Part shown: positions 1 through 64,000 of the stretch, piece after piece
Layout: every line of letters begins with the position of its first letter
How positions within the stretch are numbered: position 1 is the stretch's first letter
NCBI GenBank assembly: GCA_003252295.1
Contig: QKEV01000013.1
Span: 25,920-89,919, forward strand
Origin: a bacterium
GTDB lineage: Bacteria; Patescibacteriota; Minisyncoccia; Phycocordibacterales; UBA12088
Length of the DNA stretch: 64,000 bases
Direction: 5' to 3'
Notes under the pieces: generated by a model
The model's input: only the letters and a program-made list of their open reading frames with translations
What the model was told of the DNA's origin: nothing
The model's database searches: none
Program-made: the position numbers and the translations under genes

Positions 1-1912
1 GCTCCTCAAGTTCATAGAGTGCCTCACCAATGCGATGTTTCATTTCTACAAGTGTCTCACCTGTACCACACCCCTTCATGAACCTATCTTTTGGTGTTGG
101 GCAAACCTTCTTGAGCTCACCTACTCCTTTTCCATTCAGATCATCGAGCTGCCACTCCTCAAAACGCTCTTCCGTAATGATGTCTTTCTGTTCAATACCA
201 AGCTCAGTAGCAATAATCTCGGCTGACTCTCTCGTTCGTATGAGCGGACTCGTGATGATCTTTGTAATACCTTTACCTTTGAGATCCTTTGCGGCAGCAA
301 GCACCTGTTCTTTCCCTTTCTCTGTTACATGGTGCTCATTCTCCGGGAGCGAGCTTATAATGTGTTGTACATTACTCTCCGCCTCTCCATGACGCATGAA
401 GTAGTATGTGTTACCTGACTTCGCCGTATGTTCACGAAGTTCATCAACACTACCAAATACGGTCACCTCGTCAGTTTTCTCGTTCTTCCAAATAGGGAGC
501 GGGCTTGCCCAGAAACGGTTACGTGAGATGGTCCAGTCAGGTGCAGACTCAACAATGTGTTTGAACCGTCCATGCTTGAGGTGCTCTGGGTACCAGGTCA
601 CCTCTTCATTTGCATCCAAGAGCTTCTGCTTTACATCTTGTATGTTGATGAACCAACTTGAGAGTGCATTGTAGATGAGTGCTGTACCACAACGGTAGCA
701 GTGCGGGTACGAGTGTGTGTTGTTGTGCTTTGTAAAGAGCAATCCTCGCTCTTCAAGATCACCCATAACCACCTTACCTCCCTTCTTGTGGTACATGCCA
801 CGTACGATTTCTGGTGCATCATCGTTGTAAGTACCTGTCGCATCGAGTATCGGAATGATTGGCAGCTCGTGCTCCAATCCAAAGTTGTAGTCGTCCTCTC
901 CGTACATTGGTGCGGTATGTACAACACCGGTACCATCTTCAGTTGTGACAAAGTCTGCAGCCTGCACGGTCCACGCTTTCTTACTCTTTGCTTCCACAGC
1001 TTTCTCCACCTGGTAGAGTGGTTCGTATGCGGTGCCAACCAGATCTTTTCCTTTTACTTCTTTTACAATTTCATACTCTACATCCTTGAACACGTTCTCG
1101 AGCAACTCCTTTGCCAGAATAAAACGCACGAGCGGACCTGTGCCCTCGTCTTTCTTCTCAATAATTACGTAGTCAATATCTTCCCCTACCGCAAGTGCCA
1201 CGTTACCCGGCAAGGTCCATGGTGTCGTCGTCCATGCAAGAATAGAGGTATTTTCTGGGAACTCAGAACTCAGAACTCGAAACTCTACAAACACCGCCTC
1301 CTCCGTCACATCCTTGTAGCTGTTATCCATCGCAATCTCCGCTTTTGAGAGCGGGGTCTCACAACGAGGACAGTACATCAACACCTTCTTCCCCTCATAG
1401 AGACGTTTGTCAGAATGGATCTTTTTGAGCGCCCACCATACACTTTCAATGTAGGTGTTATCCATCGTCTTGTAGGAGTTATCAAAGTCCACCCAACGAC
1501 CAATACGCTCTACGTACGACTTCCAGTCGTCCACATACTTCAAGACCGTACTCTTCGCCTCCTCATTGAACTTGTCGATGCCGAGCTCTTCAATATCCTT
1601 CTTGGTCTTGAGTTCCAATTTTTTCTCTATCATATTCTCAATAGGAAGTCCGTGGCAGTCCCAACCCCATCGCCGTGGCACCGTGTAGCCCTGCATCGTC
1701 TTGTAGCGTCCAACCACATCCTTCACTACTGACGAGAGGAGTGAGCCAGCATGCGGCAATCCTGTTGCAAACGGAGGACCATCAAAGAATACAAACTCGC
1801 CGTTTGGGGCATCTTTATTCAAGCTTTTCTCAAATATCTTTCCGTCATTCCAAAAGGCGAGCACTTCTTCCTCGCGAGTCGCGGTTTCACTTTTTTTGTT
1901 TTGCTGAGACAT
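1..1912 (-). CDS. Isoleucyl-tRNA synthetase-like protein (type-2/eukaryote-like IleRS N-terminal Rossmann half plus CP1 editing domain) continuing into a histidine-phosphatase domain; 3' end lies beyond the window start
   Basis: Manual minus-strand translation from the ATG at 1912 is open to position 1, and no ORF is listed because it runs off the edge. Motifs in one frame: FFDGPPFATGLPHAGS (HIGH region), WTTTPWTLPGN (CP1 editing), HTAPMYGEDDY, HSYPHCYRCGTALIY, PDWTISRNRFWASPLPIW, then YYFMRHGEAESN...ITSPLIRTRESAEII (RHG histidine-phosphatase signature). Confidence 0.75.
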   Translation of the reverse strand, partial: MSQQNKKSETATREEEVLAFWNDGKIFEKSLNKDAPNGEFVFFDGPPFATGLPHAGSLLSSVVKDVVGRYKTMQGYTVPRRWGWDCHGLPIENMIEKKLELKTKKDIEELGIDKFNEEAKSTVLKYVDDWKSYVERIGRWVDFDNSYKTMDNTYIESVWWALKKIHSDKRLYEGKKVLMYCPRCETPLSKAEIAMDNSYKDVTEEAVFVEFRVLSSEFPENTSILAWTTTPWTLPGNVALAVGEDIDYVIIEKKDEGTGPLVRFILAKELLENVFKDVEYEIVKEVKGKDLVGTAYEPLYQVEKAVEAKSKKAWTVQAADFVTTEDGTGVVHTAPMYGEDDYNFGLEHELPIIPILDATGTYNDDAPEIVRGMYHKKGGKVVMGDLEERGLLFTKHNNTHSYPHCYRCGTALIYNALSSWFINIQDVKQKLLDANEEVTWYPEHLKHGRFKHIVESAPDWTISRNRFWASPLPIWKNEKTDEVTVFGSVDELREHTAKSGNTYYFMRHGEAESNVQHIISSLPENEHHVTEKGKEQVLAAAKDLKGKGITKIITSPLIRTRESAEIIATELGIEQKDIITEERFEEWQLDDLNGKGVGELKKVCPTPKDRFMKGCGTGETLVEMKHRIGEALYELEE

Positions 1913-1955
1913 AAGCTTCTATTCTACTACTGATAAAATAAATACACAGGATCTG

Positions 1956-3668
1956 TTACATTCGTTCTGGGGCTTTAATACCAAGGAGCCACAAACCATT
2001 CTCCATAGTGTTTGCAAACGCAGCTGCAAGTGCAAGTTTGTACGGAGCGGTCACTGATTCATCAAGTATTTTTTCCGCTGCATAGTATGAGTTCCACTCA
2101 GCTGCGAGCTGTGTCAGGTACGTAGTGATGTAGTGCGGTTCATGTTCTTTTTGTGCTCGCTCTACCACCTCTGGGAAACGGTACAGCAGTTTTTCAAGCA
2201 CTGTTGTCTCCTGTGGAGCAAGCTCGGTACTTGGCACCACACCTACAGCATTCGCCTTCTCCAGAACTGATGATGCACGGGTATGCGAGTACTCAAGGTA
2301 CGGACCAGAATCACCTTCAAAGGAGAGTGCTTCATCTGGATTGAAGGCAACATTCTTCCCTGCTCGACGTTTAAGTACTGAATACTTTATTGCAGCAACC
2401 GCAACAGCTCTTGCGATACTCTCTTTCTCTTCCTCTGGTAAATCACGATCTTGTACCTTCTCTGTAGCAAGCGCAAGCATGTCACGCAAGAGTGACTCAC
2501 CAGTAATGACATTTCCCTTTCGTGAAGACATCTTCTCTCCAGTAAGACTCATCATGCCGTGACTTACGTGTACAAGCTTCTTTGCCAATTCAGGCATCAA
2601 GAGAGAGAGTGCTTTGTAAACAACCTTGAAGTACTCATCTTGCTCTACTGCTGTTGTGGTCACGGAAACATCAAAATCCCACTTCTGCATTTTGTTGTAT
2701 GCAAGACCGAGCTCTTTCGCCTCGTACGTAGTAAGTCCTGCTTGGTTTATAAAAACACGAGTATGAAGTCCATATGGCTCACCCTTAAATACCACAGCAC
2801 CTTCACTCTCTTCGAAAATACCTTTCGTGAGACCTTCCTTTACAAGTGTCTTTCCTGGCTCAAAACATTCACTCTCAAAAAAGTAGTGATCAAACTTCGT
2901 ATCGAGCATAGCATACAGCTCCTCAAAATGTTCAAGGGTCACACGTCGACCTGTTTCATAGTCCTCTTTGATCTCATCAGCGTGTTCATAGACCATTTTG
3001 TTGTACGCAACAATCTCCTCTTTCGCAGTCTCCTCATCTTCGTAGGCACTGTTTCCTGTAACGTATGCCTTGGCTATATCCTCCACATTACTTGGATCGC
3101 CCCCTATTTTCTGCAAACCCCAAAGTGCTTTAGCAACATGAAGACCAACATCACCCTGGTAGTTTGCTCGACGCACCTCTGCTCCAGTAAAATCGTACAA
3201 ACGTGAGATAGACTCCCCAATGGTGTTGCTCATGAGGTGCCCTATATGGAATGGTTTGAATGGATTTGGTTGCGTGTGCTCTACGAGCACCTTCTTACCT
3301 TTGAGTGAATTGTTTGCTCCCCAACGCTCGCCAACCTCCAACATCTCTTTGATACTCTTTGGGAAAAATGTACGAGCAAGATAGAAATTAATGAACCCTG
3401 GACCAGCCACCTCAATTCGCTCTATATCTTCATGATTCCCAAACGCAGCAACAATTTCTTCAGCAACCTCACGTGGATTTCTTCCCTCTCGTTTTCCCAG
3501 TATCAGTGCAATGTTTGTAGCAAAATCACCATGTTCAAGCTCAGTTGGATGCTCAAGAGTAATTTCGTCGATTGAAAAACCCTGTTTCGCAAGGGCTTCA
3601 CGTACTAACTTCTGTATAGTTTCAGTAACCATAGTAAGCACTATATAGAAAAGAGAACTATAACTCAA
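1956..3668 (-). CDS. argS: Arginyl-tRNA synthetase
   Basis: 570 aa; class I HIGH motif in PFHIGHLMSN; C-terminal DALR anticodon-binding region; overall ArgRS architecture. Confidence 0.92.
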   Translation of the reverse strand: MSYSSLFYIVLTMVTETIQKLVREALAKQGFSIDEITLEHPTELEHGDFATNIALILGKREGRNPREVAEEIVAAFGNHEDIERIEVAGPGFINFYLARTFFPKSIKEMLEVGERWGANNSLKGKKVLVEHTQPNPFKPFHIGHLMSNTIGESISRLYDFTGAEVRRANYQGDVGLHVAKALWGLQKIGGDPSNVEDIAKAYVTGNSAYEDEETAKEEIVAYNKMVYEHADEIKEDYETGRRVTLEHFEELYAMLDTKFDHYFFESECFEPGKTLVKEGLTKGIFEESEGAVVFKGEPYGLHTRVFINQAGLTTYEAKELGLAYNKMQKWDFDVSVTTTAVEQDEYFKVVYKALSLLMPELAKKLVHVSHGMMSLTGEKMSSRKGNVITGESLLRDMLALATEKVQDRDLPEEEKESIARAVAVAAIKYSVLKRRAGKNVAFNPDEALSFEGDSGPYLEYSHTRASSVLEKANAVGVVPSTELAPQETTVLEKLLYRFPEVVERAQKEHEPHYITTYLTQLAAEWNSYYAAEKILDESVTAPYKLALAAAFANTMENGLWLLGIKAPERM

Positions 3669-4754
3669 CTACCGTGTCCCATCAGTGAGCTCCACGCTCT
3701 CATGTACATCAAGTACATTGAAGCGCACCATACCGATCACTTGTTGACTTTCTGTCTCAACCACACATCGCCACTCTCCCTCATCAAGATTTTGCTTGAG
3801 TGAATATGCTCTATACCCCCCTAAACGTCCCCCATCAGTAGTAAATTCAATGCGTCCTCCAGCGGCACGGACCCATTGTCCATTTGTCGCCTTACGTTGC
3901 CATGAGTGATAGAGTGGTTCATTGAAACGGGTCGGTAAAAATACACTTGTGAAGCAGTAGGCAGCTTCACCTGGACCTTTATGAAATACCTTACTGGTAT
4001 CACGCCAACTCTCGTACCATGCTGGTTTTTCGTAGGTAACCACATACGAACCACCTTCTCTGCTTACACTATGATAGATACCGATCTCCTTGAGGGAGAG
4101 TGGAACAGGAGGAATGATGTTGGTAAAGTAGAGTGCATTGAAACTAAGGTAAATACCACCAACAATAAAGAGTATTCGCACACCTCCTTGTTTAAAGAGT
4201 TTTGGAAAGAACTTATTGATGTAGTAAAGAACAAAACCAATTATGACGAGTGAAAGTATGCCAGCATAGAGGAACGTTGCTGTACTAATACTTCGCGTAA
4301 TAATTGGAGTAACAAGCACCATGTACGAAAGAAGAGCAAAGTAGAACAAGCTCATTTGAAATATGAGACGTTCGTAACGTCTTTTGAAAAATTCATTCCC
4401 AACAAACAACATCACGAGAACAAGGAGAAACGGCCAACTCACAAACACCGATGAACTTTTCGTGTACAAAATGAGAAACCCTGAAAAGAGTCCTCCTAAG
4501 GGAAACTGAATAATGATGGGTAGCCACACACGAAATTTTAAAAGCCACTTGGGAGCAAACACTCTCGTCTCAACAGCATGTACCAGAAAAATACCTGCAA
4601 GTGCAATGAGGAGGTACACAATGAACACCACATTTTCATACACAAGATCTATACGTCTCAAAGTAAGCGTGTCCCACAGAAAACCCGTAGCAAATGCTAC
4701 TAGAGAGAGATGTTCACGTACCCACCAGTATGTGTTTTTTATAAACGGTGTCAT
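3669..4754 (-). CDS. Polytopic membrane protein with C-terminal soluble domain, function unknown
   Basis: 361 aa; about 8 hydrophobic helices in the N-terminal two thirds; stop/start abuts argS, suggesting an operon. Confidence 0.5.
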   Translation of the reverse strand: MTPFIKNTYWWVREHLSLVAFATGFLWDTLTLRRIDLVYENVVFIVYLLIALAGIFLVHAVETRVFAPKWLLKFRVWLPIIIQFPLGGLFSGFLILYTKSSSVFVSWPFLLVLVMLFVGNEFFKRRYERLIFQMSLFYFALLSYMVLVTPIITRSISTATFLYAGILSLVIIGFVLYYINKFFPKLFKQGGVRILFIVGGIYLSFNALYFTNIIPPVPLSLKEIGIYHSVSREGGSYVVTYEKPAWYESWRDTSKVFHKGPGEAAYCFTSVFLPTRFNEPLYHSWQRKATNGQWVRAAGGRIEFTTDGGRLGGYRAYSLKQNLDEGEWRCVVETESQQVIGMVRFNVLDVHESVELTDGTR

Positions 4755-4823
4755 ATAGTATCTCTATCATACCAGAGTAGCTTGTACGAGGAGATGATCG
4801 ATTACTGCGTGTAATCTAGTACT

Positions 4824-6158
4824 CTACTGAGATCCTTGATGTTTCTTGTTTTCTTCAGCTTGTGTAGTGTTGTTTTCCTCACGCTGTGCACCATCATCAC
4901 TTACATCTTCTTGCTCCTTCTTTTCTTCAAGCTGCAAACCGCCGCCATGTACACTCATCACTAGTAAGCCAATGAGAACAAGTGCTGCGATACCCATACC
5001 AAACCATGGTATCCAAGGTGCACGCTCTGTAAGTCTGCTCTCCTCGAAATCACATTCATCTCCAATACCATCCCCATCCGTGTCGCGCTGAGCACTGTTC
5101 GGAGTATTTGGACAGTTATCATCAAGTGTCATGACACCATCATGGTCAAAATCATCACAAGCATCCCCTTGTCCATTGCCATTCACATCAATTTGGTCAG
5201 CGTTTGCCACCTTTGGACAGTTGTCAGTTTCATCAGGGACACCATCGCCGTCGCTGTCACTACTTATGTAAGCAGGGTTTGGATTTACACTACTGTTTCC
5301 ACCCACAAGTAACTTGAGAACATCTTTATCACTGGAGAGCTGTACAGACTCCTGAGCTACACTTCCATACGACCTGTCTGGGTCAATGTAAATCGTGTAT
5401 GTCTCTCCTGGTTGCGCTAGAAAACGTAGTGCATGTGTTGTAACCGTACTTGGTATCTGCATGAGTTCTATTTCAGACAATCGTAGTGGTTGTGAGAGTC
5501 CAAAATCTATAATAAACATTCCTGCACTTGTTTCAGGAAAAGCCATAATCGTTCCCGTCACTGTAGTTTCTGCAAGAACCACCTGCTGTCCGCCATTTGG
5601 CATTACAGCCTTTACCGATACTGTTTTTGGTAAGGTCACATTCGACGCAAGAGTAAAACGTATCCCTCTAGCAGTCACTGTTTCAAAAGGTGCACCAACA
5701 GGGCTAGTACTGAGTGTAACCTGAGCCCTGTTTATCGCATTTTCATCAAATGGAAAATCAACAAACGTATTTATATTATCGTCACGCAATGAGGTAAGAG
5801 AAATATTATCAGTATCCTCAGTGAACGGATACACTTCTACTTCTTGTAGTTCCGTATAGGTTTTATTGTATGCTTTTTGGGACTCACCACTATTGCTTAC
5901 CACAACCGCTGTTTTCTGCTTAAACATGTCTCCGTATATCGGCAACTCAACAACAGTAGGAACATCAACACGGAACGCTGGAACCTGAATGGTGTACCTA
6001 AAAGCACCTAGGTCTATGCTTGCCTGCTCTTGCCACTCAGGTGTTATTTTTTGTGAGGTAACCACAGGAACTGCTTCCTGCGCAAACACATTTGATGCAA
6101 ATATACCTGCACAAAGAAGGAGGAGGACGATAAACGCCCGAAGACTATTCTTATTCAT
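4824..6158 (-). CDS. Secreted or anchored protein with thrombospondin type-3 (TSP3) calcium-binding repeats
   Basis: Likely start is MNKNS at 6158 (ATGA overlap with the upstream gene), followed by a signal peptide. Tandem DxDxDGxxDxxDNCP...DxDGDGxGDxCD repeats near the C-terminus. C-terminal TM helix and charged tail. Confidence 0.6.
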   Translation of the reverse strand: MNKNSLRAFIVLLLLCAGIFASNVFAQEAVPVVTSQKITPEWQEQASIDLGAFRYTIQVPAFRVDVPTVVELPIYGDMFKQKTAVVVSNSGESQKAYNKTYTELQEVEVYPFTEDTDNISLTSLRDDNINTFVDFPFDENAINRAQVTLSTSPVGAPFETVTARGIRFTLASNVTLPKTVSVKAVMPNGGQQVVLAETTVTGTIMAFPETSAGMFIIDFGLSQPLRLSEIELMQIPSTVTTHALRFLAQPGETYTIYIDPDRSYGSVAQESVQLSSDKDVLKLLVGGNSSVNPNPAYISSDSDGDGVPDETDNCPKVANADQIDVNGNGQGDACDDFDHDGVMTLDDNCPNTPNSAQRDTDGDGIGDECDFEESRLTERAPWIPWFGMGIAALVLIGLLVMSVHGGGLQLEEKKEQEDVSDDGAQREENNTTQAEENKKHQGSQ

Positions 6159-8097
6159 GGTCACTATGTTTATTAGTACTTGTAAGATGCTTACTGTTGC
6201 TCTTTTCAAACCAAGCTACAGTCACGATGATTGCTCCAATAATGCAGAAAGTAATAACTCTGAAAAAGAGACCCATATTCCAGACATCAATGAACAGTAA
6301 CCTACCAACAATAATAATAAAGTATGCAATAGCAACATTTCGTTTCCATACTGAATTCTCTGCCTTGCTCCGTATGTAGAAGTACGAAGCAACCATGGTG
6401 TAAATGAAGAGAGCTACCATAGCAGCACCGTCATAATCGTAGTACGTGTACGTACGGTAGTTGGAAAGTTGCTCAACACTGAACAGTCCCACACTTACAT
6501 ACCAAACCGTTATTGTTGCATACACCATACCAAGTACAACAGCAATGTTTCTGATATGAGCAAGTGTACTGTCTGCTAACCTTTTGTGTTCCCTATGGAA
6601 GACATTGGCTAGGTAAAAAGTTATCGCAACAATCAAGTACAGTACAAATGCATCACTCGAGAAGATACCCTCTTGTGCCCATAAGTGATTACTCATGCTA
6701 CCAAGTGACATAACCAATGGGACAATAGACGGCAATGCCAAGACCCACAACGCTTTTACAGAACGAGTTATGAAGTACCCCGTAAGAATGAGTGCTGCTG
6801 ATTCTAGTATGTACGCTATGGTGAGCGTCTCACCATCAAGCTCAAGTGCTGTTGCAGTGCCCAAGAACATCACACCAACACCTAAGTATGTAAAGAAGTA
6901 CGGTAACTTCGCGCCAAGTCTGACTGCAGTAAATGCACCAAAAGCAAAAACGATGGTCCAGAAAACAAGTATAAGACTCTGCCATTCCTCCCCTGCTCCA
7001 AACAGTATCCAGAGCAGTAGGTATACACCCGTGAGTGCCGCAGTGAGCAGGTCCACCAAAGACACCTTTGTGATCTTTCGCATACCCCAAACCGAAACTG
7101 CAAAGAAGAGTGCTGAAAAGATGAAAGCAAACATGAGACCCGTATCAGCATACTGCGTTGCAAGTGCTATTTTGTTTTGATAGTACTCATAGTTTGCACT
7201 ATTAGCGTAACCACCATATACGTGACTCTTATACATAACCTCTTCTAAGAACGGCAGACTGTAGAGGAAAACTGTTGTGAGTGAGGTGAGTATGAGACCT
7301 CTCCACCCCTTGAGTCCTGCCACCCAAATAGCTCCCAGTGAAAGCACAAGTAGGTACGTCATCAAACCAGCAAAGCTTGGTGTTGAAGTTGTGACCAACA
7401 TTGGGGCCACTGCTGCTATCGCAACATTTCCATATGCAAGTGGTTTGTAAGAGAACAAAACACTCATGAAACCAAGTACACATGAGGTGAGGAACATGAG
7501 CATGAGTGCACTCATCTGTGTAAAGAGTCCATAATTAGGAGTTTGTCCAACCCATACCGTGAAGACCACAATGAGTGCTCCAACAAACATAAGGATGCTT
7601 CCTTGAGAGATAAACCTTCCCATACGATATCGTCCAAGCGCGAGTACCCCTGCACCAAACAAGAGTCCGACAGCTATTCTCCCCATAGGACCTATCCACT
7701 CCTCTGCAAACGCATAGTTCACGAACCACGCTAGACCAAGAATGAGGAAAAAACCTCCCAGCTTCATGAGCCAATCGGTCTTGAGCCATACACCGAAGCG
7801 CTCAAGTGCACTCGGCTCAGAAGGTGCTGTAGGAAACACCTGATCCTCTATCTTCGCCACCTCTTGTCTCACCATCTGTTCGGATACAGCAGGGCGCTCC
7901 TTACGCATCTGCTGCTTAGGTGCAGTGAGGTGTGCAGTCTTCTCTTTGAGGTACTGCTCCATGTGCTGCATTTGTTTTTTGAGTTGTGCAGTACGTTTGA
8001 AAAGTACAATAGAGAGCACGAACGACAGCATGCCAAGAACACCACCCGCTATCACGAGTAGTATCAAGAACTCAAGGTCATCAATAAAATAGAACAT
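6151..8097 (-). CDS. Large polytopic membrane protein (DUF2339-like architecture)
   Basis: 648 aa; N-terminal TM, then a coiled/charged segment, then about 15 TM helices. Confidence 0.45.
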   Translation of the reverse strand: MFYFIDDLEFLILLVIAGGVLGMLSFVLSIVLFKRTAQLKKQMQHMEQYLKEKTAHLTAPKQQMRKERPAVSEQMVRQEVAKIEDQVFPTAPSEPSALERFGVWLKTDWLMKLGGFFLILGLAWFVNYAFAEEWIGPMGRIAVGLLFGAGVLALGRYRMGRFISQGSILMFVGALIVVFTVWVGQTPNYGLFTQMSALMLMFLTSCVLGFMSVLFSYKPLAYGNVAIAAVAPMLVTTSTPSFAGLMTYLLVLSLGAIWVAGLKGWRGLILTSLTTVFLYSLPFLEEVMYKSHVYGGYANSANYEYYQNKIALATQYADTGLMFAFIFSALFFAVSVWGMRKITKVSLVDLLTAALTGVYLLLWILFGAGEEWQSLILVFWTIVFAFGAFTAVRLGAKLPYFFTYLGVGVMFLGTATALELDGETLTIAYILESAALILTGYFITRSVKALWVLALPSIVPLVMSLGSMSNHLWAQEGIFSSDAFVLYLIVAITFYLANVFHREHKRLADSTLAHIRNIAVVLGMVYATITVWYVSVGLFSVEQLSNYRTYTYYDYDGAAMVALFIYTMVASYFYIRSKAENSVWKRNVAIAYFIIIVGRLLFIDVWNMGLFFRVITFCIIGAIIVTVAWFEKSNSKHLTSTNKHSDHE

Positions 8098-8162
8098 GGT
8101 ATATAAAAGTTACTTACCCTCATCATACCGCAACAACTAGGTACCATCAGTCAAGGTTATAC

Positions 8163-8216
8163 ACAAAACAATGAACATACCATGGTATGTTCATTGTTTT
8201 GTTCATCGTTTTTTCA
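8163..8216. terminator. Perfect 18-bp-stem hairpin followed by a T-run at the glyA 3' end
   Basis: acaaaacaatgaacatac-catg-gtatgttcattgttttgt, then tcatcgtttttt. Confidence 0.5.
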
Positions 8217-8220
8217 GCAA

Positions 8221-9486
8221 TCACCCAAACACCTCGGGCACCGGTTTCTCGAGAGCGAGTGTGGTTATCTCCTCACGTATCTCCTCTTTCTTCTTTGCAT
8301 CATCCTTGTTCCGCATGGTTTCAATCATGAGCTCAGCAACACGAGCTGCATCTTCTTTTTCAAAACGTCGTGTCGTAATAGCAGGTGCTCCAAAGCGTAT
8401 ACCTGATGGATCCATTGGCTTTCGTGGGTCATCAGCTATGACATTCTTGTTTACCGTAATACCTACCTCATCGAGCACCTTCTCTGCCTCAGCACCACCA
8501 ACACCGAGTGATCCGAAGACATCAGCAAGGATGAGGTGGTTACTCGTTCCGCCACCTATCATACGCACCCCTTCCCGCTTGAACACTTCCTCCATTGCTT
8601 TTGCATTTTTGAGGATCTGTCCTGCGTACTTTCGGTACGACGGTGTGAGTGCCTCACCAAATGCCACTGCTTTCGCTGCAATATTGTTCATGTGTGGACC
8701 ACCCTGTAGTCCCGGGAATATCGCCTTGTTGATCTTTGCAATAATCTCCTCACTCTCACGCACCAGTATCATGCCACCACGTGGACCACGCAGCGTCTTA
8801 TGGGTTGTTGTGGTCATGAGGTCAAAACCAGCGTCAAACGGGTTCTTTGCAGCACCGCCAGCAATGAGTCCGGCAATGTGTGCAATGTCTGCCATCACAA
8901 GCGCCCCTACTTCACGTCCTATCGCTACAAACTTCTCATAGTCGAGCTCCCGAGAGTACGCACTGAAGCCGGCAAGGATGAGTTTTGGTTTCTCACGCTT
9001 CGCCACCTCGAGCATCTCATCGTAGTCTATCTCCCCCGTCTCAACATCCTTCATCTTGTACCGCACAAAGTTGAACACCTTGGTTATCTCCGTGACCGGA
9101 TGCCCATGGGTGAGATGTCCGCCATGAGAGAGATCCATACCGAGTACCGTGTCTCCTGGTTCAAGGAGTGCAAAGTACGTTGCCACGTTTGCCGGGGCCC
9201 CTGAGAGTGGCTGCACGTTTGCATACTTACAATTAAACAGTTTACATGCTCGGTCGATAGCGAGCTGCTCGACCACATCGGTGTAGTCCTGTCCTCCGTA
9301 GTACCGTTTCCCAGGATACCCTTCTGAATACTTGTTGGTAAACACGCTTCCGAGTGCCTCACGCACCGCAAGTGAGACGTAGTTCTCACTTGGAATGAGT
9401 TCAAGACCCTCACGTTCACGTCGCTCTTCACCAATGAGCGCTTCATACACCTCTTCATCCTGTCCTTGTATCTTTTTATACTCCAT
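8221..9486 (-). CDS. glyA: Serine hydroxymethyltransferase
   Basis: 421 aa; PLP-lysine region TTTTHKTLRGPRGG; full-length SHMT similarity. Confidence 0.95.
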   Translation of the reverse strand: MEYKKIQGQDEEVYEALIGEERREREGLELIPSENYVSLAVREALGSVFTNKYSEGYPGKRYYGGQDYTDVVEQLAIDRACKLFNCKYANVQPLSGAPANVATYFALLEPGDTVLGMDLSHGGHLTHGHPVTEITKVFNFVRYKMKDVETGEIDYDEMLEVAKREKPKLILAGFSAYSRELDYEKFVAIGREVGALVMADIAHIAGLIAGGAAKNPFDAGFDLMTTTTHKTLRGPRGGMILVRESEEIIAKINKAIFPGLQGGPHMNNIAAKAVAFGEALTPSYRKYAGQILKNAKAMEEVFKREGVRMIGGGTSNHLILADVFGSLGVGGAEAEKVLDEVGITVNKNVIADDPRKPMDPSGIRFGAPAITTRRFEKEDAARVAELMIETMRNKDDAKKKEEIREEITTLALEKPVPEVFG

Positions 9487-9526
9487 ACCTTTTACGTTAG
9501 CTGATAATTTTTATATAAAAAACCGG

Positions 9527-9955
9527 CTACTTACCGGTACTGCCAAAACCTTTTTCGCCTCGCACTGTCTCAGAGAGTGTCTCCACCTCTTCAACCTGCA
9601 TCATTGCAACCTGCTGTAAGACAAACTGTGCTATACGATGCCCCTTCTCTATCGTGTAGGGTTCTTCCCCTACATTCACCAAACCAACCTTCACCTCACC
9701 TCGGTATATCGCATCTATCACCCCACCGAGTGTTTTCAACCCATGCAGGTGCGAGACACTGCTCCTATCCCAAATGAACATCGCGTACTCCTCGGGAATT
9801 TCTACCGCAATACCAGCCCCCACCTGACACCGCTCGCCTGGCTGCAGCTCTACCGTTTCAGCAGCGTAGAGGTCGTACGCCGCATCACCGACACGTCCCT
9901 GGGTAGGCAGCTTAGCGTCTGCAACAACCCGTTTAACCTTGAGTATTAGGTTCAT
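9527..9955 (-). CDS. dut: dUTP diphosphatase
   Basis: 142 aa; dUTPase motifs (AAYDLYA, RSS, GVIDAIYRGE, RIAQFV). Confidence 0.9.
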   Translation of the reverse strand: MNLILKVKRVVADAKLPTQGRVGDAAYDLYAAETVELQPGERCQVGAGIAVEIPEEYAMFIWDRSSVSHLHGLKTLGGVIDAIYRGEVKVGLVNVGEEPYTIEKGHRIAQFVLQQVAMMQVEEVETLSETVRGEKGFGSTGK

Positions 9956-10073
9956 AAGTTTCTATGATACTATAGTCCTCACAGACGCGTAACATTGACG
10001 AATTACCATTACCCTATATATTTGCAAATTAGGACATAACGCAAAAGTATTACCATTCTAAAGGAGAGTTACT

Positions 10074-10970
10074 ATGGATTACCTACCCTACAACAAACGA
10101 ACACCAGACACACAGTACACTGACCTACTCAGACGAATTCTTACTACAGGACGAGAGGTAAAACCAATCCATGGAGAGAAAGCATACATGGTAGTTGGAC
10201 ACGTAATGCACTTCGACATGAGGAACGGTTTTCCTCTTCTCCCGATACGAGACCTCAGTAAATCATACAAGGGTGCTATCGGTGAGCTAGTCGGCTTCCT
10301 GCACGGAGCACGCACCTTGGAAGACCTTCGATCCTACGGTTGTCCTGATGTTTTCTGGGACAAGTGGGTTACCAAAGAACGTTGTGACATTTTCAACCTT
10401 CCTGAGCATGACTTGGGAGATGGTTCCTATGGTCCAGGCTGGACACATGTTCCCATGCCTGACGGCAACCACTTCAACCAGATAGAGCATGTACTCAAGC
10501 AGATTAAGGAAATGCCCTTCTTGCGCACACACATCGTCTCACCATGGATACCGTTTTACACCCTGCAGCACAGTGAACTCAAACGAAAGGTGGTGGTAGC
10601 ACCATGTCATGGTTGGATACACATTCTCGCCTTCCCCGAAACAAAGGAGCTTACATTGCACCATTTTCAGAGAAGCGGTGATGTGCCTGTCGGTGTAGTG
10701 CTCAACATGGTTGAGTATGCAACACTGGGCATGCTCATTGCTCGGGAAATTGGCTACACGTTTGTTGAGTATGTACACACCATAAGTGATGCACATATGT
10801 ACGAAAGTCAAATACCATTCGTGGAGGAACTTCTCAAACGAGAGCCAAAACCGTTCCCTACCATGACACTTAGTGAAAAGGTGGCAACTGTACTCGACGC
10901 CCGTAGAGAGGACTTTACCATCAGTGATTATGACCCACATCCACACATGGTGATACCAACACCAGTATAG
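10074..10970 (+). CDS. thyA: Thymidylate synthase (ThyA, folate-dependent)
   Basis: 298 aa; catalytic Cys in APCHGW; QRSGD motif; Asn retained in VVLNMVEY; DAHMY; C-terminal EPKPFP...DYDPHP matches ThyA end to end. Confidence 0.88.
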   Translation: MDYLPYNKRTPDTQYTDLLRRILTTGREVKPIHGEKAYMVVGHVMHFDMRNGFPLLPIRDLSKSYKGAIGELVGFLHGARTLEDLRSYGCPDVFWDKWVTKERCDIFNLPEHDLGDGSYGPGWTHVPMPDGNHFNQIEHVLKQIKEMPFLRTHIVSPWIPFYTLQHSELKRKVVVAPCHGWIHILAFPETKELTLHHFQRSGDVPVGVVLNMVEYATLGMLIAREIGYTFVEYVHTISDAHMYESQIPFVEELLKREPKPFPTMTLSEKVATVLDARREDFTISDYDPHPHMVIPTPV

Positions 10971-10974
10971 AGAG

Positions 10975-11451
10975 GTGACTATGTCAGACTCAGATAACAA
11001 GAAACACGTCAACCTTGCTCATGCTCGTGTTGACTATCAGAAAAAGGTGATGAAAAAGATACAAGGGGATGATAAATGTCCTTTCTGCCTTGAACACCTG
11101 ATGCAATACCACACTGAACCCATACTTCTCGAGACAGAATACTGGGTACTCACGAAAAATTTTGCACCTTATAAGGGAACAAAGCACCACTACCTACTCA
11201 TTACCAAAAAACACTGTGTTGGTTTCTGGGAACTTCCAGATGAGGCAAAAATCGACCTGTTCAACATTCTTGATCAAGTACGGCAACAGGATGCAATGAA
11301 AGGAGGTACACTCGTAATGCGCTGGGGGGATACTGAGTACACAGGTGCATCAGTTGTACACTTGCATGCTCAACTTGTAGTAGGGACCTCACGAGAAGAA
11401 GGTACTCAACCAATCCTCACCGCGCTTGGGTACCAGGTAAAGGAAGCCTAA
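10975..11451 (+). CDS. HIT-superfamily protein (GalT-like branch, H-x-H-x-Q)
   Basis: 158 aa; N-terminal CPFC; HLHAQ triad variant near the C-terminus. Confidence 0.6.
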   Translation: MTMSDSDNKKHVNLAHARVDYQKKVMKKIQGDDKCPFCLEHLMQYHTEPILLETEYWVLTKNFAPYKGTKHHYLLITKKHCVGFWELPDEAKIDLFNILDQVRQQDAMKGGTLVMRWGDTEYTGASVVHLHAQLVVGTSREEGTQPILTALGYQVKEA

Positions 11452-12284
11452 CCTTCGTCTTGCACGAGTACCACCTCAACACCTGAGGCTTTGAAAATAT
11501 CTTCTGCGTCAAGCATGGAATACCCATCCTTGTAGTACACCTTTTTGATGCCCGCTTCTGTAAGGAGGCGGGCACAATTTGCACAAGGAAATGTTGTCGC
11601 ATATATTTCAGCACCTTTCAAACTTACCCCCTCCTTTGCTGCCTGCGCAACAATACTCGCCTCACTATGAAGAGAGGTGTATATCTCAGGATGTTCACCT
11701 GCATCAAAGTTATCTCGAGGATTCCCGGCTGCAAAAAGATTGTAATCCGTTGGCATATACTTGATGTGGCCTTTAAGTACAATATTATTGTTCACAAGCA
11801 CAACTGAACCTATTTGCCTCCACCAGTCAGCACTTTTTTGTGCCTCTTCCACAGCACACTGCATACACTTTTTATCAAACTCCTTTTTTGAAATAACTCT
11901 ATCAGGAGACACTTCAAGTTCTCGAAGGGTAATAGGTTTATCCCATCGTAGAAACACGTTTTCATAGGTTACTGTATTCTTTGAGAAGTACTTCTCAGCA
12001 ATACCATGACTTACATCCTCATCAGGCATTACCACCTCACATTCTTTTTCAACTATTTCTTTTACTTGCTCTTCAGTAAGCACCTCTACTGTTTCAAATA
12101 TTTCCAAACCTTGTATAGCATGCACCATTTCCTCAACAGGAAGCTGTCGCAGGTCACGTATTAAACGCGGAAAGTCCTCACTCACAAACTGAGGGCCTAA
12201 AAGGTACAAAGCACCTTTGTGTTTTTCAAATAGTTTGAGATACCCGCTGTGCAAAACTGGCACGTATGCTACGAGACACTTCAT
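11448..12284 (-). CDS. dCMP deaminase-family protein with ~130-aa N-terminal extension
   Basis: C-terminal half carries the HSE...PCANC zinc-binding cytidine/dCMP deaminase motifs; the N-terminal 130 aa have no motif recognisable by eye. Confidence 0.75.
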   Translation of the reverse strand: MKCLVAYVPVLHSGYLKLFEKHKGALYLLGPQFVSEDFPRLIRDLRQLPVEEMVHAIQGLEIFETVEVLTEEQVKEIVEKECEVVMPDEDVSHGIAEKYFSKNTVTYENVFLRWDKPITLRELEVSPDRVISKKEFDKKCMQCAVEEAQKSADWWRQIGSVVLVNNNIVLKGHIKYMPTDYNLFAAGNPRDNFDAGEHPEIYTSLHSEASIVAQAAKEGVSLKGAEIYATTFPCANCARLLTEAGIKKVYYKDGYSMLDAEDIFKASGVEVVLVQDEG

Positions 12285-12892
12285 TACTCTTTCATTTTAT
12301 TAAGTGAGTCCATCACCAGTTTTGGTATTTGATCGGTAATTCTTCGTGCAAGTTGATCCGCACCATCTATGGTCAAGAATCGTATACGCGCAGTAGTGCT
12401 CGTTGTTGCTTGTGGTGGTAAGGTTACAATCTTCCCGCAGTACTTCTCGTACACAGCAACATCTCGCGCTGGAAAATCTTTGGTGCTTTTTGAAGTAACG
12501 AGTACGTCAGGTCTCACGGTACGAATCAGCTCACCTATCTCTACTCCGATATCTCGTTTTGTAAGAATAGAAACATGACGCAGGTGTGCAAGCATATTGA
12601 GACGCTCCTTAAACGGTACCACAGGACGGTTTGGACCCTTGCGTTCTCTTGTGAACTCATCGGTATCTACCCCAACAATGAGCACATCACCGTAGGATAG
12701 AGCATTTTCAAGGTACTTTGCATGCCCCTCATGGAGGAGATCATACACACCCTGCGTGAGCACAACACGTAACCCTTTCTTCTGCAGCAAACTAACGATA
12801 CGCTTCAACTCACCATAATCAGCCACGTATCGATCTTCAACGTTTGAGGCGGTATCAAGTATCCTTTCAATTTGAAACTCACTTCCCTCCAT
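12284..12892 (-). CDS. Cytidylyltransferase-like nucleotidyltransferase (HxGH class, RfaE domain II / TagD-like)
   Basis: 202 aa; GVYDLLHEGHAKYL matches the (T/H)xGH nucleotidyltransferase signature. Confidence 0.55.
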   Translation of the reverse strand: MEGSEFQIERILDTASNVEDRYVADYGELKRIVSLLQKKGLRVVLTQGVYDLLHEGHAKYLENALSYGDVLIVGVDTDEFTRERKGPNRPVVPFKERLNMLAHLRHVSILTKRDIGVEIGELIRTVRPDVLVTSKSTKDFPARDVAVYEKYCGKIVTLPPQATTSTTARIRFLTIDGADQLARRITDQIPKLVMDSLNKMKE

Positions 12893-12944
12893 AGCTTAGT
12901 AAAGTAAAGTATATCGGCAAAAATTACTTTTACCAACAAAGACA

Positions 12945-13472
12945 GTGGCAAATAGTAATGGTATAAATAACCATATGAAAAAACCCTATATAAGTTTTGT
13001 GGTAGCAATGGGACGCCATACGAGGGCTATGGGAAAGGATAACGACCTCCTCTGGAAGATCCCTGAAGATCAAAAATTCTTTAAAGATGTCACCATGGGT
13101 CACCCTATGATTATGGGTCGCAAGACCTTTGACTCCATAGGACGAGTACTCCCTGGACGTACAAACATAGTTATTACGAGAAACAAGAACTGGTCGCACA
13201 AGGGTGTGGTGGTAGTGCCTTCAATAGAAGAGGCATTCCGTATCGGTGAGTCGCTCGACAAGGAAGAGATTACTGTGATTGGTGGAGCACAGATCTTTGA
13301 GCTCTCCCTCCCCTACGTGACACGCCTCTACCTTACCCTCGTAGATGATGATGTTGAGGGTGACACCTACTTCCCACAGATGAGCCTGGAAGATTTTGAA
13401 AAGGTAGACAAAAAAAGCGGTGAGTATGAAGGTCTCACCTACGACATATACACGTTTGATAAGATTTCGTAA
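12945..13472 (+). CDS. folA: Dihydrofolate reductase
   Basis: 175 aa; DHFR motifs (ISFVVAM, GRKTFDSIG, VIGGAQIF). Confidence 0.9.
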   Translation: MANSNGINNHMKKPYISFVVAMGRHTRAMGKDNDLLWKIPEDQKFFKDVTMGHPMIMGRKTFDSIGRVLPGRTNIVITRNKNWSHKGVVVVPSIEEAFRIGESLDKEEITVIGGAQIFELSLPYVTRLYLTLVDDDVEGDTYFPQMSLEDFEKVDKKSGEYEGLTYDIYTFDKIS

Positions 13473-13507
13473 AAATAAACAAAAAAACAGTACAAGGTGC
13501 AGAATGA

Positions 13508-13543
13508 AGGTATGTAATTAATTATATAATTAATTACATACCT
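13508..13543. repeat. AT-rich perfect palindrome (AGGTATGTAATTAATTATA|TAATTAATTACATACCT) between convergent genes; likely bidirectional terminator; member of a repeated palindrome family
   Basis: Read directly; the related element at 26529..26576 shares the AGGTAT...TAATTATATAAT...ATACCT frame. Confidence 0.55.
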
Positions 13544-13550
13544 AAAAACT

Positions 13551-14723
13551 CTATTTCCCTTGCACCGCTTTCACTACTGTCTTTACGAGCTTTGGGTTCG
13601 TGACCTTTGGAATGATACTTTCTACTGTTGGCTTCTTCACGAGTCCCGCTATTGCATACGCGACACGCACCTTCATGGCATCATCTATTTCCGTGATACC
13701 TGCATCGAGCACCCCTTTGAATATCCCCGGAAATGCGAGTGCATTGTTCACCTGGTTTGGAAAATCAGAACGTCCTGTTGCAACAACCTTTGCTCCTGCT
13801 TCTTTTGCTTCACTTGGCATGATTTCCGGTACAGGGTTTGCAAGTGCAAAGACAATAGCATCATCAGCCATACTCTTCACGTGCTCTTTGGTAATGGTAC
13901 CGGGACCTGAAACCCCGATTACCACATCAGCACCTTGTATCACCTCATCAAGACTTCCCTTCTCTCGATTTGGGTTTGTCACTTTTGCTAGTTTTCTCTT
14001 GTACTCCACCACACCCTTTCTACCAACGTATATAGCTCCTGTCCTGTCAGTTACCACAATATTCTTGATACCGGCAACGAGTAAGAGACGAGCTATCGCA
14101 TGGCCCGCAGCCCCAGCTCCCACGATAACCACTTTGAGCTTCTTCATATCTTTCCCTACCACTTGAGCTGCGTTCAGTATTCCTGCAAGCACCACCATAG
14201 CAGTACCGTGCTGATCGTCATGCATGACGGGGATGTCTAATTTTTTCTTGAGCGCTTCCTCTACCTCGAAGCATCGTGGTGCACTGATGTCCTCAAGGTT
14301 TATCGCACCAAGTCCAGGTGAGAGCAGTTCAATGGTCCGCACCAACTCACCTACATCCTGGGTTCCCAAAACGAGCGGTATACCATCCACTCCCGCCATT
14401 TCCTTCAGAATGGCACACTTTCCCTCCATGACCGGCAGCGCTGCAATTGCTCCTATGTTCCCAAGACCGAGGACCGCTGAGCCATCTGAGATGACCGCAA
14501 CCGTATTACTCTTTATTGTGTACTCTCGTGCTTGTTCTGGATGCTTTGCCAGGTGACTTGAGACGGCCCCAACTCCCGGAGTGTACATGGTGCTCCAGTC
14601 CGCTTCGCTCTTCAACTGCTGTTTTGATATCACCTCAAGCTTCCCCTTCATCTTCTTATGGAACGCAAGTGCACATTTTGCGTACTCTTTGTCTTTACAG
14701 ACAACACTTTTTCTAGATGTCAT
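13551..14723 (-). CDS. NAD(P)-dependent malic enzyme (oxaloacetate-decarboxylating malate dehydrogenase, short bacterial form)
   Basis: 390 aa; malic-enzyme N-terminal and NAD-binding domains (VGAGAAGHAIARLL); no PTA domain. Confidence 0.9.
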   Translation of the reverse strand: MTSRKSVVCKDKEYAKCALAFHKKMKGKLEVISKQQLKSEADWSTMYTPGVGAVSSHLAKHPEQAREYTIKSNTVAVISDGSAVLGLGNIGAIAALPVMEGKCAILKEMAGVDGIPLVLGTQDVGELVRTIELLSPGLGAINLEDISAPRCFEVEEALKKKLDIPVMHDDQHGTAMVVLAGILNAAQVVGKDMKKLKVVIVGAGAAGHAIARLLLVAGIKNIVVTDRTGAIYVGRKGVVEYKRKLAKVTNPNREKGSLDEVIQGADVVIGVSGPGTITKEHVKSMADDAIVFALANPVPEIMPSEAKEAGAKVVATGRSDFPNQVNNALAFPGIFKGVLDAGITEIDDAMKVRVAYAIAGLVKKPTVESIIPKVTNPKLVKTVVKAVQGK

Positions 14724-14789
14724 ATGTTTTAATTACAAGCCTACAGTATACCCCACAACGTATACTGTTCCCAGTCCACATTACTGCCG

Positions 14790-14824
14790 GTAAAAACAAA
14801 AGAGGTGATGATCACCTCTTTTGT
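14790..14824 (-). terminator. Rho-independent terminator of the 14842..15891 gene
   Basis: aagaggtga-tga-tcacctctt hairpin followed on the minus strand by TTTTGTTTTT. Confidence 0.6.
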
Positions 14825-14841
14825 ATACCTCTATTAGTTTC

Positions 14842-15891
14842 CTAGTCTTTCTTTTCTGTATCTTTCTCATCCTTGTCATCCTTTTTTTCCTCTTCTTTCT
14901 TCTCAGTAGTAACAACCTTCTCCTTATCAGAAGAAACAGCTTCTTCAGGTTCCTTTACCCGTATCACTGCGTGTCGTACTGCAAGAATAATAACCATCAA
15001 CAGTAGCGGAACAACCGAACAAAACTGATCAAGGAAGAATGAGAAGATGAGTGCTACTCCTATTGTTGTCAAAATAGTAAAACTTGCCTGAGCAATCCGC
15101 TCAGCAGCACCTCGTGTTGCAGGTCGTAGTACATCTCCAATAGCAGCTATGAGGAGTGCAATGGTACCAACACCAACAGGCACTACCCAGAGTGAGGATT
15201 GCTTTGTTACCGCGATAAAGAACACGACAACACCTACACCACTCACTATGTAAAGTCGCTTCATTGAATCATGTGAACCAAGTGCTTCACGTGCTTCCTT
15301 TGAGAAACAGGTTGCACCTATGAGCGCTGCAAGTACCAACGCCCACACTATCCAAATATTATTACAACCATCATCAGTCGCTGATGACTCTTCTGTTGTA
15401 GCTGCAGCAACACTTCCCGCTTCCTCAGCAGCACCTCCTTCTGTACTTTCAATAATAGAAACACTTGGTGTAGCTGCCACATCGGTAAACATAAATGCTA
15501 TTTCAGCTGATGCTACCCATGCACCACTATCGAGTCGGCTCAAAGCCCTACAGTGATGTTCCTCATCTGAAAGTTCAGCAAGTGGCATAGCATGATCTTT
15601 TACTAACCCTTCGAGTACCGGGGTGCTCCATGTGTATCCAAAATTAACCTTACTCTCATCATAGGTAAATGGAGCCTGTGTTGCATTACCACATACCACC
15701 AAACTCTGTGCATACTGATTTGTCTCCCATACGATCGTTGCCGTCTTCTGTACACTGTCCACATCTGTCACATGTGCATTAGAAATACTAAGTGCTGCAC
15801 CTTCATCTTGAGCATGCACCTGACCAAAGAAACCTAGTGCGAACACAAAGAGTAAACCGGTCACTACTATTTTTTTGTAACTACTAAACAT
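14842..15891 (-). CDS. Membrane protein: signal peptide, extracellular Fn3-like domain, 4 TM helices, K/E/D-rich cytoplasmic tail
   Basis: 349 aa; hydrophobicity pattern and low-complexity KEEKKDDKDEKD tail. Confidence 0.5.
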   Translation of the reverse strand: MFSSYKKIVVTGLLFVFALGFFGQVHAQDEGAALSISNAHVTDVDSVQKTATIVWETNQYAQSLVVCGNATQAPFTYDESKVNFGYTWSTPVLEGLVKDHAMPLAELSDEEHHCRALSRLDSGAWVASAEIAFMFTDVAATPSVSIIESTEGGAAEEAGSVAAATTEESSATDDGCNNIWIVWALVLAALIGATCFSKEAREALGSHDSMKRLYIVSGVGVVVFFIAVTKQSSLWVVPVGVGTIALLIAAIGDVLRPATRGAAERIAQASFTILTTIGVALIFSFFLDQFCSVVPLLLMVIILAVRHAVIRVKEPEEAVSSDKEKVVTTEKKEEEKKDDKDEKDTEKKD

Positions 15892-16656
15892 ACTTTAAAC
15901 ATTACTCTACCCCAAAAGCAGCACCTTTCGGCACCACCTACGAGTTAGGACTTATAAAGAGCAGAACACTGACGTATCCAGTGAACGAATACCTATATAG
16001 TAGCATCTCTTTTGGTAAAAAATGACACTAGGACACAGTTTTATTGTTGACGCAATACAATTTGTATATTATTAAAATAGAGACAGTTATCCACTTCCTT
16101 ACAGGTCTCAAGATGGATACGTACTTTGTAAGAAGGGTGTGCGCAACCCGACAGCTTCGCAGAAGCTGGTTTCCCTTTGGGGTACGGCATGCCCTTCTTA
16201 CAAAGCAGGTATCTTTTTACAAAAAAACAAAAGTTATTTAGAAACACCTTATTCACCCTTTTTCCACAAAATAATCACAGGGTTACCAAGTGTTGACATC
16301 TAAACGGCGAGGAGTAGGGTGGAATATACACCAAGGGAAACCAGCGACTTGCGTACTGACGCATGTAATACGTTCACCATGTCGCTACACACTACACAGA
16401 CACATACTCAAGGGGGAACATCTCTAGGGCGAGGTACGTCAACTCACACGGCTAACAGGTCGTGTTTTTTATTTACTCAAAAGCAAAATTACCTACAACG
16501 CACACGAAATTTTTAGGAAACAAAACTTCGTGTGGGCTGTACACACAAATAACGTAGGTTCACGCTGGTCGATACCCGTCTCAAAAGGAGACGGTACATT
16601 ATCAACTTTCTGTCTAACCCTTAATGACAGAACATTACAAAGGTAATGCAAATACC

Positions 16657-17901
16657 ATGAAAACAATAACAAAATCATTCATTGGTAGGACTGCAGTACT
16701 CGCACTGCTCCCTACCCTTGCACTTGGGCTATTCATGGCTCCTGCTATGGCAAGTGCGGATGGTAACCGCGGTGGATCACGTGACGGCATCACAACAGAG
16801 GTTGAGGTGACTAACGTAAATAATGCCGCTGTAGTAAACGCCTTCAGTGTACGAAGTGACACTGGTGGCAATACTGCAAACGGCGGTGATGGAGGTGAAA
16901 GCGGTGATACTGGAGACAGTGGTGATGGTGCAGGTTCTGGAGGAAGCGGAGGTGATGGAGGTGATGGGGGTAACGCCTCAGCTCGTAGCGGTGACCTATC
17001 CTACGCAGACAGTGGTGCAGGTGCACGTGGTGGCACTGGTGGAGATGGTGGCAACACCGGAAACACAGGTGCTAGCGGTGACACAGGAGATGGTGGTGAC
17101 GGTGGAAGGATAACTACCGGCAATGCCATTTCAACACTCACGGTCCAGAACGATGTCAACAGCAACAGAACTACTGTCGAAATTAGCAACGATTGTGATG
17201 AGTGTGCTCCATACAATGAATACTACATGGCAGCAGATGCCTACTATCAGGCAAATCACAGGAGTGCAAGTTCATACGAAGATCTCGGTGGAAGTGGCTC
17301 AGAAGCATACGATGGTCGTGGGGAAACAAGCTCAAGCTCATACGTTGACCGAGGTGAATCTGGAGCATCCTCAGAAAGCGGTTCTATGACCGGTGAGTCC
17401 AGTTGGGTTATGTACTCAAAAGAGTATGTGCCGGTACGTACTGAGGTTGAGGTTGAAAACGTTAACAACGGCTTTGTGCTCAACATGGGATCTGTTGAAT
17501 CTGAAACCGGTGACAATGCCGCTGACGGAGGTGACGGAGGTGAAAGCGGCACCACAGGAGACAGTGGTAGTGGTGCAGGTTCTGGAGGAAGTGGCGGTAT
17601 TGGAGGTGACGGTGGCAATGCACGAGCACTCACCAGCGATGATGATGGTGGTCGTGACCTCTGCTTCGACAGGAGAAGTGGATGTGGTGATGACGATGAT
17701 GGTGACGGTATGGCAATAGCTATTGCTGATGACGGTGGTGCAGGTGCTACCGGAGGTGAAGGTGGCAACACTGGAAACACAGGCGCGAGCGGCGACACTG
17801 GTACTGGTGGTAGCGGCGGCGTAGTGGTAACAGGTATAGCTGACTCACTTGCAGGTGTAGTAAATGTTACTAACCGCAATGTTACCCGTATTGTGCGTTA
17901 G
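16657..17901 (+). CDS. Secreted Gly/Asp/Asn-rich repeat protein (paralog family with 18050..18481 and 18459..21431)
   Basis: Start chosen at MKTITKSF (signal peptide). Two copies of the VTNVNNAxVxN...TGGNTANGGDGGESG(D/T)TGDSG...GG(D/I)GGDGGNA module. Confidence 0.55.
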   Translation: MKTITKSFIGRTAVLALLPTLALGLFMAPAMASADGNRGGSRDGITTEVEVTNVNNAAVVNAFSVRSDTGGNTANGGDGGESGDTGDSGDGAGSGGSGGDGGDGGNASARSGDLSYADSGAGARGGTGGDGGNTGNTGASGDTGDGGDGGRITTGNAISTLTVQNDVNSNRTTVEISNDCDECAPYNEYYMAADAYYQANHRSASSYEDLGGSGSEAYDGRGETSSSSYVDRGESGASSESGSMTGESSWVMYSKEYVPVRTEVEVENVNNGFVLNMGSVESETGDNAADGGDGGESGTTGDSGSGAGSGGSGGIGGDGGNARALTSDDDGGRDLCFDRRSGCGDDDDGDGMAIAIADDGGAGATGGEGGNTGNTGASGDTGTGGSGGVVVTGIADSLAGVVNVTNRNVTRIVR

Positions 17902-18049
17902 TGCCGTACGTGTGCGAAGCACAACATTCGGGTTGCGCGACGGAAGAAGGGGTAGACATAAAAACATGTCTCCCCCCTTCCACTAAGAACTTACAGGGCC
18001 TCAAAACACAGAACTCAAAACCAAGAACCCTTAAGTTCTTACGGAGGGT

Positions 18050-18481
18050 ATGAAGTACATAACTTATAACACCTATATGAGCATGTTTCTCCTCGTGGTA
18101 GTCATACCACAGGCAGCATTTGCGGAAACTGCTATTCATAACAACATTTCTGTTTCAACAAAAACAGGTGGCAACAGCGCACCAAATGGTGGCGAGATAG
18201 TGACCGGTTCACAACGTGCATCTGTACATATTGAAACCCGAGTTAACGATGAAGCGGTAACAGGTATACAAAAAACATCGGACCAAGATACTGTCATTCA
18301 CACGGCAACAGTTATCTCCACTTCCCCAACTGTATCCATTACTACTCAAAAGACACACCAAACCGCAGTTCTACCGCTTGAGTACGAGGTATCAAAAAAA
18401 GACACACACTTAATCCTTATCTCTCACCTCATTACTAGTTATTCAAAAACAATGGCTTATGTACTATCACATCACATGTAG
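18050..18481 (+). CDS. Small secreted protein carrying one copy of the N/T/G-rich module
   Basis: 143 aa; signal peptide; NNISVSTKTGGNSAPNGGEIVTGSQRASVHIETRVN resembles the repeat unit of its neighbours. Confidence 0.4.
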   Translation: MKYITYNTYMSMFLLVVVIPQAAFAETAIHNNISVSTKTGGNSAPNGGEIVTGSQRASVHIETRVNDEAVTGIQKTSDQDTVIHTATVISTSPTVSITTQKTHQTAVLPLEYEVSKKDTHLILISHLITSYSKTMAYVLSHHM

Positions 18482-21431
18482 CATACTGCGACGACATGCA
18501 TACGTACCTCTGAGCACTATACTGCTTTTGGTTGTGATGCTACCTTTTCAAACGACATCGCTCCATGCACAAGAAGAAACTGTAGTTACAACACAAGAGG
18601 TGCAAGATACCGTAACAACTGGAGGAGAAACTGGTACTGTTGGTGAAGGTACAACCAACACGGAAAGCACCACTCCAACAACAGAGGCAGTTGATACTAC
18701 CAACGACACATCAGAAGATACAACAGCAACCACGATCGACACCGGTGATGCGGATGCACTACTTGAAAGTGAAACTGATGCAAACACCAACAACACCTCG
18801 GTAACCGAGGTGGTTACTACACAGCAAGAAGAAAGCGAGACTAGTACAGATACATCATCGGAAGAAACAGACAAGAATACAGAAGACACAACATCAACCG
18901 GTGACGTACCACCTGACTCAGAAACGACGGTAACAAATGATAACACCGCAGATGTTGCACTCGATGCAACCATTACAGCTGACACCGGCAACAATACAGC
19001 TCTTGATAACAATGAGGCGATCATCACCACCGGTAATGCAGTGAGTACCGCTAATGTCGTCAATGTGGTCAATACAAATATCTTTAACTCAACAGGACTG
19101 TTCTACTTTCTTAACCTCATACTTGGCAATATCTCATTTGATACGAGGGATCTCTTTTCGATCTTTACTGGAGATACAGAGGTGACAGGGGGATGTGGTG
19201 ACGCCGACCCATGCACAGTTGGAGACACATCAGTAACCGTGAACAATACCAATACCGCCGTGGTAAACAACACCCTCGAACTGATCGCCAATACCGGCAG
19301 CAACACAGGTAGCGCAACAGGAGACGTAAGCATCACCACAGGAGATGCATATGCTTCTGCAAACATTGTGAACCTAGTAAACACCAACATCACCGACACT
19401 AATTACCTCCTCCTCACAATAAACGGTTTTGACGCTGGAAGCGGCGGCGTTGTTTTCCCTGGTGCTGAGTGGTTTTACGAACTCTTGAGTCAAGGTGAGA
19501 GCATTGCGCAAGGCAGTCAGGTGACGGTAGAAAACACCAACACTGCAATCATCAACAACACGAGCTCGGTTACCGCTGACAGTGGTGGCAACACGGTTGA
19601 AGGAGATGACACATCGATTACTACCGGCAACTCAGGTGCTCAAACATCGATAGTAAACCAAGTTAACACAAACATCTTTGGCAGCTCAATCTCCCTCCTC
19701 TTCAACATTCAGGGTTCTTGGGCTGGAGAGATTTTTGGGCTCCCTGATGGTATGAGCTGGAGAGAAACTGCAAGTGGCGTTGAAATATTCTTTGATGGAG
19801 ATACGGTGCAAGCTCCTGCGGGAAGCACCGATAACCTCACCGTTACAAACACGAATAACGCAGAGATAAGCAATAACGTTTCTGTGTTTGCATTAACCGG
19901 AGATAACATGGCAACCTCCGAAAGCGGTGATGCAAACATTGAAACCGGTTCGGCACAAGCATCAGCAAACATTGTGAATATTGTAAACACGAATGTGCTC
20001 GGTAGGAACTGGATACTCGCCATCTTCAATATACTCGGTGACTGGAATGGCAACATTTCTTTTGGACAACCAGACCTTTGGATTGGCGTGCGCGCACTCA
20101 CACAACCAGCAAACATACGAGTGGGGAGCTGCTTCGAGTACGAGTTCACGGTAAATAACTTTGGTGATGCAGACGCACATGATGTCGTACTGTACAGCAA
20201 CCATACACCATTCCAGCAAGCTATTGATTTCATGCAACGGGAAGCAAACGGTTCATACTCCTACCCTATTGGTGATGTAGCAAGTGGCGACTCTATCACC
20301 TTCACCCTTCCTATCTGTGTTAGCGAGTTTGCAAATGCCAACAGGGACATCACCACTACATTTGAGGTACTCGAAAATGAAGACGATGCTGACTATGCAA
20401 ACAACAAGGACACCATAGGGTTCACCATGGCAAAGGCAATTGGTAGTGCACTCGTCTTTGGAAAAAAGTATCCAGATTTCAGCATCCAAAAAGTTGTCGA
20501 TAAAAAAACGATTACTGCATCAAGTACGGTAACGTATGAGATAACCATACAGAATGGTGAAAATCCTATCTACAACGCCCTCCTCGTTGACACCATATTC
20601 AACCCCGATAACCGCCCTATACATGAGCAACGATGGGGACTTGGAACGATACTCAAGAATGAAACGATCATTATCAGCTACGAAGCGCTCTTTAACGAAG
20701 ACTCTTCTGCGGGTATGTACCTCAACGAAGCATTCATATCAGGTACAACACGCGAACCTGCAGAAACAGTACAAGACCCTATCAAGTCTCCTGTTGCAAG
20801 TGTGTCGGTAAATGTTGTTGATGAACTCCCTGCAGCACCTTCCACAACATGCACGCCACTCCTCAACACATACATACAGAAAAATGGGAACAACAGTCGA
20901 GACGAGGTTGGTGAACTACAGTTCTTTTTGAGAACCATTGAAGGGGACACTTCGGTATCCCTTACAAAAGAGTACGACGAAGCAACCATTCAAGCAGTGC
21001 GCGCCTTTCAGGAACGGTACGCACAAGACATACTTGAACCATGGGGTATGACAGAAAGCTCAGGGTACGTGTACTACACAACACAAAAGAAGATCAATGA
21101 ACTTTGGTGCAAGGATATCGACTTCTCACTAACAGATGAACAATTGAAAGAGATCGAGACTTTCAAAAAGAGAACGAGGAACTACATCGAACGTCATGTT
21201 AATCTTCCCGAAGAAACATTTGAAATGTTTGGAAGTATGCAGGAGGAAGCACCTGTTCCTGTTCCAGCGATACACATTGAAAAAGAAGAGCAAACTACTG
21301 AACAGCAATTAGTATACCCTCATCAAATTGCAACAGCGGAAGCAGCAACAGAAGGTGTAGATACCATGGCAGCACTCATTAATGCCTTACGAACGGGTGT
21401 AAAAAACTCACTACTGTTCTTCTCCCGCTAG
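18459..21431 (+). CDS. Large secreted surface protein: T/E/D-rich linker, 4x ~80-aa N/T/G-rich repeats, two DUF11/CARDB-like domains, PG_binding_1-like domain
   Basis: 990 aa. Repeats such as VTVNNTNTAVVNNT..NTGSNTGSATGDVSITTGDAYASANIVNLVNTNI occur 4 times. VGSCFEYEFTVNNFGDADAHDVVLY is DUF11-like. GELQFFLRTIEGD...DEATIQAVRAFQERY is peptidoglycan-binding-like. Confidence 0.6.
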   Translation: MYYHITCSILRRHAYVPLSTILLLVVMLPFQTTSLHAQEETVVTTQEVQDTVTTGGETGTVGEGTTNTESTTPTTEAVDTTNDTSEDTTATTIDTGDADALLESETDANTNNTSVTEVVTTQQEESETSTDTSSEETDKNTEDTTSTGDVPPDSETTVTNDNTADVALDATITADTGNNTALDNNEAIITTGNAVSTANVVNVVNTNIFNSTGLFYFLNLILGNISFDTRDLFSIFTGDTEVTGGCGDADPCTVGDTSVTVNNTNTAVVNNTLELIANTGSNTGSATGDVSITTGDAYASANIVNLVNTNITDTNYLLLTINGFDAGSGGVVFPGAEWFYELLSQGESIAQGSQVTVENTNTAIINNTSSVTADSGGNTVEGDDTSITTGNSGAQTSIVNQVNTNIFGSSISLLFNIQGSWAGEIFGLPDGMSWRETASGVEIFFDGDTVQAPAGSTDNLTVTNTNNAEISNNVSVFALTGDNMATSESGDANIETGSAQASANIVNIVNTNVLGRNWILAIFNILGDWNGNISFGQPDLWIGVRALTQPANIRVGSCFEYEFTVNNFGDADAHDVVLYSNHTPFQQAIDFMQREANGSYSYPIGDVASGDSITFTLPICVSEFANANRDITTTFEVLENEDDADYANNKDTIGFTMAKAIGSALVFGKKYPDFSIQKVVDKKTITASSTVTYEITIQNGENPIYNALLVDTIFNPDNRPIHEQRWGLGTILKNETIIISYEALFNEDSSAGMYLNEAFISGTTREPAETVQDPIKSPVASVSVNVVDELPAAPSTTCTPLLNTYIQKNGNNSRDEVGELQFFLRTIEGDTSVSLTKEYDEATIQAVRAFQERYAQDILEPWGMTESSGYVYYTTQKKINELWCKDIDFSLTDEQLKEIETFKKRTRNYIERHVNLPEETFEMFGSMQEEAPVPVPAIHIEKEEQTTEQQLVYPHQIATAEAATEGVDTMAALINALRTGVKNSLLFFSR

Positions 21432-22076
21432 TAGCGTAAGGAAAGTAAGTGTCGCCTCTGCCCCCTTCTCTCCCGCAAGAGCAAAACTATCATCGTTACC
21501 CTCACTACCACTTGGATCACTCACTGCTTTGATCACGATACTTGGTACAGCATGCTGCCTTGCAGCATACACAATTGGGTAGCTCTCCATGTCAACGATA
21601 CCCACACCATCCATACCATTCTTTTTGTCTATAAACTTCGAAGTCGTTATTCCCTTCTCAACAACAACAAAACCAGGAAGGTTATGAACTACTGCAAACA
21701 TTGATGTATCAACTTCAACCTGTTTACCTGAGGATAGTTCCTCCCACACCCGTGGCACAACAACATCACCTATTGCAAGTGATGGTGCGACAGCACCTGC
21801 AATACCTGACACCACAACATCTCTTATAGGCAAGAATGAAAAAAGTTTATGTATAGCCTTCTCAGCTTTTTTTGGCCCAACTCCTGTACTAAAAAAAACG
21901 CAAGGTTTACCAGACCACTTAGTAAAGTAGTAGGTTACTCCTTTATGTTTGCAGGTGTGCTCTATAGCAACTCTTTTTAAAAGCGCATTGAGTTCAAGAG
22001 GAAAAGCGGTAACAACCGCTGTAACAGGTTCATTGTGTAGATCATAAGCACACCTGTTTCTCTTAAATTGCCACAT
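21411..22076 (-). CDS. Nucleoside phosphorylase-family protein (MTA/SAH nucleosidase-like, PNP_UDP_1)
   Basis: 221 aa; SGIAGAV, GDVVVP and VDMESYPIVYAA motifs. Confidence 0.6.
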   Translation of the reverse strand: MWQFKRNRCAYDLHNEPVTAVVTAFPLELNALLKRVAIEHTCKHKGVTYYFTKWSGKPCVFFSTGVGPKKAEKAIHKLFSFLPIRDVVVSGIAGAVAPSLAIGDVVVPRVWEELSSGKQVEVDTSMFAVVHNLPGFVVVEKGITTSKFIDKKNGMDGVGIVDMESYPIVYAARQHAVPSIVIKAVSDPSGSEGNDDSFALAGEKGAEATLTFLTLLAGEEQ

Positions 22077-22078
22077 AC

Positions 22079-23485
22079 CTAGATTGTTTGCTGCATGACG
22101 TAGTACACCTCTTTTGGCGTACCATCGTACTCAAGGATACCAAAGTGATTCTCAATAGTGTCGGTATCTGCTCCGAGGTCTCGGTAGCTGTACCAGAACA
22201 GAGGTCCCATCCACTCATTTTCTTCTTTATACTCATATGCTTCCACAAACATATCCGCTTGAAATTCTTCTGATACATGTGTCGGTTGTGACCAAGAAAA
22301 GGTACTATTACCATCTGCTTCCTTCCCTGGTCCGCCAGTTGGTGCACCAAACTCGGTCACCCAAACTTTTTTCCCTCCATCACCATTCTTTTCCATGATA
22401 CCACGCAAGCTCCACATACTTTTATCCATCTGGGTCCACGCGTTACTGGTTCCCGCCTCCTCTGGACTCAAAGGAAAACTATATGGATGAAAACCAAGCA
22501 CATCAAAGAAACCTTGTGCACCATTCTCATACATACGCTCAAGGTACTCTCTAGGTGACACACTTGTATCATTCGTGTCAGAAGGAGCAAGACCCCCACT
22601 CACCACAACCGCATCAGGATCTATAGTGTGTATTGTACGGTAGGTACGTTTCAAAAGCTGTGTGTACTTGTACGCATTCACACCACCTGCCCAAAACTTT
22701 GCAATGTTTGGTTCATTCCATATTTCCCAGGTATCCACTCCCATTGGCTCATAGCGTTCTACTGCCTTTTCTACAAATACCGCAAACTGATCAATATCTT
22801 TCGGAGGACATTTGCTCGTGTACTTACAGGTATCCTCTCGTGCCCACACCGGAGTGTAAGTGATAATCGGGAGCACCTCTATACCGCGCTCATACGCAAG
22901 GGTTACTATACGGTCAAAGCTAGTCCAGTTGTATATATCCTCACGTTCATTCTGAATAGTGTTCCACGAAAGGTCACAGCGTATCCAACCAATATGTAGT
23001 GAGGCAATATCATCAAGTACCATCGCTACCTCACGCTCCTCCATGTATGAGAGTGTTGCCCCCATAGAGAGACCGTACTCGTAGTTCTGTACACCTCCCT
23101 CTCCCTCTGCCTCAACATCTTGCGCAACCTTCACCTGTTCTTTTTCTGCATAGACACCAGCATCCTCCGCAACCTGAGGAACATCTGAAGTAACCGCTTC
23201 CGTACCAGTTGCTTGAGTGTCCACATCTTCTACTGTAACTGCATCCTGCTTTGGAGCAACCGAGACATCATACTTACTAAACACAAACCAGTACGTAAAA
23301 CCGAGCAACATGAGCACTAAAAGAAAGACACCACCAGCAAACACAACTGCTCGCTCCAGCGTATCTTTGTTTATCTCTTTGATATTTTTTTTCTTACTCA
23401 TATTTGGAATTAAAAATGCGTTGAAAAACAACAGCATTAGTATACATAGATATTGACAAAACGCAATAGTTTTAGTATTGTACAC
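22079..23485 (-). CDS. Membrane-anchored glycoside hydrolase, TIM-barrel GH5-like
   Basis: 468 aa; N-terminal TM; acid/base WEIWNEPN and nucleophile VWVTEFG motifs. Confidence 0.6.
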   Translation of the reverse strand: MYNTKTIAFCQYLCILMLLFFNAFLIPNMSKKKNIKEINKDTLERAVVFAGGVFLLVLMLLGFTYWFVFSKYDVSVAPKQDAVTVEDVDTQATGTEAVTSDVPQVAEDAGVYAEKEQVKVAQDVEAEGEGGVQNYEYGLSMGATLSYMEEREVAMVLDDIASLHIGWIRCDLSWNTIQNEREDIYNWTSFDRIVTLAYERGIEVLPIITYTPVWAREDTCKYTSKCPPKDIDQFAVFVEKAVERYEPMGVDTWEIWNEPNIAKFWAGGVNAYKYTQLLKRTYRTIHTIDPDAVVVSGGLAPSDTNDTSVSPREYLERMYENGAQGFFDVLGFHPYSFPLSPEEAGTSNAWTQMDKSMWSLRGIMEKNGDGGKKVWVTEFGAPTGGPGKEADGNSTFSWSQPTHVSEEFQADMFVEAYEYKEENEWMGPLFWYSYRDLGADTDTIENHFGILEYDGTPKEVYYVMQQTI

Positions 23486-23491
23486 GGTACC

Positions 23492-24748
23492 ATGAATAGA
23501 CTGATTGCACTCTTACGAGAGAACAGTCTCATACAAAACTCATTCTATCCGATGCTCTCGACCGCTATTATGGCGGGGCTTGGTTTTCTCTTCTGGATGT
23601 TTGTTGCTCGACTGTTCCCTGAGAGCGAGGTTGGTCTTGCTGCTACCCTTATTTCTGTCATGAGTACAGTGTCTATCTTTTCCCTACTTGGGTTTGACAC
23701 CTCAACCATTCGATTTCTCTCAAAAGAAAAAGACAAGAATGCAAGCATTAGTACAAGCATTATCATCCTCTCTTTCACTGCATTTGTGCTTTCTATGCTT
23801 TTCGTAATCCTTGTTACCACCATCTCACCACAACTCTCATTCCTGTTTGAAAACAAAATGTTAGGTGGACTCTTCATACTCTTTACAATACTTTCTACCA
23901 TTAATGGATACACTGATGCTGTCTTCCTCTCCTACCGCAAGACCAAGTACACACTCATCATCAACACCATCTTTAGTGTTGCTAAGACATGCTTTCCTTT
24001 TCTCTTTATTGGGACTGGTGTGTTTGGTATTTTTGCCTCAGCAGCACTCGCACAGACGATTGGTTTTGTACTGAGCATCATGGTACTTGTTCGCTATTTT
24101 GGATACCGACCATCACTCTCGATTAACGCTTCTATCATACGCAACGTATGGCGATACAGTGCAGGAAACTACGTGGCAGACATTTTTACCTTTCTTCCTA
24201 CCGCTCTTCTGCCTATCATCATTACCAACAACATCGGTGCTGAGCATACTGCTTACTACTACACCACCATGATGATTATTGGATTGCTCTACGTCATTCC
24301 CACGAGCACCATGCGAGCCCTTTTTGCTGAAGGTTCACACGACAAGGACACGGTTTCAAAAAACATCTGTACTGCCCTCAAGACAACGTCTTTTTTCTTA
24401 CTCCCAGCAATGGCTGTGTTATTTCTCTTTGGTAAGTACCTTCTCCTTGCATTTGGTACCAGTTACGTGGAGAGTGGAACCTCACTCCTCTATGTCATGA
24501 CATTCACAGGAGTACTCGTTACCATATCAACACTCTACAGTTCTCTTTTTCGTTTAGAAGGCAACATCCGTGCACTCATTATTAGAAACATGGTGTATAC
24601 AGGAAGCTTAATAGGACTCACGTACATGTTCTTGGAACGTGGTCTCCTTGGTGTAGGTTTTGCATATATCAGTGCATATACTCTTTCAATACTCGTTTGC
24701 ATGGTACTCTATAGGAAAGACCATACTACGATTTGCATAACCAAGTAA
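23492..24748 (+). CDS. Polysaccharide/oligosaccharide flippase (Wzx/MOP family)
   Basis: About 12-14 TM helices across ~420 aa, typical of polysaccharide biosynthesis flippases; start set at MNRLIALL. Confidence 0.55.
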   Translation: MNRLIALLRENSLIQNSFYPMLSTAIMAGLGFLFWMFVARLFPESEVGLAATLISVMSTVSIFSLLGFDTSTIRFLSKEKDKNASISTSIIILSFTAFVLSMLFVILVTTISPQLSFLFENKMLGGLFILFTILSTINGYTDAVFLSYRKTKYTLIINTIFSVAKTCFPFLFIGTGVFGIFASAALAQTIGFVLSIMVLVRYFGYRPSLSINASIIRNVWRYSAGNYVADIFTFLPTALLPIIITNNIGAEHTAYYYTTMMIIGLLYVIPTSTMRALFAEGSHDKDTVSKNICTALKTTSFFLLPAMAVLFLFGKYLLLAFGTSYVESGTSLLYVMTFTGVLVTISTLYSSLFRLEGNIRALIIRNMVYTGSLIGLTYMFLERGLLGVGFAYISAYTLSILVCMVLYRKDHTTICITK

Positions 24749-24752
24749 AACC

Positions 24753-25634
24753 ATGGCTCATCAAAAGAAAAAAGGGGTTCTAGGACGCTTACATGGACGA
24801 TTCAAGGAATGGCGTTTCTGGTACCTCCGCTCACGATGCTTCTGTTCACCAAACTTTCTAGGTATCTTTTTCAAAAACAAATGTCGCTGCAAAACTCTTC
24901 TGTGCTACCCGGATAAACCAAAGTCCTACCATGTACTTTACGAAATATGTAAACACATTGGTTGGCGTATGACGAATGACCTCTCCGATGAGTGTGTAAA
25001 CCTTGCCATACACTTCAGGGATACAACAGTCCGTGATACAAACTCTTCACTCCATACCTACAGTGAAAACCATGAGGTGCTCAACCTCCACAGCACCGAC
25101 ATCAGCAAACGTCACATAGACGAGGTGTTTGGTGAGGTGTTCGGATATGCCATGAGTGTTGATCCGGAAACCTACAAGGGTACCTGTGTACGAAAGTCAG
25201 ATACAAACGCGGTACATGATGGTGCCATTCGTGAGGAGGGGTACGTGTACCAGAAGCTCGTGAACAGTTACTGTGGCAACGACCAGGTAATGGATATGCG
25301 TATACACATCTTTCGTGACACCATTCCTTTCCTCTTGAAGCGTTACAAAAATACGAATGACATCTTCCATATGACCGTAGGTGCAGAGATTGCAGAGACT
25401 GATGAACTCTTGAGCAAAGATGAGCAGGAAAAGATACTTATGTACTGCAAAAAACTCGGCATCGACTACGGCGAGCTCGATGCATTGCGTGACAATGATG
25501 ATGGTAATCTCTACATAGTGGACGCAAACAACACCCCTGCTGGACCAATAGGACCTATCTTCTTTAACAAAAAAAAGTACAAGGTATGGATCGAACGAAT
25601 CAGTAAAGCGTTTGAAGTGTATCTTGTGAAGTAA
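24753..25634 (+). CDS. ATP-grasp enzyme (sugar-transfer-associated / TupA-like ATP-grasp), intact copy
   Basis: 293 aa; C-terminal GIDYGELDALRDNDDGNLYIVDANNTPAGP is the ATP-grasp metal/ATP-binding motif. Confidence 0.6.
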   Translation: MAHQKKKGVLGRLHGRFKEWRFWYLRSRCFCSPNFLGIFFKNKCRCKTLLCYPDKPKSYHVLYEICKHIGWRMTNDLSDECVNLAIHFRDTTVRDTNSSLHTYSENHEVLNLHSTDISKRHIDEVFGEVFGYAMSVDPETYKGTCVRKSDTNAVHDGAIREEGYVYQKLVNSYCGNDQVMDMRIHIFRDTIPFLLKRYKNTNDIFHMTVGAEIAETDELLSKDEQEKILMYCKKLGIDYGELDALRDNDDGNLYIVDANNTPAGPIGPIFFNKKKYKVWIERISKAFEVYLVK

Positions 25635-25637
25635 CAT

Positions 25638-26517
25638 ATGCAGGTCTTCCCACTCAACACACTTCCAAGGCGAGCTAAATCACGTTTTGATGAACAGATA
25701 CTTTGGCCATGGAACACATACAGAGCAGCACGACGTGCTTACAAGCAAGCACGAGAGCGAGAGGGACACGTATCAAAGACTATTCTCTTCTATCCTGAAA
25801 AACCAAAGACCTTTCACACGCTCTACAAGATATGCGCCCATCTTGGCTGGAAGATAACTACAAACCCAAAAGAACACTTTGATACGGCTATTTTTTTTGA
25901 GGACACCACTGTGCGGAAGATTCCACAAAAACTCATTGCAGTATCACAACACCAACCAGTTGTGAATCTCCACAGCACCGACATCAGCAAACGTCACATA
26001 GACGAGGTGTTTGGTGAGGTGTTCGGATATGCCATGAGTGTTGATCCGGAAACCTACAAGGGTACCTGTGTACGAAAGTCAGATACAAACGCGGTACATG
26101 ATGGTGCCATTCGTGTACCAGAAGCTGATCGACACAACACAGCAGGATGGCAGAGCCATGGACCTACGACTTAACATATGGAACGGAAATGTACCCATTG
26201 TCATCAAACGCTACAAGAGCAAGGATGACCTCTTTGACATCACGGTTGATGCTGAATTTACCGAGCCATATGAGGTACTGAGTGAACATGAACTTGAACT
26301 CATTGCACGATTCTCTAAAAAACTTGGTATTGATTACGGTGAATTTGACGCACTTCGTGACAATAGTGACGGAAGACTCTACATTGTGGATGTGAACAAT
26401 ACTCCGGCAGGGCCTATCGGTCCCTTCTACGCAAAACCAGAGGATATGGATCGTTGGTACACCGAAGTGAGTAAAGAAACAGAGAAGGCATTCCTCCTTA
26501 CTTCACAGTCAGAGTAA
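25638..26517 (+). pseudogene. Frameshifted paralog of the ATP-grasp gene (ORFs 25638..26174 and 26038..26517)
   Basis: A 149-nt stretch (25968..26116) is 100% identical to 25085..25233 of the upstream paralog. Immediately after it, 14 nt (aggaggggtacgtg) are missing between CGTG direct repeats, shifting the frame. Confidence 0.6.
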
Positions 26518-26528
26518 CTAAGTATCAC

Positions 26529-26576
26529 AGGTATATACCTAATTATATAATTTAGTATATAATTAGGTATATACCT
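26529..26576. repeat. AT-rich palindrome (AGGTATATACCTAATTATATAA-tttag-TATATAATTAGGTATATACCT) between convergent genes; same family as 13508..13543
   Basis: Read directly from the sequence. Confidence 0.55.
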
Positions 26577-26643
26577 ACTATTCTTGAAAAATTAAATCAC
26601 CACCTGACGATATGGTCGCAGGTGGTGGTATTCATAAAAGCAC

Positions 26644-27207
26644 TTATGCTTTTACCGTAGTGGTGGCAATGTAGTTTTCTATTTTTTTCTTTGCACTCTC
26701 CAAAAGAGGTCTGTTCTCTTGAGAAGAGAACTGCAAGGCAAGATCACAGTACTCAAGTGCCTGAAAAGCTTTTTTTGCATCCATTGCAAGTAGTGCTTTG
26801 AAAAAATATGCAACAGACAGGTTTGGATTTACCTTTTTCAAACCATCCTTAGTGCACCGCTCTATCACCTTGTCGAAATACTCCTCGGCCTTCTCGTACT
26901 CTTGTTTCTTATAGTAATTATTACCAAGGAGAATATTTACCTCTGGTGTATCAAACAGTTTTTGCGCCTCAAGAAGTCTTTCAATTGCTGCATCGTACTG
27001 ACCTCTTATGTGGTACTCATCACTCTCCATACATAACGCCATGTACAGCGCTCCATTAACAATACTCAATACGCTTGTTTCTAACTTCTTGGACGCATTC
27101 TCGGTCCTCTGTTCAATGACACTTAACCCTTTTTGCTCTGCGTTCGCAATAAATGAGCAAGGAAAGAAACAAAAAATACTGAGTAAGAAAATAATTACCT
27201 GTTTCAT
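26644..27207 (-). CDS. Secreted TPR-repeat protein
   Basis: 187 aa; signal peptide; TPR-like LLGNNYYKKQEYEKAEEYFDKVIE. Confidence 0.55.
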   Translation of the reverse strand: MKQVIIFLLSIFCFFPCSFIANAEQKGLSVIEQRTENASKKLETSVLSIVNGALYMALCMESDEYHIRGQYDAAIERLLEAQKLFDTPEVNILLGNNYYKKQEYEKAEEYFDKVIERCTKDGLKKVNPNLSVAYFFKALLAMDAKKAFQALEYCDLALQFSSQENRPLLESAKKKIENYIATTTVKA

Positions 27208-27344
27208 TGGTTACCTCCTGTGTCCTGTTTTGAAAAAGCTACCACCTATCGATATCCTGCTTTTATAAGTACCATTTATTTAAAAGTGTGTCAATAGCAC
27301 AACATAGGCACATACATGTTTCAAATGTTTTTCAGGTTTTTTCT

Positions 27345-28580
27345 CTATCCCAACAGTTTCATGAAAAGTTTTTCTATCTGGTCTACGTATCTCTCTATAG
27401 AAAATTGTTCTGCTTGAGTGTGTGCTTCTTGAGACATACACCCAAGGAGTTCTGGATCACCAAGAATCGTGAGGATCTTTATTACGAGTACCTCAGGATT
27501 GTTTGGTTCTACAAGGTAGCCAACCTCTCCATCTTTCAACCACTCACCCACTCCACCAACATTACTCGCTATGACTGGTCTCCCTACACTCATTGCTTCA
27601 ACCCCCACCTTACCGAACGGTTCAGGCCAGAGTGATGGTACGAGCAAAACTGTCGCGTCTTTGTACAGCTCGTATAGCTCATCTCTCGTCTTATGTCCCA
27701 CGAAATGTACCTTGTTCTCAAGATTGAGTTGTTTAGTAAGTGCCTCAAGCTCACCTCTGTACGCACCCTCCCCTGCTATAGTGAGTGTTGTGTCACTACG
27801 CTCCTTGTGAACCTGAGCAAGTGCTTTAAGTGCCACCTGTACCCCTTTTATTTTTTCAAGACGTCCCACATAAAGAAGGCTCGCTGATGCAGTATCTATT
27901 GGACTCGATGCAAACAGTTCAGTAGCATTAGGTATCACTGTTGCCTCCTTCCCCTCTTTTGCAAGCAAACCTTTCATGTACTCACTCATTACAAGGAAGG
28001 TAGCAACATATCGAAAACCTAAACTATAGATAGGGTAGATACAGTACCTATGGAACAGGTAATGAAGTTTGCCTGTAAGGTTAAGATTCTCTTTCGTAAA
28101 CTCATCAACACCCTCTTTGAAAAGATATTTCGGAAAACCCCACGTGAGGAGACCAAGGAAGTAATCTTCAGCACCATGCACGGTCATGATGATTGGGTAT
28201 CCTTTGAGCGCAAAGAGTACCGATGGTGAAAGTTCATACATGGTGTGAAGCTGCACAACATCTGGCTTGTACTCCAGAAGTACTCGCTTCACTTCCCTGT
28301 ATGAAGCAGGGTAAAACATACGATATAGTGCACGCATAACAAAAGAGTGGTGACTCAAAGCAGGAAATGTGTAATCTGCAAAAAATGTTTTCTCGTCTTT
28401 TTCCCTATCACTTGCAAGCACCCTCACCTCATGTCCACACTCCTCAAGCACACGGTCAGTCAGTACAATACCGTTCTCCGCTCCCCCGCTCTCATACCCC
28501 AAACTTGTAATACGTAAAATTTTCATACTACTTATATATCCGTACCTCACCATTATTAAACACGAGCGATTTATTGGCAT
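27345..28580 (-). CDS. Glycosyltransferase family 4 (GT-B)
   Basis: 411 aa; EX7E motif region EPFGKVGVEAMSVGRPVIASNVGG. Confidence 0.85.
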   Translation of the reverse strand: MPINRSCLIMVRYGYISSMKILRITSLGYESGGAENGIVLTDRVLEECGHEVRVLASDREKDEKTFFADYTFPALSHHSFVMRALYRMFYPASYREVKRVLLEYKPDVVQLHTMYELSPSVLFALKGYPIIMTVHGAEDYFLGLLTWGFPKYLFKEGVDEFTKENLNLTGKLHYLFHRYCIYPIYSLGFRYVATFLVMSEYMKGLLAKEGKEATVIPNATELFASSPIDTASASLLYVGRLEKIKGVQVALKALAQVHKERSDTTLTIAGEGAYRGELEALTKQLNLENKVHFVGHKTRDELYELYKDATVLLVPSLWPEPFGKVGVEAMSVGRPVIASNVGGVGEWLKDGEVGYLVEPNNPEVLVIKILTILGDPELLGCMSQEAHTQAEQFSIERYVDQIEKLFMKLLG

Positions 28581-30921
28581 CTAAAAATGCAACCGGGTAT
28601 GTGTACTTCAGAACAACACCATCGTACGCCTGTCGAGCAACCCCTTCTTGCAAGACTCCACCACTCACAAATACGTAAGCATCTTTCTGTATACTGCCAG
28701 GAAATATGTTTCCACTCACTGGTGTTGTGAGTACTGCTTGCAACTTTTTCTTTCCAAAGCGATCAGCTTGTACCAACGGTTCTTTTGTTGTGGTCGCCAT
28801 ATCCTCAAATATCTGCTGCTGAAGCCAGAGTATGGCTTCCTCCTCTGCGTCGGTCACTACGTAGTGATCATAGTCATCACCAGAGTTGTTGAGGTGTACT
28901 GGTGGTATGCTTCCTCCAACAAGTTGTGCAAAAACTCCTGTAGAAAAAAGAAAGAATAGTACAGCAAGTGCTCCAGTATACCTAAGTACTGTTTGATCTG
29001 ACACATCACGCCTTGGGAGTCCAAAGAATGTAACCCACCTTTCAGTAAGATGTGCTACTCCTCGTGCCAACATAATGAGACCGAGTACCATGAATGGCAC
29101 CAACACGAAGAGTGATTGCTGTATTGCACGGAAAACGCCATACTCCTTTGATAAGAGCGGAACAACCATACAGCTCACAATGAAGACCATACTCGCTGCT
29201 GCGAGCGCATACATCTCATCATCAAAACGACGTATCCAGCTCCGGTTATAGAGTGCATAGATGAGTCCCAGGAGAATTGCTAGCTGCAACAACTTTGACA
29301 ATATCTTGCCACTTGCAAGTACCACTTCACCTACACCAAGGAAAGATCCAAAAGTAGTAACGGGAAGAACATCGTCTGGCACGAGCATGTACTCGTACCC
29401 CTCGTACGTTTCTTGAGGAAAGTACAGATCTGGATTTTCTGCTCGTTCATCTTGCACCTCACCAGCAATGAAATCTTCCATAGTGTAATCAGTGGTTCCA
29501 TGATCAAATGAGAAGAAGACAAATACGTCCTGTGAGTATGAACTACCGGTAAAGCCTCCCAAAACTGCACCCATCACATCACCAGCCACTTCCTCTGCAT
29601 GACCACCAGTACCAGTGATCACGTTTGTCCACGCAAAGCTCACCATGACGAGCATGAAGATAATAGGAAGTGTTATGGCACGCTTTCGATACGTCGAGGT
29701 ACTGAGGTTCTTGAAATATGACGGAATAAAACTACCAAACAAACGTAACACTGTTACCACAAGGTAGGTAATCATGAGAACAAACAAGACCGTATAGGTT
29801 GTCGAGTAGTGCGAAAGTACCACACCAACACCAAAGAGAAAGAACAATGTTCTCCTCGCAAAGAGTGATAAGTGACGCTCGAAGAGTACGTACACCATGA
29901 GACCAAAAAACAAGAAAGCAACCTCCTGTCGTATGAGAAATGGCATATCTTGGAAAAAAGTCGGGAACGCCATGAAGCAGAGTCCAGTAAGAAAAGCCAA
30001 TCTGTGGTTGAGCCACGTTCTTGCGGTGAGGTACACCAATACAAGCACGAGTGCAAAAAGTACTTGAAGGAGTACCTTGTAAACATACGGATCAGCAATG
30101 TGTAATGTGTTGACTAAGAGTGTCGGCAACACTGTGATAGATAAGCAGGCATTGTACGCATCTACATAGGTAGACACGTCCCAGAGACCAGCACCCTTTG
30201 CGAGCTGAAAGACAAAAAACTCACGTTGTATATCATGGCCGGACACAAACCATCCTCGAAGTGATGTCATGAAGAGTAGTGCAAGTGCGTTCAGGTACAG
30301 AATTGCTGGTATTACCTGTTTCTCAATACGATTTACAAAGATAACCACTAAGAAACTGTAGAGCGCCATAGCGGCTAACATGAGCAACGTGGTGTTGTCT
30401 TCAATCCCATTATTGAGTCGTACCGCACCATCAATACTCGTCACTACAAAAAATAAAGGTGGTAGCATGAAGGCAAGACCAAGCTTGGTCTCTGCAATAA
30501 GAAAACGAGGTACATGAACAACTAACTCCTCTATATCTTTTAAAGAAAAATATAAAAGAGTGAATAGAACGACACTAAAGAGAAACCAAAGCGGCAATGC
30601 ATCAAGTGGACGAGATATTCCAACAAATGGCAGGAACCAGTTTGCAGCAAGTGCTATGAACATAAGTTCAAGTACACTCACACCTACAGATACCAACACA
30701 GTCCCCCACCCCTTTAGCTGCCTAAGATTAAAAATGCCGAGCGTCAGTATACCGGGTAGTATAAAAAACAGCGGCACACCCAAAAGATACAGCACACCAA
30801 ACATCGTGTTTGCAGAAAGAGAAAGTGTGAGCACAATAGCCCACAGAGCAACAACACCTGCTATAACATTTTTCTTTGTCAGTTTTAATTCCATAACAGT
30901 TCTTCGTACAACGTCATACAT
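28528..30921 (-). CDS. Very large polytopic membrane protein with C-terminal extracytoplasmic domain (DUF2206-like / putative glycan polymerase or oligosaccharyltransferase-like)
   Basis: 797 aa; about 16 TM helices then a ~300-aa soluble domain; sits inside the glycosyltransferase cluster. Confidence 0.4.
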   Translation of the reverse strand: MYDVVRRTVMELKLTKKNVIAGVVALWAIVLTLSLSANTMFGVLYLLGVPLFFILPGILTLGIFNLRQLKGWGTVLVSVGVSVLELMFIALAANWFLPFVGISRPLDALPLWFLFSVVLFTLLYFSLKDIEELVVHVPRFLIAETKLGLAFMLPPLFFVVTSIDGAVRLNNGIEDNTTLLMLAAMALYSFLVVIFVNRIEKQVIPAILYLNALALLFMTSLRGWFVSGHDIQREFFVFQLAKGAGLWDVSTYVDAYNACLSITVLPTLLVNTLHIADPYVYKVLLQVLFALVLVLVYLTARTWLNHRLAFLTGLCFMAFPTFFQDMPFLIRQEVAFLFFGLMVYVLFERHLSLFARRTLFFLFGVGVVLSHYSTTYTVLFVLMITYLVVTVLRLFGSFIPSYFKNLSTSTYRKRAITLPIIFMLVMVSFAWTNVITGTGGHAEEVAGDVMGAVLGGFTGSSYSQDVFVFFSFDHGTTDYTMEDFIAGEVQDERAENPDLYFPQETYEGYEYMLVPDDVLPVTTFGSFLGVGEVVLASGKILSKLLQLAILLGLIYALYNRSWIRRFDDEMYALAAASMVFIVSCMVVPLLSKEYGVFRAIQQSLFVLVPFMVLGLIMLARGVAHLTERWVTFFGLPRRDVSDQTVLRYTGALAVLFFLFSTGVFAQLVGGSIPPVHLNNSGDDYDHYVVTDAEEEAILWLQQQIFEDMATTTKEPLVQADRFGKKKLQAVLTTPVSGNIFPGSIQKDAYVFVSGGVLQEGVARQAYDGVVLKYTYPVAFLDANKSLVFNNGEVRIYK

Positions 30922-33149
30922 GAGTCAGCCACCTTTTTCCAGGTGAACTGCTCGGCATGTTGAACACTCTTCTTTTTCAAACGGACGAGCTCATCTCTAT
31001 CGTTGTGTAGACGCTTCACCGCTTCAGCGAACGCTTCAGGTGTCTGCGGAGAAACGAGTACGCCTGCATCCTGTACGAGCTCACGCAATCCCATTACATC
31101 AGAAGCAACAACTACTAGTCCTGCCGCATGCGCTTCAAGTACTGAAAGTGGCATACCCTCCTTGTCCGAGGTGGTGATAAACACGTCAGAAGTTCTATGG
31201 TACGCACGTACCTCCTCCGGATTTTTCCTGCCAGCAAAGGTCACATTTTTGAGACCTTTATCTGCAGCAAGTTGCTGTAGCTTTTTCCTATCCTCTCCAT
31301 CACCAACAATAGTTAGCTCTGCAATGTCGGTGAGGTGCTTCATGGTGAGCAGTAACCTATCAACCCGTTTCTGCACGGTAAGCCGTCCAACATACAAAAG
31401 TTGCAACATTGCAGTGTCATCATGCGCACTTGTTCTATTGAAGTACTCTTCACCAACACCGTTTGGAATAATACGCACGAGTGCTTCTGCAACACCGTAC
31501 CGCTCTACAACGAGCTGCTTCTGCTCTTCAGAAAACACAATAACCCTGTTCCCTCTCCTCAAAACAAAACCGAGTATATACTTTTTGTACAGCACAAAGA
31601 GTGGACCTAAGATACCTGATGGTTCCACATCAAGATGAAAATGAAACACTAATGGAAAACTTCGTAAACGGGCAATCAAAAGTGCCACCTCTGGAAGACC
31701 CAGCTGAGCAAGGTGTACATGGAGCACGCTGTTTTTAGGAAGAGTGAGAAGCCTATACGGGAGCATCCAGAGTATTGGTGTATGCGCTACCTCAGTAGTC
31801 TTCAGGCGATGCACTGAACAGTTTCCCATCTCTGTTGTACTTGGGTACCGCTTTGCATCGACATTACTCGTGAATACGTGCACCTTCTTCCCTCTCTTCG
31901 ACTGCTCAACTGCGAGCTCCTGTGCCACCACCTCCATACCGCCGACATGTGGTGGGTAGTAGGCAACCAGGTGAGCAATAGCATCCTGCGTACCCAGTAT
32001 ACGAAGGAAAAGATCATTGTATGAGTGCACCCTATCTTCCCATGAGTACAAGGTACTCACCTTCTCCATCCCCTTTACTCCATACCCTTCTCTCTTCTTT
32101 TTATCTTGCAAGAGATCTATGAGGGCACTCGCAAAAACTTTTACCCGTCCAGGTTCAGTGAGTAGTCCTGTCGTACCATGATCCACGAGTAGTGGCACAC
32201 CACCAACACGGGTGCTCACCACCGGAAGACCTGTCGCCATAGCCTCTGCTATAACCATACCAAAACTTTCATTCTTCGTTGGAAGTGCAAACAAGCTCGC
32301 TTTCTGAAACTCTTCCACTAATGCAGCACCATCAAGGTAACCTGTAAAACGCACCGCATCATCTATACCGAGTTCTCGAGTTCTCCTTTCGTACCACTCC
32401 CTCTTATCTCCATCTCCCACGATGGTAAGTTGAGCTTCTGGCACCTTTTTCTTTACGAGAACGAACGCATTGAAGAGTATATCGAGACCTTTATGTTCAT
32501 CTTTCGCACCAAGTCCTGCAACAAAGAGAATGTTGCCCTCCTTCCTTTTGGTTGCATCAGGTATAAAACGTACAGTGTCTACCCCCGGAGTGATGGTACT
32601 GCTCTTATGTTTGTACCGACTCAGAAAATCCTCGCGTACAGAATCAGAAACACACACGATATGGTGAGCTCGCCACAGAAGGAATCGTAGAGGAATACTC
32701 TCGTACAACCCAACAATAAGGTCTAGCAAGAAGTACCCCTTCTTCATACTATTCGTATGGTACGTCACCACAAGTGGTGTACTGCGTTTTTTGAGCAGTG
32801 TCACCACATCACCAAGACCAGGGACCGGCATGTGTACGTTAATGAGATCTGGATTGAGTTCCTTGAGAAGCTTCTTTACCTGCAGGAACCAGGAAAACGA
32901 AAACGGCGTATTTGAAACAGTGAATGAAATCGGCAAACGATACAGTGCAACCTCCCCCACCTTCTCTACGGTCAACTCTTTACCTACTCCTGTTGTGAGC
33001 ACAATAGCACTCCACTTCTCTGTATCAAAACGTGTCGTCACTTCAAACAGGTAACGCTCAAGACCACCACTATGTGGTGGAAAGTATGGGGCTACAAATA
33101 GCACTGTTTTCTTTTGTGTATCTTTGTTACTCATTGTACAGTTCGCCAT
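30885..33149 (-). CDS. Tandem fusion of two GT4 glycosyltransferase domains
   Basis: 754 aa; EX7E-type motifs at FGMVIAEAMATGLPVVSTRVGG and EGMPLSVLEAHAAGLVVVASDVMG. Confidence 0.8.
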   Translation of the reverse strand: MANCTMSNKDTQKKTVLFVAPYFPPHSGGLERYLFEVTTRFDTEKWSAIVLTTGVGKELTVEKVGEVALYRLPISFTVSNTPFSFSWFLQVKKLLKELNPDLINVHMPVPGLGDVVTLLKKRSTPLVVTYHTNSMKKGYFLLDLIVGLYESIPLRFLLWRAHHIVCVSDSVREDFLSRYKHKSSTITPGVDTVRFIPDATKRKEGNILFVAGLGAKDEHKGLDILFNAFVLVKKKVPEAQLTIVGDGDKREWYERRTRELGIDDAVRFTGYLDGAALVEEFQKASLFALPTKNESFGMVIAEAMATGLPVVSTRVGGVPLLVDHGTTGLLTEPGRVKVFASALIDLLQDKKKREGYGVKGMEKVSTLYSWEDRVHSYNDLFLRILGTQDAIAHLVAYYPPHVGGMEVVAQELAVEQSKRGKKVHVFTSNVDAKRYPSTTEMGNCSVHRLKTTEVAHTPILWMLPYRLLTLPKNSVLHVHLAQLGLPEVALLIARLRSFPLVFHFHLDVEPSGILGPLFVLYKKYILGFVLRRGNRVIVFSEEQKQLVVERYGVAEALVRIIPNGVGEEYFNRTSAHDDTAMLQLLYVGRLTVQKRVDRLLLTMKHLTDIAELTIVGDGEDRKKLQQLAADKGLKNVTFAGRKNPEEVRAYHRTSDVFITTSDKEGMPLSVLEAHAAGLVVVASDVMGLRELVQDAGVLVSPQTPEAFAEAVKRLHNDRDELVRLKKKSVQHAEQFTWKKVADSCMTLYEELLWN

Positions 33150-33837
33150 TTGTTACATAGCTAACATCACTCCTCTTTCCTATATGTTGAAACACTCGCT
33201 CCAATCGCTTCCAATCATTATTTTTTTCCAGTTCCCAGCTATGCCCCCACAGGTGAAACACTCCTCCTGTTTCTCTTACTCTATCAAACATGAGTATGGC
33301 AAGCCTATCCCAATGTCTCCATACGCGAAGGAAGGTCAATATATTGAAACGAGTAAGCACGAGCATGCGGAACACATCAGACCAGTGATTATACGTATGT
33401 ACACTTGTGCGTACCGCAAATGGATCTTCACTTTTTGTAAAACAAAAACGTTCTACCGTACGAGCATTACTAAACCCCAGATCACGAACAATATGACTGA
33501 TTTCTTTTGTGTACTTACCTCTTGGGTAACAAAAACTCACCACAGACTTGTTCGTAATGTTCTCTAAGTACTCTTTGGACTCTATGATTTCGTTCTGCAC
33601 CTCAACCGGTGTAAGTTTGGTGAGTTCCCGATGACTCATGGTATGAGCTCCCACTTCAAACACCTCAGCCAGTTTAGCTACCGCTTCATCGTTCAAACAT
33701 TCACCTGCTCCTAGTTCACTATTTTTTGGAGCAACGTAAAACGTCCCCCTTAATCCATACTGCTTCATCAGCTCTGCTACATGCGTATCAAGCACATGTC
33801 CATCATCCCAGCTAGTTGTTACTACGACTTCCTTCAT
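33127..33837 (-). CDS. Polysaccharide deacetylase (NodB homology, CE4)
   Basis: 236 aa; TSWDDGH (TFDDG variant) and HTMSH motifs. Confidence 0.7.
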   Translation of the reverse strand: MKEVVVTTSWDDGHVLDTHVAELMKQYGLRGTFYVAPKNSELGAGECLNDEAVAKLAEVFEVGAHTMSHRELTKLTPVEVQNEIIESKEYLENITNKSVVSFCYPRGKYTKEISHIVRDLGFSNARTVERFCFTKSEDPFAVRTSVHTYNHWSDVFRMLVLTRFNILTFLRVWRHWDRLAILMFDRVRETGGVFHLWGHSWELEKNNDWKRLERVFQHIGKRSDVSYVTNGELYNE

Positions 33838-33842
33838 ACCAC

Positions 33843-35030
33843 TTATACTAAAGCGTGCTTAAGGTTACGCACAACAAATTTCCAATCATACTGTGCAACA
33901 TCACGTTCTGGATTCATTGCATGACGACTATCGAGCACCTGTACTATCTTGTCAGCCAGTGCAGTTTCATCTGTCTCTGTCAGGAATCCGTTTACCCCCT
34001 CAACTATCAGATCCTTAGCAGCGTTGTTAGTGTGTGAGGTTGTTATAGCCGGCAATCCAAGAGCATTAGCCTCAAGCACAACCAACCCAAACCCCTCTTG
34101 CACGGAAGGAAGCACGAGCATTTTTGATGCCTTCATAAACTTGTACTGCTCCCCTGCCTTCACTGAATCAAAAATGGAGACATTTTTCTGGAGCTCTAAG
34201 TTACCAATGAGTGTTTGCAGTGTTATTTTTTCAGGACCATTTCCAATAATATTACACACTATGTTTGGGTACCTAGTTTTTACAATTGCTATCGCTTTCA
34301 CTAAGGTATCGATGTGCTTATGATGCAAAAGTCTACCAACAAAAATTACATCACTTTCATTTCCATCTGGATACACCGAACGCAGGTATTCTGTATCTAC
34401 ACCAAGGGGTATGGTTTCAATAGTTTTCCTCACCCCAGCATGGCGTAAACGAGCTGTGGTATGTTTTGAGTTCGATAAGATAACATCAGGCATACGAAAT
34501 GAAAGCTGTTCAACGAGGTGTGCTACCCATCCAACTACTCCACCTAGGTACTCGTTCCACTTCTCCCTGCCACACACCTCATGCCATGTTGCATACATTT
34601 TTTTACCCTTGATCCAAGTTACGATTCGCGCACTAAAGAGTGGGAAGTACGGCATATGATCTACATCGACCACATCAAACTTTTCAAAAAGAAGTTTAAG
34701 GGTGGCAAATCCAAACATGATAGCCTCGTACATTGAACGACGGCCACGAGTATACATTGGATACTGTTTACAGAGCGCATGGTATTGCACACCTTCATGT
34801 TGTACCACACGAGGTCCATCCCACCACTTCATGGTATAGACATGTACCTCACATGAATCACTCACGAGTCGTTTTGCTAGTTCATAGAGTCTCCTTTCCT
34901 TACCACCATTATGATACGGAAGCACCGCATCTGACACGAATGCTATGCGACGCACAGACTCATCATGCAACGCTTTTTTTTCCTTTACATTTGCTGTGTT
35001 ATGTTTGCTGTTCATATTATGCAAAAACAC
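33843..35030 (-). CDS. Glycosyltransferase family 4
   Basis: 395 aa; EGFGLVVLEANALGLPAITT. Confidence 0.85.
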   Translation of the reverse strand: MFLHNMNSKHNTANVKEKKALHDESVRRIAFVSDAVLPYHNGGKERRLYELAKRLVSDSCEVHVYTMKWWDGPRVVQHEGVQYHALCKQYPMYTRGRRSMYEAIMFGFATLKLLFEKFDVVDVDHMPYFPLFSARIVTWIKGKKMYATWHEVCGREKWNEYLGGVVGWVAHLVEQLSFRMPDVILSNSKHTTARLRHAGVRKTIETIPLGVDTEYLRSVYPDGNESDVIFVGRLLHHKHIDTLVKAIAIVKTRYPNIVCNIIGNGPEKITLQTLIGNLELQKNVSIFDSVKAGEQYKFMKASKMLVLPSVQEGFGLVVLEANALGLPAITTSHTNNAAKDLIVEGVNGFLTETDETALADKIVQVLDSRHAMNPERDVAQYDWKFVVRNLKHALV

Positions 35031-35823
35031 GTCGCTTCTTAAGGTGTGGAACCTTTACAACGTACGATACATCCGGACTCCAAAAATAGTTCTTTAAAAA
35101 CACAAAGAGAATACGAAGACCATCTCTAAACGGTTTTAGGTTTGACTCACCACTTCGTGCAATGTACGAGATCGGTACACAAAATATATTTTCACCAAGA
35201 CGAGCCATCTTTGTTACCATATCCATCTCTATACTAAAATCACCCGCTGTCAGGTACGGACGAAGTCGATTTAACGCATGGTAGTTCCATGCAAAGTATC
35301 CAGTGAGCACATCAGTGATGTTTGCGTGATAGAACATACGAACCAAGAATGAGAACACCCAGTTCCCAAATCGATTACGTCTGCTCATGGCACCCTTCAC
35401 TATTCTTCCAGTAAGTCGTGATCCGATCACCACACTCGCAAAACGAGACTCGAGTGGTTCAATGAGTCGGAAGAGTTCATCTGCTTGGTATGTGTTGTCT
35501 CCGTCAATCATGACTACATAGTCTGTGTCACTTGGTACGTTTTCAAATGCGGTACGCATTGCGTTTCCTTTTCCAGGATTAGATTCATGTATCACAAAAG
35601 CACCATGTTCACGAGCAACACGCGTAGTAGCATCTGTTGAATTGTTATCAACTACTATAATTTCCAACTCGTATCCTTCACGAGTTTTTACCACCTGTTT
35701 GAAACCATCAATAACGGCACCAACACCCTCCTCTTCATTTCTGCATGGTATGAGGGCCGTGATTTTTTTCTTTACCCCGCCTTGGCGGTGGTTTAGTTTT
35801 GTTTTCATATACAAAAGGTACAC
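35017..35823 (-). CDS. GT2 glycosyltransferase (polyprenol-phosphate sugar transferase / DPM1-like)
   Basis: 268 aa; ALIPCRNEE...VVDNNSTD...IDGDNTY DXD-type motifs. Confidence 0.85.
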   Translation of the reverse strand: MYLLYMKTKLNHRQGGVKKKITALIPCRNEEEGVGAVIDGFKQVVKTREGYELEIIVVDNNSTDATTRVAREHGAFVIHESNPGKGNAMRTAFENVPSDTDYVVMIDGDNTYQADELFRLIEPLESRFASVVIGSRLTGRIVKGAMSRRNRFGNWVFSFLVRMFYHANITDVLTGYFAWNYHALNRLRPYLTAGDFSIEMDMVTKMARLGENIFCVPISYIARSGESNLKPFRDGLRILFVFLKNYFWSPDVSYVVKVPHLKKRRVFA

Positions 35824-36115
35824 ACATATTTGTGTACATATGACTTACTAATGTCGACCTGCTAAAAAAGATGAGTATGCACTGTTTTGTGCATTTTTGA
35901 GTGCATGCGTACATACCCTCAAACTCTTCTCAGATTACCACAATTTTATATAATAGTCAATGTTTCTATGGTCTACACTTCTTGTGCAGGTAGACCAAAA
36001 AAACCTTGTTTTATATAGGTTTTTCCACATCGAGGTAGTAGATGTACTGCACACATGGTGCTATCTTGTATGTACCCCCTGCTCAAAAGCGCTCTAAAGC
36101 ACTTCAATTTAAAAC

Positions 36116-37354
36116 TTGAAATTCTTGCCAACAATGTTTTTTGCATTGTTGCTTTTTTATTACCTTAGTAACCACCACACAATCATGTCTACATCACACC
36201 GAAAGATGTATAAACTTAACAAAAAAGTAGGGATTTTTCTTGTACTCGCTATCACCTATTGGGCAACTGGACTTCCAGGCACACTCTTTGTTGCACAAGC
36301 GGCACAACTTAGCTCACTCAAGGACACTATCTCAACAAGTGCTCCTGGAGTTGGTGCAGACCATACAATAGAGTTCACAACACCAACCGGTGTTCCAGCT
36401 GACGGATCTACCATCGTGATAAGCATGCCGACTGGATTTGATGTAACTTCTATCACTGAAGATGATGTGGATATAACGGATGATACAGTCGATCTTACTA
36501 CTGATACGGTTTGTGGTGCGGTCAATGCAGCAGTCACCATCTCAGGGCAAGATATAACTATTGAAATCTGTAATGGTGGTGGTGGAGCTATAGCAGCTGA
36601 CAGTGCTGTTGCAATTGAAATCGGGACGAACGCTACCGCTTCTGGCACAGGTGCAAACCAAGTGGTTAACCATGCCGATGAGGGCAGTTACACGGTATCA
36701 GTTGCTGGAACTATGGAAGATTCAGGGGACACCAGTATTGCCATCGTTGAGAGTGTGCAGGTAAGCGCTGCTGTTGGTACCCTCTTTACCTTCAGTGTTA
36801 CCGGTGTCGATGAAGGGGTTACAGTAAATGATGAGACTGTATTAACCTCTGCTAGCACTACAGCAACAAGCGTACCATTTGGCACACTTGCCCCAAACGT
36901 ACCAAAAGTGCTCGCACAAGAACTGCGTGTAGACACGAATGCTCTAAACGGTTTTTCTGTCACTATTGAGGCAGATCAAACACTCACTGCAGGCAACAAT
37001 GCAACTATTGATGCATTTGCAGACGGCAGTCCTGTTGCCTCAACAACCACATGGTCAAAACCATCTGGTACCGTTGGCAGCACTGACACGTATGGACATT
37101 GGGGTATAACGAGTGATGATGATGATATTTCAGGTCTTGCAACAGACAACTGGGGAGTGGGTGAGGCAGCATACCGTGGAGACTTCATAAATAACCCACT
37201 TGAAGTCTTCTTCAATGACGGCCCTGTCACGAGCAGCTCTGGTGTAGGTGTTGGATCAACCACCGTTGCTTTTAAAATAGAGGTTTCTCCCCTTCAGGAA
37301 GCAGCAACTGACTACACGGCAAACATCATGTATATAGCGACGCCTGTGTTTTAG
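36116..37354 (+). CDS. Secreted T/S/D/G-rich cell-surface protein (possible major surface/S-layer-like glycoprotein)
   Basis: 412 aa ORF; probable true start MYKLNKK at 36206 with a signal/anchor helix. Low-complexity Thr/Ser/Asp/Gly composition. Followed by a strong terminator. Confidence 0.5.
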   Translation: MKFLPTMFFALLLFYYLSNHHTIMSTSHRKMYKLNKKVGIFLVLAITYWATGLPGTLFVAQAAQLSSLKDTISTSAPGVGADHTIEFTTPTGVPADGSTIVISMPTGFDVTSITEDDVDITDDTVDLTTDTVCGAVNAAVTISGQDITIEICNGGGGAIAADSAVAIEIGTNATASGTGANQVVNHADEGSYTVSVAGTMEDSGDTSIAIVESVQVSAAVGTLFTFSVTGVDEGVTVNDETVLTSASTTATSVPFGTLAPNVPKVLAQELRVDTNALNGFSVTIEADQTLTAGNNATIDAFADGSPVASTTTWSKPSGTVGSTDTYGHWGITSDDDDISGLATDNWGVGEAAYRGDFINNPLEVFFNDGPVTSSSGVGVGSTTVAFKIEVSPLQEAATDYTANIMYIATPVF

Positions 37355-37387
37355 TATTCTGACTTCTTAGTTCAGTGTTCTGAGTAT

Positions 37388-37421
37388 CAAAAAACCGCTC
37401 AAAAGCGGTTTTTTGTTTTTT
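37388..37421. terminator. Bidirectional rho-independent terminator between the surface-protein gene and rplK
   Basis: aaccgct-caaa-agcggtt flanked by an A-run upstream and TTTTTTGTTTTTT downstream. Confidence 0.7.
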
Positions 37422-37432
37422 AGTTTTGAAAC

Positions 37433-37855
37433 CTATTTAACCTCTACACCCATTGAACGTGCTGTTCCTTCAATGATCTTCATTGCAGCTTCAACATCAT
37501 TTGCATTAAGGTCTTCCATTTTCTCCTCAGCGATCTCCCTGATCTGATCCTTTGTGATGATACCTGCCTTTGAGACAAGATTTTTTCCTGACCCCTTTGG
37601 CTTGCCGATCTTTTTGAGAATAAGCCGTGAAGCAGGCGGAGTCTTCATGATGAAGTCGTATGAACGGTCATCGTAGACTGAGATCACTACCGGGATCACT
37701 GATCCCATCTTATCGCGCGTTGCCTCGTTGAACTTATTAACGAAGTCACCAATATTAATACCAGCCTGACCTAGTGCAGGACCTACCGGTGGAGCTGGGT
37801 TTGCCTTCCCTGCTTCAATTTGAAGTTTAACTTGTTTTACTACTGTTTTTGCCAT
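37433..37855 (-). CDS. rplK: 50S ribosomal protein L11
   Basis: 140 aa; [14 protein letters not shown] hallmark. Confidence 0.97.
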
Positions 37856-37945
37856 ATTTTTCTTATCTTTACTGCCGAGTTAGAAGCATACTCAGCAAAA
37901 TTTGATGTTCGGATACTTTACTCTAAGTATCCATGCTAATCAATA

Positions 37946-38494
37946 CTACACTCTACGTACCTGTAAGAAGTCTAGTTCTACAGGTGTCTCGCGACCAAAC
38001 ATTGGCACAAGCACTTTTACTTTTCCACGTTCCTCATCAACCTCACCGACCTTCCCTTCAAGATCCTTAAATGGTCCATCAGCAACAATAACTGCATCAT
38101 CGATAGCAAGGTCGATCTTATGCTTCACTGTATCACTGTTCATACGCTTAAAGAGACCCTCTACTTCTGTTTTACCAAGAGGAACTGGTTGCACGCCCGA
38201 ACCAACAAAACCAGTAACTCGCGGAGTATTTCGAACAACGTACCAGCTATTCTCATCAACAATCATATCCACCAAGAGGTAGCCAGGATATATCTTTTCT
38301 TCTTCCTCAACTCGTTTTCCTCCCTTTATCTTTATCTTCTTCTCTGTTGGAACGATAACATTAAATATCTTGTCCTCTACACCGAGTGATTCTATTCTTT
38401 GACGTAGGTTACGCTCTACAGCCTTCTCATACCCAGCGTAGGTATGAATGGCATACCAATTGCGTTCAGTGGATGTATTTTCTTCTTTTGACAT
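37946..38494 (-). CDS. nusG: Transcription termination/antitermination factor NusG
   Basis: 182 aa; NGN domain WYAIHTYAGYE; C-terminal KOW. Confidence 0.95.
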   Translation of the reverse strand: MSKEENTSTERNWYAIHTYAGYEKAVERNLRQRIESLGVEDKIFNVIVPTEKKIKIKGGKRVEEEEKIYPGYLLVDMIVDENSWYVVRNTPRVTGFVGSGVQPVPLGKTEVEGLFKRMNSDTVKHKIDLAIDDAVIVADGPFKDLEGKVGEVDEERGKVKVLVPMFGRETPVELDFLQVRRV

Positions 38495-38508
38495 AGGCGT
38501 ATTATTTT

Positions 38509-38718
38509 TTATATAGCTGCACCAGGAAGCATATGTTTAAGCGCCTGGGCTAAACCGTGATCAAGCAGCCCCAGATACACTGCAGTAGCAAGGGAGATAA
38601 GAATCACGAGCAACGTATAAACGATAGTCTGTCGCTGTGTTGGCCAACTTACGTGTTTCAACTCTCCACGAGTTGCACGGAAATAATTCATTAAACGATT
38701 CATAATTTCTTTTTGCAT
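38509..38718 (-). CDS. secE: Preprotein translocase subunit SecE
   Basis: 69 aa; single C-terminal TM; conserved position upstream of nusG-rplK. Confidence 0.85.
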   Translation of the reverse strand: MQKEIMNRLMNYFRATRGELKHVSWPTQRQTIVYTLLVILISLATAVYLGLLDHGLAQALKHMLPGAAI

Positions 38719-38854
38719 GTAAAGAAACCTATCGGTCTCTTGTTTAAAAAAACCGCCCTCGGGGCTGGTTATATGACTATAGTACTAAAAAATACCGTGA
38801 TGTCAAGAAATGAGTTAACCGCCTCAGAAAACTGAAGCGGTTATATACTTTGTA

Positions 38855-39118
38855 TCATACAAGGTTGGCTGGCTTATCGATCCAGACGGCACCACTGTGC
38901 CAATACAACGGTTTTTTTTCATTTTGGGAAAAGGCAAGAACGGCAGTCTTATGTACCTCATCACCCTGAAGATGGTGTAGCCTGCCACAAACAGAACATG
39001 GAAAAGCAACACCTGTTACCAAGATAATCTCTTTACTGAGCTCAATTCTCCCGTCACCACACAATGGATCTTTGCATTTCATCTCGTACCCCCATGTGTA
39101 TTTTATGTAACATTTCAA
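38855..39118 (-). CDS. Zinc-ribbon protein (two CxxC pairs), function unknown
   Basis: CKDPLCGDG...CSVCGRLHH. Confidence 0.35.
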   Translation of the reverse strand: MKCYIKYTWGYEMKCKDPLCGDGRIELSKEIILVTGVAFPCSVCGRLHHLQGDEVHKTAVLAFSQNEKKPLYWHSGAVWIDKPANLV

Positions 39119-39212
39119 TCAGAAAACCTACTGTGTTTTTTATACCAAGCATATCGTATTTGTCAACAAAAACACTGGCACATGTGTGCCAGTGTTTTAC
39201 TACAAACAAAAA

Positions 39213-40052
39213 TTATCGAATTTCGTATGTTATGTTTACATTTGAGGTTACCTTGTTCTCACCTGGTTGAACAGAAACTGATTCTTCCAGATCACCTGCA
39301 CCTGCTGCCATATCATACATAACAGCTGAACGATACAGTGCTACCGGAGCATAGTCACTACCCTCTGAGAAACCTACGATACGTACGAGTGACACACCAA
39401 GGTCTCCTGCAAGCTTCTCTGCCTTAGCTCGCGCCTCATCAATAGCCTGTTTGCGCGCATCCTCACGTAATGCATCCTCATCAGCTATAGTAAATGTTAG
39501 ACCACTCACACTTGAAACCTCTTGTGAGGTTACCAACTCAAGAAGCTCACCAGCACGGTCAAGGTCCTTCACTTTTACCCTATCAGTAAGCGTAATGGTA
39601 AAGCCCACCTGCTCCCTGTTTTGAGGACAGTTGTAGGTGAGACAGGTTTCTGCTTTCTTCCATTCATACTTAGGACTCAAGTTGTAGTTGATAGTTTTAA
39701 TATCCGCATCCTCAACACCATTCTCAACAAGTGACTTCACGATAGCATTTGCTTTTGTTTTTGCGAGGTCCTGCACCTCTGAAGCAGTATCCGCCTCCTC
39801 CATAACCGTATAGGTAAACTCTGCTGTATCTGGCACAGCAAATACCTCACCTTCGCCAGAAACGGTAATAGCGTTTGATGGTGCGATACCTCCTCCTATA
39901 TAGCGATACTCTTTGAAAGATTTAATGGTCTCTGCAAAGAGAAAAGCTGCCAATAGTATGAGCACTATTGAGAGAGTGGTGTATACACGAGCGCCCGGTG
40001 CAATAGATGAGCAACTTGTCGTGCATTCTGTGGTTTTATCTGTTTGTTCCAT
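39213..40052 (-). CDS. SIMPL/DUF541-domain protein (YggE-like) with N-terminal membrane anchor
   Basis: 279 aa; TM helix, then the SIMPL-like two-lobed pattern. Confidence 0.65.
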   Translation of the reverse strand: MEQTDKTTECTTSCSSIAPGARVYTTLSIVLILLAAFLFAETIKSFKEYRYIGGGIAPSNAITVSGEGEVFAVPDTAEFTYTVMEEADTASEVQDLAKTKANAIVKSLVENGVEDADIKTINYNLSPKYEWKKAETCLTYNCPQNREQVGFTITLTDRVKVKDLDRAGELLELVTSQEVSSVSGLTFTIADEDALREDARKQAIDEARAKAEKLAGDLGVSLVRIVGFSEGSDYAPVALYRSAVMYDMAAGAGDLEESVSVQPGENKVTSNVNITYEIR

Positions 40053-40115
40053 ATAAACTAGCTTTAAATACGTGTAACTTTATACGAGGTGAGTATAGCA
40101 TAAAAAGCAGACTGT

Positions 40116-40883
40116 CTAGAGGTAATGTAATGACACACCATCAAAATCAATAAAATCAAAAAGGTAGAAGAACCAATTTGTTAAACCTGTATTCCCTAAC
40201 ACATAACTCAACCCAACAATCACCAAAATTAGACCACCAACCTTTGAAACGAGATGCAAGTACGGGAGTGTCTTTTCAACCATACAACTTGCCTGACTTA
40301 TAAGTAACGCAAAGAGTATAAGTGGAATACTAAAACCAAGAGCAAAGACACCAAGCAGTAATGTACCCGCCATGACCGTACCACTATTCCCTGCATAGAA
40401 CAGTATGAGTCCATACACTGGTCCAAAGCATGGTGTCCACCCCGTTGCAAAAGCAATACCAAGCAGAAGAGATCCTACTGGTGTAGCTACTGAAAACCAT
40501 TGGGGTAACTTCACTCTTCTTTCTTTACTGAGAAAGTTTGATGTAAATACTCCAAGCATAAAGAGTCCAAACAACATAATGAGTACTCCTCCAAATATTT
40601 TAAACAACCCCCTTGCTTCATATGGAATAACACTACCAAGAAAACCAGCAAGTGTGCCTGAGAGTATGATCACTAGAGAAAAACCAAGGGCAAAGAGTAC
40701 GCTGTGGAGCAATACAAAACGGCGTGCTTTTGCACCAGTTTTTTCATCAGCAATTTCTTTTTCTGTCACCCCACTAATAAAGCCAAGGTAAGCTGGTATA
40801 AGCGGTAGTGTACAAGGGGCAAGAAACATGAAGAGTCCTGCAATAAAAGCTGAAAGGTATGATACTGTCTCAAGTGCTACCAT
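40116..40883 (-). CDS. ccdA: Cytochrome c-type biogenesis protein CcdA / DsbD-family transmembrane thiol-disulfide transporter
   Basis: 255 aa; 6 TM; conserved cysteines in FLAPCTLPLIPAY and GWTPCFGPV. Confidence 0.85.
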   Translation of the reverse strand: MVALETVSYLSAFIAGLFMFLAPCTLPLIPAYLGFISGVTEKEIADEKTGAKARRFVLLHSVLFALGFSLVIILSGTLAGFLGSVIPYEARGLFKIFGGVLIMLFGLFMLGVFTSNFLSKERRVKLPQWFSVATPVGSLLLGIAFATGWTPCFGPVYGLILFYAGNSGTVMAGTLLLGVFALGFSIPLILFALLISQASCMVEKTLPYLHLVSKVGGLILVIVGLSYVLGNTGLTNWFFYLFDFIDFDGVSLHYL

Positions 40884-41419
40884 GTTTGTGTAAGTATGGT
40901 ATCTATCTTACTCTTCATCTCCCCATAGGTCATAGGTCCATGTTGGTGAAAAATGACCTCATCATTCTCATTGAGGAAGAGTGTCTCAGGAACAGCGTAG
41001 CCGTCCATTTTTTGATAGTACTCATCAGTACTATCAAACACATAGGTAATGACATGTTCAAACGACTGAGCATTCAGGTACTCTTTTCCATCTATCGGGT
41101 TAGTGTCACGACAGAGCGCAATAACAGCAACTTCTCCCTTGTAGTCACTTTGAAGCGTATTGAGCGCTTTAAGCTCTTCCGCACTATATGGACTCCAACT
41201 TGCCCACATATTGATCACTTTTACTTCCGCCTGTACAGTATCGAGCGATATTTCGTTGCCATTACCATCAGGTAAAGCAAAAGGATCAGCAATAGTAGGT
41301 GACTGCTGATCCTGTGTAACATGCTCATTCTTATCCTTGTTTGCAACGTAGTAGTACGTACCAGCAATTGCAAGTGTACTCAAAAATACAGTACAAAGAA
41401 CAAGTATGTAACGATTCAT
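40877..41419 (-). CDS. TlpA/ResA-like thioredoxin-fold protein lacking both active-site cysteines (WSPYS instead of WCxxC)
   Basis: 180 aa; signal/anchor; FALPDGNGNEISL...KVINMWASWSPYSAEEL aligns to AhpC/TSA-TlpA FxLxDxxG...WASWCxPC. Codons checked on the minus strand: AGT CCA TAT AGT. Confidence 0.7.
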   Translation of the reverse strand: MNRYILVLCTVFLSTLAIAGTYYYVANKDKNEHVTQDQQSPTIADPFALPDGNGNEISLDTVQAEVKVINMWASWSPYSAEELKALNTLQSDYKGEVAVIALCRDTNPIDGKEYLNAQSFEHVITYVFDSTDEYYQKMDGYAVPETLFLNENDEVIFHQHGPMTYGEMKSKIDTILTQTW

Positions 41420-41424
41420 GCTTC

Positions 41425-42132
41425 TTAATTCTCAAGTACACTGAGCGCTCGATCAATAAACATCCTTACACTATCAATTGGCTGTGCACCAGAAAATTTT
41501 ATAATATCGTTTTTACGGGTAAGTAGCACATTGTAAGGAGTGCCTCTGCCTCCAAGCTCCTGAGATGATAATGTTTGTTCATTGAGTAGTGAATCATACT
41601 TACCAGAAGCCATACATTCATCATAGGTTGCTTCATCTACCCCAAGTTCAAGTGCCTTGTTTTTACTCCATGTAACTGAAACATTTTGTTGGTCTTCAAA
41701 AGCCGCGTTCGTATAGCTCCAGAAAGCATCATTACCCAACTGTTCTGCAATACACTCACTCGCAACCGCTGCCTCCTTCCCTCCTGGTTGGTATGGTGTG
41801 TGACGGTACACCCACGCTAACTTACCTTCATACTCATCAAGAAGTTCAAGTATTGTGGCATGGAAAAGACCACAGTACCCACACCGGTAATCTGAATACT
41901 CAATGAGATACACATCTGGGTTTTCCGCACCAAGGATATGATCACGCTCGGTTATAGCAAGAGTATCTGTTTGTACCTCCGCCACATCCTCCGTTTTTGT
42001 GGTTTTTTGTTGCTCTTCCTGTGGAGCGGTCTTTGTTGCAAAGATTGCAAATGATACACATAACCCAGCAACAATAATTGCACCTGGTACAAGGTATGGG
42101 CTAGTAACTTTTTTTGTTGTTTCTTCTGACAT
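41425..42132 (-). CDS. DsbA-like thioredoxin-domain protein (membrane-anchored thiol:disulfide oxidoreductase)
   Basis: 235 aa; N-terminal TM; CGYC active site in YSDYRCGYCGLFH. Confidence 0.75.
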   Translation of the reverse strand: MSEETTKKVTSPYLVPGAIIVAGLCVSFAIFATKTAPQEEQQKTTKTEDVAEVQTDTLAITERDHILGAENPDVYLIEYSDYRCGYCGLFHATILELLDEYEGKLAWVYRHTPYQPGGKEAAVASECIAEQLGNDAFWSYTNAAFEDQQNVSVTWSKNKALELGVDEATYDECMASGKYDSLLNEQTLSSQELGGRGTPYNVLLTRKNDIIKFSGAQPIDSVRMFIDRALSVLEN

Positions 42133-42158
42133 GGTAAAAATACTTTTGTTAATACTAT

Positions 42159-42407
42159 TTATTCTTCAGTGCCACTTATAGTAGCATTTGAAAGTGATAC
42201 TGCACACACTTCCCCATCTCCTAAACATGTTTCTTTAATTTTTTCGCCCCAATGTGGCCAAATGTAAAAGAAAAATGTGACGAGTAGGAGAAACACAAGA
42301 ATACCGAGCAGCAACCTCTTATGTGCATGTTCATGTGGTTCGTGCTTTGTATCCAATACTGTTTCTTCCTGTAAATTTTCTTCTTCCATTAGGAACCATT
42401 GTACCAT
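42159..42407 (-). CDS. Small membrane protein, first gene of the thiol-disulfide operon
   Basis: 82 aa; one TM helix; His-rich N-terminus; CxxxxxxC near the C-terminus. Confidence 0.3.
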   Translation of the reverse strand: MVQWFLMEEENLQEETVLDTKHEPHEHAHKRLLLGILVFLLLVTFFFYIWPHWGEKIKETCLGDGEVCAVSLSNATISGTEE

Positions 42408-42832
42408 GTAAGAATATACGGTATTACACGTCTGTAACTTTGATGAAGCACATCATTGCAACAAACATTGTAACCGCGATACTAGGATTTTCCCTTATCG
42501 CTGTTGTTGTGCTCCATTTTTCAACAATATAAGATAAGAAGAAGGAAATAAAAAAAGACCTCTTGCTGACTATAGGGGTCTTTTTGTTTCAGAATGATAG
42601 GCCTGTTTTAATAGCGTATATTCTTTTACTAAAAATTAATTCTTAAGGTAAAAATCTTTGTTTCCGTATACAAAAATGGGACAACGTTGTAGTTACGTTG
42701 TCCCAAGGGCGATGATGGCTACCGGTTGCCATTGTTGGGGTTGTAGTTAGCGCTACTTAAAGTGCTCAGAGCTATACTCCGCTCCAGACCCGACAGGTAT
42801 AAACCCCAAATCACCTAACACCAGATACTACA

Positions 42833-43057
42833 CTACATTCTCAACAAATCAATTTTTTCAAACCGCTTTACCATCTTTCCATCTATTTCTTTTTCATCAA
42901 AAAACATATCCTTGGGTCGCACCCACATACCCTCTTCTCCGTAGAGTGCTTTGTACAGAATCAATTCTTCAAGTGTTTCTGAATGCTTCACCAAACCCAA
43001 CACCTCATACTCACCGCCTTTAAAATGTCTGTATTTTCCTAGTAGATCTGAATCCAT
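42833..43057 (-). CDS. DUF1653-family small protein
   Basis: 74 aa; YRHFKGGEY...HSETLEELILYKALY...WVRP pattern. Confidence 0.6.
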   Translation of the reverse strand: MDSDLLGKYRHFKGGEYEVLGLVKHSETLEELILYKALYGEEGMWVRPKDMFFDEKEIDGKMVKRFEKIDLLRM

Positions 43058-43155
43058 AAAACCTTCTTTAAGTTATATGTAAGCAGTATAGCAAGAATAT
43101 GTTGCTAGGGTCTTGAAAAAACAACCTGTTTGTGTCACAATTGCGCAACATGTAT

Positions 43156-43230
43156 GGTGGCTGTAGCTCAGTTGGTAGAGCTCTCGGTTGTGGTCCGAGC
43201 GGTCGCAGGTTCGAACCCTGTCAGCCACCC
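43156..43230 (+). tRNA. tRNA-His (anticodon GTG) with encoded G-1; no encoded CCA
   Basis: Cloverleaf folded by hand: 8-bp acceptor including G-1, D arm GCTC/GAGC, anticodon stem CTCGG/CCGAG with loop TTGTGGT, T loop TTCGAAC. Confidence 0.9.
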
Positions 43231-43237
43231 AGTGATG

Positions 43238-43270
43238 AAAAAGAACTCCTTACATAAGGAGTTCTTTTTT
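43238..43270 (+). terminator. Rho-independent terminator after tRNA-His
   Basis: aagaactcctta-cat-aaggagttctt followed by TTTTTTG. Confidence 0.7.
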
Positions 43271-43370
43271 GTCACTATGGTGTTTTACTGTCTGGGTTCG
43301 AACCGTAGGACTAACGTTTACACAGAGCGAAGCGACAATGTAAACGTTGACCTCGACCGTAGGGAGAGGC

Positions 43371-43388
43371 GAACCCTGTCAGCCACCA
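43371..43388 (+). repeat. Displaced direct copy of the tRNA-His 3' end (cgaaccctgtcagccacc), 140 nt downstream of the gene
   Basis: 18/18 nt identity to 43212..43229. Confidence 0.7.
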
Positions 43389-43393
43389 ACACC

Positions 43394-43575
43394 AAAGAGG
43401 TGCAATGCTTATCGCATTACACCTCTTGGTATTACTGGTCACCCGTCATTAAATATTATATTTGTTTACTGTTGGAGGACTTTCACTGCTCACTCTCCGC
43501 CAACTGGCGGATCGTTGCGCTCACGAAACCCACAGTTTCGTGTACTTCCTCCACGGGGAAACACCCAGTTTCCCC
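43394..43575 (+). other. Hairpin-rich non-coding segment between tRNA-His and tRNA-Leu (candidate small structured RNA / attenuator array)
   Basis: Four hairpins: agaggtgcaatgc-ttatc-gcattacacctct, ccgcc-aact-ggcgg, cacgaaac-ccaca-gtttcgtg, cggggaaac-accca-gtttccccg. The last two share a GAAAC-N5-GTTTC core. Confidence 0.35.
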
Positions 43576-43614
43576 GACCCCCTTTCTGGTTCAAGTCCTC
43601 ACAACACACCAAAA

Positions 43615-43648
43615 CAAAAAAGATCTAGGAAGAACCTAGATCTTTTTT
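43615..43648. terminator. Bidirectional terminator hairpin downstream of tRNA-Leu
   Basis: aaaaaagatctagg-aaga-acctagatctttttt. Confidence 0.65.
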
Positions 43649-43654
43649 GTTTTG

Positions 43655-43738
43655 TGCGCGGAAGAGGACTTGAACCTCCAAGGGATTGCTCCCATACGCC
43701 CCTCAAGCGTACGCGTCTACCAGTTTCGCCACCCGCGC
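43655..43738 (-). tRNA. tRNA-Leu (anticodon GAG), long variable arm
   Basis: Minus-strand sequence GCGCGGG TG GCGAAACTGGTAGACGC G TACGC-TTGAGGG-GCGTA, variable arm, GGAGG-TTCAAGT-CCTCT, TCCGCGC, A. Confidence 0.88.
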
Positions 43739-43830
43739 ATGTGAGTATAGATAATACATAGGTATGACCATTTTGTCTATAAAACAAACAAGCGACCATG
43801 TGGTCGCTTGTTTGAGTAAAATATTTTGCT

Positions 43831-44397
43831 TTATTTCTCTTCGGTTGTTGCTTCAGTAGTTTCTTCTGTTTTTTCTTCCTCTTTAGCTTCCTCAGTAACC
43901 TCCTCTACTGCTTTCGTCTCCTCTGCCTTCTTTGCTTCTTCCTCTGCCTTAGCTTGTTCCGCTTCTGCGGCAGCTGCAGCTTCTTCTGCTTCCTTTGCTA
44001 CACGCTCTTTCTCAGCAATATCAGACTCTGTCGCAATACCCATCATTTTTGCTTTACGCATAGCACGACGGATCTCCTTGGTTGCCTTATCTCGAATGTA
44101 GTAGAGTTTTGCACGACGAGCTTTCGTTCGCTTTACAATCTCAATCTTATCAATCATTGGTGAGTACAATGGGAAGGTCTTCTCAACACCAACGCCACTA
44201 GCCACCTTTCGTACGGTAAATGTAGCTCCTGCTTCCGAGCCATGCTTTACCATAAGCACAATACCCTCAAATACCTGAAGGCGTGTCTTTCCCTTTTCAA
44301 TTATTTTCTGTGTTACTCGCACAGTATCTCCTGACTGAATACCAAGCTCTTTTCGGGCTTGTGTGTTCACAGATGAAATGACGGTTTGTTCACTCAT
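43831..44397 (-). CDS. rplS: 50S ribosomal protein L19 with ~90-aa Ala/Glu/Lys-rich C-terminal extension
   Basis: Start set at MSEQTV (44397). L19 core RLQVFEGIVL...TFTVRK...GVGVEKTFPLYSP...RRAKLYYIR. Tail AKEAEEAAAAAEAEQAKAEEEAKKAEE. Confidence 0.9.
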   Translation of the reverse strand: MSEQTVISSVNTQARKELGIQSGDTVRVTQKIIEKGKTRLQVFEGIVLMVKHGSEAGATFTVRKVASGVGVEKTFPLYSPMIDKIEIVKRTKARRAKLYYIRDKATKEIRRAMRKAKMMGIATESDIAEKERVAKEAEEAAAAAEAEQAKAEEEAKKAEETKAVEEVTEEAKEEEKTEETTEATTEEK

Positions 44398-44452
44398 AGT
44401 GCGGGGTACTGTACCACATGGAGTCACGGCTTGCAATAGGTGTAAAGGGTTT

Positions 44453-45172
44453 CTAATCTCTATTGAGCTGTTTTTCAGCAAAGACAAAGTCCTCCGGAAG
44501 TGGCGCTTCCAAGCTCATGTAGGTACCGTTTGGATGGGTAAAAGAAATAGCGCGTGCATGGAGTGCGAGTCGTGTAAAACCTAAGATAGGGTCTTTTTTA
44601 GGTGCATACCGCTCATCGGCTACCACCGGGTGACCTATCGCCTTTGCATGTACACGTATCTGGTGTGTTCTTCCTGTTTTTGGTTCAAATGCCATGTATG
44701 AGAACCCTTCCCCAACTCCAAGTCGGGTAAAGCGGGTTATGGCTTCACGAACCTTCCCTTTCGGCACATGTGTCGTCCATAGACGAAAGTCCTTTTTTGA
44801 CCTACCTATTGGCTTGTCTATGGTTCCCGTAAGATCTTTTACCTCACCATACACAAACGCATGGTAGGTCTTTTGTGTTTCCCTGTTTTTAAACTGATCT
44901 TTCAAAAACAGGAACGTGTCCTGATTTTTCGCAAGTACGAGAATACCACTCGTGTCCTTATCGAGACGATGCACTACACCTGGACGATCTATTACCTCGC
45001 CATTCTGTAAGCACATCTCTTCTCCCACTCCTATCATGCTTGGATGGTTCTCACGAACCCAGTCAGTGAGCACTGTCTCATCACTTCTCCCATCCTCATG
45101 CACAGCAAGCCCTGCAGGTTTGTTCACCGCCAAGATGTCACCGTCCTCATAAACTACAGTAGGCACAAACAT
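44453..45172 (-). CDS. RluA-family 23S/tRNA pseudouridine synthase
   Basis: 239 aa; catalytic Asp motif HRLDKDTSGILVLAK. Confidence 0.9.
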   Translation of the reverse strand: MFVPTVVYEDGDILAVNKPAGLAVHEDGRSDETVLTDWVRENHPSMIGVGEEMCLQNGEVIDRPGVVHRLDKDTSGILVLAKNQDTFLFLKDQFKNRETQKTYHAFVYGEVKDLTGTIDKPIGRSKKDFRLWTTHVPKGKVREAITRFTRLGVGEGFSYMAFEPKTGRTHQIRVHAKAIGHPVVADERYAPKKDPILGFTRLALHARAISFTHPNGTYMSLEAPLPEDFVFAEKQLNRD

Positions 45173-45173
45173 A

Positions 45174-46226
45174 CTACACGGCTGTTTTTGCCAACGTACC
45201 GGCGGTATCCACCACCTTACGTACTATAGAAGACAATACTTCTTTATCCTCATCATGTATCGAAAGTTTTGTAACACACTTCTTTGCTTGCTCTACATAC
45301 TCCTCTAACTTTCTCTGTGTTGCATCCTTTGCCCCTGCCTCTTCAAAAAGTTGCACCACCTCCCCTACCTCAGAGTCACTGAGCTCTTCTTTTTTTGTAT
45401 AGAGTGATATGAGTTGCTCCCTATTTCCATGTTCCAAGGTGTAGAGCACCGGATATGTTTTCTTCCTTTCATACACATCACCGTACGCTCGTTTTCCTGT
45501 CTCCTCAGTATTACTCCAAACTGACACGAGGTCATCCTTCACCTGGTACGCCATACCGAGTGCCTCTCCATACTCATAGAGTACTGAAACATCTTCCTCG
45601 GGACACTCTGCAGCAACACCTCCTGCTTCGGTTGCAGCACCAACGAGTACCGCAGTCTTCTTTCGTATCATTTCAAAATACCTTTCCTCTGTAACAGAAG
45701 TATCACCAACCTGTTTATCAGTGAGTTCAAAATCAAGGTACTGTCCTTCGCACACCTCGAGAAAATGGTTGTTGAGTGTTTGTGCCGCTTTCGTGCCATG
45801 CACTGAATCAGTATATGCAGCATTGAGTAATGCTCGTGAAGTGAGGAGCAGCTGTGCATCACCGGAATTTATTGCATGAGGAACACCCCAGAGCTTCCAC
45901 ACGGTCTCCTGCCCTCTTCGCATCTCATCATTATCTACAATGTCATCATGCACCAGGGTGAAGTTATGGAACAACTCTATGGCCGCAGCAAGATCAAGTG
46001 CACTCGTTGCACCACCGTACATGTTTGCGGTTAGCAAGAGGAGTGCACTGCGAGTGCGCTTGCCATGCTTTCCTTCTGAAGGAGTTTTGAGATCATTGCT
46101 ATACCCCATGAAGTAACGGAGCATGTGATACATTGGTAAATCTCCTGCTTCCTCAAATAACGTGCGTATTTTTTTGTCTACCAAATCTTTTTCTTTTTGC
46201 AAAGTCTGTATCATGCTATTTTCCAA
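45174..46226 (-). CDS. Polyprenyl (isoprenyl) diphosphate synthase, trans-type
   Basis: 350 aa; FARM LVHDDIVDND; second motif YQVKDDLVS. Confidence 0.85.
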   Translation of the reverse strand: MENSMIQTLQKEKDLVDKKIRTLFEEAGDLPMYHMLRYFMGYSNDLKTPSEGKHGKRTRSALLLLTANMYGGATSALDLAAAIELFHNFTLVHDDIVDNDEMRRGQETVWKLWGVPHAINSGDAQLLLTSRALLNAAYTDSVHGTKAAQTLNNHFLEVCEGQYLDFELTDKQVGDTSVTEERYFEMIRKKTAVLVGAATEAGGVAAECPEEDVSVLYEYGEALGMAYQVKDDLVSVWSNTEETGKRAYGDVYERKKTYPVLYTLEHGNREQLISLYTKKEELSDSEVGEVVQLFEEAGAKDATQRKLEEYVEQAKKCVTKLSIHDEDKEVLSSIVRKVVDTAGTLAKTAV

Positions 46227-46905
46227 AATTCCTTCCTACCCCTTTGTATTCATTAACAATTTCAAGAAACTCTCCTTTCGAAAAAGCCGGCCAGAATGTA
46301 TCTATAAAAAAGAGTTCAGAGTACACACTAGACCAGGTGAGAAAGTTAGAAAGTCGCTTTTTACCACCGGTGCGTATTATCACCTCAGGATCAGGCATAC
46401 AAGCGGTCCAGAGCACCTCACTAAAACCCACCTCATCAACAACATCTTTACCTTCCTTTAAAAGTCTATTTACGCCAGCAAGTATCTCTGCCCTGCCTCC
46501 ATAACTCGCAGCAACCCAAAGATGTTGCACAGCATCAGCTGGGTTTGTGTCATGGAGATTCTGTATGAGCTCTTGTATGTCTTCTGGAAAACGAGCAAGA
46601 TCACCAACAATATGTATGGCACTCCCCTCGTCACGAAGTGTCGCAAGGTCATCCTTCAAAAGCTTTCGCATCATACCCATCAAGTAACCAACCTCATCCT
46701 CCTCGCGTTCCCAGTTTTCAGTTGAAAATGCATACACTACCAAATGGTTGATATTCTCTTCCTTACACCACTCAACTGCTTCCCGAAGTTTCTCATACCC
46801 CTTTCGGTGACCTTCGAGCTTTGGTACACCCTGCTCACGTGCCCAGCGTCGATTACCATCCATGATCATACCCACACAACTGAGGGTGTTATTTGTATCA
46901 CTCAT
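46216..46905 (-). CDS. uppS: Undecaprenyl diphosphate synthase (cis-prenyltransferase)
   Basis: 229 aa; HVGMIMDGNRRWA and ENWER motifs. Confidence 0.9.
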   Translation of the reverse strand: MSDTNNTLSCVGMIMDGNRRWAREQGVPKLEGHRKGYEKLREAVEWCKEENINHLVVYAFSTENWEREEDEVGYLMGMMRKLLKDDLATLRDEGSAIHIVGDLARFPEDIQELIQNLHDTNPADAVQHLWVAASYGGRAEILAGVNRLLKEGKDVVDEVGFSEVLWTACMPDPEVIIRTGGKKRLSNFLTWSSVYSELFFIDTFWPAFSKGEFLEIVNEYKGVGRNFGK

Positions 46906-46913
46906 ACGTTCTT

Positions 46914-47225
46914 TTATCCAATATGTACTACTTTAAAACTGTCGTACTCCCGTGTAGGTTCCCTCCACTCTTCATATAAATTTTTGACACGAGCAGTATC
47001 AGGCCCTACGACAAGATGGTTCCTAAAAACCTTGAGGACACCATACTCTCCTTGAGCAAGTACCTCAACAGAACCGTCCGGAAGATTTGCAACAAAACCA
47101 GTGAGGTTGAGATCGAGAGCCATAGCGTGCGCAAAATTACGATACGAAACACCCTGTACCCGTCCAGTCACAATGCAGTGGAACTCACTTTTTTTATCGC
47201 TCATGTACCCAAAAGAGTACCACAT
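46914..47225 (-). CDS. acyP: Acylphosphatase
   Basis: 103 aa; VxGxVQGVxYR motif in VTGRVQGVSYRNF. Confidence 0.85.
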   Translation of the reverse strand: MWYSFGYMSDKKSEFHCIVTGRVQGVSYRNFAHAMALDLNLTGFVANLPDGSVEVLAQGEYGVLKVFRNHLVVGPDTARVKNLYEEWREPTREYDSFKVVHIG

Positions 47226-47385
47226 TTCCTATTGAAACAACAAAGTGATACATGATTTCAAATGATTTAAATATGGACAAAAAATAAATTTGATTTCTAC
47301 AACACATAACCATGCTTGTAAAGTTTGACTTGGAGCTAACTCCAAGGACTATAGTACTATACGTAATTACATCAAACATAACGTT

Positions 47386-47763
47386 ATGAATATTTCTGAA
47401 GTAAGTAAAAAATACAACATCCCAACCGACACCCTACGGTACTACGAAAAAATGGGGCTCATCCCGAGCGTCAACCGAAGAGAGAGCGGCACAAGGGACT
47501 ACAGTGAAATCGACATCAAATGGGTAGAGTTTATCAAGTGTATGCGCAGTGCCGGTCTACCTGTAAAAGTGCTCAAAGAGTATGTCGACCTGTTCATGCA
47601 GGGAGCAGGGACAAGTAAACGCAGAAAGGAAATACTACTCACCCAGAGAGATGAGCTTGCTGAGAAAATAAAAGAACTAAAGAAAACCCTGAAGATACTC
47701 GATGCAAAAATAGACATCTACGATACTGAGCTACAGCGACACGAGAAAAAACTTAAAAAGTAA
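47386..47763 (+). CDS. MerR-family transcriptional regulator
   Basis: 125 aa; N-terminal wHTH ISEVSKKYNIPTDTLRYYEKMGLI; C-terminal coiled coil. Confidence 0.85.
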   Translation: MNISEVSKKYNIPTDTLRYYEKMGLIPSVNRRESGTRDYSEIDIKWVEFIKCMRSAGLPVKVLKEYVDLFMQGAGTSKRRKEILLTQRDELAEKIKELKKTLKILDAKIDIYDTELQRHEKKLKK

Positions 47764-47831
47764 AACACCATTATTGGTTTCAGTAACATCCACAAATACC
47801 AACTATTACTAGTTAACCAACACAAAAACAA

Positions 47832-48920
47832 ATGAATAAAACCATTCTTACTATTTTGGCAGTCGCTGCTGCCTGCCTACTTATTATTGTTAATTTTAGA
47901 ACCATGACAAACAACACAAAAGCAACAACGGAAACAAAAGAAGTTGACATTGACGGTTTAACTTTTGAACTCAGTGACAACGTTACGGTTGAGCGAGTCG
48001 TATATAAAAATCGCTACGGCATTGAGATTGCCGGTGACATGTATCTCAGTAAAGACTTTGATAAGTCAGAGAAGCACCGAGCACTCATCATCGGTACGCC
48101 ATACGGTGGTGTCAAAGAGCAAGGTGCGGGTATATACGCACAAAACATGGCAGAACGAGGATTTGTGGCAATCACCTTTGACGAATCATACAACGGCGAC
48201 AGTGGTGGTGTGGGAAGTTTTAAAGACGTGTCCTCGCCTGAGATCTTTGTTGAGGACTTTAGCGCAGGTGTAGACTTTCTTGGATCACTACCTTTTGTAG
48301 ATAGAGAAAAGATAGGTGCAATAGGTATTTGTGGTAGTGGAGGTTTTGCTCTCACTGCAGCACAAGTTGATCCGCGCATTAAGGCAGTTGCCACAGCAAG
48401 CATGTATGACATAAGCAGTATGGTGCGAGATGGCTTTGCTTACTCTTTGACCGATGAGGCACGTGAGCAAATGAAAGTACAACTCGCAGAGCAACGATGG
48501 ACAGACTTTGCAAACGGATACTCAGCAGTACCCGAGGGTGGTTGGCCAACTGACGGTCCAGCAGAAACACTTCCTGAAGGACTACCAGAAGTGATGTCAG
48601 AATTCTTCGAGTACTACGGTATGGAGAGAGGATGGCACCCAAACACGATGCCAAACTTTACCTTGACCAGCTCCCTCGCCTTCATGAACTTCCCTCTCAT
48701 GACACACCTAGAGGAGATCTCACCAAGACCAATCCTCTTCATAATGGGAGAAAATGCTCACTCAAGGTACTACACCGAGGAAGCGTACGAGAAGGCTGCT
48801 GAACCAAAGGAACTCGTAGTTGTTCCAGAAGCACGACACATTGACCTCTACGATGGAGGCGACAAGGACTACATTCCATTTGAAAAGATTGACACATTCT
48901 TTAAGGAGAACTTGAAGTAA
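47832..48920 (+). CDS. Secreted/anchored alpha/beta hydrolase, dienelactone-hydrolase-like (Cys nucleophile GxCxSGG)
   Basis: 362 aa; N-terminal hydrophobic anchor; nucleophile elbow IGAIGICGSGGFAL. Confidence 0.55.
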   Translation: MNKTILTILAVAAACLLIIVNFRTMTNNTKATTETKEVDIDGLTFELSDNVTVERVVYKNRYGIEIAGDMYLSKDFDKSEKHRALIIGTPYGGVKEQGAGIYAQNMAERGFVAITFDESYNGDSGGVGSFKDVSSPEIFVEDFSAGVDFLGSLPFVDREKIGAIGICGSGGFALTAAQVDPRIKAVATASMYDISSMVRDGFAYSLTDEAREQMKVQLAEQRWTDFANGYSAVPEGGWPTDGPAETLPEGLPEVMSEFFEYYGMERGWHPNTMPNFTLTSSLAFMNFPLMTHLEEISPRPILFIMGENAHSRYYTEEAYEKAAEPKELVVVPEARHIDLYDGGDKDYIPFEKIDTFFKENLK

Positions 48921-48924
48921 CTAT

Positions 48925-49482
48925 ATGGAAGGTAAGTCTACAAAATTAACAACATGGATAGGTTTGGGAGTACTGTGTGTTGCAATAGTTGTAGTTGCTC
49001 AAGTAGCAAGAAACACTGACAACCACACAAAAGAAAACCTACCTCTCAACCAAATAAAAACAAATACTATGAACAACGAAACAAAACAAGAAGATACTAT
49101 CTTCCCAAGGGGCGACAAGGCACCAAATGCAGTCTTTACCGGCGACGTATACGTAAACATGCTCATACCTGATACTGACGGTGTATACAACACACAAGCA
49201 TACAACGTAGAATTTGAACCAGGTGCACGTACCTTTTGGCACTCACATCCAGGAGGGCAACTCTTGCTTGTGACCGAAGGAGTTGGCTACTACCAGGAAG
49301 AAGGAAAGCCAGCACGCCGTCTCACGAAAGGAGATGTAGTTGAGATTCCTATCAACGTAAAGCACTGGCACGGTGCTGCACCAGACAGTCACTTTACCCA
49401 TATAGGTATGAGTACCAGAGTAGATACTGGACCTGCAGAGTGGCTCGGAGAAGTAACTGATGAGGAGTACAATGCTATATAA
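48925..49482 (+). CDS. Cupin-domain protein with N-terminal membrane anchor
   Basis: 185 aa; cupin motifs WHSHPGGQLLLV and EIPINVKHWHGA. Confidence 0.65.
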   Translation: MEGKSTKLTTWIGLGVLCVAIVVVAQVARNTDNHTKENLPLNQIKTNTMNNETKQEDTIFPRGDKAPNAVFTGDVYVNMLIPDTDGVYNTQAYNVEFEPGARTFWHSHPGGQLLLVTEGVGYYQEEGKPARRLTKGDVVEIPINVKHWHGAAPDSHFTHIGMSTRVDTGPAEWLGEVTDEEYNAI

Positions 49483-49486
49483 GTAA

Positions 49487-50578
49487 GTGATTATTGATAT
49501 GCATTGGTGGAATTTTGTTCTGTTTATAGGGGTTGCATGGGGAGTACTCTTCTCCATGCATTGGGTAGTGTATACACCCATCTCAAGGGTGTATAACGTT
49601 ACCCTTCCCCACTCTTTTCTCGTGTTGAGCTTTTTCTCACTACTCTACTTCCTTGCGAGTATGGTAGTACGTAGTACGGATCATATCGTGGGCACCCTGT
49701 TCTACTACGTTGCTTCAGTATGGCTGGGTGTACTGTTTCTCATGTTCTCAGTACTTCTCGTATACGGACTCGTACACATCACGACTGGATTTGATTCACG
49801 TGTAGTACTCACCGTACTAATTACTGTCACCCTTGGTCTCTCTGTGTACGCACTCGTACAAGGTCGGCAACTAATCACAAAGGAGTACACCGTACCACTT
49901 GAGCACCTCAGTACACCACTACACGTAGTACATCTGTCAGACATCCATGTAGGTACCGTGCATGGAGAAAAGTACCTGCAAGAGGTAGTACAAAAAACAA
50001 ACGCTCTCAATCCTGACCTCATACTCATCACCGGAGATCTCTTTGATGGTTCTGCACCTATTCACACAGAAATGCTCACGGTACTCGACAGCTTTAATGC
50101 ACCTGCATACTTTTCAAACGGCAACCACGAACAGTACGAAGGACTCGACAAGGTACGAAACACACTAGGGACTCTCAAGATGCAACTCTTGGAAAATGAA
50201 CTCATTGAGTACAAGGGTGTGCAGGTTGTAGGGGTAAACGACAGACAGAGTCTACCCCGTGGCACCTCACTCAATGATGTGCTTGATACGTTTACACTCG
50301 ACGGCAACAAACCAACCATACTCATGTACCATTCCCCTGCTGACTGGGAGGTAGCTCGTGCCGCAGGCGTTACCTTCATGCTCTCAGGACACACTCACAA
50401 TGGACAGATATACCCGTTCAACTTACTTGTTCGTGCAGCGTTTCGCAACCTCAACGGTCTCTACGAAGAGCAAGGTTACTATCTTCATATCTCCCCCGGT
50501 ACCGGTACCTGGGGACCACCCATGCGCTTGGGCTCAAGAAACCAAATCACACTTTTAAACTTAGTACCGAAGGAGTAG
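49487..50578 (+). CDS. Membrane-anchored metallophosphoesterase (calcineurin-like)
   Basis: 363 aa; 4-5 N-terminal TM; HLSDIHVG, GDLFDG, GNHE and SGHTHNGQ motifs. Confidence 0.85.
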   Translation: MIIDMHWWNFVLFIGVAWGVLFSMHWVVYTPISRVYNVTLPHSFLVLSFFSLLYFLASMVVRSTDHIVGTLFYYVASVWLGVLFLMFSVLLVYGLVHITTGFDSRVVLTVLITVTLGLSVYALVQGRQLITKEYTVPLEHLSTPLHVVHLSDIHVGTVHGEKYLQEVVQKTNALNPDLILITGDLFDGSAPIHTEMLTVLDSFNAPAYFSNGNHEQYEGLDKVRNTLGTLKMQLLENELIEYKGVQVVGVNDRQSLPRGTSLNDVLDTFTLDGNKPTILMYHSPADWEVARAAGVTFMLSGHTHNGQIYPFNLLVRAAFRNLNGLYEEQGYYLHISPGTGTWGPPMRLGSRNQITLLNLVPKE

Positions 50579-50614
50579 ATCAAAACATCCACCTTTATGG
50601 TGGGTGTTTTGTAT

Positions 50615-50634
50615 TGGTGCGCGTTAAGGGACTC
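50615..50634 (-). repeat. Displaced direct copy of the 3'-terminal 20 nt of tRNA-Val (incl. ACCA), ~140 nt downstream of the gene; an inverted 15-nt copy lies at 50708..50722
   Basis: tggtgcgcgttaagggactc matches 50773..50792 exactly; gagtcccttaacgcg at 50708..50722 is its reverse complement. Confidence 0.7.
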
Positions 50635-50772
50635 TCTCCTTACAGGAGCAGTACAGGTTTCCTGTATTTTAGTTCATTTCATTCCCAAAATACGAGGTAA
50701 CCTCTTCGAGTCCCTTAACGCGGAGAAACACTAACGCCTCCAATACTTATCGTATCGGAGGCGAAGTGTCTC

Positions 50773-50849
50773 TGGTGCGCGTTAAGGGACTCGAACCCCT
50801 GACCCTCTCGGTGTAAACGAGATGCTCTAGCCAACTGAGCTAAACGCGC
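50773..50849 (-). tRNA. tRNA-Val (anticodon TAC), CCA encoded
   Basis: GCGCGTT TA GCTCAGTTGGCTAGAGC A TCTCG-TTTACAC-CGAGA GGGTC AGGGG-TTCGAGT-CCCTT AACGCGC A CCA. Confidence 0.9.
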
Positions 50850-50892
50850 ATATGTATCGAATGAAATACTATCATATTTTACCAAAAAGTCA

Positions 50893-50925
50893 CCTGTGCC
50901 TTCGGAGGGAATCGAACCTCCAAGT
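50893..50925 (-). repeat. Orphan tRNA-Arg 3'-half fragment (T arm + acceptor; 25 nt identical to the intact gene), preceded by a 16-bp-stem hairpin (50926..50968)
   Basis: tgtgccttcggagggaatcgaacc is identical at 50893.. and 51094..; hairpin cactaagcataattg / caattatgctaagtg. Confidence 0.65.
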
Positions 50926-51053
50926 CACTAAGCATAATTGTTCGCTCCGACTCCAATTATGCTAAGTGCTCGTAGGCTCGGCTCGGCGCTTACTCGTGCC
51001 TTAGCACGCGCGCCTGCGCCCGGTTCGATTCCCACACAAAACAGCAAGCAGCA

Positions 51054-51088
51054 AAAATTCCTAACCTTACATAAGGTTAGGAATTTTT
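51054..51088. terminator. Bidirectional terminator hairpin next to tRNA-Arg; same 'ccttacataagg' core as the tRNA-His terminator
   Basis: aaaaattcctaacctta-cat-aaggttaggaattttt. Confidence 0.65.
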
Positions 51089-51095
51089 GCCACTG

Positions 51096-51167
51096 TGCCT
51101 TCGGAGGGAATCGAACCCCCATCTAGGGCTTAGAACACCCCAGCTTTATCCATTAAGCTACGAAGGC
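51096..51167 (-). tRNA. tRNA-Arg (anticodon TCT), no encoded CCA
   Basis: GCCTTCG TA GCTTAATGGATAAAGC T GGGGT-GTTCTAA-GCCCT AGAT GGGGG-TTCGATT-CCCTC CGAAGGC A; G-U pairs at the ends of the anticodon stem. Confidence 0.85.
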
Positions 51168-51322
51168 AAAACTTGTATACATATACCTGTGTCTTTTTTG
51201 AATATTATCCGTAGGTGTTCTAAGCAAGCTTATCTCCCTACGGGAGCTGTACACCTTTTGGATATTTCTGTTCACAAGTTCCAGAAATACCTCAAAAGGT
51301 CTTGCGAACGTGGCTTAAGCAC

Positions 51323-51356
51323 GTTCTCACACCCCAGCTTTATCCATTAAGCTACG
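51323..51356 (-). repeat. Orphan copy of the tRNA-Arg 5' half (acceptor + D arm + anticodon-stem 5' side; 34 nt identical)
   Basis: caccccagctttatccattaagctacgaaggcaa occurs at 51136.. and 51323.. Confidence 0.65.
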
Positions 51357-51407
51357 AAGGCAATAGTCGAAGTATACACTACCGCAAGTACACGATTCAT
51401 TCAAGAA

Positions 51408-51845
51408 CTATTCAGTAGTTTCTAATCCGCTCTCTGTTACTTCCTCAGTAACATTACCTTCATCTTCAGTACCATCTTCAGCACTCCCATCTTCCTCAAT
51501 CTCTGATTCCATCAAACCAAGATCAAAAGGTTGAGGAGGAACACTTACTGTTTCAATAAAAGAATTTTCTTTGGCACGGTATTGGTCAACTATATACTTT
51601 ACTCCATCTTTATTAGGGATGGCTGTTTGTATCTGATGCACCTCTTCTGAAAGTGCTTTTTCCCTCATAAGCTCCAGTGTAAAGTACACGTAAACACCTA
51701 TACCAACAAACACCAAACCAACCAGTAACACGAACACAAGTATCATGCGCCAATGTTTTGCAACAGGAAAATCATCACCTATGATCTTCTTATGTTTAAA
51801 GACCTCCTGTATCTTCTGTATGATTTTTTTATACTTGTTTTCCAT
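51408..51845 (-). CDS. Small membrane protein with acidic C-terminal tail (possible pilus-assembly accessory)
   Basis: 145 aa; one TM; E/D/T-rich tail; sits just downstream of the pilMNO-like genes. Confidence 0.35.
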   Translation of the reverse strand: MENKYKKIIQKIQEVFKHKKIIGDDFPVAKHWRMILVFVLLVGLVFVGIGVYVYFTLELMREKALSEEVHQIQTAIPNKDGVKYIVDQYRAKENSFIETVSVPPQPFDLGLMESEIEEDGSAEDGTEDEGNVTEEVTESGLETTE

Positions 51846-51852
51846 TTGTTAT

Positions 51853-52410
51853 CTATATTGTGTGAGCAACCAAATGCACCTTCCCTTTCAGTAAACCACC
51901 AAGCATTTCTTCATTTTCTAGCGAGAAGGCAACATTAAGTATAGAGAGCGCATAAGGAAGTTGTTCAAGTAAGACGAGAAAATGGTACACCTCACTCCAT
52001 TCACCCTCAACAGAAAGAATGAGTTGCACCTCTTTCTGCAGCTCTTTCGGATATTTTGACAGGAGCTTATCGTCATCAACATACTTCATATCAAGCTCAC
52101 TCACCTCAACAGCAGTACTTGCAGTCTGTGCAATCATGTCTATTTGCTCCAAGAAAGGTGTTGGATCTTCAATTGAAACAAAGTACTTATTAAACTCCTC
52201 TCTGTCGCTCGCAGTTTCATCGAGAAAGTGCCTCACTTCCTGTTGACTTTCAGAAACAACATCTACTGAGTGTAGTTCTTGTTCAAGTGTCACAAGTTTC
52301 TCTTGTTGTGATCGTACATATTTATACAACTGAACATAACCAAACAAAGCAACCACCATAAACAGAATGATAGTTATTGTTATCTTTTGTGTTGTTGAAA
52401 TATTTTTCAT
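51853..52410 (-). CDS. PilO-like type IV pilus assembly protein
   Basis: 185 aa; N-terminal TM, coiled coil, C-terminal alpha/beta domain; position after pilM-pilN. Confidence 0.5.
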   Translation of the reverse strand: MKNISTTQKITITIILFMVVALFGYVQLYKYVRSQQEKLVTLEQELHSVDVVSESQQEVRHFLDETASDREEFNKYFVSIEDPTPFLEQIDMIAQTASTAVEVSELDMKYVDDDKLLSKYPKELQKEVQLILSVEGEWSEVYHFLVLLEQLPYALSILNVAFSLENEEMLGGLLKGKVHLVAHTI

Positions 52411-52414
52411 ATCA

Positions 52415-52945
52415 CTATTCTTTTGCCATTTGCATATCCAGTGTAAAAGGCAGATCTGTATTCTTTGCCAAATCAGAAATCGGTATCGGGACTAACTCAA
52501 AATATTCACTCTCCTCAAGCGTTCGTGCAAAAGGCGCAACGAGATCACGAGTCTTTGCAACACCCTCTAACGTCATTCTGTTTTCCTTTCGATTGTAAGA
52601 AAAACCAATAATTGTTACCCTTTCTGGACGAAGGTCTGTCACTTCTTTGAAAATGTTTGTAAACTTTTTTTGCTCTAACATATCCTTCAGCACATACGTC
52701 ATGTACTGATGATACTCTAGCTCCTCACTAAGTTTTTTATTTGCTTCCACCTCTGTCTGTCGATCACTGTACTCCCTTTCTTTCTGCTCTATCTCACCTT
52801 TCACATGTATGTAACTTGGAAATAGTGCTATCACCCCAACACCTATTCCCAAAATAAAAAAGAAAAGTGTCATGTTGAGCACACGCAATGCATACTCCAC
52901 AGTTAATTCTTTTTTTCTATTCTTTGAAAGTAAATTTTGAAACAT
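52415..52945 (-). CDS. PilN-like type IV pilus assembly protein
   Basis: 176 aa; short cytoplasmic N-terminus, TM, coiled-coil periplasmic region. Confidence 0.5.
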   Translation of the reverse strand: MFQNLLSKNRKKELTVEYALRVLNMTLFFFILGIGVGVIALFPSYIHVKGEIEQKEREYSDRQTEVEANKKLSEELEYHQYMTYVLKDMLEQKKFTNIFKEVTDLRPERVTIIGFSYNRKENRMTLEGVAKTRDLVAPFARTLEESEYFELVPIPISDLAKNTDLPFTLDMQMAKE

Positions 52946-52947
52946 AC

Positions 52948-54093
52948 CTATTCACTTCTAGAGAGACTTCTCAGACCAAGCCCTACCGCAGTTGCATACT
53001 CGAGTGAGTTACTTGCGTGCATATCAGGAACATACTCATCGTAGAAAAACACTCTCTTCCAGACATCACCAACCTCAACAGACAGTTCAAGTACAGCTTC
53101 AAGGTACTCAACAAGACCCGCAATATTTGCATTACCGCCTACAACAATTACTCGGGACACCTCTTCTTCTTCTGTACCAGTACTGTTCATATGCATATGC
53201 CAGTACATAATATGTTTTTGTATTGACTGGGCAAAATTTGCAATCACTGGCTCAAAAGAATTGAACACCATCTCACTCTCTTCTGTGTCGCGCAAACCAT
53301 ACTTTCTCTTTAATTTTTCTGCTTCCTGAAAAGAAATATTCAAATCCCTCGCAATAGCTCTTGTAAAGTGGTCGCCACCAACATCGAGACTCGCAGTAAA
53401 AGTTACTTCTCCTTGTGTTGAGATAGATACACTTGAATTATTTCTACCTATGTCTACAACAAGAACAGGTCGATCATTTTCACCACCAAGCAACGTACGA
53501 GCTGTTGCTTGACCCTCTATTTCTAAAGAGAGGAGTGTAAACCCTGCCTCCTCTAAGGCACTCATGTACTGCATAACTATTCCCTGTGGGTACACAGAGA
53601 CATTCACATCATAAGTGTCTTTATGTTTCCTATATATTGAAAAATCGAACACTGCTTCATTTGCCTCTATTGGAACATTCTCCTTGAGATGAAATTCTAT
53701 TTTCTGCTCCACCTCAGTACGTGTCCCTTTTGGTACAGACATTTGAAAAAGGTAGGCATGCTCTTCTGGAAGTGCAAGATGCGCAAAGTTAAAGTTATAT
53801 TCATCACGAAGTCGAGTGAGCAATTTCACTACTGTCTCCATGTCTTTTATCTCACCTCGTTCAATAACCTCGAGTGGGAGATCTATCTTTCCATATGTTT
53901 CTAGATTTCTCCTACCCTTTTTGTTGGTGAGTGAAATATACTTGATAGCGTAATCAGAAATATCCAAACCAACGGCTGGCATCGCTAAATACTTTGGTAC
54001 AGGAAATGCTCGTACCAAACCTTGCACTGTTTTTCTTTGAATAGAACTGTTCTGCATAGACACTGCTGTCAAGATAAAGTATACACGCTTCAT
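52948..54093 (-). CDS. pilM: PilM-like actin-fold ATPase (type IV pilus assembly)
   Basis: 381 aa (true start possibly MPAVGLDISD); FtsA/PilM actin-like motifs VGLDISDYAIKY and VVGGNANIAGL. Confidence 0.7.
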   Translation of the reverse strand: MKRVYFILTAVSMQNSSIQRKTVQGLVRAFPVPKYLAMPAVGLDISDYAIKYISLTNKKGRRNLETYGKIDLPLEVIERGEIKDMETVVKLLTRLRDEYNFNFAHLALPEEHAYLFQMSVPKGTRTEVEQKIEFHLKENVPIEANEAVFDFSIYRKHKDTYDVNVSVYPQGIVMQYMSALEEAGFTLLSLEIEGQATARTLLGGENDRPVLVVDIGRNNSSVSISTQGEVTFTASLDVGGDHFTRAIARDLNISFQEAEKLKRKYGLRDTEESEMVFNSFEPVIANFAQSIQKHIMYWHMHMNSTGTEEEEVSRVIVVGGNANIAGLVEYLEAVLELSVEVGDVWKRVFFYDEYVPDMHASNSLEYATAVGLGLRSLSRSE

Positions 54094-54125
54094 GAGGTAT
54101 TACCTCGCAAAAATGTACACAACAC

Positions 54126-54716
54126 TTACCAGAGCAATTCGGGTAGATCAAAGTACACCGCAGCTACTATTGCAACAAGGAGAAGAACAACGATGGTGAT
54201 GTAGTTGAAATGATCCATATACCTCTCTGCAACTCGTGGTCCAAACTTATTAGCTATCCAAGCAACAAGATAGAAACGTAATCCTCTTCCAACGACTGTT
54301 GCTATCATAAAAGGTAGGAATGCAACTTTAAAGAAACCACCAGCAAGCACAAACACCTTGAAAGGTATTGGTGTAAAAGCAGCAGTGAGCACAGAGAGAA
54401 ACACATTCCCAGCGTAAAGCTCGCCTACATATGCAAACTGTTCAGAAAGGTTGTAGAAATGTATAAGTGGCTGCACCACTGGTTCAAAGACATAGAGACC
54501 AAGCAGGTAGCCGACAACTGCCCCGACAATAGATGCAAGTGTTGTGAGCATTGCATAGTACCTCCACCTCCCTGCTCGTGCTGCAAGGATAGGAATGAGG
54601 AGCATTTCAGAAATCAAAGGTAGACAAACCGTCTCTCCAAAAGAGAGAGCAATGAGCCAAAACTGAGCATACTTTGAGCCCGCCTTACCTTGAAACCACT
54701 TCCACAAACCTTTCAT
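54126..54716 (-). CDS. DedA-family (SNARE-associated/TVP38) membrane protein
   Basis: 196 aa; DedA signature region around LLIPILAARAGRW and GRGLRFYLVAW. Confidence 0.7.
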   Translation of the reverse strand: MKGLWKWFQGKAGSKYAQFWLIALSFGETVCLPLISEMLLIPILAARAGRWRYYAMLTTLASIVGAVVGYLLGLYVFEPVVQPLIHFYNLSEQFAYVGELYAGNVFLSVLTAAFTPIPFKVFVLAGGFFKVAFLPFMIATVVGRGLRFYLVAWIANKFGPRVAERYMDHFNYITIVVLLLVAIVAAVYFDLPELLW

Positions 54717-54719
54717 ATA

Positions 54720-55052
54720 CTAAGATAGCGTGGTGCCAACAGGGATATCATTCAGCGTAGGTTCAAGAATTGAAAACACCCCATCACTTGTTGATACTGC
54801 AAGTATCATTGCCTGACTCTCAAGCCCTCTGATCTTCCTCGACTCAAGGTTTGTAACGAATGGACACTTTACCCCTACGAGGGTTTGTATATCTTCAAAA
54901 TACTCATTGATACCTGATACCACTTGCCGAGGTTCCTCTTCTCCGAAATCAACCGTGAGACGTAAAAGCTTGTCAGTGTCAGGAACCCGTTCTACTGACT
55001 CTATCTTTCCGATCATCATTTCGATCTTTTTAAAATCTTCTATTGAAACCAT
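54720..55052 (-). CDS. tRNA-binding OB-fold protein (CsaA / MetRS C-terminal domain-like)
   Basis: 110 aa; IGKIESVERVPDTDKLLRLTVDFGEE...VVSGI pattern. Confidence 0.8.
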   Translation of the reverse strand: MVSIEDFKKIEMMIGKIESVERVPDTDKLLRLTVDFGEEEPRQVVSGINEYFEDIQTLVGVKCPFVTNLESRKIRGLESQAMILAVSTSDGVFSILEPTLNDIPVGTTLS

Positions 55053-55058
55053 ACTTTT

Positions 55059-55508
55059 TTAATTACTTGTACTTTCTTTAATTTCCTGGCGTTGCTTATC
55101 TAGATAAGTTTGTAAAATAAGAGCTGCTGCTGCTGCATCTACATCTATTTTTTTATTTTTCCTTGTTTTTACCTTATCTTCTAGAGCGCGACGAGCTTCT
55201 GCACTGGTGTACATCTCACTCACCTCCTCAACAGTTAACCCTGTCCTCACTTCAAGAGCACGTGAGAAAATAGCAATACGATGCACTATTGCATTCTCAC
55301 CACCAGCAGGATTATCCGCCTCACCTACAACAATCTTTTCTGCGCCTTCCTTTCGAGCAAGTTCTGCTATTTTTTCTAGGAGGGTGTCATCGTTCGGTAG
55401 CACATCTTTTGCAAACGCAAAAAACTGTGCATCATCAGAAACAGCAACTCCAACACGCTTCGCGCCATAGTCTACACCAATAACTCTACCTATCATTGCT
55501 ATGAGCAT
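55059..55508 (-). CDS. ruvX: Putative pre-16S rRNA nuclease / Holliday junction resolvase-like YqgF (RuvX)
   Basis: 149 aa; GVDYGAKRVGVAVSD and IVVGEADNPAGGEN motifs. Confidence 0.88.
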   Translation of the reverse strand: MLIAMIGRVIGVDYGAKRVGVAVSDDAQFFAFAKDVLPNDDTLLEKIAELARKEGAEKIVVGEADNPAGGENAIVHRIAIFSRALEVRTGLTVEEVSEMYTSAEARRALEDKVKTRKNKKIDVDAAAAALILQTYLDKQRQEIKESTSN

Positions 55509-55604
55509 AGCATTTTATACACTCAAATTACAGTGGAAAGGTAAAGTATTTCAAAAAAGAAAAAATCTGGTAAGATAACCACACTCAATTGAATATTGTG
55601 TACT

Positions 55605-55692
55605 GGAGGGGTGGCTGAGAGGTCGAAAGCACCTGTCTTGAAAACAGGCGTATCGAGAGGTACCGTGGGTTCGAATCCCACCCCCTCCGCCA
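55605..55692 (+). tRNA. tRNA-Ser (anticodon TGA), CCA encoded
   Basis: GGAGGGG TG GCTGAGAGGTCGAAAGC A CCTGT-CTTGAAA-ACAGG, long variable arm, GGGTTCGAATCCC, CCCCTCC G CCA. Confidence 0.9.
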
Positions 55693-55766
55693 GTTAGAGC
55701 TAGCACGAGACGCGTCAGAAATGATGCGTTTTATGCTAGTTTTGTAATAAGGGATATTGAGCTATT

Positions 55767-56261
55767 ATGTTGTTGATGAATGTACAAATACATAAATATA
55801 GAAGATTGCTTGTACTTGCAGTAAATGAATTGCTTAAGAAAGGATGTATTTCCTTAGATTATATTAATGATGAAAGAGATGAAAAAGAATTTGGACATCT
55901 TCAAACAAAACTTGTAGGATTTGAATCCATTATTCTATGGAGAAATATAGGTTACGGAGAACTGAAAGTGTCTGTTTGGTGGAATTATAATCACTCAAAA
56001 CACCCTCAGGCTGAAATGGAAGGTGATATGTATGAAAAATTCGATCATGAAAGTCCACTTGCAAAAAAAACAAGTTATCAAAATTTTGTGGGGGCAGTGA
56101 TCTCAGGAACGCTTGAAAGGAAAACTGGAAAATATTTGATGGGAAAAAACAGTGACGGAATAAGTCGCATATACCTTAGAAAAGATATGGGTGATATTTT
56201 AAACAACTTAGTTTCTCCTACTGCAACAGGATACTCCCCAGAAGGTAAATTTCATTTTTAA
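55767..56261 (+). CDS. Hypothetical protein, first gene of the island
   Basis: 164 aa; AT-rich codon usage; no recognisable motif. Confidence 0.3.
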   Translation: MLLMNVQIHKYRRLLVLAVNELLKKGCISLDYINDERDEKEFGHLQTKLVGFESIILWRNIGYGELKVSVWWNYNHSKHPQAEMEGDMYEKFDHESPLAKKTSYQNFVGAVISGTLERKTGKYLMGKNSDGISRIYLRKDMGDILNNLVSPTATGYSPEGKFHF

Positions 56262-56307
56262 TTTATTTTTTAGATATAAAGACGTTGATATTAGGACTAA
56301 GTGAATC

Positions 56308-58596
56308 CTAATTTGAATTTCCTTCAACAATCTTCTTAACTTTCTCAAACACACTTCTCTCATATTCATCAAAACTATCACTGATTTCTTTAGCAAAATC
56401 CGAATTCGGGTTTTCATAGAACTCAAGGATTTTATGGGGCACCCCATAGTCTCCAACAAGACGACCCTCTTCCGTCAACGCATTATATTCCAGTCTTAAC
56501 AACAAGATATCTATACCCGACACTTCATCAAATGTTTTGTTGGTTTCTGTTGTGCGAATAAACTTGTACATCAAATTAAATACTCCGAGATATTTAACTG
56601 CTTGGTACTTCAAAGTGTTGTAGATAAAATCAGCTGTTTGTCTTATTGCCTCATCAACTTTACCACCTTTATCAATCTTAAATCGCATTGACCCAGCAAA
56701 TCCATCTCGCATGTAATAATGAAGCAAGAAAACAAATAGCGAATATTCCCTATCACCAATTCTTTGGTCTATTAAATATGACAATTTTTCATTATTTACA
56801 ATTGGTCGCACTACATTAAGCAGTATTTGTAGACCCTCAAAATCTACTCCTGAAGAAGTGTTTATATGGGCAATAAGTTTTCTTATCTGTGCTCTTTCGT
56901 CTTGAGTCAACTCCTTTATCCTGTCGTAAACTTTTATCTTGTCTTCTCGGCTAACAACCTTAAATCTGTCCATGATTTCTTCAGGGATTTCTCTTTCAAG
57001 CTGTTCTTGTACAATATTCTTCTTTCTCCCTAAATCTTCAATACTAAGATATTGCTCTTTTGAATAAAACAAATCGATTTCATCCTTGACCGAGTTAACG
57101 TCATAGTTTTTGTGTTTAATTTCCAAAGGACTGGAATCAACAGCATCCATAAATTTATTTTGTAAGACAATAACCCTACCACTATAGTGATGTTGGAACC
57201 TACCAGCTCTGCCAGCGATATTTTTTGCATCAAATCTTTTAAGATCTTTATCCCCTTTTTTTGATTGCACTACAATTAAATTTTTAGCTGATGTGTTTAC
57301 TCCTTCAGTGATGGTTGTGGTCGATATCAATATAGATAGTTTCCCTTCATTGAAAAGTGAAACTATCTCCTTCTGGATATATTTTGGAACAAGTCCATGA
57401 TGAATACCAACACCATTCTTCAATGCGTTGATTAGAACCCAGTCCTTATGAAAATTTTCTTCAAGATGCTTTATGAAAAATTCATAACCAGAAAAATCCC
57501 ATCTGTTATTATTTTCCGATTTGATAATATACTTTGCATATCGCTCTACATCACCTCTTCTTGGGCAATATAAAATTGTATTTTCATTTCTTTTCTCCAA
57601 GTCAGACAATATTTTCATCAATCTTTGAATCTTTCTGTTATTTTCAAAATTTACTATGAAACCTTCATCAACAATCAGTTGTTTTCTATTTGTCACCTCG
57701 ACATATTTTTTGCCTACAGTTTCAATATTATTGAAATTTAATACTTTAACATGATTTTCTTTTAGAAAGAGGTTGAATGAGTTCGTGTCTGATTTGGAAA
57801 ATTCAATATAAGGACCTGCCATTAAAATATCGGTATCCCCTTTAAGTGAGTAGTGTGTTGCAATTCTATATGCGACATCACGCTCGTTTTCTTTTGTCTG
57901 GTCATCTACAATATATTCATTATCTATTTTGTACACCTCATCAATAAACACAAAATCAAATGTAATGTTTTTCGTATTTCTTTCGAGAAAAGAAAGGAAT
58001 CTCTCTGGTGTATATATAAAAATATTTTTATCTCCAATATCATCCACTTCACTCAATGTGTGAATTGTGTATTCGGTTTCTAAATCAGAATACTCACTGT
58101 TTGTATTGATACGTTCAAGATTTTCTGACAACAAAGCAATCGTAGGGAAAATCAAAACTACATTTTTATACTTCATTTTCCTAATCACTTCGTAGGCAAC
58201 AAAAGTCTTTCCAAAGGAAGTGCTGGCTGACAGAAAAAACCTATTAAGCTCCCCTCGTTTAAACGTGTCAACAACAGTCTTTTGATATTTGTGTAATTTT
58301 AGTGATTCTGATCTATGAAGGACGCTCTCGTAGAATATCGCTGAAAAAGTATTCAAATTGAATACCTCAAAGTCTTCGATTTTGTTGAATTTTGATAGCA
58401 AGTCGAAATAATGAGGTATGCCAACAACGTTTGATATGAATTTCAAGAACTGAAAATCAGCTTGTGACAAAGGCTGATTTTTAATATCATCAAAATAAGA
58501 ATTGACCACGGTTATAAGCTCGTGGTCACGAATCTCATCATTTCTATATTTATTTATAGACGTTATGACATCAGCTCCTTTTTTGATTCTATCCAT
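56308..58596 (-). CDS. Superfamily-2 helicase (DExH-type), HamB-like
   Basis: 762 aa; Walker A LSASTSFGKTF, Walker B VFIDEVY, helicase-C motifs ITEGVN and AGRAGRF; overlaps the upstream DUF1837-like gene by 34 nt. Confidence 0.6.
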   Translation of the reverse strand: MDRIKKGADVITSINKYRNDEIRDHELITVVNSYFDDIKNQPLSQADFQFLKFISNVVGIPHYFDLLSKFNKIEDFEVFNLNTFSAIFYESVLHRSESLKLHKYQKTVVDTFKRGELNRFFLSASTSFGKTFVAYEVIRKMKYKNVVLIFPTIALLSENLERINTNSEYSDLETEYTIHTLSEVDDIGDKNIFIYTPERFLSFLERNTKNITFDFVFIDEVYKIDNEYIVDDQTKENERDVAYRIATHYSLKGDTDILMAGPYIEFSKSDTNSFNLFLKENHVKVLNFNNIETVGKKYVEVTNRKQLIVDEGFIVNFENNRKIQRLMKILSDLEKRNENTILYCPRRGDVERYAKYIIKSENNNRWDFSGYEFFIKHLEENFHKDWVLINALKNGVGIHHGLVPKYIQKEIVSLFNEGKLSILISTTTITEGVNTSAKNLIVVQSKKGDKDLKRFDAKNIAGRAGRFQHHYSGRVIVLQNKFMDAVDSSPLEIKHKNYDVNSVKDEIDLFYSKEQYLSIEDLGRKKNIVQEQLEREIPEEIMDRFKVVSREDKIKVYDRIKELTQDERAQIRKLIAHINTSSGVDFEGLQILLNVVRPIVNNEKLSYLIDQRIGDREYSLFVFLLHYYMRDGFAGSMRFKIDKGGKVDEAIRQTADFIYNTLKYQAVKYLGVFNLMYKFIRTTETNKTFDEVSGIDILLLRLEYNALTEEGRLVGDYGVPHKILEFYENPNSDFAKEISDSFDEYERSVFEKVKKIVEGNSN

Positions 58597-59504
58597 GATA
58601 TTACATCGCGTTTAATCCCACCCACATCATCTACTGGTAACAAAATGAAAAAAAGGGAGAAATCTATTGATAAATCAGACTTAAGTGTGTCATGCACTTG
58701 ATCAACGTACTCGGGTATCTTTTTGATACTAGCATCGTAGTCTTTCTCACCTTCATAGAGGAGAAATATTGGGTAAACAAATTTTACGTTGTATTTCTCC
58801 AGCTCTTCGGCTAAAACGATTTGAGGGTTGGACCGCCATGCATCAATGAGCTTCCCAACTACACTGTTCTTCGTGTCGATGTTAAGATTGTTTTTATTGT
58901 TATCAATAATTGCTAACAGGTTTTTACTTAGGTACTTTTTTGAAAGTACTTTTTCTAACTTCCAGCCAGATTGAAGTCCTTTAGAAGCATCTTCTGCACC
59001 AAGAACACTGTTGATTGCCGCTTTGTAATTTTTATAAAACTTTGCCTCTCCGAACCACAGTTCAACAGTGTCATTGTGTTCGACTAAATGATAGGCGTCA
59101 TATCCCTTTGGTTCGGAGTTCTCTAATGGAGAATAAAAATAGCCCCTAGCAATTATTGGTTTGGTACCGTATATCACTTGCAGAATTGAAAAAAGAAGTA
59201 TTTCGCCATAAAAACCATATTTACTTTTCTCTAAATCTTCGGCATTACTGTCGTACTTAATTTTTGTTTCCAGAGCTCGAGCGTGTAGATTTGCATAGTC
59301 GTCTGGGTCAATATCATATTCATTAAAAGAAAAATCTATTAGGGCATTATAAATTATTTCCTTCAAAGACTCCGTATCATAAGCAGAGTAACAATGATCG
59401 TGGTCGGTGCTAATCTTTGCGGCTGAAATAGACTTGCTTGAGTGTGGCAAATGATATTCCAAAACTACTGTCTTCTCTATTAAATCTTGTAGTGATTGCC
59501 TCAT
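58563..59504 (-). CDS. HamA/DUF1837-like protein with PD-(D/E)xK-type motif, partner of the helicase (Hachiman-like pair)
   Basis: 313 aa; D...ELWFGEAK (D-E-x-K) nuclease-like motif; size and position (immediately upstream, overlapping) match Hachiman hamA-hamB. Confidence 0.45.
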   Translation of the reverse strand: MRQSLQDLIEKTVVLEYHLPHSSKSISAAKISTDHDHCYSAYDTESLKEIIYNALIDFSFNEYDIDPDDYANLHARALETKIKYDSNAEDLEKSKYGFYGEILLFSILQVIYGTKPIIARGYFYSPLENSEPKGYDAYHLVEHNDTVELWFGEAKFYKNYKAAINSVLGAEDASKGLQSGWKLEKVLSKKYLSKNLLAIIDNNKNNLNIDTKNSVVGKLIDAWRSNPQIVLAEELEKYNVKFVYPIFLLYEGEKDYDASIKKIPEYVDQVHDTLKSDLSIDFSLFFILLPVDDVGGIKRDVISWIESKKELMS

Positions 59505-59534
59505 GGTTAAAATTGATAATACCCAAACATATTT

Positions 59535-60050
59535 TTACCAATTCTGCCACTCTACAGGAGTTCCGAATCGATTTATACTCAATAACTTCTTACTACGCTT
59601 TTTATCAAAAGCAATCAGGATGAAACTTTTGTTGTCATCATACTCTCCGCCTGTTTCTTGGGAAATTCTTGATAGTTTTTCAAGGTCTCCAGCAATAATT
59701 CTATCGTACTTAGTGTTGCTTTCTTTGTTATTTAATCTGCGTAATTTGATTTCGATGATACAGTAGTATTTATTGAATGAATACCCTTTCGAAGGCAACC
59801 TAACAGGATTGACATTAAGATTTCTGTGATCAAGTACAACCAAATCTGAACGGTATTTCAAGTCATTGTTCCTTCCGTACCATCTTACCTCAGCATGCAC
59901 ATTCACATTTCTGTTTCCGTTTAGTGCGGACTCAAGTTTTGTATATAGCCTACAACGAATATCATCTTCAGTGAGAAAATCATCCATGCGCCACTTACTG
60001 GAATAAAACTCTGTGACTGCTTTTAATATTGTTTTTTGAATTTTACTCAT
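59535..60050 (-). CDS. Small PD-(D/E)xK-like protein, function unknown
   Basis: 171 aa; SDLVVLD...YCIIEIKLRR resembles a restriction-endonuclease-fold core. Confidence 0.35.
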   Translation of the reverse strand: MSKIQKTILKAVTEFYSSKWRMDDFLTEDDIRCRLYTKLESALNGNRNVNVHAEVRWYGRNNDLKYRSDLVVLDHRNLNVNPVRLPSKGYSFNKYYCIIEIKLRRLNNKESNTKYDRIIAGDLEKLSRISQETGGEYDDNKSFILIAFDKKRSKKLLSINRFGTPVEWQNW

Positions 60051-60074
60051 GATGTGACGCGACTCTTTATGCTC

Positions 60075-61463
60075 TTATGATTTACAAACTTCCTTAAGAT
60101 AACCAATGTTTAGCCAAAAACACTTCTTTGTAACTTGTTCACCTTGAGGTGTTCCGTATGTATCCTCAGCATTTTTGGCATGAGGTCTTACGTGAGACAC
60201 ATTTGATTCATTTGATGTTGGTAGCCTATCTGAGTGACCTGCGTTAATTCTTTTGATAGTCATCTCCCAAACACGCCGAGCTTCAACAAGGTCACTAGTT
60301 GGCATTGTCCAAAAAAACACCCTCTCTAACAGTCGGTCTTCTTCTTTGGCACATACATTTGTACACTTATACACGACAAAAAGGAAACGTGACTCAAGTT
60401 GCTTCTGGAACTCAGCACGCACCTCATCCTCTTCCTCGTCACCATCCCACACCTCATTGATGATCTCGGTGTATTTGAATGTCGGGAATGACATAGCTTC
60501 TTTTGGTGTACCGTCAGCCTTAAGCTGAATGGTCTTCATTGTTACTCCTGCAGCCTCAAACTCCTCTATACGTTTCTTCTTCACTCCCATCATGGCTCTC
60601 GCCAATACCGCATACTTATCTTTCTGCTTTTCCTTGAGTTCAACACCAAGTTCCTTGGCTATCGTACTCACTGATTTCCCAAGATACGGAGTGAATCTGT
60701 CTATGACCTGTTGTTCGAACGACCTGTCTTCAGAGAGTTCTCTTTCCGTAAGCAACTGTTCGATATCATCATCATCACCTAACTCCCTCTTGAGAAGTCG
60801 TGTCATGTAACTCGACTTATAGGAGAATGCGCGTGGCTTTGCTTTTGGTCCATTCACCTGAGGTCGTCGGTTTGCTGACGTTGCTGATTTCGTACAAGCA
60901 CCAAGATACATCGTGTCTCCCTCTGACAGCTCATGTGCAAGGTTGGCTTTGATCTTCGTGTTTATCTTCTCCCAATCCTCTCGAATGATCTTCTGGTCCT
61001 CTTTTGGCAGTTTGTCGAATTCATAGAGCTTTGCCAAAAGGAATCGAACATCACCGATCGTCTTACCTTCCTCATGAAGGTAAGAGAGTAACATCAGTTT
61101 CTCATTCTTCTTGAAATACGAACTGGTCTTGAACTCTCGCTTCGTCTCTTCAAGATAATCGATCATTCCAAGTACCAGTCGCTCCTTAGCAGCATAACTA
61201 CCATTCTTGTTCTTCTTTACAGGGGTCGTCTTGAGTTCGACACCTGCTTCCTTGAAATCGGGGGAGCCGTCACCTTCTGGATGTATGTCGTAATAATATC
61301 TTTCTACCACGTTCCCGAGAGAGCCACGTGTTCGTCCCGAGATAGGTAACCCTTTCTCGCTTTGAGGTACTTCTTGTACACCCTGAACCATAGTTAGACT
61401 ACCGCCCACAAGACGCTTCCCGTACTCCTCTATACTTTTTGGATCTGTTTGATCGTACTGCAT
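60075..61463 (-). CDS. MutH/Sau3AI-family type II restriction endonuclease (GATC-type by family)
   Basis: 462 aa; N-terminal catalytic motif GSPDFKEAGVELKTTPV equals MutH PDF...GVELKT; size and two-domain layout like Sau3AI. Confidence 0.7.
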   Translation of the reverse strand: MQYDQTDPKSIEEYGKRLVGGSLTMVQGVQEVPQSEKGLPISGRTRGSLGNVVERYYYDIHPEGDGSPDFKEAGVELKTTPVKKNKNGSYAAKERLVLGMIDYLEETKREFKTSSYFKKNEKLMLLSYLHEEGKTIGDVRFLLAKLYEFDKLPKEDQKIIREDWEKINTKIKANLAHELSEGDTMYLGACTKSATSANRRPQVNGPKAKPRAFSYKSSYMTRLLKRELGDDDDIEQLLTERELSEDRSFEQQVIDRFTPYLGKSVSTIAKELGVELKEKQKDKYAVLARAMMGVKKKRIEEFEAAGVTMKTIQLKADGTPKEAMSFPTFKYTEIINEVWDGDEEEDEVRAEFQKQLESRFLFVVYKCTNVCAKEEDRLLERVFFWTMPTSDLVEARRVWEMTIKRINAGHSDRLPTSNESNVSHVRPHAKNAEDTYGTPQGEQVTKKCFWLNIGYLKEVCKS

Positions 61464-61554
61464 ATTTGATCTTTGACCACATCTGTGTTCGAATAGGTCA
61501 CGAACTTGATCTCACCAATTTCCGATGATATGATAGTAGCACTCGAAGAAAGGT

Positions 61555-62874
61555 ATGGCTAGAAAAAACAGTAATTTAAGGGTCATTGAATTGTTTGCGG
61601 GAGTGGGTGGTTTTAGGGTCGGTTTTGAGAATGCTGCAAAGAACAGGTTCAATACCGTATGGTTCAATCAATGGGAACCTGGGAAGAAACAACAGCATGC
61701 ACACGATGTGTATACAAGACACTGGGGCTCGAAAGGTCTCAAGCATACGGAAACCGATATAGAAAAGGTTGTGAGAGACCACATCGACGTTGTACCTGAC
61801 CACGATCTCTTGGTCGGAGGTTTCCCATGTCAGGATTACTCTGTTGCGAAACCATTACGACAATCTGCAGGAATAATCGGTAAAAAGGGGGTCCTTTGGT
61901 GGTCCATAGTCTCATTGGTACAACAACTCCAAGAAGACAAAAAACGTACTGCGCCTAAACTGTTACTCCTTGAGAATGTCGACCGACTCTTGAAATCCCC
62001 TGGAACTCAACGTGGACGTGACTTCGCTATCATGCTTCGTTCACTAGAGACACTTGGGTACGATGTCGAATGGCGGGTCATCAACGCCGCTGATTATGGT
62101 TTTCCCCAGAGACGTAGGAGGATCTTCATCCTTGCCTACAAGAACGATACAGGCATAGCAAAAGAAATGCGTAAACAAGGACACGAGAAATGGTTCCGAG
62201 CAGGGACACTGGGAAAGGCATTCCCTATCGAACATCCAGACCTGTCTCATTTCCAAGAGATACTTCTTGAAGAAGATGAGAAGCAGATATCTGACAATTT
62301 TGGTCGAGGTCTTAAGATCTCCCCTTTCCATAACGCTGGAGTGATGATCAAAGGTAGGGTGTATACAGGCAAGGTCACCCACAAGGCACCGAGGTCTTTC
62401 GTCACTCTAGGTGACCTACTTCTCACAGACGAAGAGGTCATTGAACGATTCGGTGAGAAGTACTTCATTGATGACAAGGGTGTCATTGCCAAATGGGAGG
62501 TACAAAAAGGACCAAAGAAGATCGAGCGTATCAACAAACAAACAGGTATACCGTACACGTTCTCAGAGGGCGGCATGGCTTTCCCTGACCCACTTGAAAG
62601 ACCATCAAGGACCATCGTGACAGGTGAAGGTGGTAGTGGTCCTTCACGTTTCAAACATGTGGTAAGGTCACCACAAAGTGGACGCTTCCGAAGACTCACC
62701 CCTGTTGAACTTGAGCGACTCAGCATGTTCCCTGATGATCACACAGCCCTAGGTCTTAACGGAGAGATGTCTGACAATACGCGTGCATTCTTCATCGGTA
62801 ACGCACTTGTCACAGGTGTCGTCACAAAGATAGGAAGGCAGTTGATAAAACATGTCGATGAATACGGAGTCTAG
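61555..62874 (+). CDS. DNA (cytosine-5)-methyltransferase
   Basis: 439 aa; motifs I LFAGVGG, IV GFPCQDYS, VI ENV, VIII QRRRR, X GNALV. Confidence 0.92.
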   Translation: MARKNSNLRVIELFAGVGGFRVGFENAAKNRFNTVWFNQWEPGKKQQHAHDVYTRHWGSKGLKHTETDIEKVVRDHIDVVPDHDLLVGGFPCQDYSVAKPLRQSAGIIGKKGVLWWSIVSLVQQLQEDKKRTAPKLLLLENVDRLLKSPGTQRGRDFAIMLRSLETLGYDVEWRVINAADYGFPQRRRRIFILAYKNDTGIAKEMRKQGHEKWFRAGTLGKAFPIEHPDLSHFQEILLEEDEKQISDNFGRGLKISPFHNAGVMIKGRVYTGKVTHKAPRSFVTLGDLLLTDEEVIERFGEKYFIDDKGVIAKWEVQKGPKKIERINKQTGIPYTFSEGGMAFPDPLERPSRTIVTGEGGSGPSRFKHVVRSPQSGRFRRLTPVELERLSMFPDDHTALGLNGEMSDNTRAFFIGNALVTGVVTKIGRQLIKHVDEYGV

Positions 62875-63307
62875 GGAATACGTACGTGACAAACGTTCTC
62901 CAAAACCAAAAAGTAAGGGTGTCTCGCGAGTAATGCGTGCAAACAAGGCGAAGGATACAGGACCAGAGATACTTCTCAGAAAAGAACTATGGAAGCAGGG
63001 GGTTCGAGGGTACCGCCTCCATAAACGCATTGGAAACACCAGACCTGATATCATCTTCCCAAAACAAAAAGTGGCCGTCTTCGTCAACGGTTGCTTTTGG
63101 CATCAGTGTCCATACTGCAAACTCCCATCGCCAAAGAACAATACGGATTTCTGGTCAGAGAAATTCACAAAGAACAAGGCGCGTGACCAAAAGAAGAGAA
63201 CGGAACTCAAGAAACTTGGCTGGAAAGTGGTCACGATATGGGAATGTAGATTGAAAAAGAGCATGATCAGACAAGCTGACAAGATACGCCTCAATCTATC
63301 AATATGA
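62852..63307 (+). CDS. vsr: Very-short-patch repair endonuclease
   Basis: 151 aa; PDIIFPKQKVAVFVNGCFWHQCPYC; overlaps the MTase 3' end as in dcm-vsr pairs. Confidence 0.9.
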   Translation: MSMNTESREYVRDKRSPKPKSKGVSRVMRANKAKDTGPEILLRKELWKQGVRGYRLHKRIGNTRPDIIFPKQKVAVFVNGCFWHQCPYCKLPSPKNNTDFWSEKFTKNKARDQKKRTELKKLGWKVVTIWECRLKKSMIRQADKIRLNLSI

Positions 63308-63857
63308 CATTCTTTTCCTTCAACGATATTTGAGATCTAAAACATCCAAGTATCTCCCTTTTCTCTTCCAGAGTTCCCTCTTTGAGAAGGAACTTCACAT
63401 AGTTCTTGGTATCTATGTCTGACACCTTTGTGTTTGTTCTCTTCCCCAACAAGCTACTCTGGAAACGCTTCTGTCTTGTCACCTCTTCTTTAATCTTCCT
63501 GATGATACCTGTCTCATTGAGTTCAACTGTATCTACCAGTCCCTGAAGTTGTTTTATAAGCACATCTTCGTTTATGTACCCACACTTGCAGTACTTATCA
63601 CGTGCTTTCGTACAGCCATAGTAGACATACGTGTTCACTGCCCCGTTCTTCAACTTCTTGTACTTCTCGTCTGCCGATATACCACTTCCACATAACCCGC
63701 ACTTCATGAGTCGTGTGAATGCGAATTCTTTCTCTTGCCGAGTCTTCAGTGTATTCCCTTTCAATTGTTCCTGTACGAGGTCAAAAAGTTCTTTGGTGAT
63801 TAGAGGTTCATGTTTTCCCTTGTACCATTTTCCACTCTTCCTTGGATACTCAAACAC
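63291..63857 (-). pseudogene. C-terminal part of a large serine recombinase (zinc beta-ribbon + coiled-coil); upstream part interrupted by an in-frame stop and continuing past the window
   Basis: KCGLCGSGISADEKYKK...VYYGCTKARDKYCKCGY is the recombinase zinc-ribbon. Translation upstream of 63857 (…KMFEKVAYEKWSGKKLYHWLKFDLNFRALPSKK) is recombinase-domain-like but ends in TGA just before this ORF. Confidence 0.5.
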
Positions 63858-64000
63858 TCCGTAGTAGAAATGGTTCTCAAGTAAGTAGTAGATTTAAATG
63901 TTTCTTACTAGGAAGCGCACGAAAGTTGAGATCAAACTTGAGCCAATGGTAGAGCTTCTTTCCACTCCATTTCTCATAGGCGACCTTCTCAAACATCTTC

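What the first reader, a model, noticed from the sequence alone, without database searches (positions are those of the whole stretch)
1..1912. IleRS-family protein with degenerate HIGH (HAGS), intact CP1 editing domain, and a histidine-phosphatase domain replacing the KMSKS region
The N-terminal ~500 aa are an unmistakable type-2 IleRS (PPFATGLP, WTTTPWTLPGN, HTAPMYGEDDY, HCYRCGTALIY, PDWTISRNRFWASPLPIW). The first active-site signature reads HAGS instead of H(Y/I)GH, so the second His is lost. After the conserved VTVFGSVDELREH segment, where the second Rossmann half with KMSKS should follow, the protein becomes a classic phosphoglycerate-mutase/SixA-type histidine phosphatase (YYFMRHGEAESN ... 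ITSPLIRTRESAEII). The gene is in an operon with argS. It is either a pseudo-synthetase that kept only tRNA binding and editing, fused to a phosphatase, or an IleRS with a large phosphatase insertion whose KMSKS and anticodon domain lie beyond the window. No IleRS-phosphatase fusion is known to me.
Basis: seen in the sequence. Interest (0 to 1): 0.8.

Follow-up and report, generated by a model that had tools for sequence, protein, structure and literature searches.

The report
IleRS with an embedded histidine phosphatase
This is the front 637 residues of an ordinary-looking essential enzyme (isoleucyl-tRNA synthetase) from a Parcubacteria-type bacterium that carries a complete, apparently active phosphatase domain inserted into a surface loop of its catalytic core. 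The insertion is shared by hundreds of relatives and has not been described in the papers I could search.

Summary
**Observation.** It is real. A minus-strand ORF starts at ATG 1912 and runs off window position 1 (637 codons). It contains a type-2 IleRS N-half, an intact CP1 editing domain, the signature HAGS, and then 140 residues of a His_Phos_1 domain.

**Interpretation.** The headline reading, that the phosphatase replaces the KMSKS region and makes a pseudo-synthetase, is not supported. Every full-length relative resumes IleRS straight after the phosphatase: ELDLHRPYID, DxWxESG, K[MIL]SKS, Anticodon_1, DUF5915. This includes the 77%-identical orthologue L001 (1171 aa). The phosphatase is a roughly 170-240-residue insertion. 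It sits where the zinc knuckle lies in T. thermophilus IleRS, between positions 482 and 488.

**HAGS.** It is not a sequencing error. HxGS is the norm for this lineage (Ser in 83 of 92).

**Phosphatase.** The catalytic residues (R-H, R, E, H) are nearly invariant across two deep IleRS2 clades.

**Wider pattern.** Related modules sit at the homologous site of ValRS in other candidate-phyla bacteria, sometimes in tandem arrays of 2-4.

**Best reading.** This is a working housekeeping IleRS with an embedded active phosphomonoesterase whose substrate is unknown. I found no paper describing it. I rate it a new variant of a known kind, of moderate to high interest.

The parts
2..1912 (-). ileS, 5' part: 637 codons of a type-2 isoleucyl-tRNA synthetase gene. 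The start codon is ATG 1912-1910. The gene runs off the window at position 1, and orthologues suggest about 530 more codons.
   Evidence: Translation. Pfam and NCBIfam matches. Orthologue L001 is 1171 aa.
1742..1753 (-). Class I signature motif in the variant form HAGS (residues 54-57). The His at position 4 is replaced by Ser.
   Evidence: In 92 relatives: H1 92/92, G3 92/92, position 4 is S 83, H 5, N 3, T 1.
760..1325 (-). CP1 editing domain (boundaries approximate). It holds the Thr-rich motif WTTTPWT (nt 1202-1234) and GTGVVHTAPMYGEDDY (nt 887-934).
   Evidence: The motif residues are invariant in alignment A1. Homologue P0015 residues 200-387 match the T. thermophilus IleRS CP1 structure 1WK8.
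422..487 (-). N-terminal arm of the former zinc-knuckle hairpin (KNEKTDEVTVFGSVDELREHTA), which leads into the insertion. The Cys ligands are lost in this clade.
   Evidence: The non-insert relative P0077 has CxxC...CxC here.
2..421 (-). First 140 residues (498-637) of the inserted His_Phos_1 module. It holds R507-H508-G509-E510 (nt 383-394), N514, R559 and E586. The second catalytic His lies beyond the window.
   Evidence: The domain-only AlphaFold model of a homologue has pLDDT 95.1. Its nearest structures are metabolite phosphatases.
1913..1955 (-). 43-nt argS-ileS spacer. No terminator-like or promoter-like site was predicted on the coding strand.
1956..3668 (-). argS (arginyl-tRNA synthetase), co-directional and immediately upstream.
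   Evidence: Pfam Arg_tRNA_synt_N, tRNA-synt_1d and DALR_1. The order argS, then a small ORF, then ileS is also seen in L081.

Best explanation
The ORF is the 5' part of the housekeeping type-2 isoleucyl-tRNA synthetase of a Parcubacteria/Paceibacterota-type bacterium.

**Shown.**
- The enzyme has a normal aminoacylation core and a normal CP1 editing domain.
- In place of the tip of the small zinc-knuckle hairpin (T. thermophilus IleRS 461-504) it carries a complete branch-1 histidine-phosphatase domain. That hairpin precedes the second half of the Rossmann fold.
- After the insertion the chain returns to IleRS: ELDLHRPYID, DxWxESG, KMSKS, the anticodon-binding domain and the type-2 C-terminus. 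This part lies beyond the window and is seen only in orthologues.

**Inferred.**
- The IleRS part charges tRNA-Ile and edits Val as usual. The HxGS signature is a tolerated clade-specific variant of HxGH.
- The embedded module is itself an active phosphomonoesterase. His508 would be phosphorylated, Arg507, Arg559 and the distal His would hold the phosphate, and Glu586 would protonate the leaving group.
- The protein is therefore bifunctional.

**Substrate.** It is unknown. My estimates: about 0.5 for a small phosphorylated metabolite or nucleotide, as with the nearest structures PspA, Rv2419c, CobC and PhoE; about 0.2-0.25 for a substrate tied to aminoacylation.
For: **Architecture**
- 120 of the 120 best homologues are IleRS. 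The full-length ones (about 1070-1115 aa) carry PF00133, PF00300 and PF08264, with or without PF19302.
- The sequences show the resumption and K[MIL]SKS.
- L001 (77% identical) is 1171 aa. It scores 829.6 bits against the ileS equivalog cut-off of 621.4.
- 10 of 10 N-truncated representatives continue into the KMSKS half, Anticodon_1 and DUF5915.

**Insertion site**
- P0015 residues 11-480 match 1ILE residues 10-482, and residues 679-994 match 488-805.
- Relatives without the insert have 27-48 residues at this place, against about 180-270 in those with it.

**A working synthetase**
- H and G of the signature, the editing motifs, and K, K, S of KMSKS are invariant in A1.
- The full-length AlphaFold model has pLDDT 89.6 and pTM 0.83. 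It matches IleRS2 structures with target-normalised TM 0.74-0.85.

**An active phosphatase**
- R 88/89, H 89/89, N 83/89, second R 89/89, E 87/89 (plus 2 D), distal H 89/89.
- In the second IleRS2 clade (body about 43% identical to the first) the RH dyad, second R, acid and distal H are likewise kept.
- dN/dS between L001 and L002 is well below 1 in the insert: dN 0.148, dS saturated.
- The domain model has pLDDT 95.1. Its nearest structures are PspA, Rv2419c, Rv3214, HFP, CobC and PhoE, with TM about 0.72-0.78.

**Recurrence**
- Related modules occupy the homologous site of ValRS in 72 of 119 relatives, with 1-3 copies. IleRS forms with 2 to at least 4 tandem copies also exist.
Against: - The window itself ends inside the phosphatase. 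Its own KMSKS half, distal catalytic His and stop codon were not seen.
- The source contig was not found. The metagenome scan gave no hit, and the best representative-genome match is 77% identical.
- One close orthologue (L002) has a frameshift just after the module. Disruption in individual genomes or assemblies therefore does occur.
- I could not show that this is the only ileS in the genome. I can show only that there is none in the other 62 kb of the window, and that each of the 80 genome loci comes from a different assembly.
- No activity data exist. No NCBIfam phosphatase equivalog cut-off is reached, so the substrate class rests on fold resemblance alone.
The orientation of the phosphatase pocket relative to the synthetic site or the tRNA path is unknown.
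Confidence: 0.8

Rival explanations
1. Coupled accessory domain. The embedded phosphatase acts on something produced or bound by the synthetase. Candidates are a phosphorylated tRNA end (3'-, 2'- or 5'-phosphate), AMP or another nucleotide product, or a phosphorylated inhibitor. It would then be a second hydrolytic 'service' domain alongside CP1. This shares the architecture of the best explanation but differs on what the module is for.
For: - The same module family sits at the homologous hairpin in two different class Ia editing synthetases, IleRS and ValRS, in different candidate-phyla lineages. It is often amplified in tandem.
- Every top-150 library match to the window's module whose architecture I checked (17 by Pfam) is embedded in such a synthetase. 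The many short matches look like fragments but were not checked.
- Many lineage members have deleted most of the cap region while keeping the catalytic core, with insert lengths down to 167. That would open the pocket to larger substrates.
Against: - There is no structural or biochemical evidence that the pocket faces the tRNA or the active site.
- The nearest structures are small-molecule phosphatases.
- Some lineage members lack the insert (P0077, P0112, L005-7, L078-80), so IleRS function does not require it.
- The hairpin tip may simply be a permissive surface loop.
Confidence: 0.22
2. Non-catalytic module. The phosphatase fold is kept as a phosphate-binding, regulatory or tRNA-binding domain (for instance a metabolite sensor tuning aminoacylation). 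Alternatively it is only a structural replacement for the lost zinc knuckle.
For: - In the window's clade the Cys ligands of the knuckle are lost where the module sits.
- The insert evolves faster than the body: 40% against 59% identity within the clade.
Against: - Near-invariance of the exact catalytic set, including the nucleophile His and the proton-donor Glu, across clades only about 34% identical in the module. That is what active enzymes show, not binding-only relics.
- The second IleRS clade keeps at least one Cys pair of the knuckle and still has the module. The module is therefore not merely a replacement.
Confidence: 0.1
3. Pseudo-synthetase. The protein ends with, or soon after, the phosphatase. 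It lacks KMSKS and the anticodon domain and retains only editing or tRNA binding.
For: - The window shows no KMSKS, but only because it ends.
- L002 has a frameshift after the module.
- Several database entries are 600-770 aa even though they lie on long contigs.
Against: - All full-length relatives, the closest complete orthologue L001 and 10 of 10 truncated representatives carry the C-terminal half.
- In L002 the C-terminal half follows immediately in another frame. That is a frameshift, not a different architecture.
- The signature, editing and Rossmann residues are under strong conservation.
Confidence: 0.03
4. Artefact. An assembly chimera or a missed frameshift has joined an ileS fragment to a separate phosphatase gene.
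For: None beyond the unusual architecture.
Against: - The frame is continuous in the window.
- The identical junction appears in hundreds of independent assemblies from many studies: 539 genome stretches, 80 loci from 80 different assemblies.
- Junction residues are conserved: S-G-N-x-Y before the module and P-H-N...ELDLHRPYID after it.
Confidence: 0.01

Closest known systems
Type-2 (eukaryote-like, mupirocin-resistant type) isoleucyl-tRNA synthetase, e.g. T. thermophilus IleRS (1ILE) and Priestia megaterium IleRS2 (8C8U/8C8V)
   Same: - Best sequence and fold matches.
- Same order of Rossmann N-half, CP1 editing domain, Rossmann C-half with KMSKS, anticodon domain and type-2 C-terminal domain in orthologues.
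- Editing motifs intact.
   Different: - Carries a roughly 170-240-residue histidine-phosphatase domain at the zinc-knuckle hairpin (1ILE positions 482-488).
- The signature is HxGS. The published IleRS2 variants are HXGH and G/AXHH (PMC10485003).
- The knuckle Cys ligands are lost in this clade.
Histidine phosphatase superfamily branch 1, metabolite phosphatases: PspA phosphoserine phosphatase (4IJ5/4IJ6), Rv2419c glucosyl-3-phosphoglycerate phosphatase, CobC alpha-ribazole phosphatase, PhoE (1H2E)
   Same: - Same fold: TM 0.72-0.78 for the domain model.
- RHG nucleophile motif, two Arg, Glu donor and distal His all present.
- The window's form has the E-x-x-x-G-x-x-x-G cap segment typical of the phosphatase subgroup rather than the mutase subgroup.
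   Different: - Only about 19-26% identical in the structural alignments.
- Reaches no NCBIfam equivalog cut-off, e.g. dPGM_arch 92.5 against 225, CobC 69.5 against 162.9, PspA 55 against 350.
- It is not a free-standing protein but an internal domain of a synthetase.
- Many lineage members have a shortened cap.
NCBIfam NF040702 'isoleucine--tRNA ligase, N-acetyltransferase domain-containing' (ileS_w_GNAT)
   Same: A curated precedent for an IleRS carrying an extra enzyme domain. One relative (P0207) combines the phosphatase module with a GNAT domain.
   Different: The window fragment scores 260 and L001 scores 326 against a cut-off of 1999, so neither is a member. The extra domain here is a phosphatase.
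Bifunctional RNase H / acid phosphatase (Rv2228c type, NCBIfam NF005567)
   Same: A branch-1 histidine phosphatase (CobC-like) fused to a nucleic-acid enzyme. It is the second-best NCBIfam hit of the module, at 72 bits.
   Different: Well below its cut-off of 326. That protein is an end-to-end fusion to RNase H, not an insertion inside a synthetase catalytic domain.

Membership tests
Isoleucyl-tRNA synthetase (NCBIfam TIGR00392 ileS; type 2) | Whole-protein score above the curated equivalog cut-off (621.4 bits) | tested here: inconclusive
   The window fragment scores 551.2 bits, below the cut-off because only profile positions 3-509 of 861 are present. The 77%-identical full-length orthologue L001 scores 829.6 and passes.
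Isoleucyl-tRNA synthetase (type 2) | Class I HIGH (HxGH) signature | tested here: inconclusive
   The motif is at the right place but reads HAGS. H1 and G3 are kept and H4 is Ser. Ser is conserved in 83 of 92 relatives. By general knowledge TrpRS uses TIGN, so position 4 is not absolutely required in class I enzymes. Activity was not tested.
Isoleucyl-tRNA synthetase (type 2) | KMSKS loop and second half of the Rossmann fold | not testable with these tools
   This region lies beyond window position 1, and the source contig was not recovered. It is present as K[MIL]SKS in full-length orthologues.
Isoleucyl-tRNA synthetase (type 2) | CP1 editing domain with the Thr-rich motif and the conserved His/Asp of the hydrolytic site | tested here: met
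   WTTTPWT (residues 227-233) and GTGVVHTAPMYGEDDY (residues 327-342) are present. The corresponding columns are invariant in A1. The CP1 structure 1WK8 matches homologue residues 200-387.
Isoleucyl-tRNA synthetase (type 2) | Anticodon-binding domain plus type-2 C-terminal domain (PF08264, PF19302) | not testable with these tools
   Outside the window. Present in orthologues.
Histidine phosphatase superfamily, branch 1 (PF00300) | Pfam gathering score; RHG nucleophile motif; second Arg; acid (Glu) donor | tested here: met
   75 bits against a cut-off of 21.7. R507-H508-G509, N514, R559 and E586 are present in the window.
Histidine phosphatase superfamily, branch 1 (PF00300) | Distal catalytic His (the 'HG' near the C-terminal end of the core) | not testable with these tools
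   Lies beyond the window. It is invariant (89/89) in insert-bearing homologues and present in all 60 insert-bearing genome loci that reach it.
Cofactor-dependent phosphoglycerate mutase (dPGM; NF038349, TIGR01258) | Equivalog score | tested here: not met
   dPGM_arch scores 72-92 bits against a cut-off of 225. pgm_1 scores 18.7 against 81.7.
SixA phosphohistidine phosphatase (TIGR00249) | Equivalog score | tested here: not met
   32-33 bits against a cut-off of 74.5, and only the first 70-75 residues align. Structural neighbours are metabolite phosphatases, not SixA.
Mupirocin-resistance IleRS MupA/MupB (NF000257/NF000258) | Exception-model score of 1900 bits | tested here: not met
   The fragment scores 419 and 452. 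L001 scores 637 and 699.
Intein (considered because the domain interrupts a conserved site and ends in a conserved His-Asn) | Cys/Ser/Thr at the first intein residue and at the +1 extein residue; Hint fold | tested here: not met
   The fold is His_Phos. The residue after P-H-N is D/E/K/A, not C/S/T. The H-N pair is absent in the second IleRS clade.

The most novel reading that the evidence does not exclude
The histidine-phosphatase module is a previously unrecognised accessory catalytic domain of class Ia synthetases in candidate-phyla bacteria. It would be functionally coupled to tRNA charging, for example by removing a blocking phosphate from the tRNA acceptor end, clearing a nucleotide product, or destroying a phosphorylated inhibitor. 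It was acquired or exchanged repeatedly at the same hairpin of IleRS and ValRS and amplified in tandem. On this reading it would be a second 'service' hydrolase beside the CP1 editing domain.
Probability: 0.2. Interest if true: 0.8.

Novelty: new variant of a known kind. Interest (0 to 1): 0.58.

Why it matters
Aminoacyl-tRNA synthetases are among the best-studied enzymes. Their inserted domains, such as the CP1 editing domain, have defined how translation fidelity is understood. Here an essential synthetase carries a complete second enzyme inside its catalytic domain.

- The module's catalytic residues are kept across hundreds of genomes and two deep IleRS2 clades.
- The same module recurs at the homologous site of ValRS.
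- It also occurs in tandem arrays.

This pattern argues for selection, not accident, and I found no paper that mentions it.

If the phosphatase is coupled to charging, it would add a new kind of accessory activity to class I synthetases. If it is an independent metabolic enzyme, it is a striking case of gene economy in ultra-small genomes, and a caution for pathway reconstruction, because the enzyme is hidden inside 'ileS'.

The lineage-wide HxGS signature also extends the known range of tolerated class I signature variants in IleRS2. That range has been linked to natural antibiotic resistance (PMC10485003).

Tried and rejected
**Recovering the source contig**
- An exact 41-mer scan of metagenome contigs found nothing.
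- The genome-contig scan found relatives only up to 77% identity.
- The window's own 3' half was therefore not seen.

**Looking for other copies**
- A tblastn search for a second ileS or a stand-alone copy of the module in the rest of the window found none.
- A search for a stand-alone module next to ileS in genomes whose IleRS lacks the insert found none within about 10 kb.

**Measuring geometry**
- I hoped to measure the distance and orientation between the phosphatase pocket and the synthetic and editing sites.
- The model coordinates are not exposed to scripts, so this was not possible.

**Literature**
- Seven of the eight searches aimed at a prior description; two IleRS papers were also read for it.
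- No description of a synthetase-phosphatase insertion turned up.
- The one paper holding both 'Parcubacteria' and 'isoleucyl-tRNA synthetase' mentions them in unrelated contexts.

**Readings rejected**
- Intein: wrong fold and no splice-junction residues.
- Sequencing error in the Ser codon: it needs at least two base changes, and Ser is conserved in 83 of 92.
- A designed 'split IleRS' in L002: the C-terminal half follows in a shifted frame with the junction peptide garbled, so it is a frameshift.
- Assignment to dPGM, SixA, CobC or PspA: all fall below their curated cut-offs.

**A link I tested**
- I asked whether HxGS is tied to the insertion. It is not.
- Insert-bearing genes occur with HxGS, HxGH, GIHH/AIHH and HIGH.
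- Genes without the insert occur with HHGS and HSGT.
Full report
**1. What is in the window**

On the minus strand an ORF starts at ATG 1912-1910. An in-frame TAG lies 9 nt upstream. The ORF runs without a stop to the window edge, giving 637 codons.

Pfam places tRNA-synt_1 on residues 17-499 (E = 2.6e-85), but only profile positions 2-270 of 414. It places His_Phos_1 on residues 504-636 (E = 8.4e-21). NCBIfam's ileS equivalog matches residues 5-506 to profile positions 3-509 of 861.

The signature after PPFATGLP reads HAGS (nt 1742-1753; CAT GCT GGC TCA). argS lies immediately upstream on the same strand (1956-3668), with a 43-nt spacer. No terminator-like site is predicted on the coding strand.

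**2. Does the phosphatase replace the KMSKS half, or is it an insertion?**

The window cannot answer this, so I used relatives.

- **Homologue search.** It returned IleRS proteins of Parcubacteria, Paceibacterota, Kaiserbacteria, Zambryskibacteria and similar groups. The complete ones are about 1070-1115 aa and carry PF00133, PF00300 and PF08264, with or without PF19302.
- **Their sequences.** Directly after the phosphatase the chain resumes with ELDLHRPYID, then DxWxESG, K[MIL]SKS, the anticodon-binding domain and the type-2 C-terminal domain.
- **Closest genomic relative.** L001 (Parcubacteria bacterium GW2011_GWA2_43_11) is 77% identical. It encodes a complete 1171-aa protein of this kind. 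It passes the ileS equivalog cut-off, 829.6 against 621.4 bits.
- **Library representatives.** I picked ten N-truncated proteins only because they match the window's phosphatase segment. All ten continue into the KMSKS half, Anticodon_1 and DUF5915.
- **Second close relative.** L002 has a frameshift inside ELDLHRPYID, and the C-terminal half follows in another frame. That is a lesion or an assembly error, not a different design.

The 'pseudo-synthetase' reading is not.

**3. Where the insertion sits**

Against T. thermophilus IleRS (1ILE), homologue P0015 aligns residues 11-480 to 10-482 and residues 679-994 to 488-805. About 200 residues thus replace a roughly five-residue loop.

That loop is the tip of the hairpin which in T. 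thermophilus carries CxxC...CxC. The insert-free relative P0077 carries the same Cys pairs. In P. megaterium IleRS2 the second Rossmann half is given as starting at residue 513 (PMC10485003). The site therefore lies at the end of the connective-peptide region. I call it CP3-like by chain order, which is an inference.

Relatives without the insert have 27-48 residues at this place. Those with it have about 180-270.

The AlphaFold model of full-length P0015 is confident throughout, including the insert (pLDDT 89.6, pTM 0.83). It matches IleRS2 and yeast IleRS structures.

**4. Is the synthetase functional?**

In a 90-sequence alignment the following are invariant or nearly so:
- H and G of the signature
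- the editing motifs W-T-T-T-P-W and G-x-G-x-V-H-x-A-x-x-x-G-E-x-D
- D-x-W-x-E
- K, K, S of KMSKS

HAGS is not an error. In 92 relatives position 4 is Ser 83, His 5, Asn 3 and Thr 1. Sister lineages have HxGH.

The published survey of IleRS2 signatures describes only HXGH and G/AXHH (PMC10485003). HxGS is therefore a further natural variant. By general knowledge bacterial TrpRS uses TIGN, so position 4 is the more tolerant histidine. The catalytic competence of HxGS is inferred, not shown.

**5. Is the phosphatase functional?**

In 89 insert-bearing homologues the catalytic set is nearly invariant:

| Residue | Conservation |
|---|---|
| Arg of RHG | 88/89 |
| Nucleophile His | 89/89 |
| Gly of RHG | 85/89 |
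| Asn | 83/89 |
| Second Arg | 89/89 |
| Glu donor | 87/89 (plus 2 Asp) |
| Distal His | 89/89 |

The window has R507, H508, G509, N514, R559 and E586. Its distal His lies beyond the edge.

The module evolves faster than the body (40% against 59% identity within the clade). It is still under purifying selection. Between L001 and L002, dN is 0.148 with synonymous sites saturated.

A domain-only model is very confident (pLDDT 95.1). Its nearest solved structures are metabolite phosphomonoesterases, at TM 0.72-0.78 and about 19-26% identity:
- PspA phosphoserine phosphatase
- Rv2419c glucosyl-3-phosphoglycerate phosphatase
- Rv3214
- the riboflavin-pathway HFP
- CobC
- PhoE

No NCBIfam equivalog cut-off is reached, so the substrate cannot be named.

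**6. How widespread it is, and what that suggests**

*IleRS.* Among 80 loci from 80 different representative genomes, the insertion is present in two deep IleRS2 clades. These are the window's clade (HxGS or HxGH) and a clade only about 43% identical in the body. The second clade carries the G/AXHH 'hyper-resistance' signature or HIGH. A few insert-free genes are nested in each clade. The insertion is absent from the IleRS of Magasanikbacteria, Microgenomates, Woesebacteria and Falkowbacteria.

*Library scan.* I scanned 1.84 billion representatives with the window's 140 phosphatase residues. That gave 2506 matches at E <= 1e-3 and 191 at E <= 1e-10. All 17 best matches whose architecture I checked are embedded in class Ia synthetases. 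Many of the others are short and are probably gene fragments. They include:
- IleRS with two tandem modules, for example P0156, whose cluster occurs on contigs up to 1.06 Mb
- a fragment with at least four tandem modules (P0121)
- one IleRS that combines the module with a GNAT domain (P0207)
- a valyl-tRNA synthetase (P0154)

*ValRS.* I followed up the ValRS. Of 119 relatives, 72 carry 1-3 modules; these are mainly Gracilibacteria- and Peregrinibacteria-type. Of those copies, 77 lie between HQIPxW and DxLDTWFSS, the site homologous to the IleRS insertion. Six lie at an earlier site.

*What this suggests.* Recurrence at the same hairpin in two paralogous editing synthetases, together with tandem amplification and retained catalytic residues, argues that the association is selected. 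It does not tell us whether the coupling is mechanistic, or whether the hairpin tip is simply a permissive loop in an abundant, always-expressed protein.

**7. Best explanation and rivals**

*Most likely (about 0.8).* This is the housekeeping IleRS2 of a Parcubacteria-type bacterium with an embedded, catalytically competent histidine phosphatase, that is, a bifunctional protein.

*Substrate, within that reading.*
- About 0.5 that it is a small phosphomonoester, based on fold neighbours.
- About 0.2-0.25 that the module serves the synthetase directly (tRNA end, nucleotide product or inhibitor).
- About 0.1 that it is a non-catalytic binding or regulatory domain.

*Unlikely.* A truncated pseudo-synthetase (about 0.03) and an artefact (about 0.01).

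**8. Known or new?**

The architecture is present in public databases under generic names such as 'class I tRNA ligase family protein' and 'Isoleucine-tRNA ligase'. Seven of the eight full-text searches, plus two IleRS papers I read, looked for a prior description; none turned up. The library does not cover most subscription journals, so absence is not proof.

I rate it a new variant of a known kind: a bona fide IleRS2 carrying an undescribed internal enzyme domain and an undescribed signature variant.

It remains moderate to high because of the conservation, the recurrence in ValRS and the open question of function.

Noticed in passing
P0154 and relatives (proteins); not in the window: Valyl-tRNA synthetases of Gracilibacteria- and Peregrinibacteria-type bacteria carry the same kind of His_Phos module. 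It is present in 72 of 119 relatives, with 1-3 tandem copies. Of those copies, 77 lie between HQIPxW and DxLDTWFSS, the site homologous to the IleRS insertion. Six lie at an earlier site after PQWF.
   Followed up: partly
P0156, P0186, P0216, P0233, P0121: IleRS variants exist with two tandem phosphatase modules, and one fragment has at least four. Nearly every copy keeps the catalytic residues. The P0156 cluster occurs on contigs up to 1.06 Mb.
   Followed up: partly
P0207: One protein named as an IleRS combines three extras: an IS200/REP-associated tyrosine-transposase-like domain inside the CP1 region (residues 326-472), the phosphatase module, and a C-terminal GNAT acetyltransferase. It could be a gene-calling or assembly oddity, or a real multi-insertion.
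   Followed up: no
L002:1170-4726 (Parcubacteria bacterium GW2011_GWD2_42_14): The 77%-identical orthologue is split by a frameshift inside ELDLHRPYID, giving ORFs 1170-3377 and 3377-4726. It is either an assembly error or a recent pseudogene.
   Followed up: partly
L016-L075: A large second clade of Parcubacteria IleRS carries the non-canonical G/AXHH signature. Brkic et al. 2023 linked that signature to mupirocin hyper-resistance. The Yanofskybacteria-type members of this clade have HIGH.
   Followed up: no
window 56001-60000: G+C drops to 0.33-0.35, against about 0.44 elsewhere in the window. This may be a foreign island.
   Followed up: no
window 3669-8097 (minus strand): Upstream of argS, in the same direction, lie a DUF2914 membrane protein (3669-4754), a thrombospondin type-3 repeat protein (4824-6209) and a DUF2339 membrane protein (6151-8097).
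   Followed up: no
alignment of 92 relatives, signature region: Position 4 of the signature (S 83 / H 5 / N 3 / T 1) and the residue three positions later (S 83 / G 5 / A 3 / P 1) have identical count profiles. This suggests the two positions co-vary (HxGS-LLSS against HxGH-LLGS). I did not check it row by row.
   Followed up: no

Follow-up and report, generated by a model that had tools for sequence, protein, structure and literature searches.

Three open reading frames on the + strand of the window (the whole 64,000-nt stretch analyzed here, to which all coordinates refer) encode proteins A, B, and C. The ORF list gives the order A, then B, then C, as in the original prediction, and the reading frames of B and C have 23 nt in common.

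Table 1. Features of the A-B-C locus, numbered by position in the window
Feature	Position	Strand	Details
Gene A	16624..17901	+	425 aa; alternative start 16657 (414 aa)
A module 1	16792..17181	+	N-half aa 57-85, insert aa 86-161, C-half aa 162-186
Cys motif between A modules	17194..17205	+	CDEC; CGC in relatives
A module 2	17437..17898	+	N-half aa 272-299, insert aa 300-398, C-half aa 399-425
Two adjacent RNA hairpins, A-B spacer	17949..18047	+	fold z-score -4.36
Gene B	18050..18481	+	143 aa
Gene C	18459..21431	+	990 aa
C linker, T/E/D-rich, disordered	18570..18914	+	aa 38-152; 32% Thr, 15% Glu, 10% Asp
Orphan half-module in C linker	18732..18794	+	aa 92-112; I-x-TGDA...N-x-NTN
C unit 1	18915..19178	+	aa 153-240; HMM E 2e-32; AF2 pLDDT >90
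Cys246...Cys252 loop between units 1 and 2	19194..19214	+	
C unit 2	19224..19493	+	aa 256-345; HMM E 4.5e-38
C unit 3	19512..19808	+	aa 352-450; HMM E 1.5e-34
C unit 4	19827..20096	+	aa 457-546; HMM E 4.4e-40
Ig-like DUF11/CLIPPER domain 1	20100..20438	+	aa 548-660; PF01345 E 2.5e-11
Ig-like CLIPPER/CLIPPER_2-type domain 2	20481..20828	+	aa 675-790; Lys678, Asp711, Asn756
Helical PG_binding_1-type domain	20883..21200	+	aa 809-914; AF2 helices pLDDT >90
C-terminal amphipathic helix	21360..21425	+	aa 968-989, after disordered stretch; AF2 H819-840 (model numbering)

Conservation of the A-B-C locus

The A-B-C trio, which is not known to have been studied before, recurs in many related genomes. 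At least 166 species genomes have a relative of the four-unit region of C, and all 80 of the loci kept belong to Patescibacteria or to unclassified MAGs. Among the 66 loci whose flank is long enough, an A-like gene is located upstream of the C-like one in 61, and a B-like gene immediately upstream of it in 43 (65%), as detected with an HMM built from only six sequences. B-like and C-like genes recurrently overlap by 23–26 nt across loci, and the identical order A, B, C is found in Nomurabacteria CP060227 and Parcubacteria OLB19. Any further neighbor family is shared by at most 10 of the 80 loci, and the conserved neighbors include no dedicated export genes. A-B-C is a conserved three-gene module of the Patescibacteria, class Paceibacteria (Parcubacteria), which are ultra-small CPR bacteria. 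Instead of the local tandem paralogs proposed originally, the locus is a heterologous operon conserved across Parcubacteria, with its order kept in other genomes.

The shared module

All three proteins contain a module rich in Asn, Thr, and Gly. We trained a unit HMM on the four units of C alone and searched the 760 six-frame ORFs of the window. The HMM recovered C's own four units (E 2e-32 to 4e-40) and matched A (E 1.3e-6) and B (E 0.016), with no match beyond A, B, and C among the 760 ORFs. This search bears out a module common to all three + strand genes, a real repeat periodicity, and four copies in the 990-aa protein, each of which was found by the HMM. The period in C, however, is ∼95–107 aa and not the ∼80 aa given earlier, with the core [IV]VNxVNTN at aa 200, 303, 398, and 505. 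Gly25, Asn27, Gly41, and Asn54 of the module are found without exception in 40 sampled units.

Searches of Pfam, NCBIfam, and the PDB sequences gave no match to the module, and its AF2 model gave nothing significant in Foldseek searches of the PDB and BFVD, in agreement with the earlier view that it could not be placed in a named family. AF2 modeled aa 150–990 of C with a pLDDT of 84, and the four units alone with a pLDDT of 87.7 and a pTM of 0.84. Mean-field DCA on 1,022 units yielded two ladders, one antiparallel (i+j = 65–67) that connects positions 10–29 to 36–56, and one between positions 62–68 and 75–80. In the resulting model, the module consists of a short hydrophobic hairpin and one long antiparallel β-hairpin of ∼2 × 20 residues, with kinks at two conserved glycines in the long one. 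The β-helix or solenoid predicted at the outset is unsupported, as coevolution gives long antiparallel hairpins.

Architecture of protein C

Protein C is organized into a signal-peptide-like N terminus, a T/E/D linker, four modules, two Ig-like domains, a PG-binding domain, a disordered tail, and a terminal helix. The linker has the T/E/D-rich composition previously ascribed to it (Table 1). Its orphan half-module is kept in 78/79 orthologs, with Thr95 in 74/79. By alignment coverage, four units are present in all 79 orthologs, whereas HMM domain counts on the same ORFs give four units in 69 and three in 10. Each unit has a conserved tail of its own; that of unit 4 is highly conserved (consensus NIFGDWxGNIxFGxPDLW). 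In the loop between units 1 and 2, Cys246 is found in 79/79 and Cys252 in 78/79 orthologs.

The family-wide orphan half-module hints at complementation or capping, which argues against A, B, and C being three independent surface proteins with a common domain, with C as a stand-alone adhesin, A and B in roles of their own, and the linkage due to co-regulation only. Fibrillar adhesins usually work alone (PMC12617251), and B is undetected in 35% of the loci, as such independence would have it. However, the genes keep their order, their strand, and the B-C overlap across class-level diversity, with no other conserved neighbors, and we consider independence quite unlikely.

The Ig-like stalk was assigned from several lines of evidence. 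C scores 44.4 bits against PF01345 (cut-off 24.6) in two stretches, and nine relatives score 39.8–75.1 bits; the two DUF11/CARDB-like domains of the original prediction are thus confirmed by Pfam DUF11. In relatives P0023 and L018, domain 2 exceeds the cut-off of DUF7507. AF2 models both domains as all-β sandwiches (pLDDT >90), in keeping with the CnaA-type Ig-like fold of DUF11/CLIPPER, and Foldseek aligns the stalk with tandem Ig-like domains at E-values down to 1e-8 (transglutaminase C-terminal, integrin calf, RbmA, and WxLIP). Domain 1 occurs in 79/79 orthologs; its isopeptide position is not occupied by Lys. Domain 2 carries a Lys-Asp-Asn triad in 70/79 orthologs and R-D-L in five, a correlated loss. 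Judging from this triad, whose chemistry has been described for CLIPPER domains (PMC12617251), domain 2 probably contains a Lys–Asn isopeptide bond, which only some DUF11/CLIPPER members form and for which Asp is the catalytic residue.

The helical domain that follows scores 18.8 bits against PG_binding_1 (PF01471), under the cut-off of 23. Among nine relatives scanned, six reach 23.8–32.9 bits at the same position and one 17.8 bits. The PG_binding_1-like domain announced earlier is therefore below the Pfam cut-off in C itself but above it in 6/9 relatives, and membership of C is predicted by orthology with them. The PG-binding domain is present in 58/79 orthologs, and about seven others have a hydrophobic membrane-anchor-like C-terminal tail instead. 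The C-terminal amphipathic helix was modeled by AF2 with low to moderate pLDDT, and B-like proteins have C-terminal amphipathic segments that resemble it.

A predicted wall-binding domain, together with a strongly conserved architecture widespread in the class, could also fit an S-layer-like envelope lattice, in which C would be bound to the wall as the lattice protein, partnered by A and B. Surface layers have been seen on CPR cells by electron microscopy, and their constituent proteins are not known to have been identified. Given its long, disordered linker and its Ig-like stalk, however, C looks more like a protruding adhesin than like part of a planar lattice, and no similarity to known S-layer proteins was found, so that we regard a lattice as very improbable.

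Proteins A and B

The N terminus of A is signal-peptide-like, with probable cleavage after AMA at aa 43, and B has a signal peptide at aa 1–25 (AFA/ET). Secretion, as originally proposed, is consistent with the signal-peptide-like N termini of A, B, and C, which were judged only by eye and hydropathy.

Mature A contains 24% Gly and two hairpin modules. The two copies expected in this 425-aa protein are present, but each is interrupted by a Gly/Asp-rich insert, and the two HMM halves match separately on either side of it. The insert of module 1 comprises 76 aa with 45% Gly and a ‘GGx’ triplet phase of 15/4/15; that of module 2 comprises 99 aa, and the module terminates in the conserved VVNVTNRNVTRIVR. 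The insert of module 1 is located at the tip of the DCA-defined long hairpin and is also conserved in the A-like consensus. One Cys of the CDEC motif is invariant in a four-sequence A-like alignment and nearly invariant in a 58-sequence alignment (consensus CGC). Alternatively, the conserved faces of the two modules of A might pack together and be buried, which would make A a monomer.

Protein A is identical to database protein P0089. Its family consists of small hypothetical proteins in Paceibacteria, mostly about 130–300 aa long, and the 58 A-like proteins scanned have no match in Pfam. The A-like relative L003 scores 19.6 bits against Toastrack/DUF4097 (PF13349), below the cut-off of 22.9, and this match does not recur in the 58 A-like proteins (E ≤ 1) or in the window proteins.

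Protein B continues with a hairpin module (aa 26–72), followed by a Ser/Thr-rich stretch and an amphipathic C-terminal segment (aa ∼118–143). Its single copy of the module is there as claimed, but it is short and degenerate (E 0.016).

Expression signals

The start codon ATG of B is preceded by GGAGG 2 nt upstream. In the second hairpin of the A-B spacer, CCUUCC pairs with the Shine–Dalgarno sequence GGAGGG of B, and this pairing motif is recognizable in many loci. A stable hairpin 3′ of the A-like stop codon is found in 69/70 loci versus 12/70 shuffles, and RNAalifold on 20 loci identified 11 pairs, nine of them with compensatory changes. The Shine–Dalgarno sequence was scored as paired for B in 28/34 cases (82%) and for other genes in 50/78 (64%), which places B barely above the control. 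A may be expressed separately from B and C, whose translation would be throttled by the hairpin that pairs with the ribosome-binding site of B and coupled through the 23-nt overlap.

Comparison with known systems

In its domain order, C resembles the fibrillar adhesins with DUF11/CLIPPER stalks (PF01345; PMC12617251), which consist of a signal peptide, a distal non-stalk domain, an Ig-like stalk, and a C-terminal anchor; the Lys-Asp-Asn triad of its second stalk domain (of two) is a further likeness. In contrast to CLIPPER adhesins, C has two stalk domains only and an unnamed body of four hairpin modules as its distal domain; instead of LPXTG or OmpA, the anchor is PG_binding_1 or, in some relatives, a hydrophobic tail that resembles a membrane anchor. 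Moreover, two small co-encoded partners, A and B, bear the module of C. The layout agrees with the wall-attached fibrillar-adhesin type, as in the original proposal of a cell-wall-attached fiber or adhesin, whose functional side we infer.

The combination of a large anchored multi-copy protein with small secreted one- or two-copy proteins is reminiscent of the Streptomyces chaplins. Chaplin domains, however, are hydrophobic, ∼40 aa long, and sortase-anchored, whereas long hairpins and a richness in Asn, Thr, and Gly characterize the A-B-C module. With curli (CsgA/CsgB) and Fap, the module shares Asn/Gly-rich imperfect repeats and G-x-N-x-A-like turns. Curli, on the other hand, form a parallel β-solenoid and possess their own secretion machinery (CsgG, CsgE, and CsgF), whereas DCA gives antiparallel long hairpins here, and conserved accessory genes were absent from the 80 loci. 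Neither chaplin (DUF320, PF03777) nor Curlin matched in Pfam scans of A, B, C, and the 58 A-like proteins.

In a chaplin-, curli-, or TasA-like fiber, A would be the major subunit with its long hairpins stacked cross-β, C the anchored nucleator (compare the long chaplins and TapA), and B an adaptor or minor nucleator. The small one- and two-module secreted proteins beside a large anchored multi-module protein, an expression layout that suits a major subunit with minor components, and the conserved Ala/Asn/Val face of A, which would be exposed where no short hairpin covers it, all speak for such a fiber. The best Foldseek matches of the module are likewise the amyloid subunits FapC and CsgA, but these are non-significant (E 0.02 and 1.9; TM about 0.05–0.08), and hhalign against Escherichia coli CsgA gave a probability of 0.1%. 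Furthermore, the modules of C form a well-packed rigid body (pTM 0.84), not an open template. We therefore consider a fiber of this kind unlikely.

Proposed role

We favor, with a probability of roughly 55%, a reading in which C is a wall-anchored adhesin-like scaffold and A and B are its secreted partners, both assembly and function being inferred. All three proteins would be exported by Sec. The C-terminal end of C is predicted to tether it to the bacterium's own peptidoglycan, and the CLIPPER stalk, with domain 2 probably locked by an isopeptide bond, would keep the four-module body off the wall. A would lack the covering short hairpin, which would leave its long hairpins with their conserved Val/Asn/Ala face exposed; A, and perhaps B, may for this reason dock on or lengthen the module array of C via β-sheet contacts. 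A would also supply the Gly-rich tips. The end product might be an adhesive or structural surface assembly for contact with host cells or surfaces.

A bolder and decidedly doubtful variant would make the locus a new appendage of monoderm CPR bacteria, in which C is the peptidoglycan-anchored base whose body of four hairpins templates A, A is the abundant subunit with its ‘GGx’ inserts as polyglycine-II-type host-contact tips, and B is an adaptor whose synthesis is matched to that of C. If true, the fold would be new, and so would the principle by which ultra-small episymbionts assemble a structure for host attachment.

Archaea-parasitizing Paceibacteria are reported to highly express secreted proteins of unknown function with PG-binding and Ig-like domains, for which a role in host attachment has been proposed (PMC10936435). 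The one such protein checked, PMX_810_sub_00350 (692 aa; PMC10936435), has neighbors that differ from A-B-C and lends no support.

Little is known about how Parcubacteria and other CPR bacteria construct their envelope and adhere to hosts, and their surface proteins are mostly unannotated. Defined here are an unnamed domain family for which no structural relative was detected, a fixed architecture linking this domain to the cell wall, and a three-gene unit in at least 166 species genomes. Annotators thereby gain three new families to name, experimentalists a specific candidate for work on surface structures and host contact, and structural biologists a confident model whose hairpin topology can be tested.

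Three tandem genes share one repeat module

Genes A, B, and C lie in tandem and encode proteins that carry a common Asn/Thr/Gly-rich β-hairpin module. The core motif [IV]VNxVNTN recurs in C at residues 200, 303, 398, and 505, which defines four units, and the core positions are spaced about 100 amino acids apart rather than the ∼80 of the original prediction. The repeat itself is confirmed in all three proteins: an HMM built from the four units of C recovers each of them with E-values from 2e-32 to 4e-40 and, across the 760 six-frame ORFs that the window contains, picks up just two further proteins, A (E = 1.3e-6) and B (E = 0.016). The HMM aligns to A in separate halves, on either side of inserts of 76 and 99 residues with 45% and 37% glycine, respectively, the first of which follows a clear three-residue "GGx" phase. 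The module of B is a single, short, and degenerate copy.

The N termini of A, B, and C each combine a basic stretch, a hydrophobic run (12-residue hydropathy maxima of 2.3–2.6), and an Ala-x-Ala-type site. Judged by these features and by hydropathy, they are probably Sec signal peptides that would direct export. A is 100% identical to one database protein; for B and C, the protein collection searched has no exact match.

Features of the A-B-C region, and A-like paralogues at related loci
Feature	Position	Strand	Remarks
349-aa protein	14842-15891	-	divergent from gene A; no Pfam match; signal peptide, extracellular domain, several membrane-spanning segments, Lys/Glu/Asp-rich tail
Spacer	15892-16623		732 nt, between gene A and the divergent membrane-protein gene
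Long hairpin in spacer	~16114-16212		near-perfect, 19-bp stem
Terminator-like hairpin in spacer	16446-16465		with T-run
Gene A	16624-17901	+	425 aa; alternative start 16657
First insert of A	16879-17106		Gly/Asp-rich; Gly counts by GGx phase 15/4/15
Second insert of A	17521-17817		Gly/Asp-rich; Gly counts by GGx phase 19/7/11
Two adjacent hairpins in A-B spacer	17949-18047		
Gene B	18050-18481	+	143 aa
Amphipathic end of B	18401-18478		
Gene C	18459-21431	+	990 aa
Second Ig-like domain of C	20481-20828	+	aa 675-790; Lys678, Asp711, Asn756
Amphipathic end of C	21360-21425		
GH5/GH39-like glycosidase	22079-23485	-	membrane-anchored; downstream of A-B-C
Flippase-like protein	23453-24748	+	polysaccharide biosynthesis; downstream of A-B-C
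A-like paralogue, locus L011	6496-7647	-	
A-like paralogue, locus L012	6688-7758	-	
A-like paralogue, locus L013	9429-10658	-	

Fold of the module

Mean-field DCA on 1,022 distinct units (Neff 945) places the top couplings in an antiparallel ladder (i + j = 65–67) that joins positions 10–29 to 36–56 and includes Gly25–Gly41, and a second ladder pairs positions 62–68 with 75–80. A unit thus consists of a long, kinked β-hairpin (∼2 × 20 residues) and a short hydrophobic hairpin. This topology is consistent with the secondary structure of the AlphaFold2 model, and the antiparallel hairpins replace the β-helix expected originally. The model of C (residues 150–990, 78 homologues) has a mean pLDDT of 84, with the repeats above 90. 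Modeled alone, the four units reach a pLDDT of 87.7 and a pTM of 0.84, which indicates that they would form one rigid body.

The positions of the Gly-rich inserts of A coincide with the tip of the long hairpin, and the short hairpin is missing from A. Inserts of A-like relatives show the symmetric consensus GGxxGxGGxGG ... GxGGxGGxxGxGG. Speculatively, the insert pattern could give rise to polyglycine-II or PPII-type helices, or to a Gly-rich hairpin.

The module lies outside named families

As originally suspected, the module belongs to no family named in the resources searched. Scans with Pfam and NCBIfam left the module unmatched in A, B, and C as well as in 58 A-like relatives, and profiles of 7 and 40 units had no hit among PDB chains at a cut-off as loose as E ≤ 10. 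Kinship with Toastrack was dismissed, as one sub-threshold match in a single relative was absent when the A-like relatives were re-scanned. Kinship with curli was likewise rejected (hhalign probability of 0.1% against an Escherichia coli CsgA sequence).

Every homologue of the repeat region of C is an unnamed protein, and almost all come from Patescibacteria. A profile of the unit only returned just five small proteins. Family sizes of 12,582, 5,371, and 2,315 from a large representative search were discarded; they are inflated by giant DUF11 proteins (e.g. the Culicoidibacter protein P0189), because the search alignment still contained DUF11 columns.

Architecture of C

All four units of C are covered by the alignment in 79/79 orthologues, and an HMM domain count on the same 79 ORFs gives four units in 69 and three in 10. 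The conserved tails differ from unit to unit, so the units are ancient and not recent duplicates. Two cysteines between units 1 and 2, Cys246 and Cys252, are also family-wide, as is an orphan half-module (I-x-TGDA...N-x-NTN, residues 92–112) in the Thr/Glu/Asp-rich linker.

The DUF11 assignment proved sound: Pfam matches C in two stretches (E = 2.5e-11), and the model contains two Ig-like sandwiches whose PDB matches are tandem Ig-like domains. DUF11, a CnaA-like domain that forms the stalk in fibrillar adhesins, now bears the name CLIPPER (PMC12617251). At the second Ig-like domain, two relatives pass the cut-off of DUF7507/CLIPPER_2. Its Lys678, Asp711, and Asn756 are kept in 70/79 orthologues, and five of the 79 have Arg-Asp-Leu, with Lys and Asn replaced together. 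This correlated loss fits a CLIPPER isopeptide triad, in which case the domain would carry an intramolecular bond of that type. The first Ig-like domain lacks the Lys.

The proposed PG_binding_1-like domain scores 18.8 bits in C of the window, under the cut-off of 23, and the assignment holds at the same position in six of nine relatives scanned (23.8–32.9 bits). The model shows helices here (pLDDT above 90), and this putative wall-binding domain is present in 58/79 orthologues, where it probably tethers the protein to the wall. About seven other orthologues end in a hydrophobic segment instead, mostly followed by basic residues, which we read as a putative membrane anchor.

The ends of B-like and C-like proteins are amphipathic and often aromatic-rich (e.g. 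...FFTHIFDWVFKLHF and ...FGFFRLWW); among B-like genes, this was seen at loci L001, L002, L005, and L006. The ends could represent a shared membrane-interface or partner-binding element.

A conserved operon

At least 166 species, each represented in the scan by one genome, encode a relative of C. The 80 loci kept stem throughout from Patescibacteria or unclassified MAGs, the best being Parcubacteria GW2011_GWD2_42_14 with 65% identity. The order A, B, C is also found in Parcubacteria OLB19, in the complete Nomurabacteria genome CP060227, and on other contigs. At 66 loci the upstream sequence spans 2.2 kb or more; among these, an A-like gene lies on the same strand in 61 and a B-like gene directly upstream of the C-like gene in 43, and both precede it in 41. 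The B and C genes recurrently overlap by 23–26 nt (23 nt in the window). At L011, L012, and L013, the loci closest to the window, the C-like gene is followed downstream by one more A-like paralogue, encoded on the other strand.

When all ORFs of the 80 loci were clustered, every other family was confined to at most 10 loci, and no export, sortase, or chaperone gene dedicated to A-B-C was among them. The neighbors in the window are housekeeping and envelope genes; the glycosidase and flippase-like genes are not conserved beside the operon in other genomes.

RNA elements and expression

The A-B spacer folds more stably than shuffled sequence (z = -4.36), and in its long hairpin CCUUCC pairs with the GGAGGG located 2 nt upstream of the start codon of B. 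Many loci carry the motif CCCUUC-stem-GAGGG-N2-6-AUG ahead of the B-like gene with unrelated stem sequences, and RNAalifold on 20 loci finds 11 pairs, nine with compensatory changes. The Shine-Dalgarno sequence is paired in 28/34 cases, weakly above the control (50/78). Behind the stop codon of the A-like gene, 69/70 loci have a stable hairpin, compared with 12/70 shuffles. From these spacer hairpins and the Shine-Dalgarno pairing, we infer that A would be expressed separately and likely at a higher level, with translation of B and C throttled and coupled. In spacers of loci L008–L087, a GC-rich hairpin right after the A-like stop often precedes the sequestering one. A window scan with Rfam yielded no hit to the sequestering hairpin at the gathering threshold.

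Upstream of A, the segment 16090-16480 has a fold z-score of -3.78, and the 732-nt region has no Rfam match even at E ≤ 1. The hairpins of this spacer could belong to a small RNA or a leader.

Relation to other surface systems

C has the same layout as fibrillar adhesins, but its distal domain is new. Chaplins, or the curli subunit with its nucleator, resemble A-B-C in logic only, as a large anchored multi-module protein accompanied by small secreted ones that carry one or two modules; membership of both families was tested and rejected. PMC10936435 describes highly expressed secreted proteins of unknown function with PG-binding and Ig-like domains in archaea-parasitising Paceibacteria; the one gene from it that we compared differs from the A-B-C family in length and neighbors. 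Literature searches on CPR functional amyloids or S-layer proteins brought up no account of this family.

Apart from the period and fold, the original interpretation of the trio as secreted paralogues of a putative wall-attached fiber or adhesin family is supported. A, and perhaps B, would contact C, and the assembly would have an adhesive or structural role. A-B-C represents a probable surface system of three genes that is conserved in Parcubacteria and built from an uncharacterised domain family.

Follow-up and report, generated by a model that had tools for sequence, protein, structure and literature searches.

Evidence for recent gene conversion between two tandem, flippase-adjacent genes of predicted ATP-grasp fold, with a frameshift that is probably contig-specific

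The classic example of concerted evolution in bacterial duplicates is tufA and tufB of Salmonella, in which the copies are kept alike by RecA-dependent gene conversion. Here, we describe two tandem genes, A and B, that lie in a 64,000-nt stretch of DNA, referred to throughout as the window. Like duplicates that evolve in concert, they contain a block of perfect identity within otherwise diverged paralogues, and this identity is found within genomes and appears to have been re-established across lineages. Unlike tufA and tufB, they are adjacent direct repeats, 882 nt apart, and exchange seems to have been restricted to a central block of ~190 nt, with about 50% identity remaining in the N- and C-terminal parts.

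The proteins have a predicted fold that matches those of RimK, LysX-ArgX and the D-Ala-D-Ala ligases (Foldseek E about 1e-8) and give weak matches to RimK, YheC/D and MptN profiles. They differ from those ATP-grasp ligases in that the central lid is very short and in that the genes adjoin, or in some genomes are fused to, a Wzx flippase gene. As it stands in the window, copy B also resembles a slipped-strand deletion pseudogene, with one CGTG repeat and a 10-nt spacer lost and the frame changed. In contrast to what a fixed frameshift pseudogene would show, however, an independent assembly of this genome does not have the lesion. Concerted evolution by conversion is already known, and A and B are a new instance of it; in the literature on gene conversion with ATP-grasp or Patescibacteria, we found no description of this case.

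Two tandem genes in a surface-glycan cluster

A and B are embedded in a surface-glycan cluster of a Patescibacteria-like genome. Around them the window holds GH5, a Wzx-type flippase, a TPR protein, several GT4 and GT2 transferases, and DUF2206 (Table 1). The order flippase-A-B followed by a convergent GT4 gene recurs in a related locus (L001). In another (L002), which preserves the order flippase-A-B as well, A and B again stand in tandem, and two more (L003 and L164) carry parts of the flippase-A-B arrangement, in agreement. The association extends to gene fusion: the flippase forms one ORF with A in L008, and with both A and B in L006. The nearest genomes are Patescibacteria/Parcubacteria MAGs, and the family is also present, mostly in single copy, in Bacteroidota, Mycobacterium, Verrucomicrobia and cyanobacteria.

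Copy A aligns end to end with homologues of 300 aa. Exact-sequence look-ups of copy A (293 aa) and of P0005, the 5' product of copy B, gave no match. Comparison with sister genomes had been proposed in an earlier note on this DNA; a protein database search, a genome scan and a metagenome scan found no strain-level relative, and the closest relatives outside the window's own contig share 73% (A) and 68% (B) amino-acid identity.

Both genes had been called tandem ATP-grasp paralogues, a description that holds at the level of the fold and falls short of every curated threshold. The AF2 model of P0001, the closest orthologue of B, built on a 36-sequence alignment, has a pLDDT of 93.4 and a pTM of 0.88. 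All 50 PDB matches listed by Foldseek for it are ATP-grasp enzymes (E 1.8e-8 to 8.2e-7), including ArgX/LysX, RimK, Ddl, PPIP5K, synapsin and ITPK, with a TM of about 0.5 over about 300 columns and 10-18% identity to the solved structures. No curated model scored above its cut-off, as Pfam ATPgrasp_YheCD reached 12.5 and 15.5 bits against 26.8, and NCBIfam MptN 14-15 bits against 350. A PDB profile search returned a weak RimK match (E about 0.05), and a database search returned 50 homologues, about 300 aa long, that all lack a precomputed Pfam domain. K148, Q167 and D257-x-N259 are invariant in 23-36 homologues; judging from motif order, the Lys of VRKS and the D-x-N of IVDxNNTP would occupy the expected ATP/Mg-binding positions. 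Collectively, the models support, at fold level only, the placement of A and B in an unnamed, flippase-associated branch with the ATP-grasp fold. With such a predicted activity, the enzymes would modify a lipid-linked glycan by ATP-dependent ligation before it is flipped.

Table 1. Positions of the genes, repeats and junctions at the A/B locus (window coordinates)
Feature	Position	Strand	Remark
Wzx-type polysaccharide flippase	23492..24748	+	Directly upstream of A; 418 aa by Logan gene call
Copy A	24753..25634	+	293 aa, ATP-grasp fold (predicted); ORF in frame, without six conserved residues
Exact 148-nt repeat, copy in A	25086..25233	+	Longest exact A/B match
Junction ATT/CGT, six codons (xxCPxx) missing	A 25229..25230; B 26111/26112	+	From homologue alignment
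CGTG direct repeats bracketing the indel	25230-25233 and 25244-25247 (25230..25247)	+	Read in copy A
14-nt segment AGGAGGGGTACGTG	A 25234..25247	+	Absent from window B (junction 26115/26116)
Tract tail TACCAGAAGCT, 11 nt	A 25248..25258 = B 26116-26126	+	A/B identity resumes
Copy B, full span	25638-26517	+	Two ORFs, 25638-26174 and 26038-26517, overlapping over 26038-26174
Copy B, 5' ORF	25638..26174	+	178 aa, = P0005; out of frame past 26115, stop at 26172-26174
Exact 148-nt repeat, copy in B	25968..26115	+	Offset 882 from A
Copy B, 3' part	26116..26517	+	+1 frame; ORF formally opens at GTG 26038
TPR protein	26644..27207	-	Convergent with B
GT4 glycosyltransferase	27345..28580	-	Syntenic neighbour of B in related loci

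An identical tract within diverged paralogues

Outside the shared tract, the codon-aligned nucleotides of A and B are identical at a fraction of 0.486, with sliding windows ranging from roughly 0.2 to 0.7, which bears out the earlier view that the two genes are only moderately similar overall. The tract itself is 148 nt of exact identity, followed, after the 14-nt indel, by a further 11 nt in which identity resumes. Counted as a whole, it measures 173 nt in A and 159 nt in B, with the indel internal. Its ends are sharp: 148 + 11 nt at 100% stand against 0.486 in the flanks, and immediately past the end A reads CGTGAAC and B reads GATCGAC. At a background identity of 75%, an exact run of 148 nt would be expected by chance with a probability of ~3e-19; the match is not due to chance. 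The earlier note was correct in reporting a long exact tract. Its length of 149 nt was one too many, and the intervals that it paired, 25085..25233 and 25968..26116, are one base out of register and do not match each other as written. It had also put the deletion exactly at the 3' edge of the identity; as identity resumes for 11 nt beyond the deletion, the lesion is inside the tract.

On the alignment evidence, A and B are old tandem duplicates, since 31 strictly diagnostic columns in the flanks set the A-type orthologues clearly apart from those of B type. Using three A and three B orthologues, we counted the columns that distinguish the two types. Strictly diagnostic columns number 0 of 191 in the tract and 31 of ~720 in the flanks (Fisher p = 0.001); under a relaxed criterion, there are 2 in the tract and 105 in the flanks (p = 2e-9). 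Inside the tract, orthologues are no closer to each other than paralogues are, their identities being equal. The tract of the window is 0.798 identical to the nearest B orthologue (L003 B) and 0.769 identical to the nearest A orthologue (L164 A). Copy B was considered as the donor of the tract and dropped, because there are no diagnostic sites and these two identities are nearly equal.

The same conserved block is shared between A and B in a second lineage. In a Saccharibacteria MAG of 65% GC (L006), the copies match exactly over 202 nt, corresponding to columns 370-571 of a common codon alignment in which the window's tract covers columns 378-568, and in both genomes the most divergent parts of the genes lie on either side. 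Shorter matches are present in L105 (48 nt exact, within about 100 nt at 98% A/B identity) and L008 (41 nt exact). The tandem pairs of L001, L002, L003, L084 and L116 share exact runs of at most 11-23 nt. The tract of the window and that of L006 agree at only 69% of positions (47% of third codon positions), and thus the identity lies within genomes. A conserved nucleotide element, of RNA or DNA, was also considered as a source of the identity and was rejected on the same figure of 69%. As far as the alignments go, the pattern is one of repeated homogenisation of this block in separate lineages.

Recent gene conversion between A and B, as first proposed from the window alone, is well supported by these sequence comparisons. 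The contigs of an independent assembly break at both ends of the repeat (k-1 = 30 nt inside), another lineage has an identical tract in the same block, and the block carries no paralogue-specific signal among orthologues. We propose a model in which one copy would have replaced the central nucleotide-binding block of the other, from 'NLHSTDISK' to 'YQKL' (~190 alignment columns), through gene conversion, a non-reciprocal form of homologous recombination, so recently that no substitution has come to separate the copies. The tract would be bounded by the collapse of flanking similarity, and such a limit would explain why the tract of the independent lineage has almost the same ends.

The 14-nt indel and a six-codon gap, compared with an independent assembly

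To compare the window with an independent assembly, we used Logan contigs (k=31) of run SRR7216773, which may or may not hold the source reads of the window's contig; the literature on this accession yielded nothing relevant. Three contigs match the window, each recorded in 2 samples. L165 equals the window from 13514 on for 2154 nt, and L167 equals positions 18414-25115, ending 30 nt (k-1) inside the tract; neither has a mismatch. L166 (11,111 nt), found by way of the TPR protein gene, equals the window from 26112 rightwards, likewise with 0 mismatches. These breaks, k-1 = 30 nt within the tract on either side, show that its two ends are genuine repeat boundaries in the reads; the part of the tract covered by this check is the outermost 30 nt on either side.

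The reverse complement of L166 begins ACGTGAGGAGGGGTACGTGTACCAGAAGCTGATCGACAC, and the end of the contig reads ACGTG-AGGAGGGGTACGTG-TACCAGAAGCT-GATCGACAC... Its first 30-mer contains the 14 nt and ends at the last base shared by A and B (...AAGCT), after which comes a B-specific G. The 14 nt are thus joined to B-specific downstream sequence, which is the same in L166 as in the 3' part of copy B in the window, and it follows that an intact, one-ORF copy B exists in the population. Elsewhere, the window and the Logan contigs are identical over about 19.9 kb. Their differences are confined to the last 45 nt of the ~190-nt repeat, which marks the frameshift as an allele specific to the contig.

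In the window, the lesion is as first described. The 14 nt are missing from B, CGTG repeats flank them on both sides in A, and the ORF list contains the two overlapping frames into which copy B was said to be split. What B lacks is one CGTG repeat together with a 10-nt spacer, and the reading frame changes accordingly. TRF was blank in either gene, so that no simple-sequence repeat was found at the indel, only two CGTG copies 10 nt apart. When the 14 nt are put back, copy B becomes a single ORF of 297 aa that keeps all the invariant residues of the family. We found no further decay in this repaired copy, either as extra stops or as lost conserved residues, and its sole remaining anomaly is one that it has in common with copy A.

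This anomaly is a gap of six codons. Both copies in the window are without 18 nt between ...GCCATT and CGTGAGG..., and all homologues checked have them. The missing residues fall between HDGxI and REEGYVYQK and include a Pro that is nearly invariant in the homologues. Consequently, the spacer from HDG to YQK is 8 aa here, as compared with 14-16 aa among 79 homologues taken from related loci and 14-17 aa among 39 proteins from the database. In the model of the intact orthologue, the six residues make up a strand and a turn in the small central domain; in the AF2 model of copy A (mean pLDDT 88.9), the strand is gone and residues 157-160 fall below 50 at the gap. The gap, which sits 4-18 nt from the 14-nt indel, had been overlooked in the earlier note.

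L166 bears on the gap through a single terminal k-mer. This contig opens with A, in place of the T found in the window at 26111 (the last base of ATT); in 4/5 close orthologues, A occupies this position and closes the six-codon segment. The ATT/CGT junction of the window is therefore not reproduced in Logan. This is suggestive, but leaves unproven, that the six-codon gap is contig-specific as well; being contradicted at its junction base by the same contig, it may share its origin with the 14-nt deletion.

Collectively, we consider it reasonably likely that A and B are old tandem duplicates with recent and recurrent conversion between them and that the frameshift belongs to this one contig. 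The 14-nt deletion is probably a contig-specific allele, whether variant or artefact, and not a settled loss of the gene. Such an allele could have arisen in two ways. It could be a real minority or sample-specific deletion by slippage between the CGTG repeats, or it could be an artefact of amplification or assembly, such as an amplification chimera, at the end of the repeat. A graph (de Bruijn) assembler cannot invent a junction, and so molecules or reads with CGTG/TACC in B context probably existed; the deletion may be a real allele, even the major one in the source sample.

Readings of the frameshift and their bearing

If copy B were a genuine and fixed fresh pseudogene, as the earlier note favoured, then slippage at CGTG would have removed 14 nt and split the gene after the conversion. 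The lesion has the form expected of this, a textbook microhomology deletion in which one repeat and the spacer are lost, and B is otherwise undamaged, as a fresh lesion would leave it. The need of a graph assembler for real reads carrying the junction also speaks for it, and the absence of six conserved codons from both copies, with the loss of a strand and of local confidence in the model of A, would fit relaxed selection. Nevertheless, in the Logan assembly (0 mismatches over about 19.9 kb), a contig recorded for two samples has the 14 nt attached to the 3' half of B, and the disagreement between the assemblies is limited to the last 45 nt of the repeat, where artefacts and unresolved variants concentrate. 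We therefore regard a fixed pseudogene as unlikely. An inactivated second copy does not stand as the state of the organism: the earlier note had named the presence of the 14 nt as the outcome that would tell against its reading, and in the independent assembly they are seen, in essence as named, ahead of the 3' half of B. Of its two readings, the other, a collapsed or variant assembly, is to be preferred; it would cover an artefact and a real (minority or sample-specific) allele alike.

Collapse in the strict sense would mean that similar but non-identical copies of A and B were merged into one consensus edge and threaded twice, with any errors copied into both. A lesion in a collapsed edge would turn up in A and B alike, and the 18-nt gap does so; at the junction base of that gap, Logan departs from the window, and the agreement between the two at the tract extends over its ends only. 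However, the k=31 Logan graph branches at the same tract ends, so that at least the outermost 30 nt on either side must truly be shared. Partly homogenised tracts in other assemblies (L008, L105) keep their mismatches, and the phenomenon recurs in L006, from another assembly and another lineage. Moreover, even a collapse would require true copies that are nearly identical, and recent conversion would be implied anyway. Taken together, these points make a collapse of distinct copies quite improbable.

Surface-glycan clusters are typical targets of phase variation. The two allelic states of B, found in assemblies of an otherwise identical genome, could accordingly represent recombinational on/off switching, in which a recombination-associated indel hotspot lies in the loop at the tract's 3' end and 14-nt (perhaps 18-nt) variants switch one or both enzymes. 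The off allele of B could be repaired by conversion from A, with which it has 148 nt + 11 nt of perfect homology. In favour of such switching, the lesion lies within a tract that demonstrably exchanges sequence, and the enzyme is encoded in a surface-glycan cluster. Yet there is only a 4-nt microhomology without a simple-sequence repeat, no other tandem pair that we recovered is broken, and no homologue has a shortened loop at the site. The off allele is a single one from one contig, and an artefact explains the data equally well; both the switching and the hotspot behind it are thus highly improbable. Were the hotspot real, the paralogue would serve as a repair template, and the locus would be a case of cassette-like phase variation of a surface glycan in an episymbiotic CPR bacterium.

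Expression of B in spite of the break, by programmed +1 ribosomal frameshifting or as two reassembling polypeptides, can be dismissed: both halves are open and overlap over 26038-26174, but inspection shows no slippery motif at ATT CGT G/TA CCA or at the ACT TAA C stop, the 5' product is left without the conserved YQK hinge, all homologues are encoded as single ORFs, and there is an intact allele. Programmed frameshifting had already been judged unlikely from the window, and here it is rejected, together with a split gene, on the sequence and the intact allele.

The preferred reading is thus one of ordinary concerted evolution together with a contig-specific lesion, be it a polymorphism or an artefact, and the striking part of the first reading, a fresh inactivating deletion, is not upheld. 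As the independent assembly has the intact gene, the frameshift in the public contig should not be counted as gene loss, and MAG contigs are suspect at the ends of short internal repeats. The concerted evolution at this locus would be limited to a domain, in that repeated homogenisation appears to have affected the ATP-binding core, in separate Patescibacteria lineages, and to have left the N- and C-terminal parts, which are presumably substrate-specific, distinct. Known recombination biology would predict as much, and the interest is modest. The family itself, with its predicted ATP-grasp fold, no curated model and a position next to, and sometimes fused to, a Wzx flippase, could merit a biochemical look.

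The public gene call for copy A (P0019) begins at M73, and gene calls on L167 miss the 5' part of A and give antisense ORFs instead.

A six-codon gap in both paralogues and the start of copy A

Both tandem ATP-grasp paralogues of the window, copies A and B, lack the same six codons (xxCPxx; Table). These codons are present in all homologues that we checked, and their proline is nearly invariant. In an AF2 model of copy A, a strand is missing and local confidence is reduced at the gap, whose junction base is T in the window and A in the Logan contig.

In the public annotation, gene call P0019 starts copy A at Met73. Alignments of the homologues with copy A begin instead at the ATG at 24753 and include 24753-24968. 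Among the gene calls on L167, the Logan contig matching the window left of the tract, the 5' part of A is omitted entirely, with antisense ORFs called instead.

Tandem pairs and fusions in other genomes

In two Patescibacteria MAGs, a Wzx-type flippase and the ATP-grasp genes are joined in one ORF, with both copies (L006) or with A only (L008). This arrangement suggests that the ATP-grasp enzymes act at the flippase.

The tandem pair of a further locus, L105, stands in a differing order of genes, GH5 - A - B - flippase, and its two copies are more alike overall (A/B identity 0.6-0.9). They share a stretch of ~100 nt at 98% identity, which lies immediately upstream of the window's homogenised block, and a run of 24 identical nt at the 3' end. 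This pair is either a younger duplication or the product of wider conversion.

Downstream of copy B

Copy B and the convergent TPR gene are separated by an AT-rich inverted repeat, probably a bidirectional terminator; the same site also scores as a 12-nt tandem repeat. Farther downstream lies a large glycan-assembly block, the whole of which is identical between the window and the Logan contig L166.

Table. Coordinates of the features described (window unless a locus is named)
Feature	Position	Details
Six-codon gap, copy A	25229/25230	
Six-codon gap, copy B	26111/26112	
P0019		221 aa
Antisense ORF (example)	24858-25013	minus strand
Flippase + A + B ORF	L006 2636-5749	1037 aa
Flippase + A ORF	L008 94-2274	726 aa
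Tandem A/B pair	L105 2875-4727	
Inverted repeat	26520-26585	
Inverted repeat stem	26529-26576	20 bp
Glycan-assembly block	28528-35823	
DUF2206 membrane protein	within 28528-35823	797 aa
Double-GT4 protein	within 28528-35823	754 aa
ORF	33127-33837	236 aa; counterpart L166 3371-4081 on record as polysaccharide deacetylase
Additional GT4 and GT2 genes	within 28528-35823

Follow-up and report, generated by a model that had tools for sequence, protein, structure and literature searches.

We identified, in the 64-kb stretch of patescibacterial DNA analysed here (the window), a membrane-anchored protein with the ResA/CcmG/TlpA fold, encoded directly upstream of ccdA, in which serines replace both catalytic cysteines. 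ResA from B. subtilis, CcmG/DsbE and TlpA from B. japonicum are membrane-anchored extracytoplasmic thiol-disulfide reductases fed by CcdA or DsbD. The protein in the window (referred to as the SxxS protein) is probably a redox-inert binding or adaptor protein, with the electrons of CcdA passing to another Cys-pair protein encoded in the same operon.

Five ORFs were confirmed by ORF calling on the minus strand between positions 39213 and 42407, and both the ORFs and their Pfam families agree with the five-gene operon, in the same order, that had been read from the sequence. From 42407 down to 39213, they encode a small single-pass membrane protein of 82 amino acids (small TM protein, 42159..42407), a membrane-anchored DsbA/BdbD-like thioredoxin-fold protein with a CGYC motif (41425..42132), the SxxS protein (180 amino acids, 40877..41419), the DsbD-type transmembrane electron carrier CcdA (40116..40883) and a membrane-anchored SIMPL/DUF541 protein of the YggE/BP26-like type (39213..40052). 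The start of ccdA overlaps the stop codon of the SxxS gene by 7 nt, while the spacing in orthologs is 1–5 nt. Two terminator-like hairpins on the minus strand, both detected by consensus scan only, probably delimit the transcription unit. The upstream one (42677..42705), with an 11-bp stem followed by TTTTT, separates the small TM gene from a DUF1653 gene, and the downstream one (38816..38843), with a 12-bp stem, lies 3′ of the SIMPL gene and 5′ of a promoter-like site of secE. A Zn-ribbon-like ORF at 38855-39118 was considered as a sixth operon gene and was rejected, as it is conserved in no related locus. When about 20 neighbouring ORFs in the 64 kb were compared with Pfam, no cytochrome-c, Msr or VKOR context and no second TlpA or DsbA paralog was found; the absence of a cytochrome-c context had been predicted for the window.

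On the minus strand, positions 41206-41183 read TGG GCA AGT TGG AGT CCA TAT AGT, which translates to the former active-site motif W72-A-S-W-S76-P-Y-S79, so that the codons bear out the WSPYS reading of the original prediction. In a phmmer comparison with solved structures, the segment nmWASWSPYSaeel was aligned to nfWASWCPYCrdem of PDB 3hdc, and SPYS also fell on the CxxC of StoA (3erw). Accordingly, S76 and S79 occupy the columns of the catalytic cysteines, at the N-terminus of helix alpha1 where CxxC would be expected. The lone cysteine of the domain, C103, is not conserved, Asn taking its place in 82% of the family.

Its fold is of the ResA/CcmG/TlpA type. The protein matched Pfam Redoxin with 46.7 bits (cutoff 26.6, E-value 3.6e-12), and its AlphaFold (AF2) model, with a pLDDT of 94.1, showed a transmembrane helix at residues 3-29, hydrophobic and serving as the N-terminal anchor, followed by the thioredoxin fold with the N-terminal hairpin and central insert of the ResA/CcmG type. 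The top Foldseek matches of the model were CcmG (3gl3) and ResA (1su9/1st9), with TM scores of 0.88-0.90 and rmsd of 1.6-1.8 Å; with 4txo included, the matches covered TM scores of 0.7-0.9 and rmsd of 1.6-2.3 Å. The thioredoxin domain is predicted by the positive-inside rule to face the outside of the cytoplasm. In common with ResA, CcmG and TlpA, the protein also has the W-x-x-W-[C]-P-x-[C] frame and the presumed cis-Pro loop opposite the active site (AVPET in sequence, with the PET of the family), and its E82 is the equivalent of Glu80 of ResA. Unlike these proteins, both of its catalytic cysteines are serines, and cytochrome c, Sco and CoxB are absent from its gene context. Scores remained far below the cutoffs of the NCBIfam equivalogs for ResA (PRK03147, 47.7 vs 170), TlpA (NF047696, 36.1 vs 230) and DsbE (TIGR00385, 30.8 vs 123). 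As S76-P-Y-S79 stands in the CxxC columns, we regard the SxxS protein as a family member by structure and evolution and not as a functional oxidoreductase.

The remaining operon proteins have kept their cysteines. CcdA matched Pfam DsbD_TM (PF02683) with 55.2 bits (cutoff 27.1, 7.7e-15) and has the two essential cysteines of the PC-x-x-P-type motifs in TM1 and TM4, C24 (APCTLP) and C152 (TPCFGP), which are conserved in all orthologous loci that carry ccdA, whether of the SxxS or the CxxC type. The DsbA-like protein matched Thioredoxin_4 with 62.7 bits (cutoff 23.2, 6.1e-17) and DSBA (9.1e-12); its active site C84-G-Y-C87 is accompanied by a second pair, C127/C173, and all four cysteines are invariant in 8 orthologs. 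The SIMPL protein (PF04402, 156.6 bits, cutoff 25.2, 1.3e-45) covers profile positions 1-205 of 205, and its pair C137 x4 C142 is conserved in loci L001, L003, L007, L010 and L017. The small TM protein, for which no Pfam family was matched, consists of a His-rich segment (HEPHEHAHKR), one TM helix and a tail with C61 x6 C68; the positive-inside rule would place the His-rich segment in the cytoplasm and the Cys tail outside it. A word-index search returned the small TM protein itself only, and homologs with a conserved Cx5-6C were detected by HMM on the fetched loci; their genes precede that of the DsbA-like protein in L001, L007, L009, L010 and L018. In L003, which has no ccdA, the small TM protein lacks the Cys tail. 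Thus, the claim that the DsbA-like protein is the only CxxC partner holds literally, but further conserved pairs exist in the small TM protein (Cx5-6C) and in SIMPL (Cx4C).

S-P-[YF]-S is kept in orthologs with 82, 66 and 42% identity to the SxxS protein and in six further loci, the SxxS orthology reaching down to about 35% identity. The dN/dS of the SxxS gene against the 82% ortholog is 0.15 at a dS of 0.71, compared with 0.07 for the neighbouring DsbA-like gene; the estimate is limited to this pair, as synonymous sites are saturated in more distant ones. Judged from these comparisons, the Cys-less state is old and has been maintained by purifying selection. The orthologs refute the idea that the sequence or its assembly is wrong, or that the gene is a recent pseudogene, with CxxC in the real protein. 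In favour of that idea, a single transversion turns each serine codon, AGT, into the Cys codon TGT. However, the change would have to have occurred twice independently, the ORF is intact with the low dN/dS given above, an independent Logan assembly carries the identical protein, and SxxS recurs not only in the orthologs but also in 60 cluster representatives of the wider family, with serine codons of both AGY and TCN types. Orthologs with CxxC, which the original prediction would have taken as a sign of such an error, do exist among distant relatives, whereas the close orthologs are all SxxS; this distribution indicates evolutionary loss rather than a sequencing error.

Distant Patescibacteria share a module encoding DsbA-like, TlpA(CPFC), CcdA, SIMPL, SecE and NusG. 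The operon slot between the DsbA-like gene and ccdA, upstream of SIMPL-secE-nusG-rplK, holds a WCPFC protein in other Patescibacteria (CxxC in loci L015/16, L017 and L100, with the L053 operon also of the CxxC type), and holds the SxxS protein in the window, L001, L007, L009, L010 and L018. This synteny shows, at the level of gene order, that the SxxS gene descends in place from the gene for the CxxC reductase of the DsbA-like, TlpA(CxxC), CcdA, SIMPL module, which upholds the original view of a TlpA/ResA-type CcdA partner stripped of its two catalytic cysteines. The CxxC proteins of L015/16, L017, L053 and L100 belong to the same family, with about 31% identity to the SxxS protein, and share all conserved non-Cys residues with the Cys-less proteins, but they retain W-C-P-F-C where the window protein has W-S-P-Y-S. 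The SIMPL gene also follows ccdA in L016 and L017, the latter with SecE, NusG and L11 in addition. On the other hand, the CxxC modules carry an ArsR-type regulator and DUF3179 on their upstream side, where the window has the small Cys-pair TM protein.

Reduced versions of the module were also found. L003 has the DsbA-like, TlpA(SxxS) and SIMPL genes and lacks ccdA, while in L031, L034 and L040 SIMPL-SecE-NusG comes immediately after the DsbA-like gene, TlpA and CcdA both being absent. When metagenomes were scanned with the DsbA-like alignment, most hits were DsbA-like genes with unrelated neighbours, the only informative loci being L018 (SxxS), L053 (CxxC) and L031/L034/L040 (DsbA-SIMPL only). 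Three forms of the envelope redox module were seen: one has a working TlpA, one a Cys-less TlpA, and one lacks both TlpA and CcdA.

Loss of the cysteines extends well beyond this operon. Both are missing in 60 of the 150 best cluster representatives, and 40 of these 60 contain no cysteine at all; hence disulfide reductase activity is predicted to be absent. Serine is found in 92% of the Cys-less proteins at each of the two former Cys positions, and conservation exceeds 90% at about 20 positions, the cis-Pro loop and Glu82 among them, although these proteins are only about 30% identical overall. W72, W75, P77, E82, R104, D129, D132, Y135, cis-P144 (100% in the Cys-less and 99% in the CxxC group), E145, T146 and H158 are equally conserved in both groups. 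Sequence comparison thus shows that the residues expected to line the former active site are, the two cysteines aside, as conserved as in the CxxC relatives. A second Cys-less group has no DsbA or CcdA gene nearby, and in six lineages its gene is the last one of a conserved cluster encoding secreted or anchored surface proteins, which supports a non-redox role. This group seems to have shed its cysteines independently. As the neighbour-joining tree of the 150 representatives was unresolved, with 19 state changes by parsimony, relations between the groups were judged instead by group-to-group identities and cross-scoring with masked HMMs. In the open-access literature on Cys-less TlpA-like proteins and Patescibacteria disulfide systems, we found no description of such a case.

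It could be argued that the reductive pathway is needless in a cytochrome-free fermentative CPR cell and that the SxxS gene is a functionless relic drifting to loss, as ccdA is already gone in L003 and both TlpA and CcdA are gone in L031, L034 and L040. This is very unlikely, given the dN/dS of 0.15, the strong conservation of about 20 positions and of both serines among such divergent Cys-less proteins, and the state of L003, which lost ccdA but kept the SxxS gene, a pattern contrary to that expected if a useless gene were drifting.

Since serine, rather than alanine or glycine, prevails at each position and a number of charged residues hardly vary, a new catalytic site or a ligand- or metal-binding site might be formed by S-P-[YF]-S with R104, D129, D132, E145 and H158. 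One model would be a chemistry activated by serine; thioredoxin-fold proteins with a catalytic serine do exist, such as the Ser-type GSTs. Such neofunctionalisation is nevertheless improbable. The CxxC relatives conserve the charged residues just as well, so these are not acquisitions tied to the loss of cysteines, no group-specific new invariant residue was found besides the two serines, and serine is an isosteric, one-step substitute for cysteine and a good helix N-cap.

We therefore favour the redox-inert adaptor. Thiol-disulfide chemistry should be impossible with both catalytic cysteines replaced, so the SxxS protein would no longer perform thiol-disulfide exchange; it would still bind its former partner or partners non-covalently, and it may serve exported proteins of the cell envelope as an adaptor, a holdase or an assembly factor. 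CcdA presumably still exports reducing equivalents, since it has kept both cysteines and its gene remains tightly coupled. The acceptor would then be another Cys-pair protein of the operon, either the DsbA-like protein (CGYC) or the extracytoplasmic Cx6C of the small TM protein. The link between CcdA and the latter pair stems from a single co-loss, in L003, and may reflect the clade, which the presence of the small TM protein follows. Outside the visible 64 kb, the genome may also encode a further acceptor for CcdA, a second TlpA-like protein with CxxC. Against this reading, helix N-capping alone, or a new chemistry, could explain why serine and not just any small residue is kept so strictly. 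The original prediction had posed a redox-dead scaffold or chaperone and a CcdA rewired to the DsbA-like protein as alternatives; the two are compatible, and the sequence evidence fits both together.

Perhaps the SxxS protein would instead dock on CcdA, or on a substrate, without reacting, and so gate or redirect the electrons, for example by preventing CcdA from reducing the DsbA-like oxidase. The retained tight translational coupling to ccdA and the conserved interaction surface agree with such a decoy or regulator. This remains rather unlikely, as the SxxS gene persists in L003, where CcdA is evidently dispensable for it, and as no ccdA lies near the genes of the second Cys-less group.

Precedents exist for both parts of the favoured reading, binding without redox activity and a CcdA serving another partner. 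The b/b′ domains of PDI and ERp29 are redox-inactive thioredoxin folds that work by binding. E. coli CnoX/YbbN (SQHC) is a thioredoxin-fold protein with a degenerate CxxC that binds and chaperones its substrates non-covalently (PMC10998233). As in PDI b′, ERp29 and CnoX, the thioredoxin fold of the SxxS protein is under selection with CxxC degenerate or absent, and by functional analogy a binding role may be proposed; the conserved former active-site surface and the surface-protein clusters of the second group would be in keeping with non-covalent binding of a client or partner. These three, however, belong to unrelated fold lineages, are cytoplasmic or in the ER, and none is a CcdA-linked, membrane-anchored TlpA-type protein. 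For the electron route, Streptococcus gordonii, which has no DsbB or VKOR, uses a CcdA protein and a thioredoxin-like lipoprotein as the redox partners of its disulfide oxidase (PMC7034828). The SdbA/SdbB/CcdA2 system thus sets an example of CcdA and a DsbA-like protein sharing one pathway; by comparison, the DsbA-like protein of the window would be an isomerase or a recycled oxidase. Nonetheless, SdbB has a working CxxC, and neither the gene arrangement nor the proteins are orthologous to those in the window.

More broadly, and only as a tentative possibility, Patescibacteria may have turned TlpA-type reductases Cys-less at least twice independently, giving a W-A-S-W-S-P-[YF]-S family of pseudo-enzymes that act as assembly factors or chaperones, with CcdA, in the lineage of the window, re-partnered with the minimal single-pass Cx6C protein, the DsbA-like protein or both. 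If so, a widespread and previously undescribed extracytoplasmic thioredoxin-fold family would serve cell-surface proteins, and the re-partnered CcdA would represent a new quinone-independent electron relay for the management of envelope disulfides. Dozens of Cys-less clusters match Redoxin/AhpC-TSA and could be misnamed as thiol-disulfide oxidoreductases.

To our knowledge, members of the CPR/Patescibacteria have not been cultured; their genomes are tiny, and quinones, cytochromes and DsbB/VKOR are missing. The conserved envelope redox module beside secE-nusG may be the core CPR disulfide system, acting on pili and surface proteins. Its Cys-less form is a natural experiment in which binding by a ResA/TlpA-type protein is set apart from its redox function, and it raises the question of what CcdA reduces once its canonical partner is dead.

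Five ORFs, all on the minus strand, were identified at 42407-39213, and together with their Pfam family matches they bear out the original prediction of a five-gene redox operon. The operon encodes an 82-aa single-pass small membrane protein (42159-42407), a DsbA/BdbD-like protein (235 aa; Thioredoxin_4 6.1e-17, DSBA 9.1e-12), a TlpA-like protein (40877..41419, 180 aa; Redoxin/AhpC-TSA 3.6e-12, 46.7 bits vs a cutoff of 26.6), CcdA (255 aa; DsbD_TM 7.7e-15) and a SIMPL/DUF541 protein (39213-40052, 279 aa, 1.3e-45). The DsbA-like and TlpA-like genes are 5 nt apart, and the latter overlaps ccdA by 7 nt. Terminator-like hairpins, by consensus match only, flank the operon on the same strand (42705-42677 and 38843-38816). 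Upstream lie a DUF1653 gene, tRNA-His, tRNA-Leu and rplS, and downstream secE, nusG and rplK, with NusG and L11 showing 88% and 92% identity to those of a Candidatus Kaiserbacteria MAG; on this basis the stretch very probably comes from a Kaiserbacteria-like patescibacterium (CPR). The neighbouring L19 (43831-44487, minus strand, 218 aa) has a Glu/Ala/Lys-rich low-complexity C-terminal extension of ~80 residues, also found in a Kaiserbacteria MAG (L003:2082-2705). An ORF between the SIMPL gene and the hairpin (38855-39118, minus strand) was considered as a possible 75-87-aa zinc-ribbon (Cx4C ... CxxC) and rejected; it had no Pfam match, showed no conservation in related loci and may be spurious or strain-specific.

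The TlpA-like protein was predicted to have both catalytic cysteines replaced by serines, and the minus-strand codons at 41206-41183 (TGG GCA AGT TGG AGT CCA TAT AGT) do read W-A-S-W-S-P-Y-S. In phmmer searches against solved structures this stretch lined up with WASWCPYC in 3hdc and with the StoA CxxC, which places SPYS in the active-site column. The AlphaFold model (94-sequence input alignment, pLDDT 94.1) showed an N-terminal helix at residues 3-29, a membrane anchor, followed by a thioredoxin fold that superposes on CcmG 3gl3 and ResA 1su9/1st9 at an rmsd of 1.6-1.8 A (TM 0.88-0.90). Alignment and superposition thus put the two serines at the exact positions of ResA C74 and C77; Glu82 is the equivalent of ResA Glu80 and P144 that of the cis-proline. 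By structure and by descent the protein belongs to the ResA/CcmG/TlpA family, whose defining CxxC it lacks. Its nearest NCBIfam models are ResA, StoA, TlpA and DsbE, and all equivalog cutoffs were missed by far.

A sequencing error, which would also account for the serines, is refuted, since an identical protein is present in an independent assembly and SPYS is retained in orthologs at 82, 66 and 42% identity. The protein could also have been a neutral relic; its conservation and a dN/dS of 0.15 (dS 0.71, against the 82% ortholog) contradict this reading. The DsbA-like protein had a dN/dS of 0.07 in the same genome pair.

An exhaustive profile search of the family returned 17,812 matches at E<=1e-3, of which 1,012 reached E<=1e-10, the top 17 all being Cys-less. 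Among the best 150 representatives of 50%-identity clusters, 89 had CxxC, 50 SxxS, 10 SxxT, TxxS, SxxA, NxxS or VxxS, and one CxxS. Within the Cys-less group, each active-site position is Ser in 92%, and 40 of the 60 representatives have no Cys in the whole protein. The existence in a CcdA operon of a Cys-less TlpA family, both conserved and recurrent, is solid. The search also returned P0026, a giant protein (2,936 aa) that carries three or more TlpA-like domains and, with the motifs WCEPC, WYEPC and WSEEC, displays partial and complete CxxC degeneration within one polypeptide. W72, A73, W75, P77, E82, L83, R104, D129, D132, Y135, G140, P144, E145, T146, H158 and G161 are near-invariant in both the Cys-less and CxxC groups. 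SPYS might alternatively form a new Ser-based catalytic or ligand site, which we consider quite improbable, as the loss of Cys was accompanied by no new group-specific invariant residues.

HMM annotation of neighbourhoods over 100 fetched loci gave five arrangements (T1-T5). In T1 (L015/16, L017, L053, L100), an ArsR-type regulator and DUF3179 precede DsbA-like, TlpA-like (W-C-P-F-C) and CcdA genes, followed by SIMPL in L016 and L017 and, further on in L017, by SecE, NusG and L11. T2, found in the window, L001, L007, L009, L010 and L018, comprises the small Cys-pair membrane protein, DsbA-like, TlpA-like (S-P-Y-S), CcdA, SIMPL, SecE and NusG; here the small membrane protein takes the place of the ArsR-type regulator and DUF3179. 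T3 (L003, the Kaiserbacteria MAG) is T2 without ccdA, and its small membrane protein has no Cys-bearing tail. In T4 (L031, L034, L040) the DsbA-like gene is directly followed by SIMPL, SecE and NusG. In T5 (L004, L005, L006, L011, L013, and L099, a truncated contig showing g3-TlpA only), from Kaiserbacteria, Saccharibacteria and Nomurabacteria, a Cys-less TlpA-like gene comes last, after four genes for exported or anchored proteins that are uncharacterised; neither DsbA nor CcdA is encoded there. As the window protein sits in the slot of the T1 CxxC protein, its cysteines were, by synteny, lost in place. In L100 (L100:1-10561) the T1 module is flanked by two pyridine-nucleotide-disulfide oxidoreductase genes and by a CzcB/RND efflux pair, which hints at a role for the ancestral CxxC module (also in L015, L017 and L053) in metal or thiol stress.

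The number of Cys losses was judged from features other than an NJ tree, which lacked resolution. The T2 clade stands equally far from both groups, at 31.1% identity to other Cys-less proteins and 31.3% to CxxC proteins. When HMMs were cross-scored with active-site columns masked, the CxxC model outscored the other-Cys-less model for 15 of 16 T2 sequences, and outscored the T2 model for all 44 other Cys-less sequences. The T2 serines use AGY at both positions (sole exception: the second position in L010), and those of T5 use TCN, or AGY then TCN, both codon families lying a single step from TGY. Taken with the difference in synteny, these observations suggest that Cys was converted to Ser independently at least twice.

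Regarding the partners, CcdA has both essential cysteines (C24 and C152), retained in all T2 loci, and the DsbA-like protein keeps C84-G-Y-C87 and a second pair, C127/C173. The small membrane protein (homologs at L001:913-1137, L007:834-1031, L009:3899-4156, L018:2458-2679 and L003:3580-3738) has a Cx5-6C tail, probably facing outward, and a conserved, presumably cytoplasmic His-rich motif (HEPHEHAH-KR, HEAHPHAH-RR) that may serve in metal binding or in sensing. The SIMPL Cx4C pair (C137 and C142, CLTYNC) is conserved across SxxS-type, CxxC-type and ccdA-less operons, so that the module could act on SIMPL as a substrate.

In T5 (L004:115-5531, L005:153-5384, L006:80-5390, L011:1-5564, L013:1-5561, L099:3-1854), the TlpA-like gene, with the motif W-A-[ST]-W-S-P-x-S, is the last of a conserved five-gene cluster. 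In order, the other four encode g1, which is large and secreted (up to >2,400 aa), a paralogous pair (~340 and ~430-585 aa) with a signal peptide and C-terminal TM, and an anchored protein of ~160 aa with two conserved Cys. One of the pair sometimes matches LytR_C, and there is a very faint hint of a WxL-interacting PG-binding domain. The cluster looks like a surface-complex assembly locus. The window itself encodes, ~2 kb from the redox operon, a 412-aa secreted protein of no Pfam family (36116-37354, plus strand), whose C-terminal ~190 residues (...NIMYIATPVF) are homologous to the g1 C-terminal domain (E 1e-10 to 7e-12). A cell-envelope glycan cluster (27345-35823, minus strand) encodes a polysaccharide deacetylase, a membrane protein of 797 aa with DUF2206, and four glycosyltransferases of GT1/GT4 or GT2 type, among them a 754-aa double-GT4 protein. 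A PilN-like gene (52415-52945, minus strand) probably belongs to a type IV pilus assembly operon, and pilins are plausible disulfide substrates of the DsbA-like protein.

Neither Cys-less TlpA-like proteins nor this Patescibacteria module were described in the open-access full texts searched, and the operon proteins had no source name in the sequence collection searched. Judged from its sequence, the TlpA-like protein should be unable to perform dithiol-disulfide exchange. Since its Cys are retained in every T2 locus, CcdA is probably functional, and electrons would have to go to another acceptor: the DsbA-like CGYC, the Cx5-6C tail of the small membrane protein or, less obviously, the SIMPL Cx4C. 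For the small membrane protein, the tail and ccdA are absent together in L003, a single case. In S. gordonii, an organism without DsbB/VKOR, a CcdA protein partners a disulfide oxidase (PMC7034828), which is a precedent for such a pairing. The TlpA-like protein could possibly be a decoy or regulator of CcdA, but this leaves the loci without CcdA unexplained. Conservation extends to the surface surrounding the former active site, and retained non-covalent binding is suggested both by the tie of T5 to surface-protein clusters and by the persistence of the gene in L003 despite the loss of ccdA. The TlpA-like protein may thus still engage its old substrate or partner through non-covalent contacts, serving as adaptor, holdase or assembly factor in a manner that would functionally resemble the redox-inactive thioredoxin-fold binders PDI b', ERp29 and CnoX.
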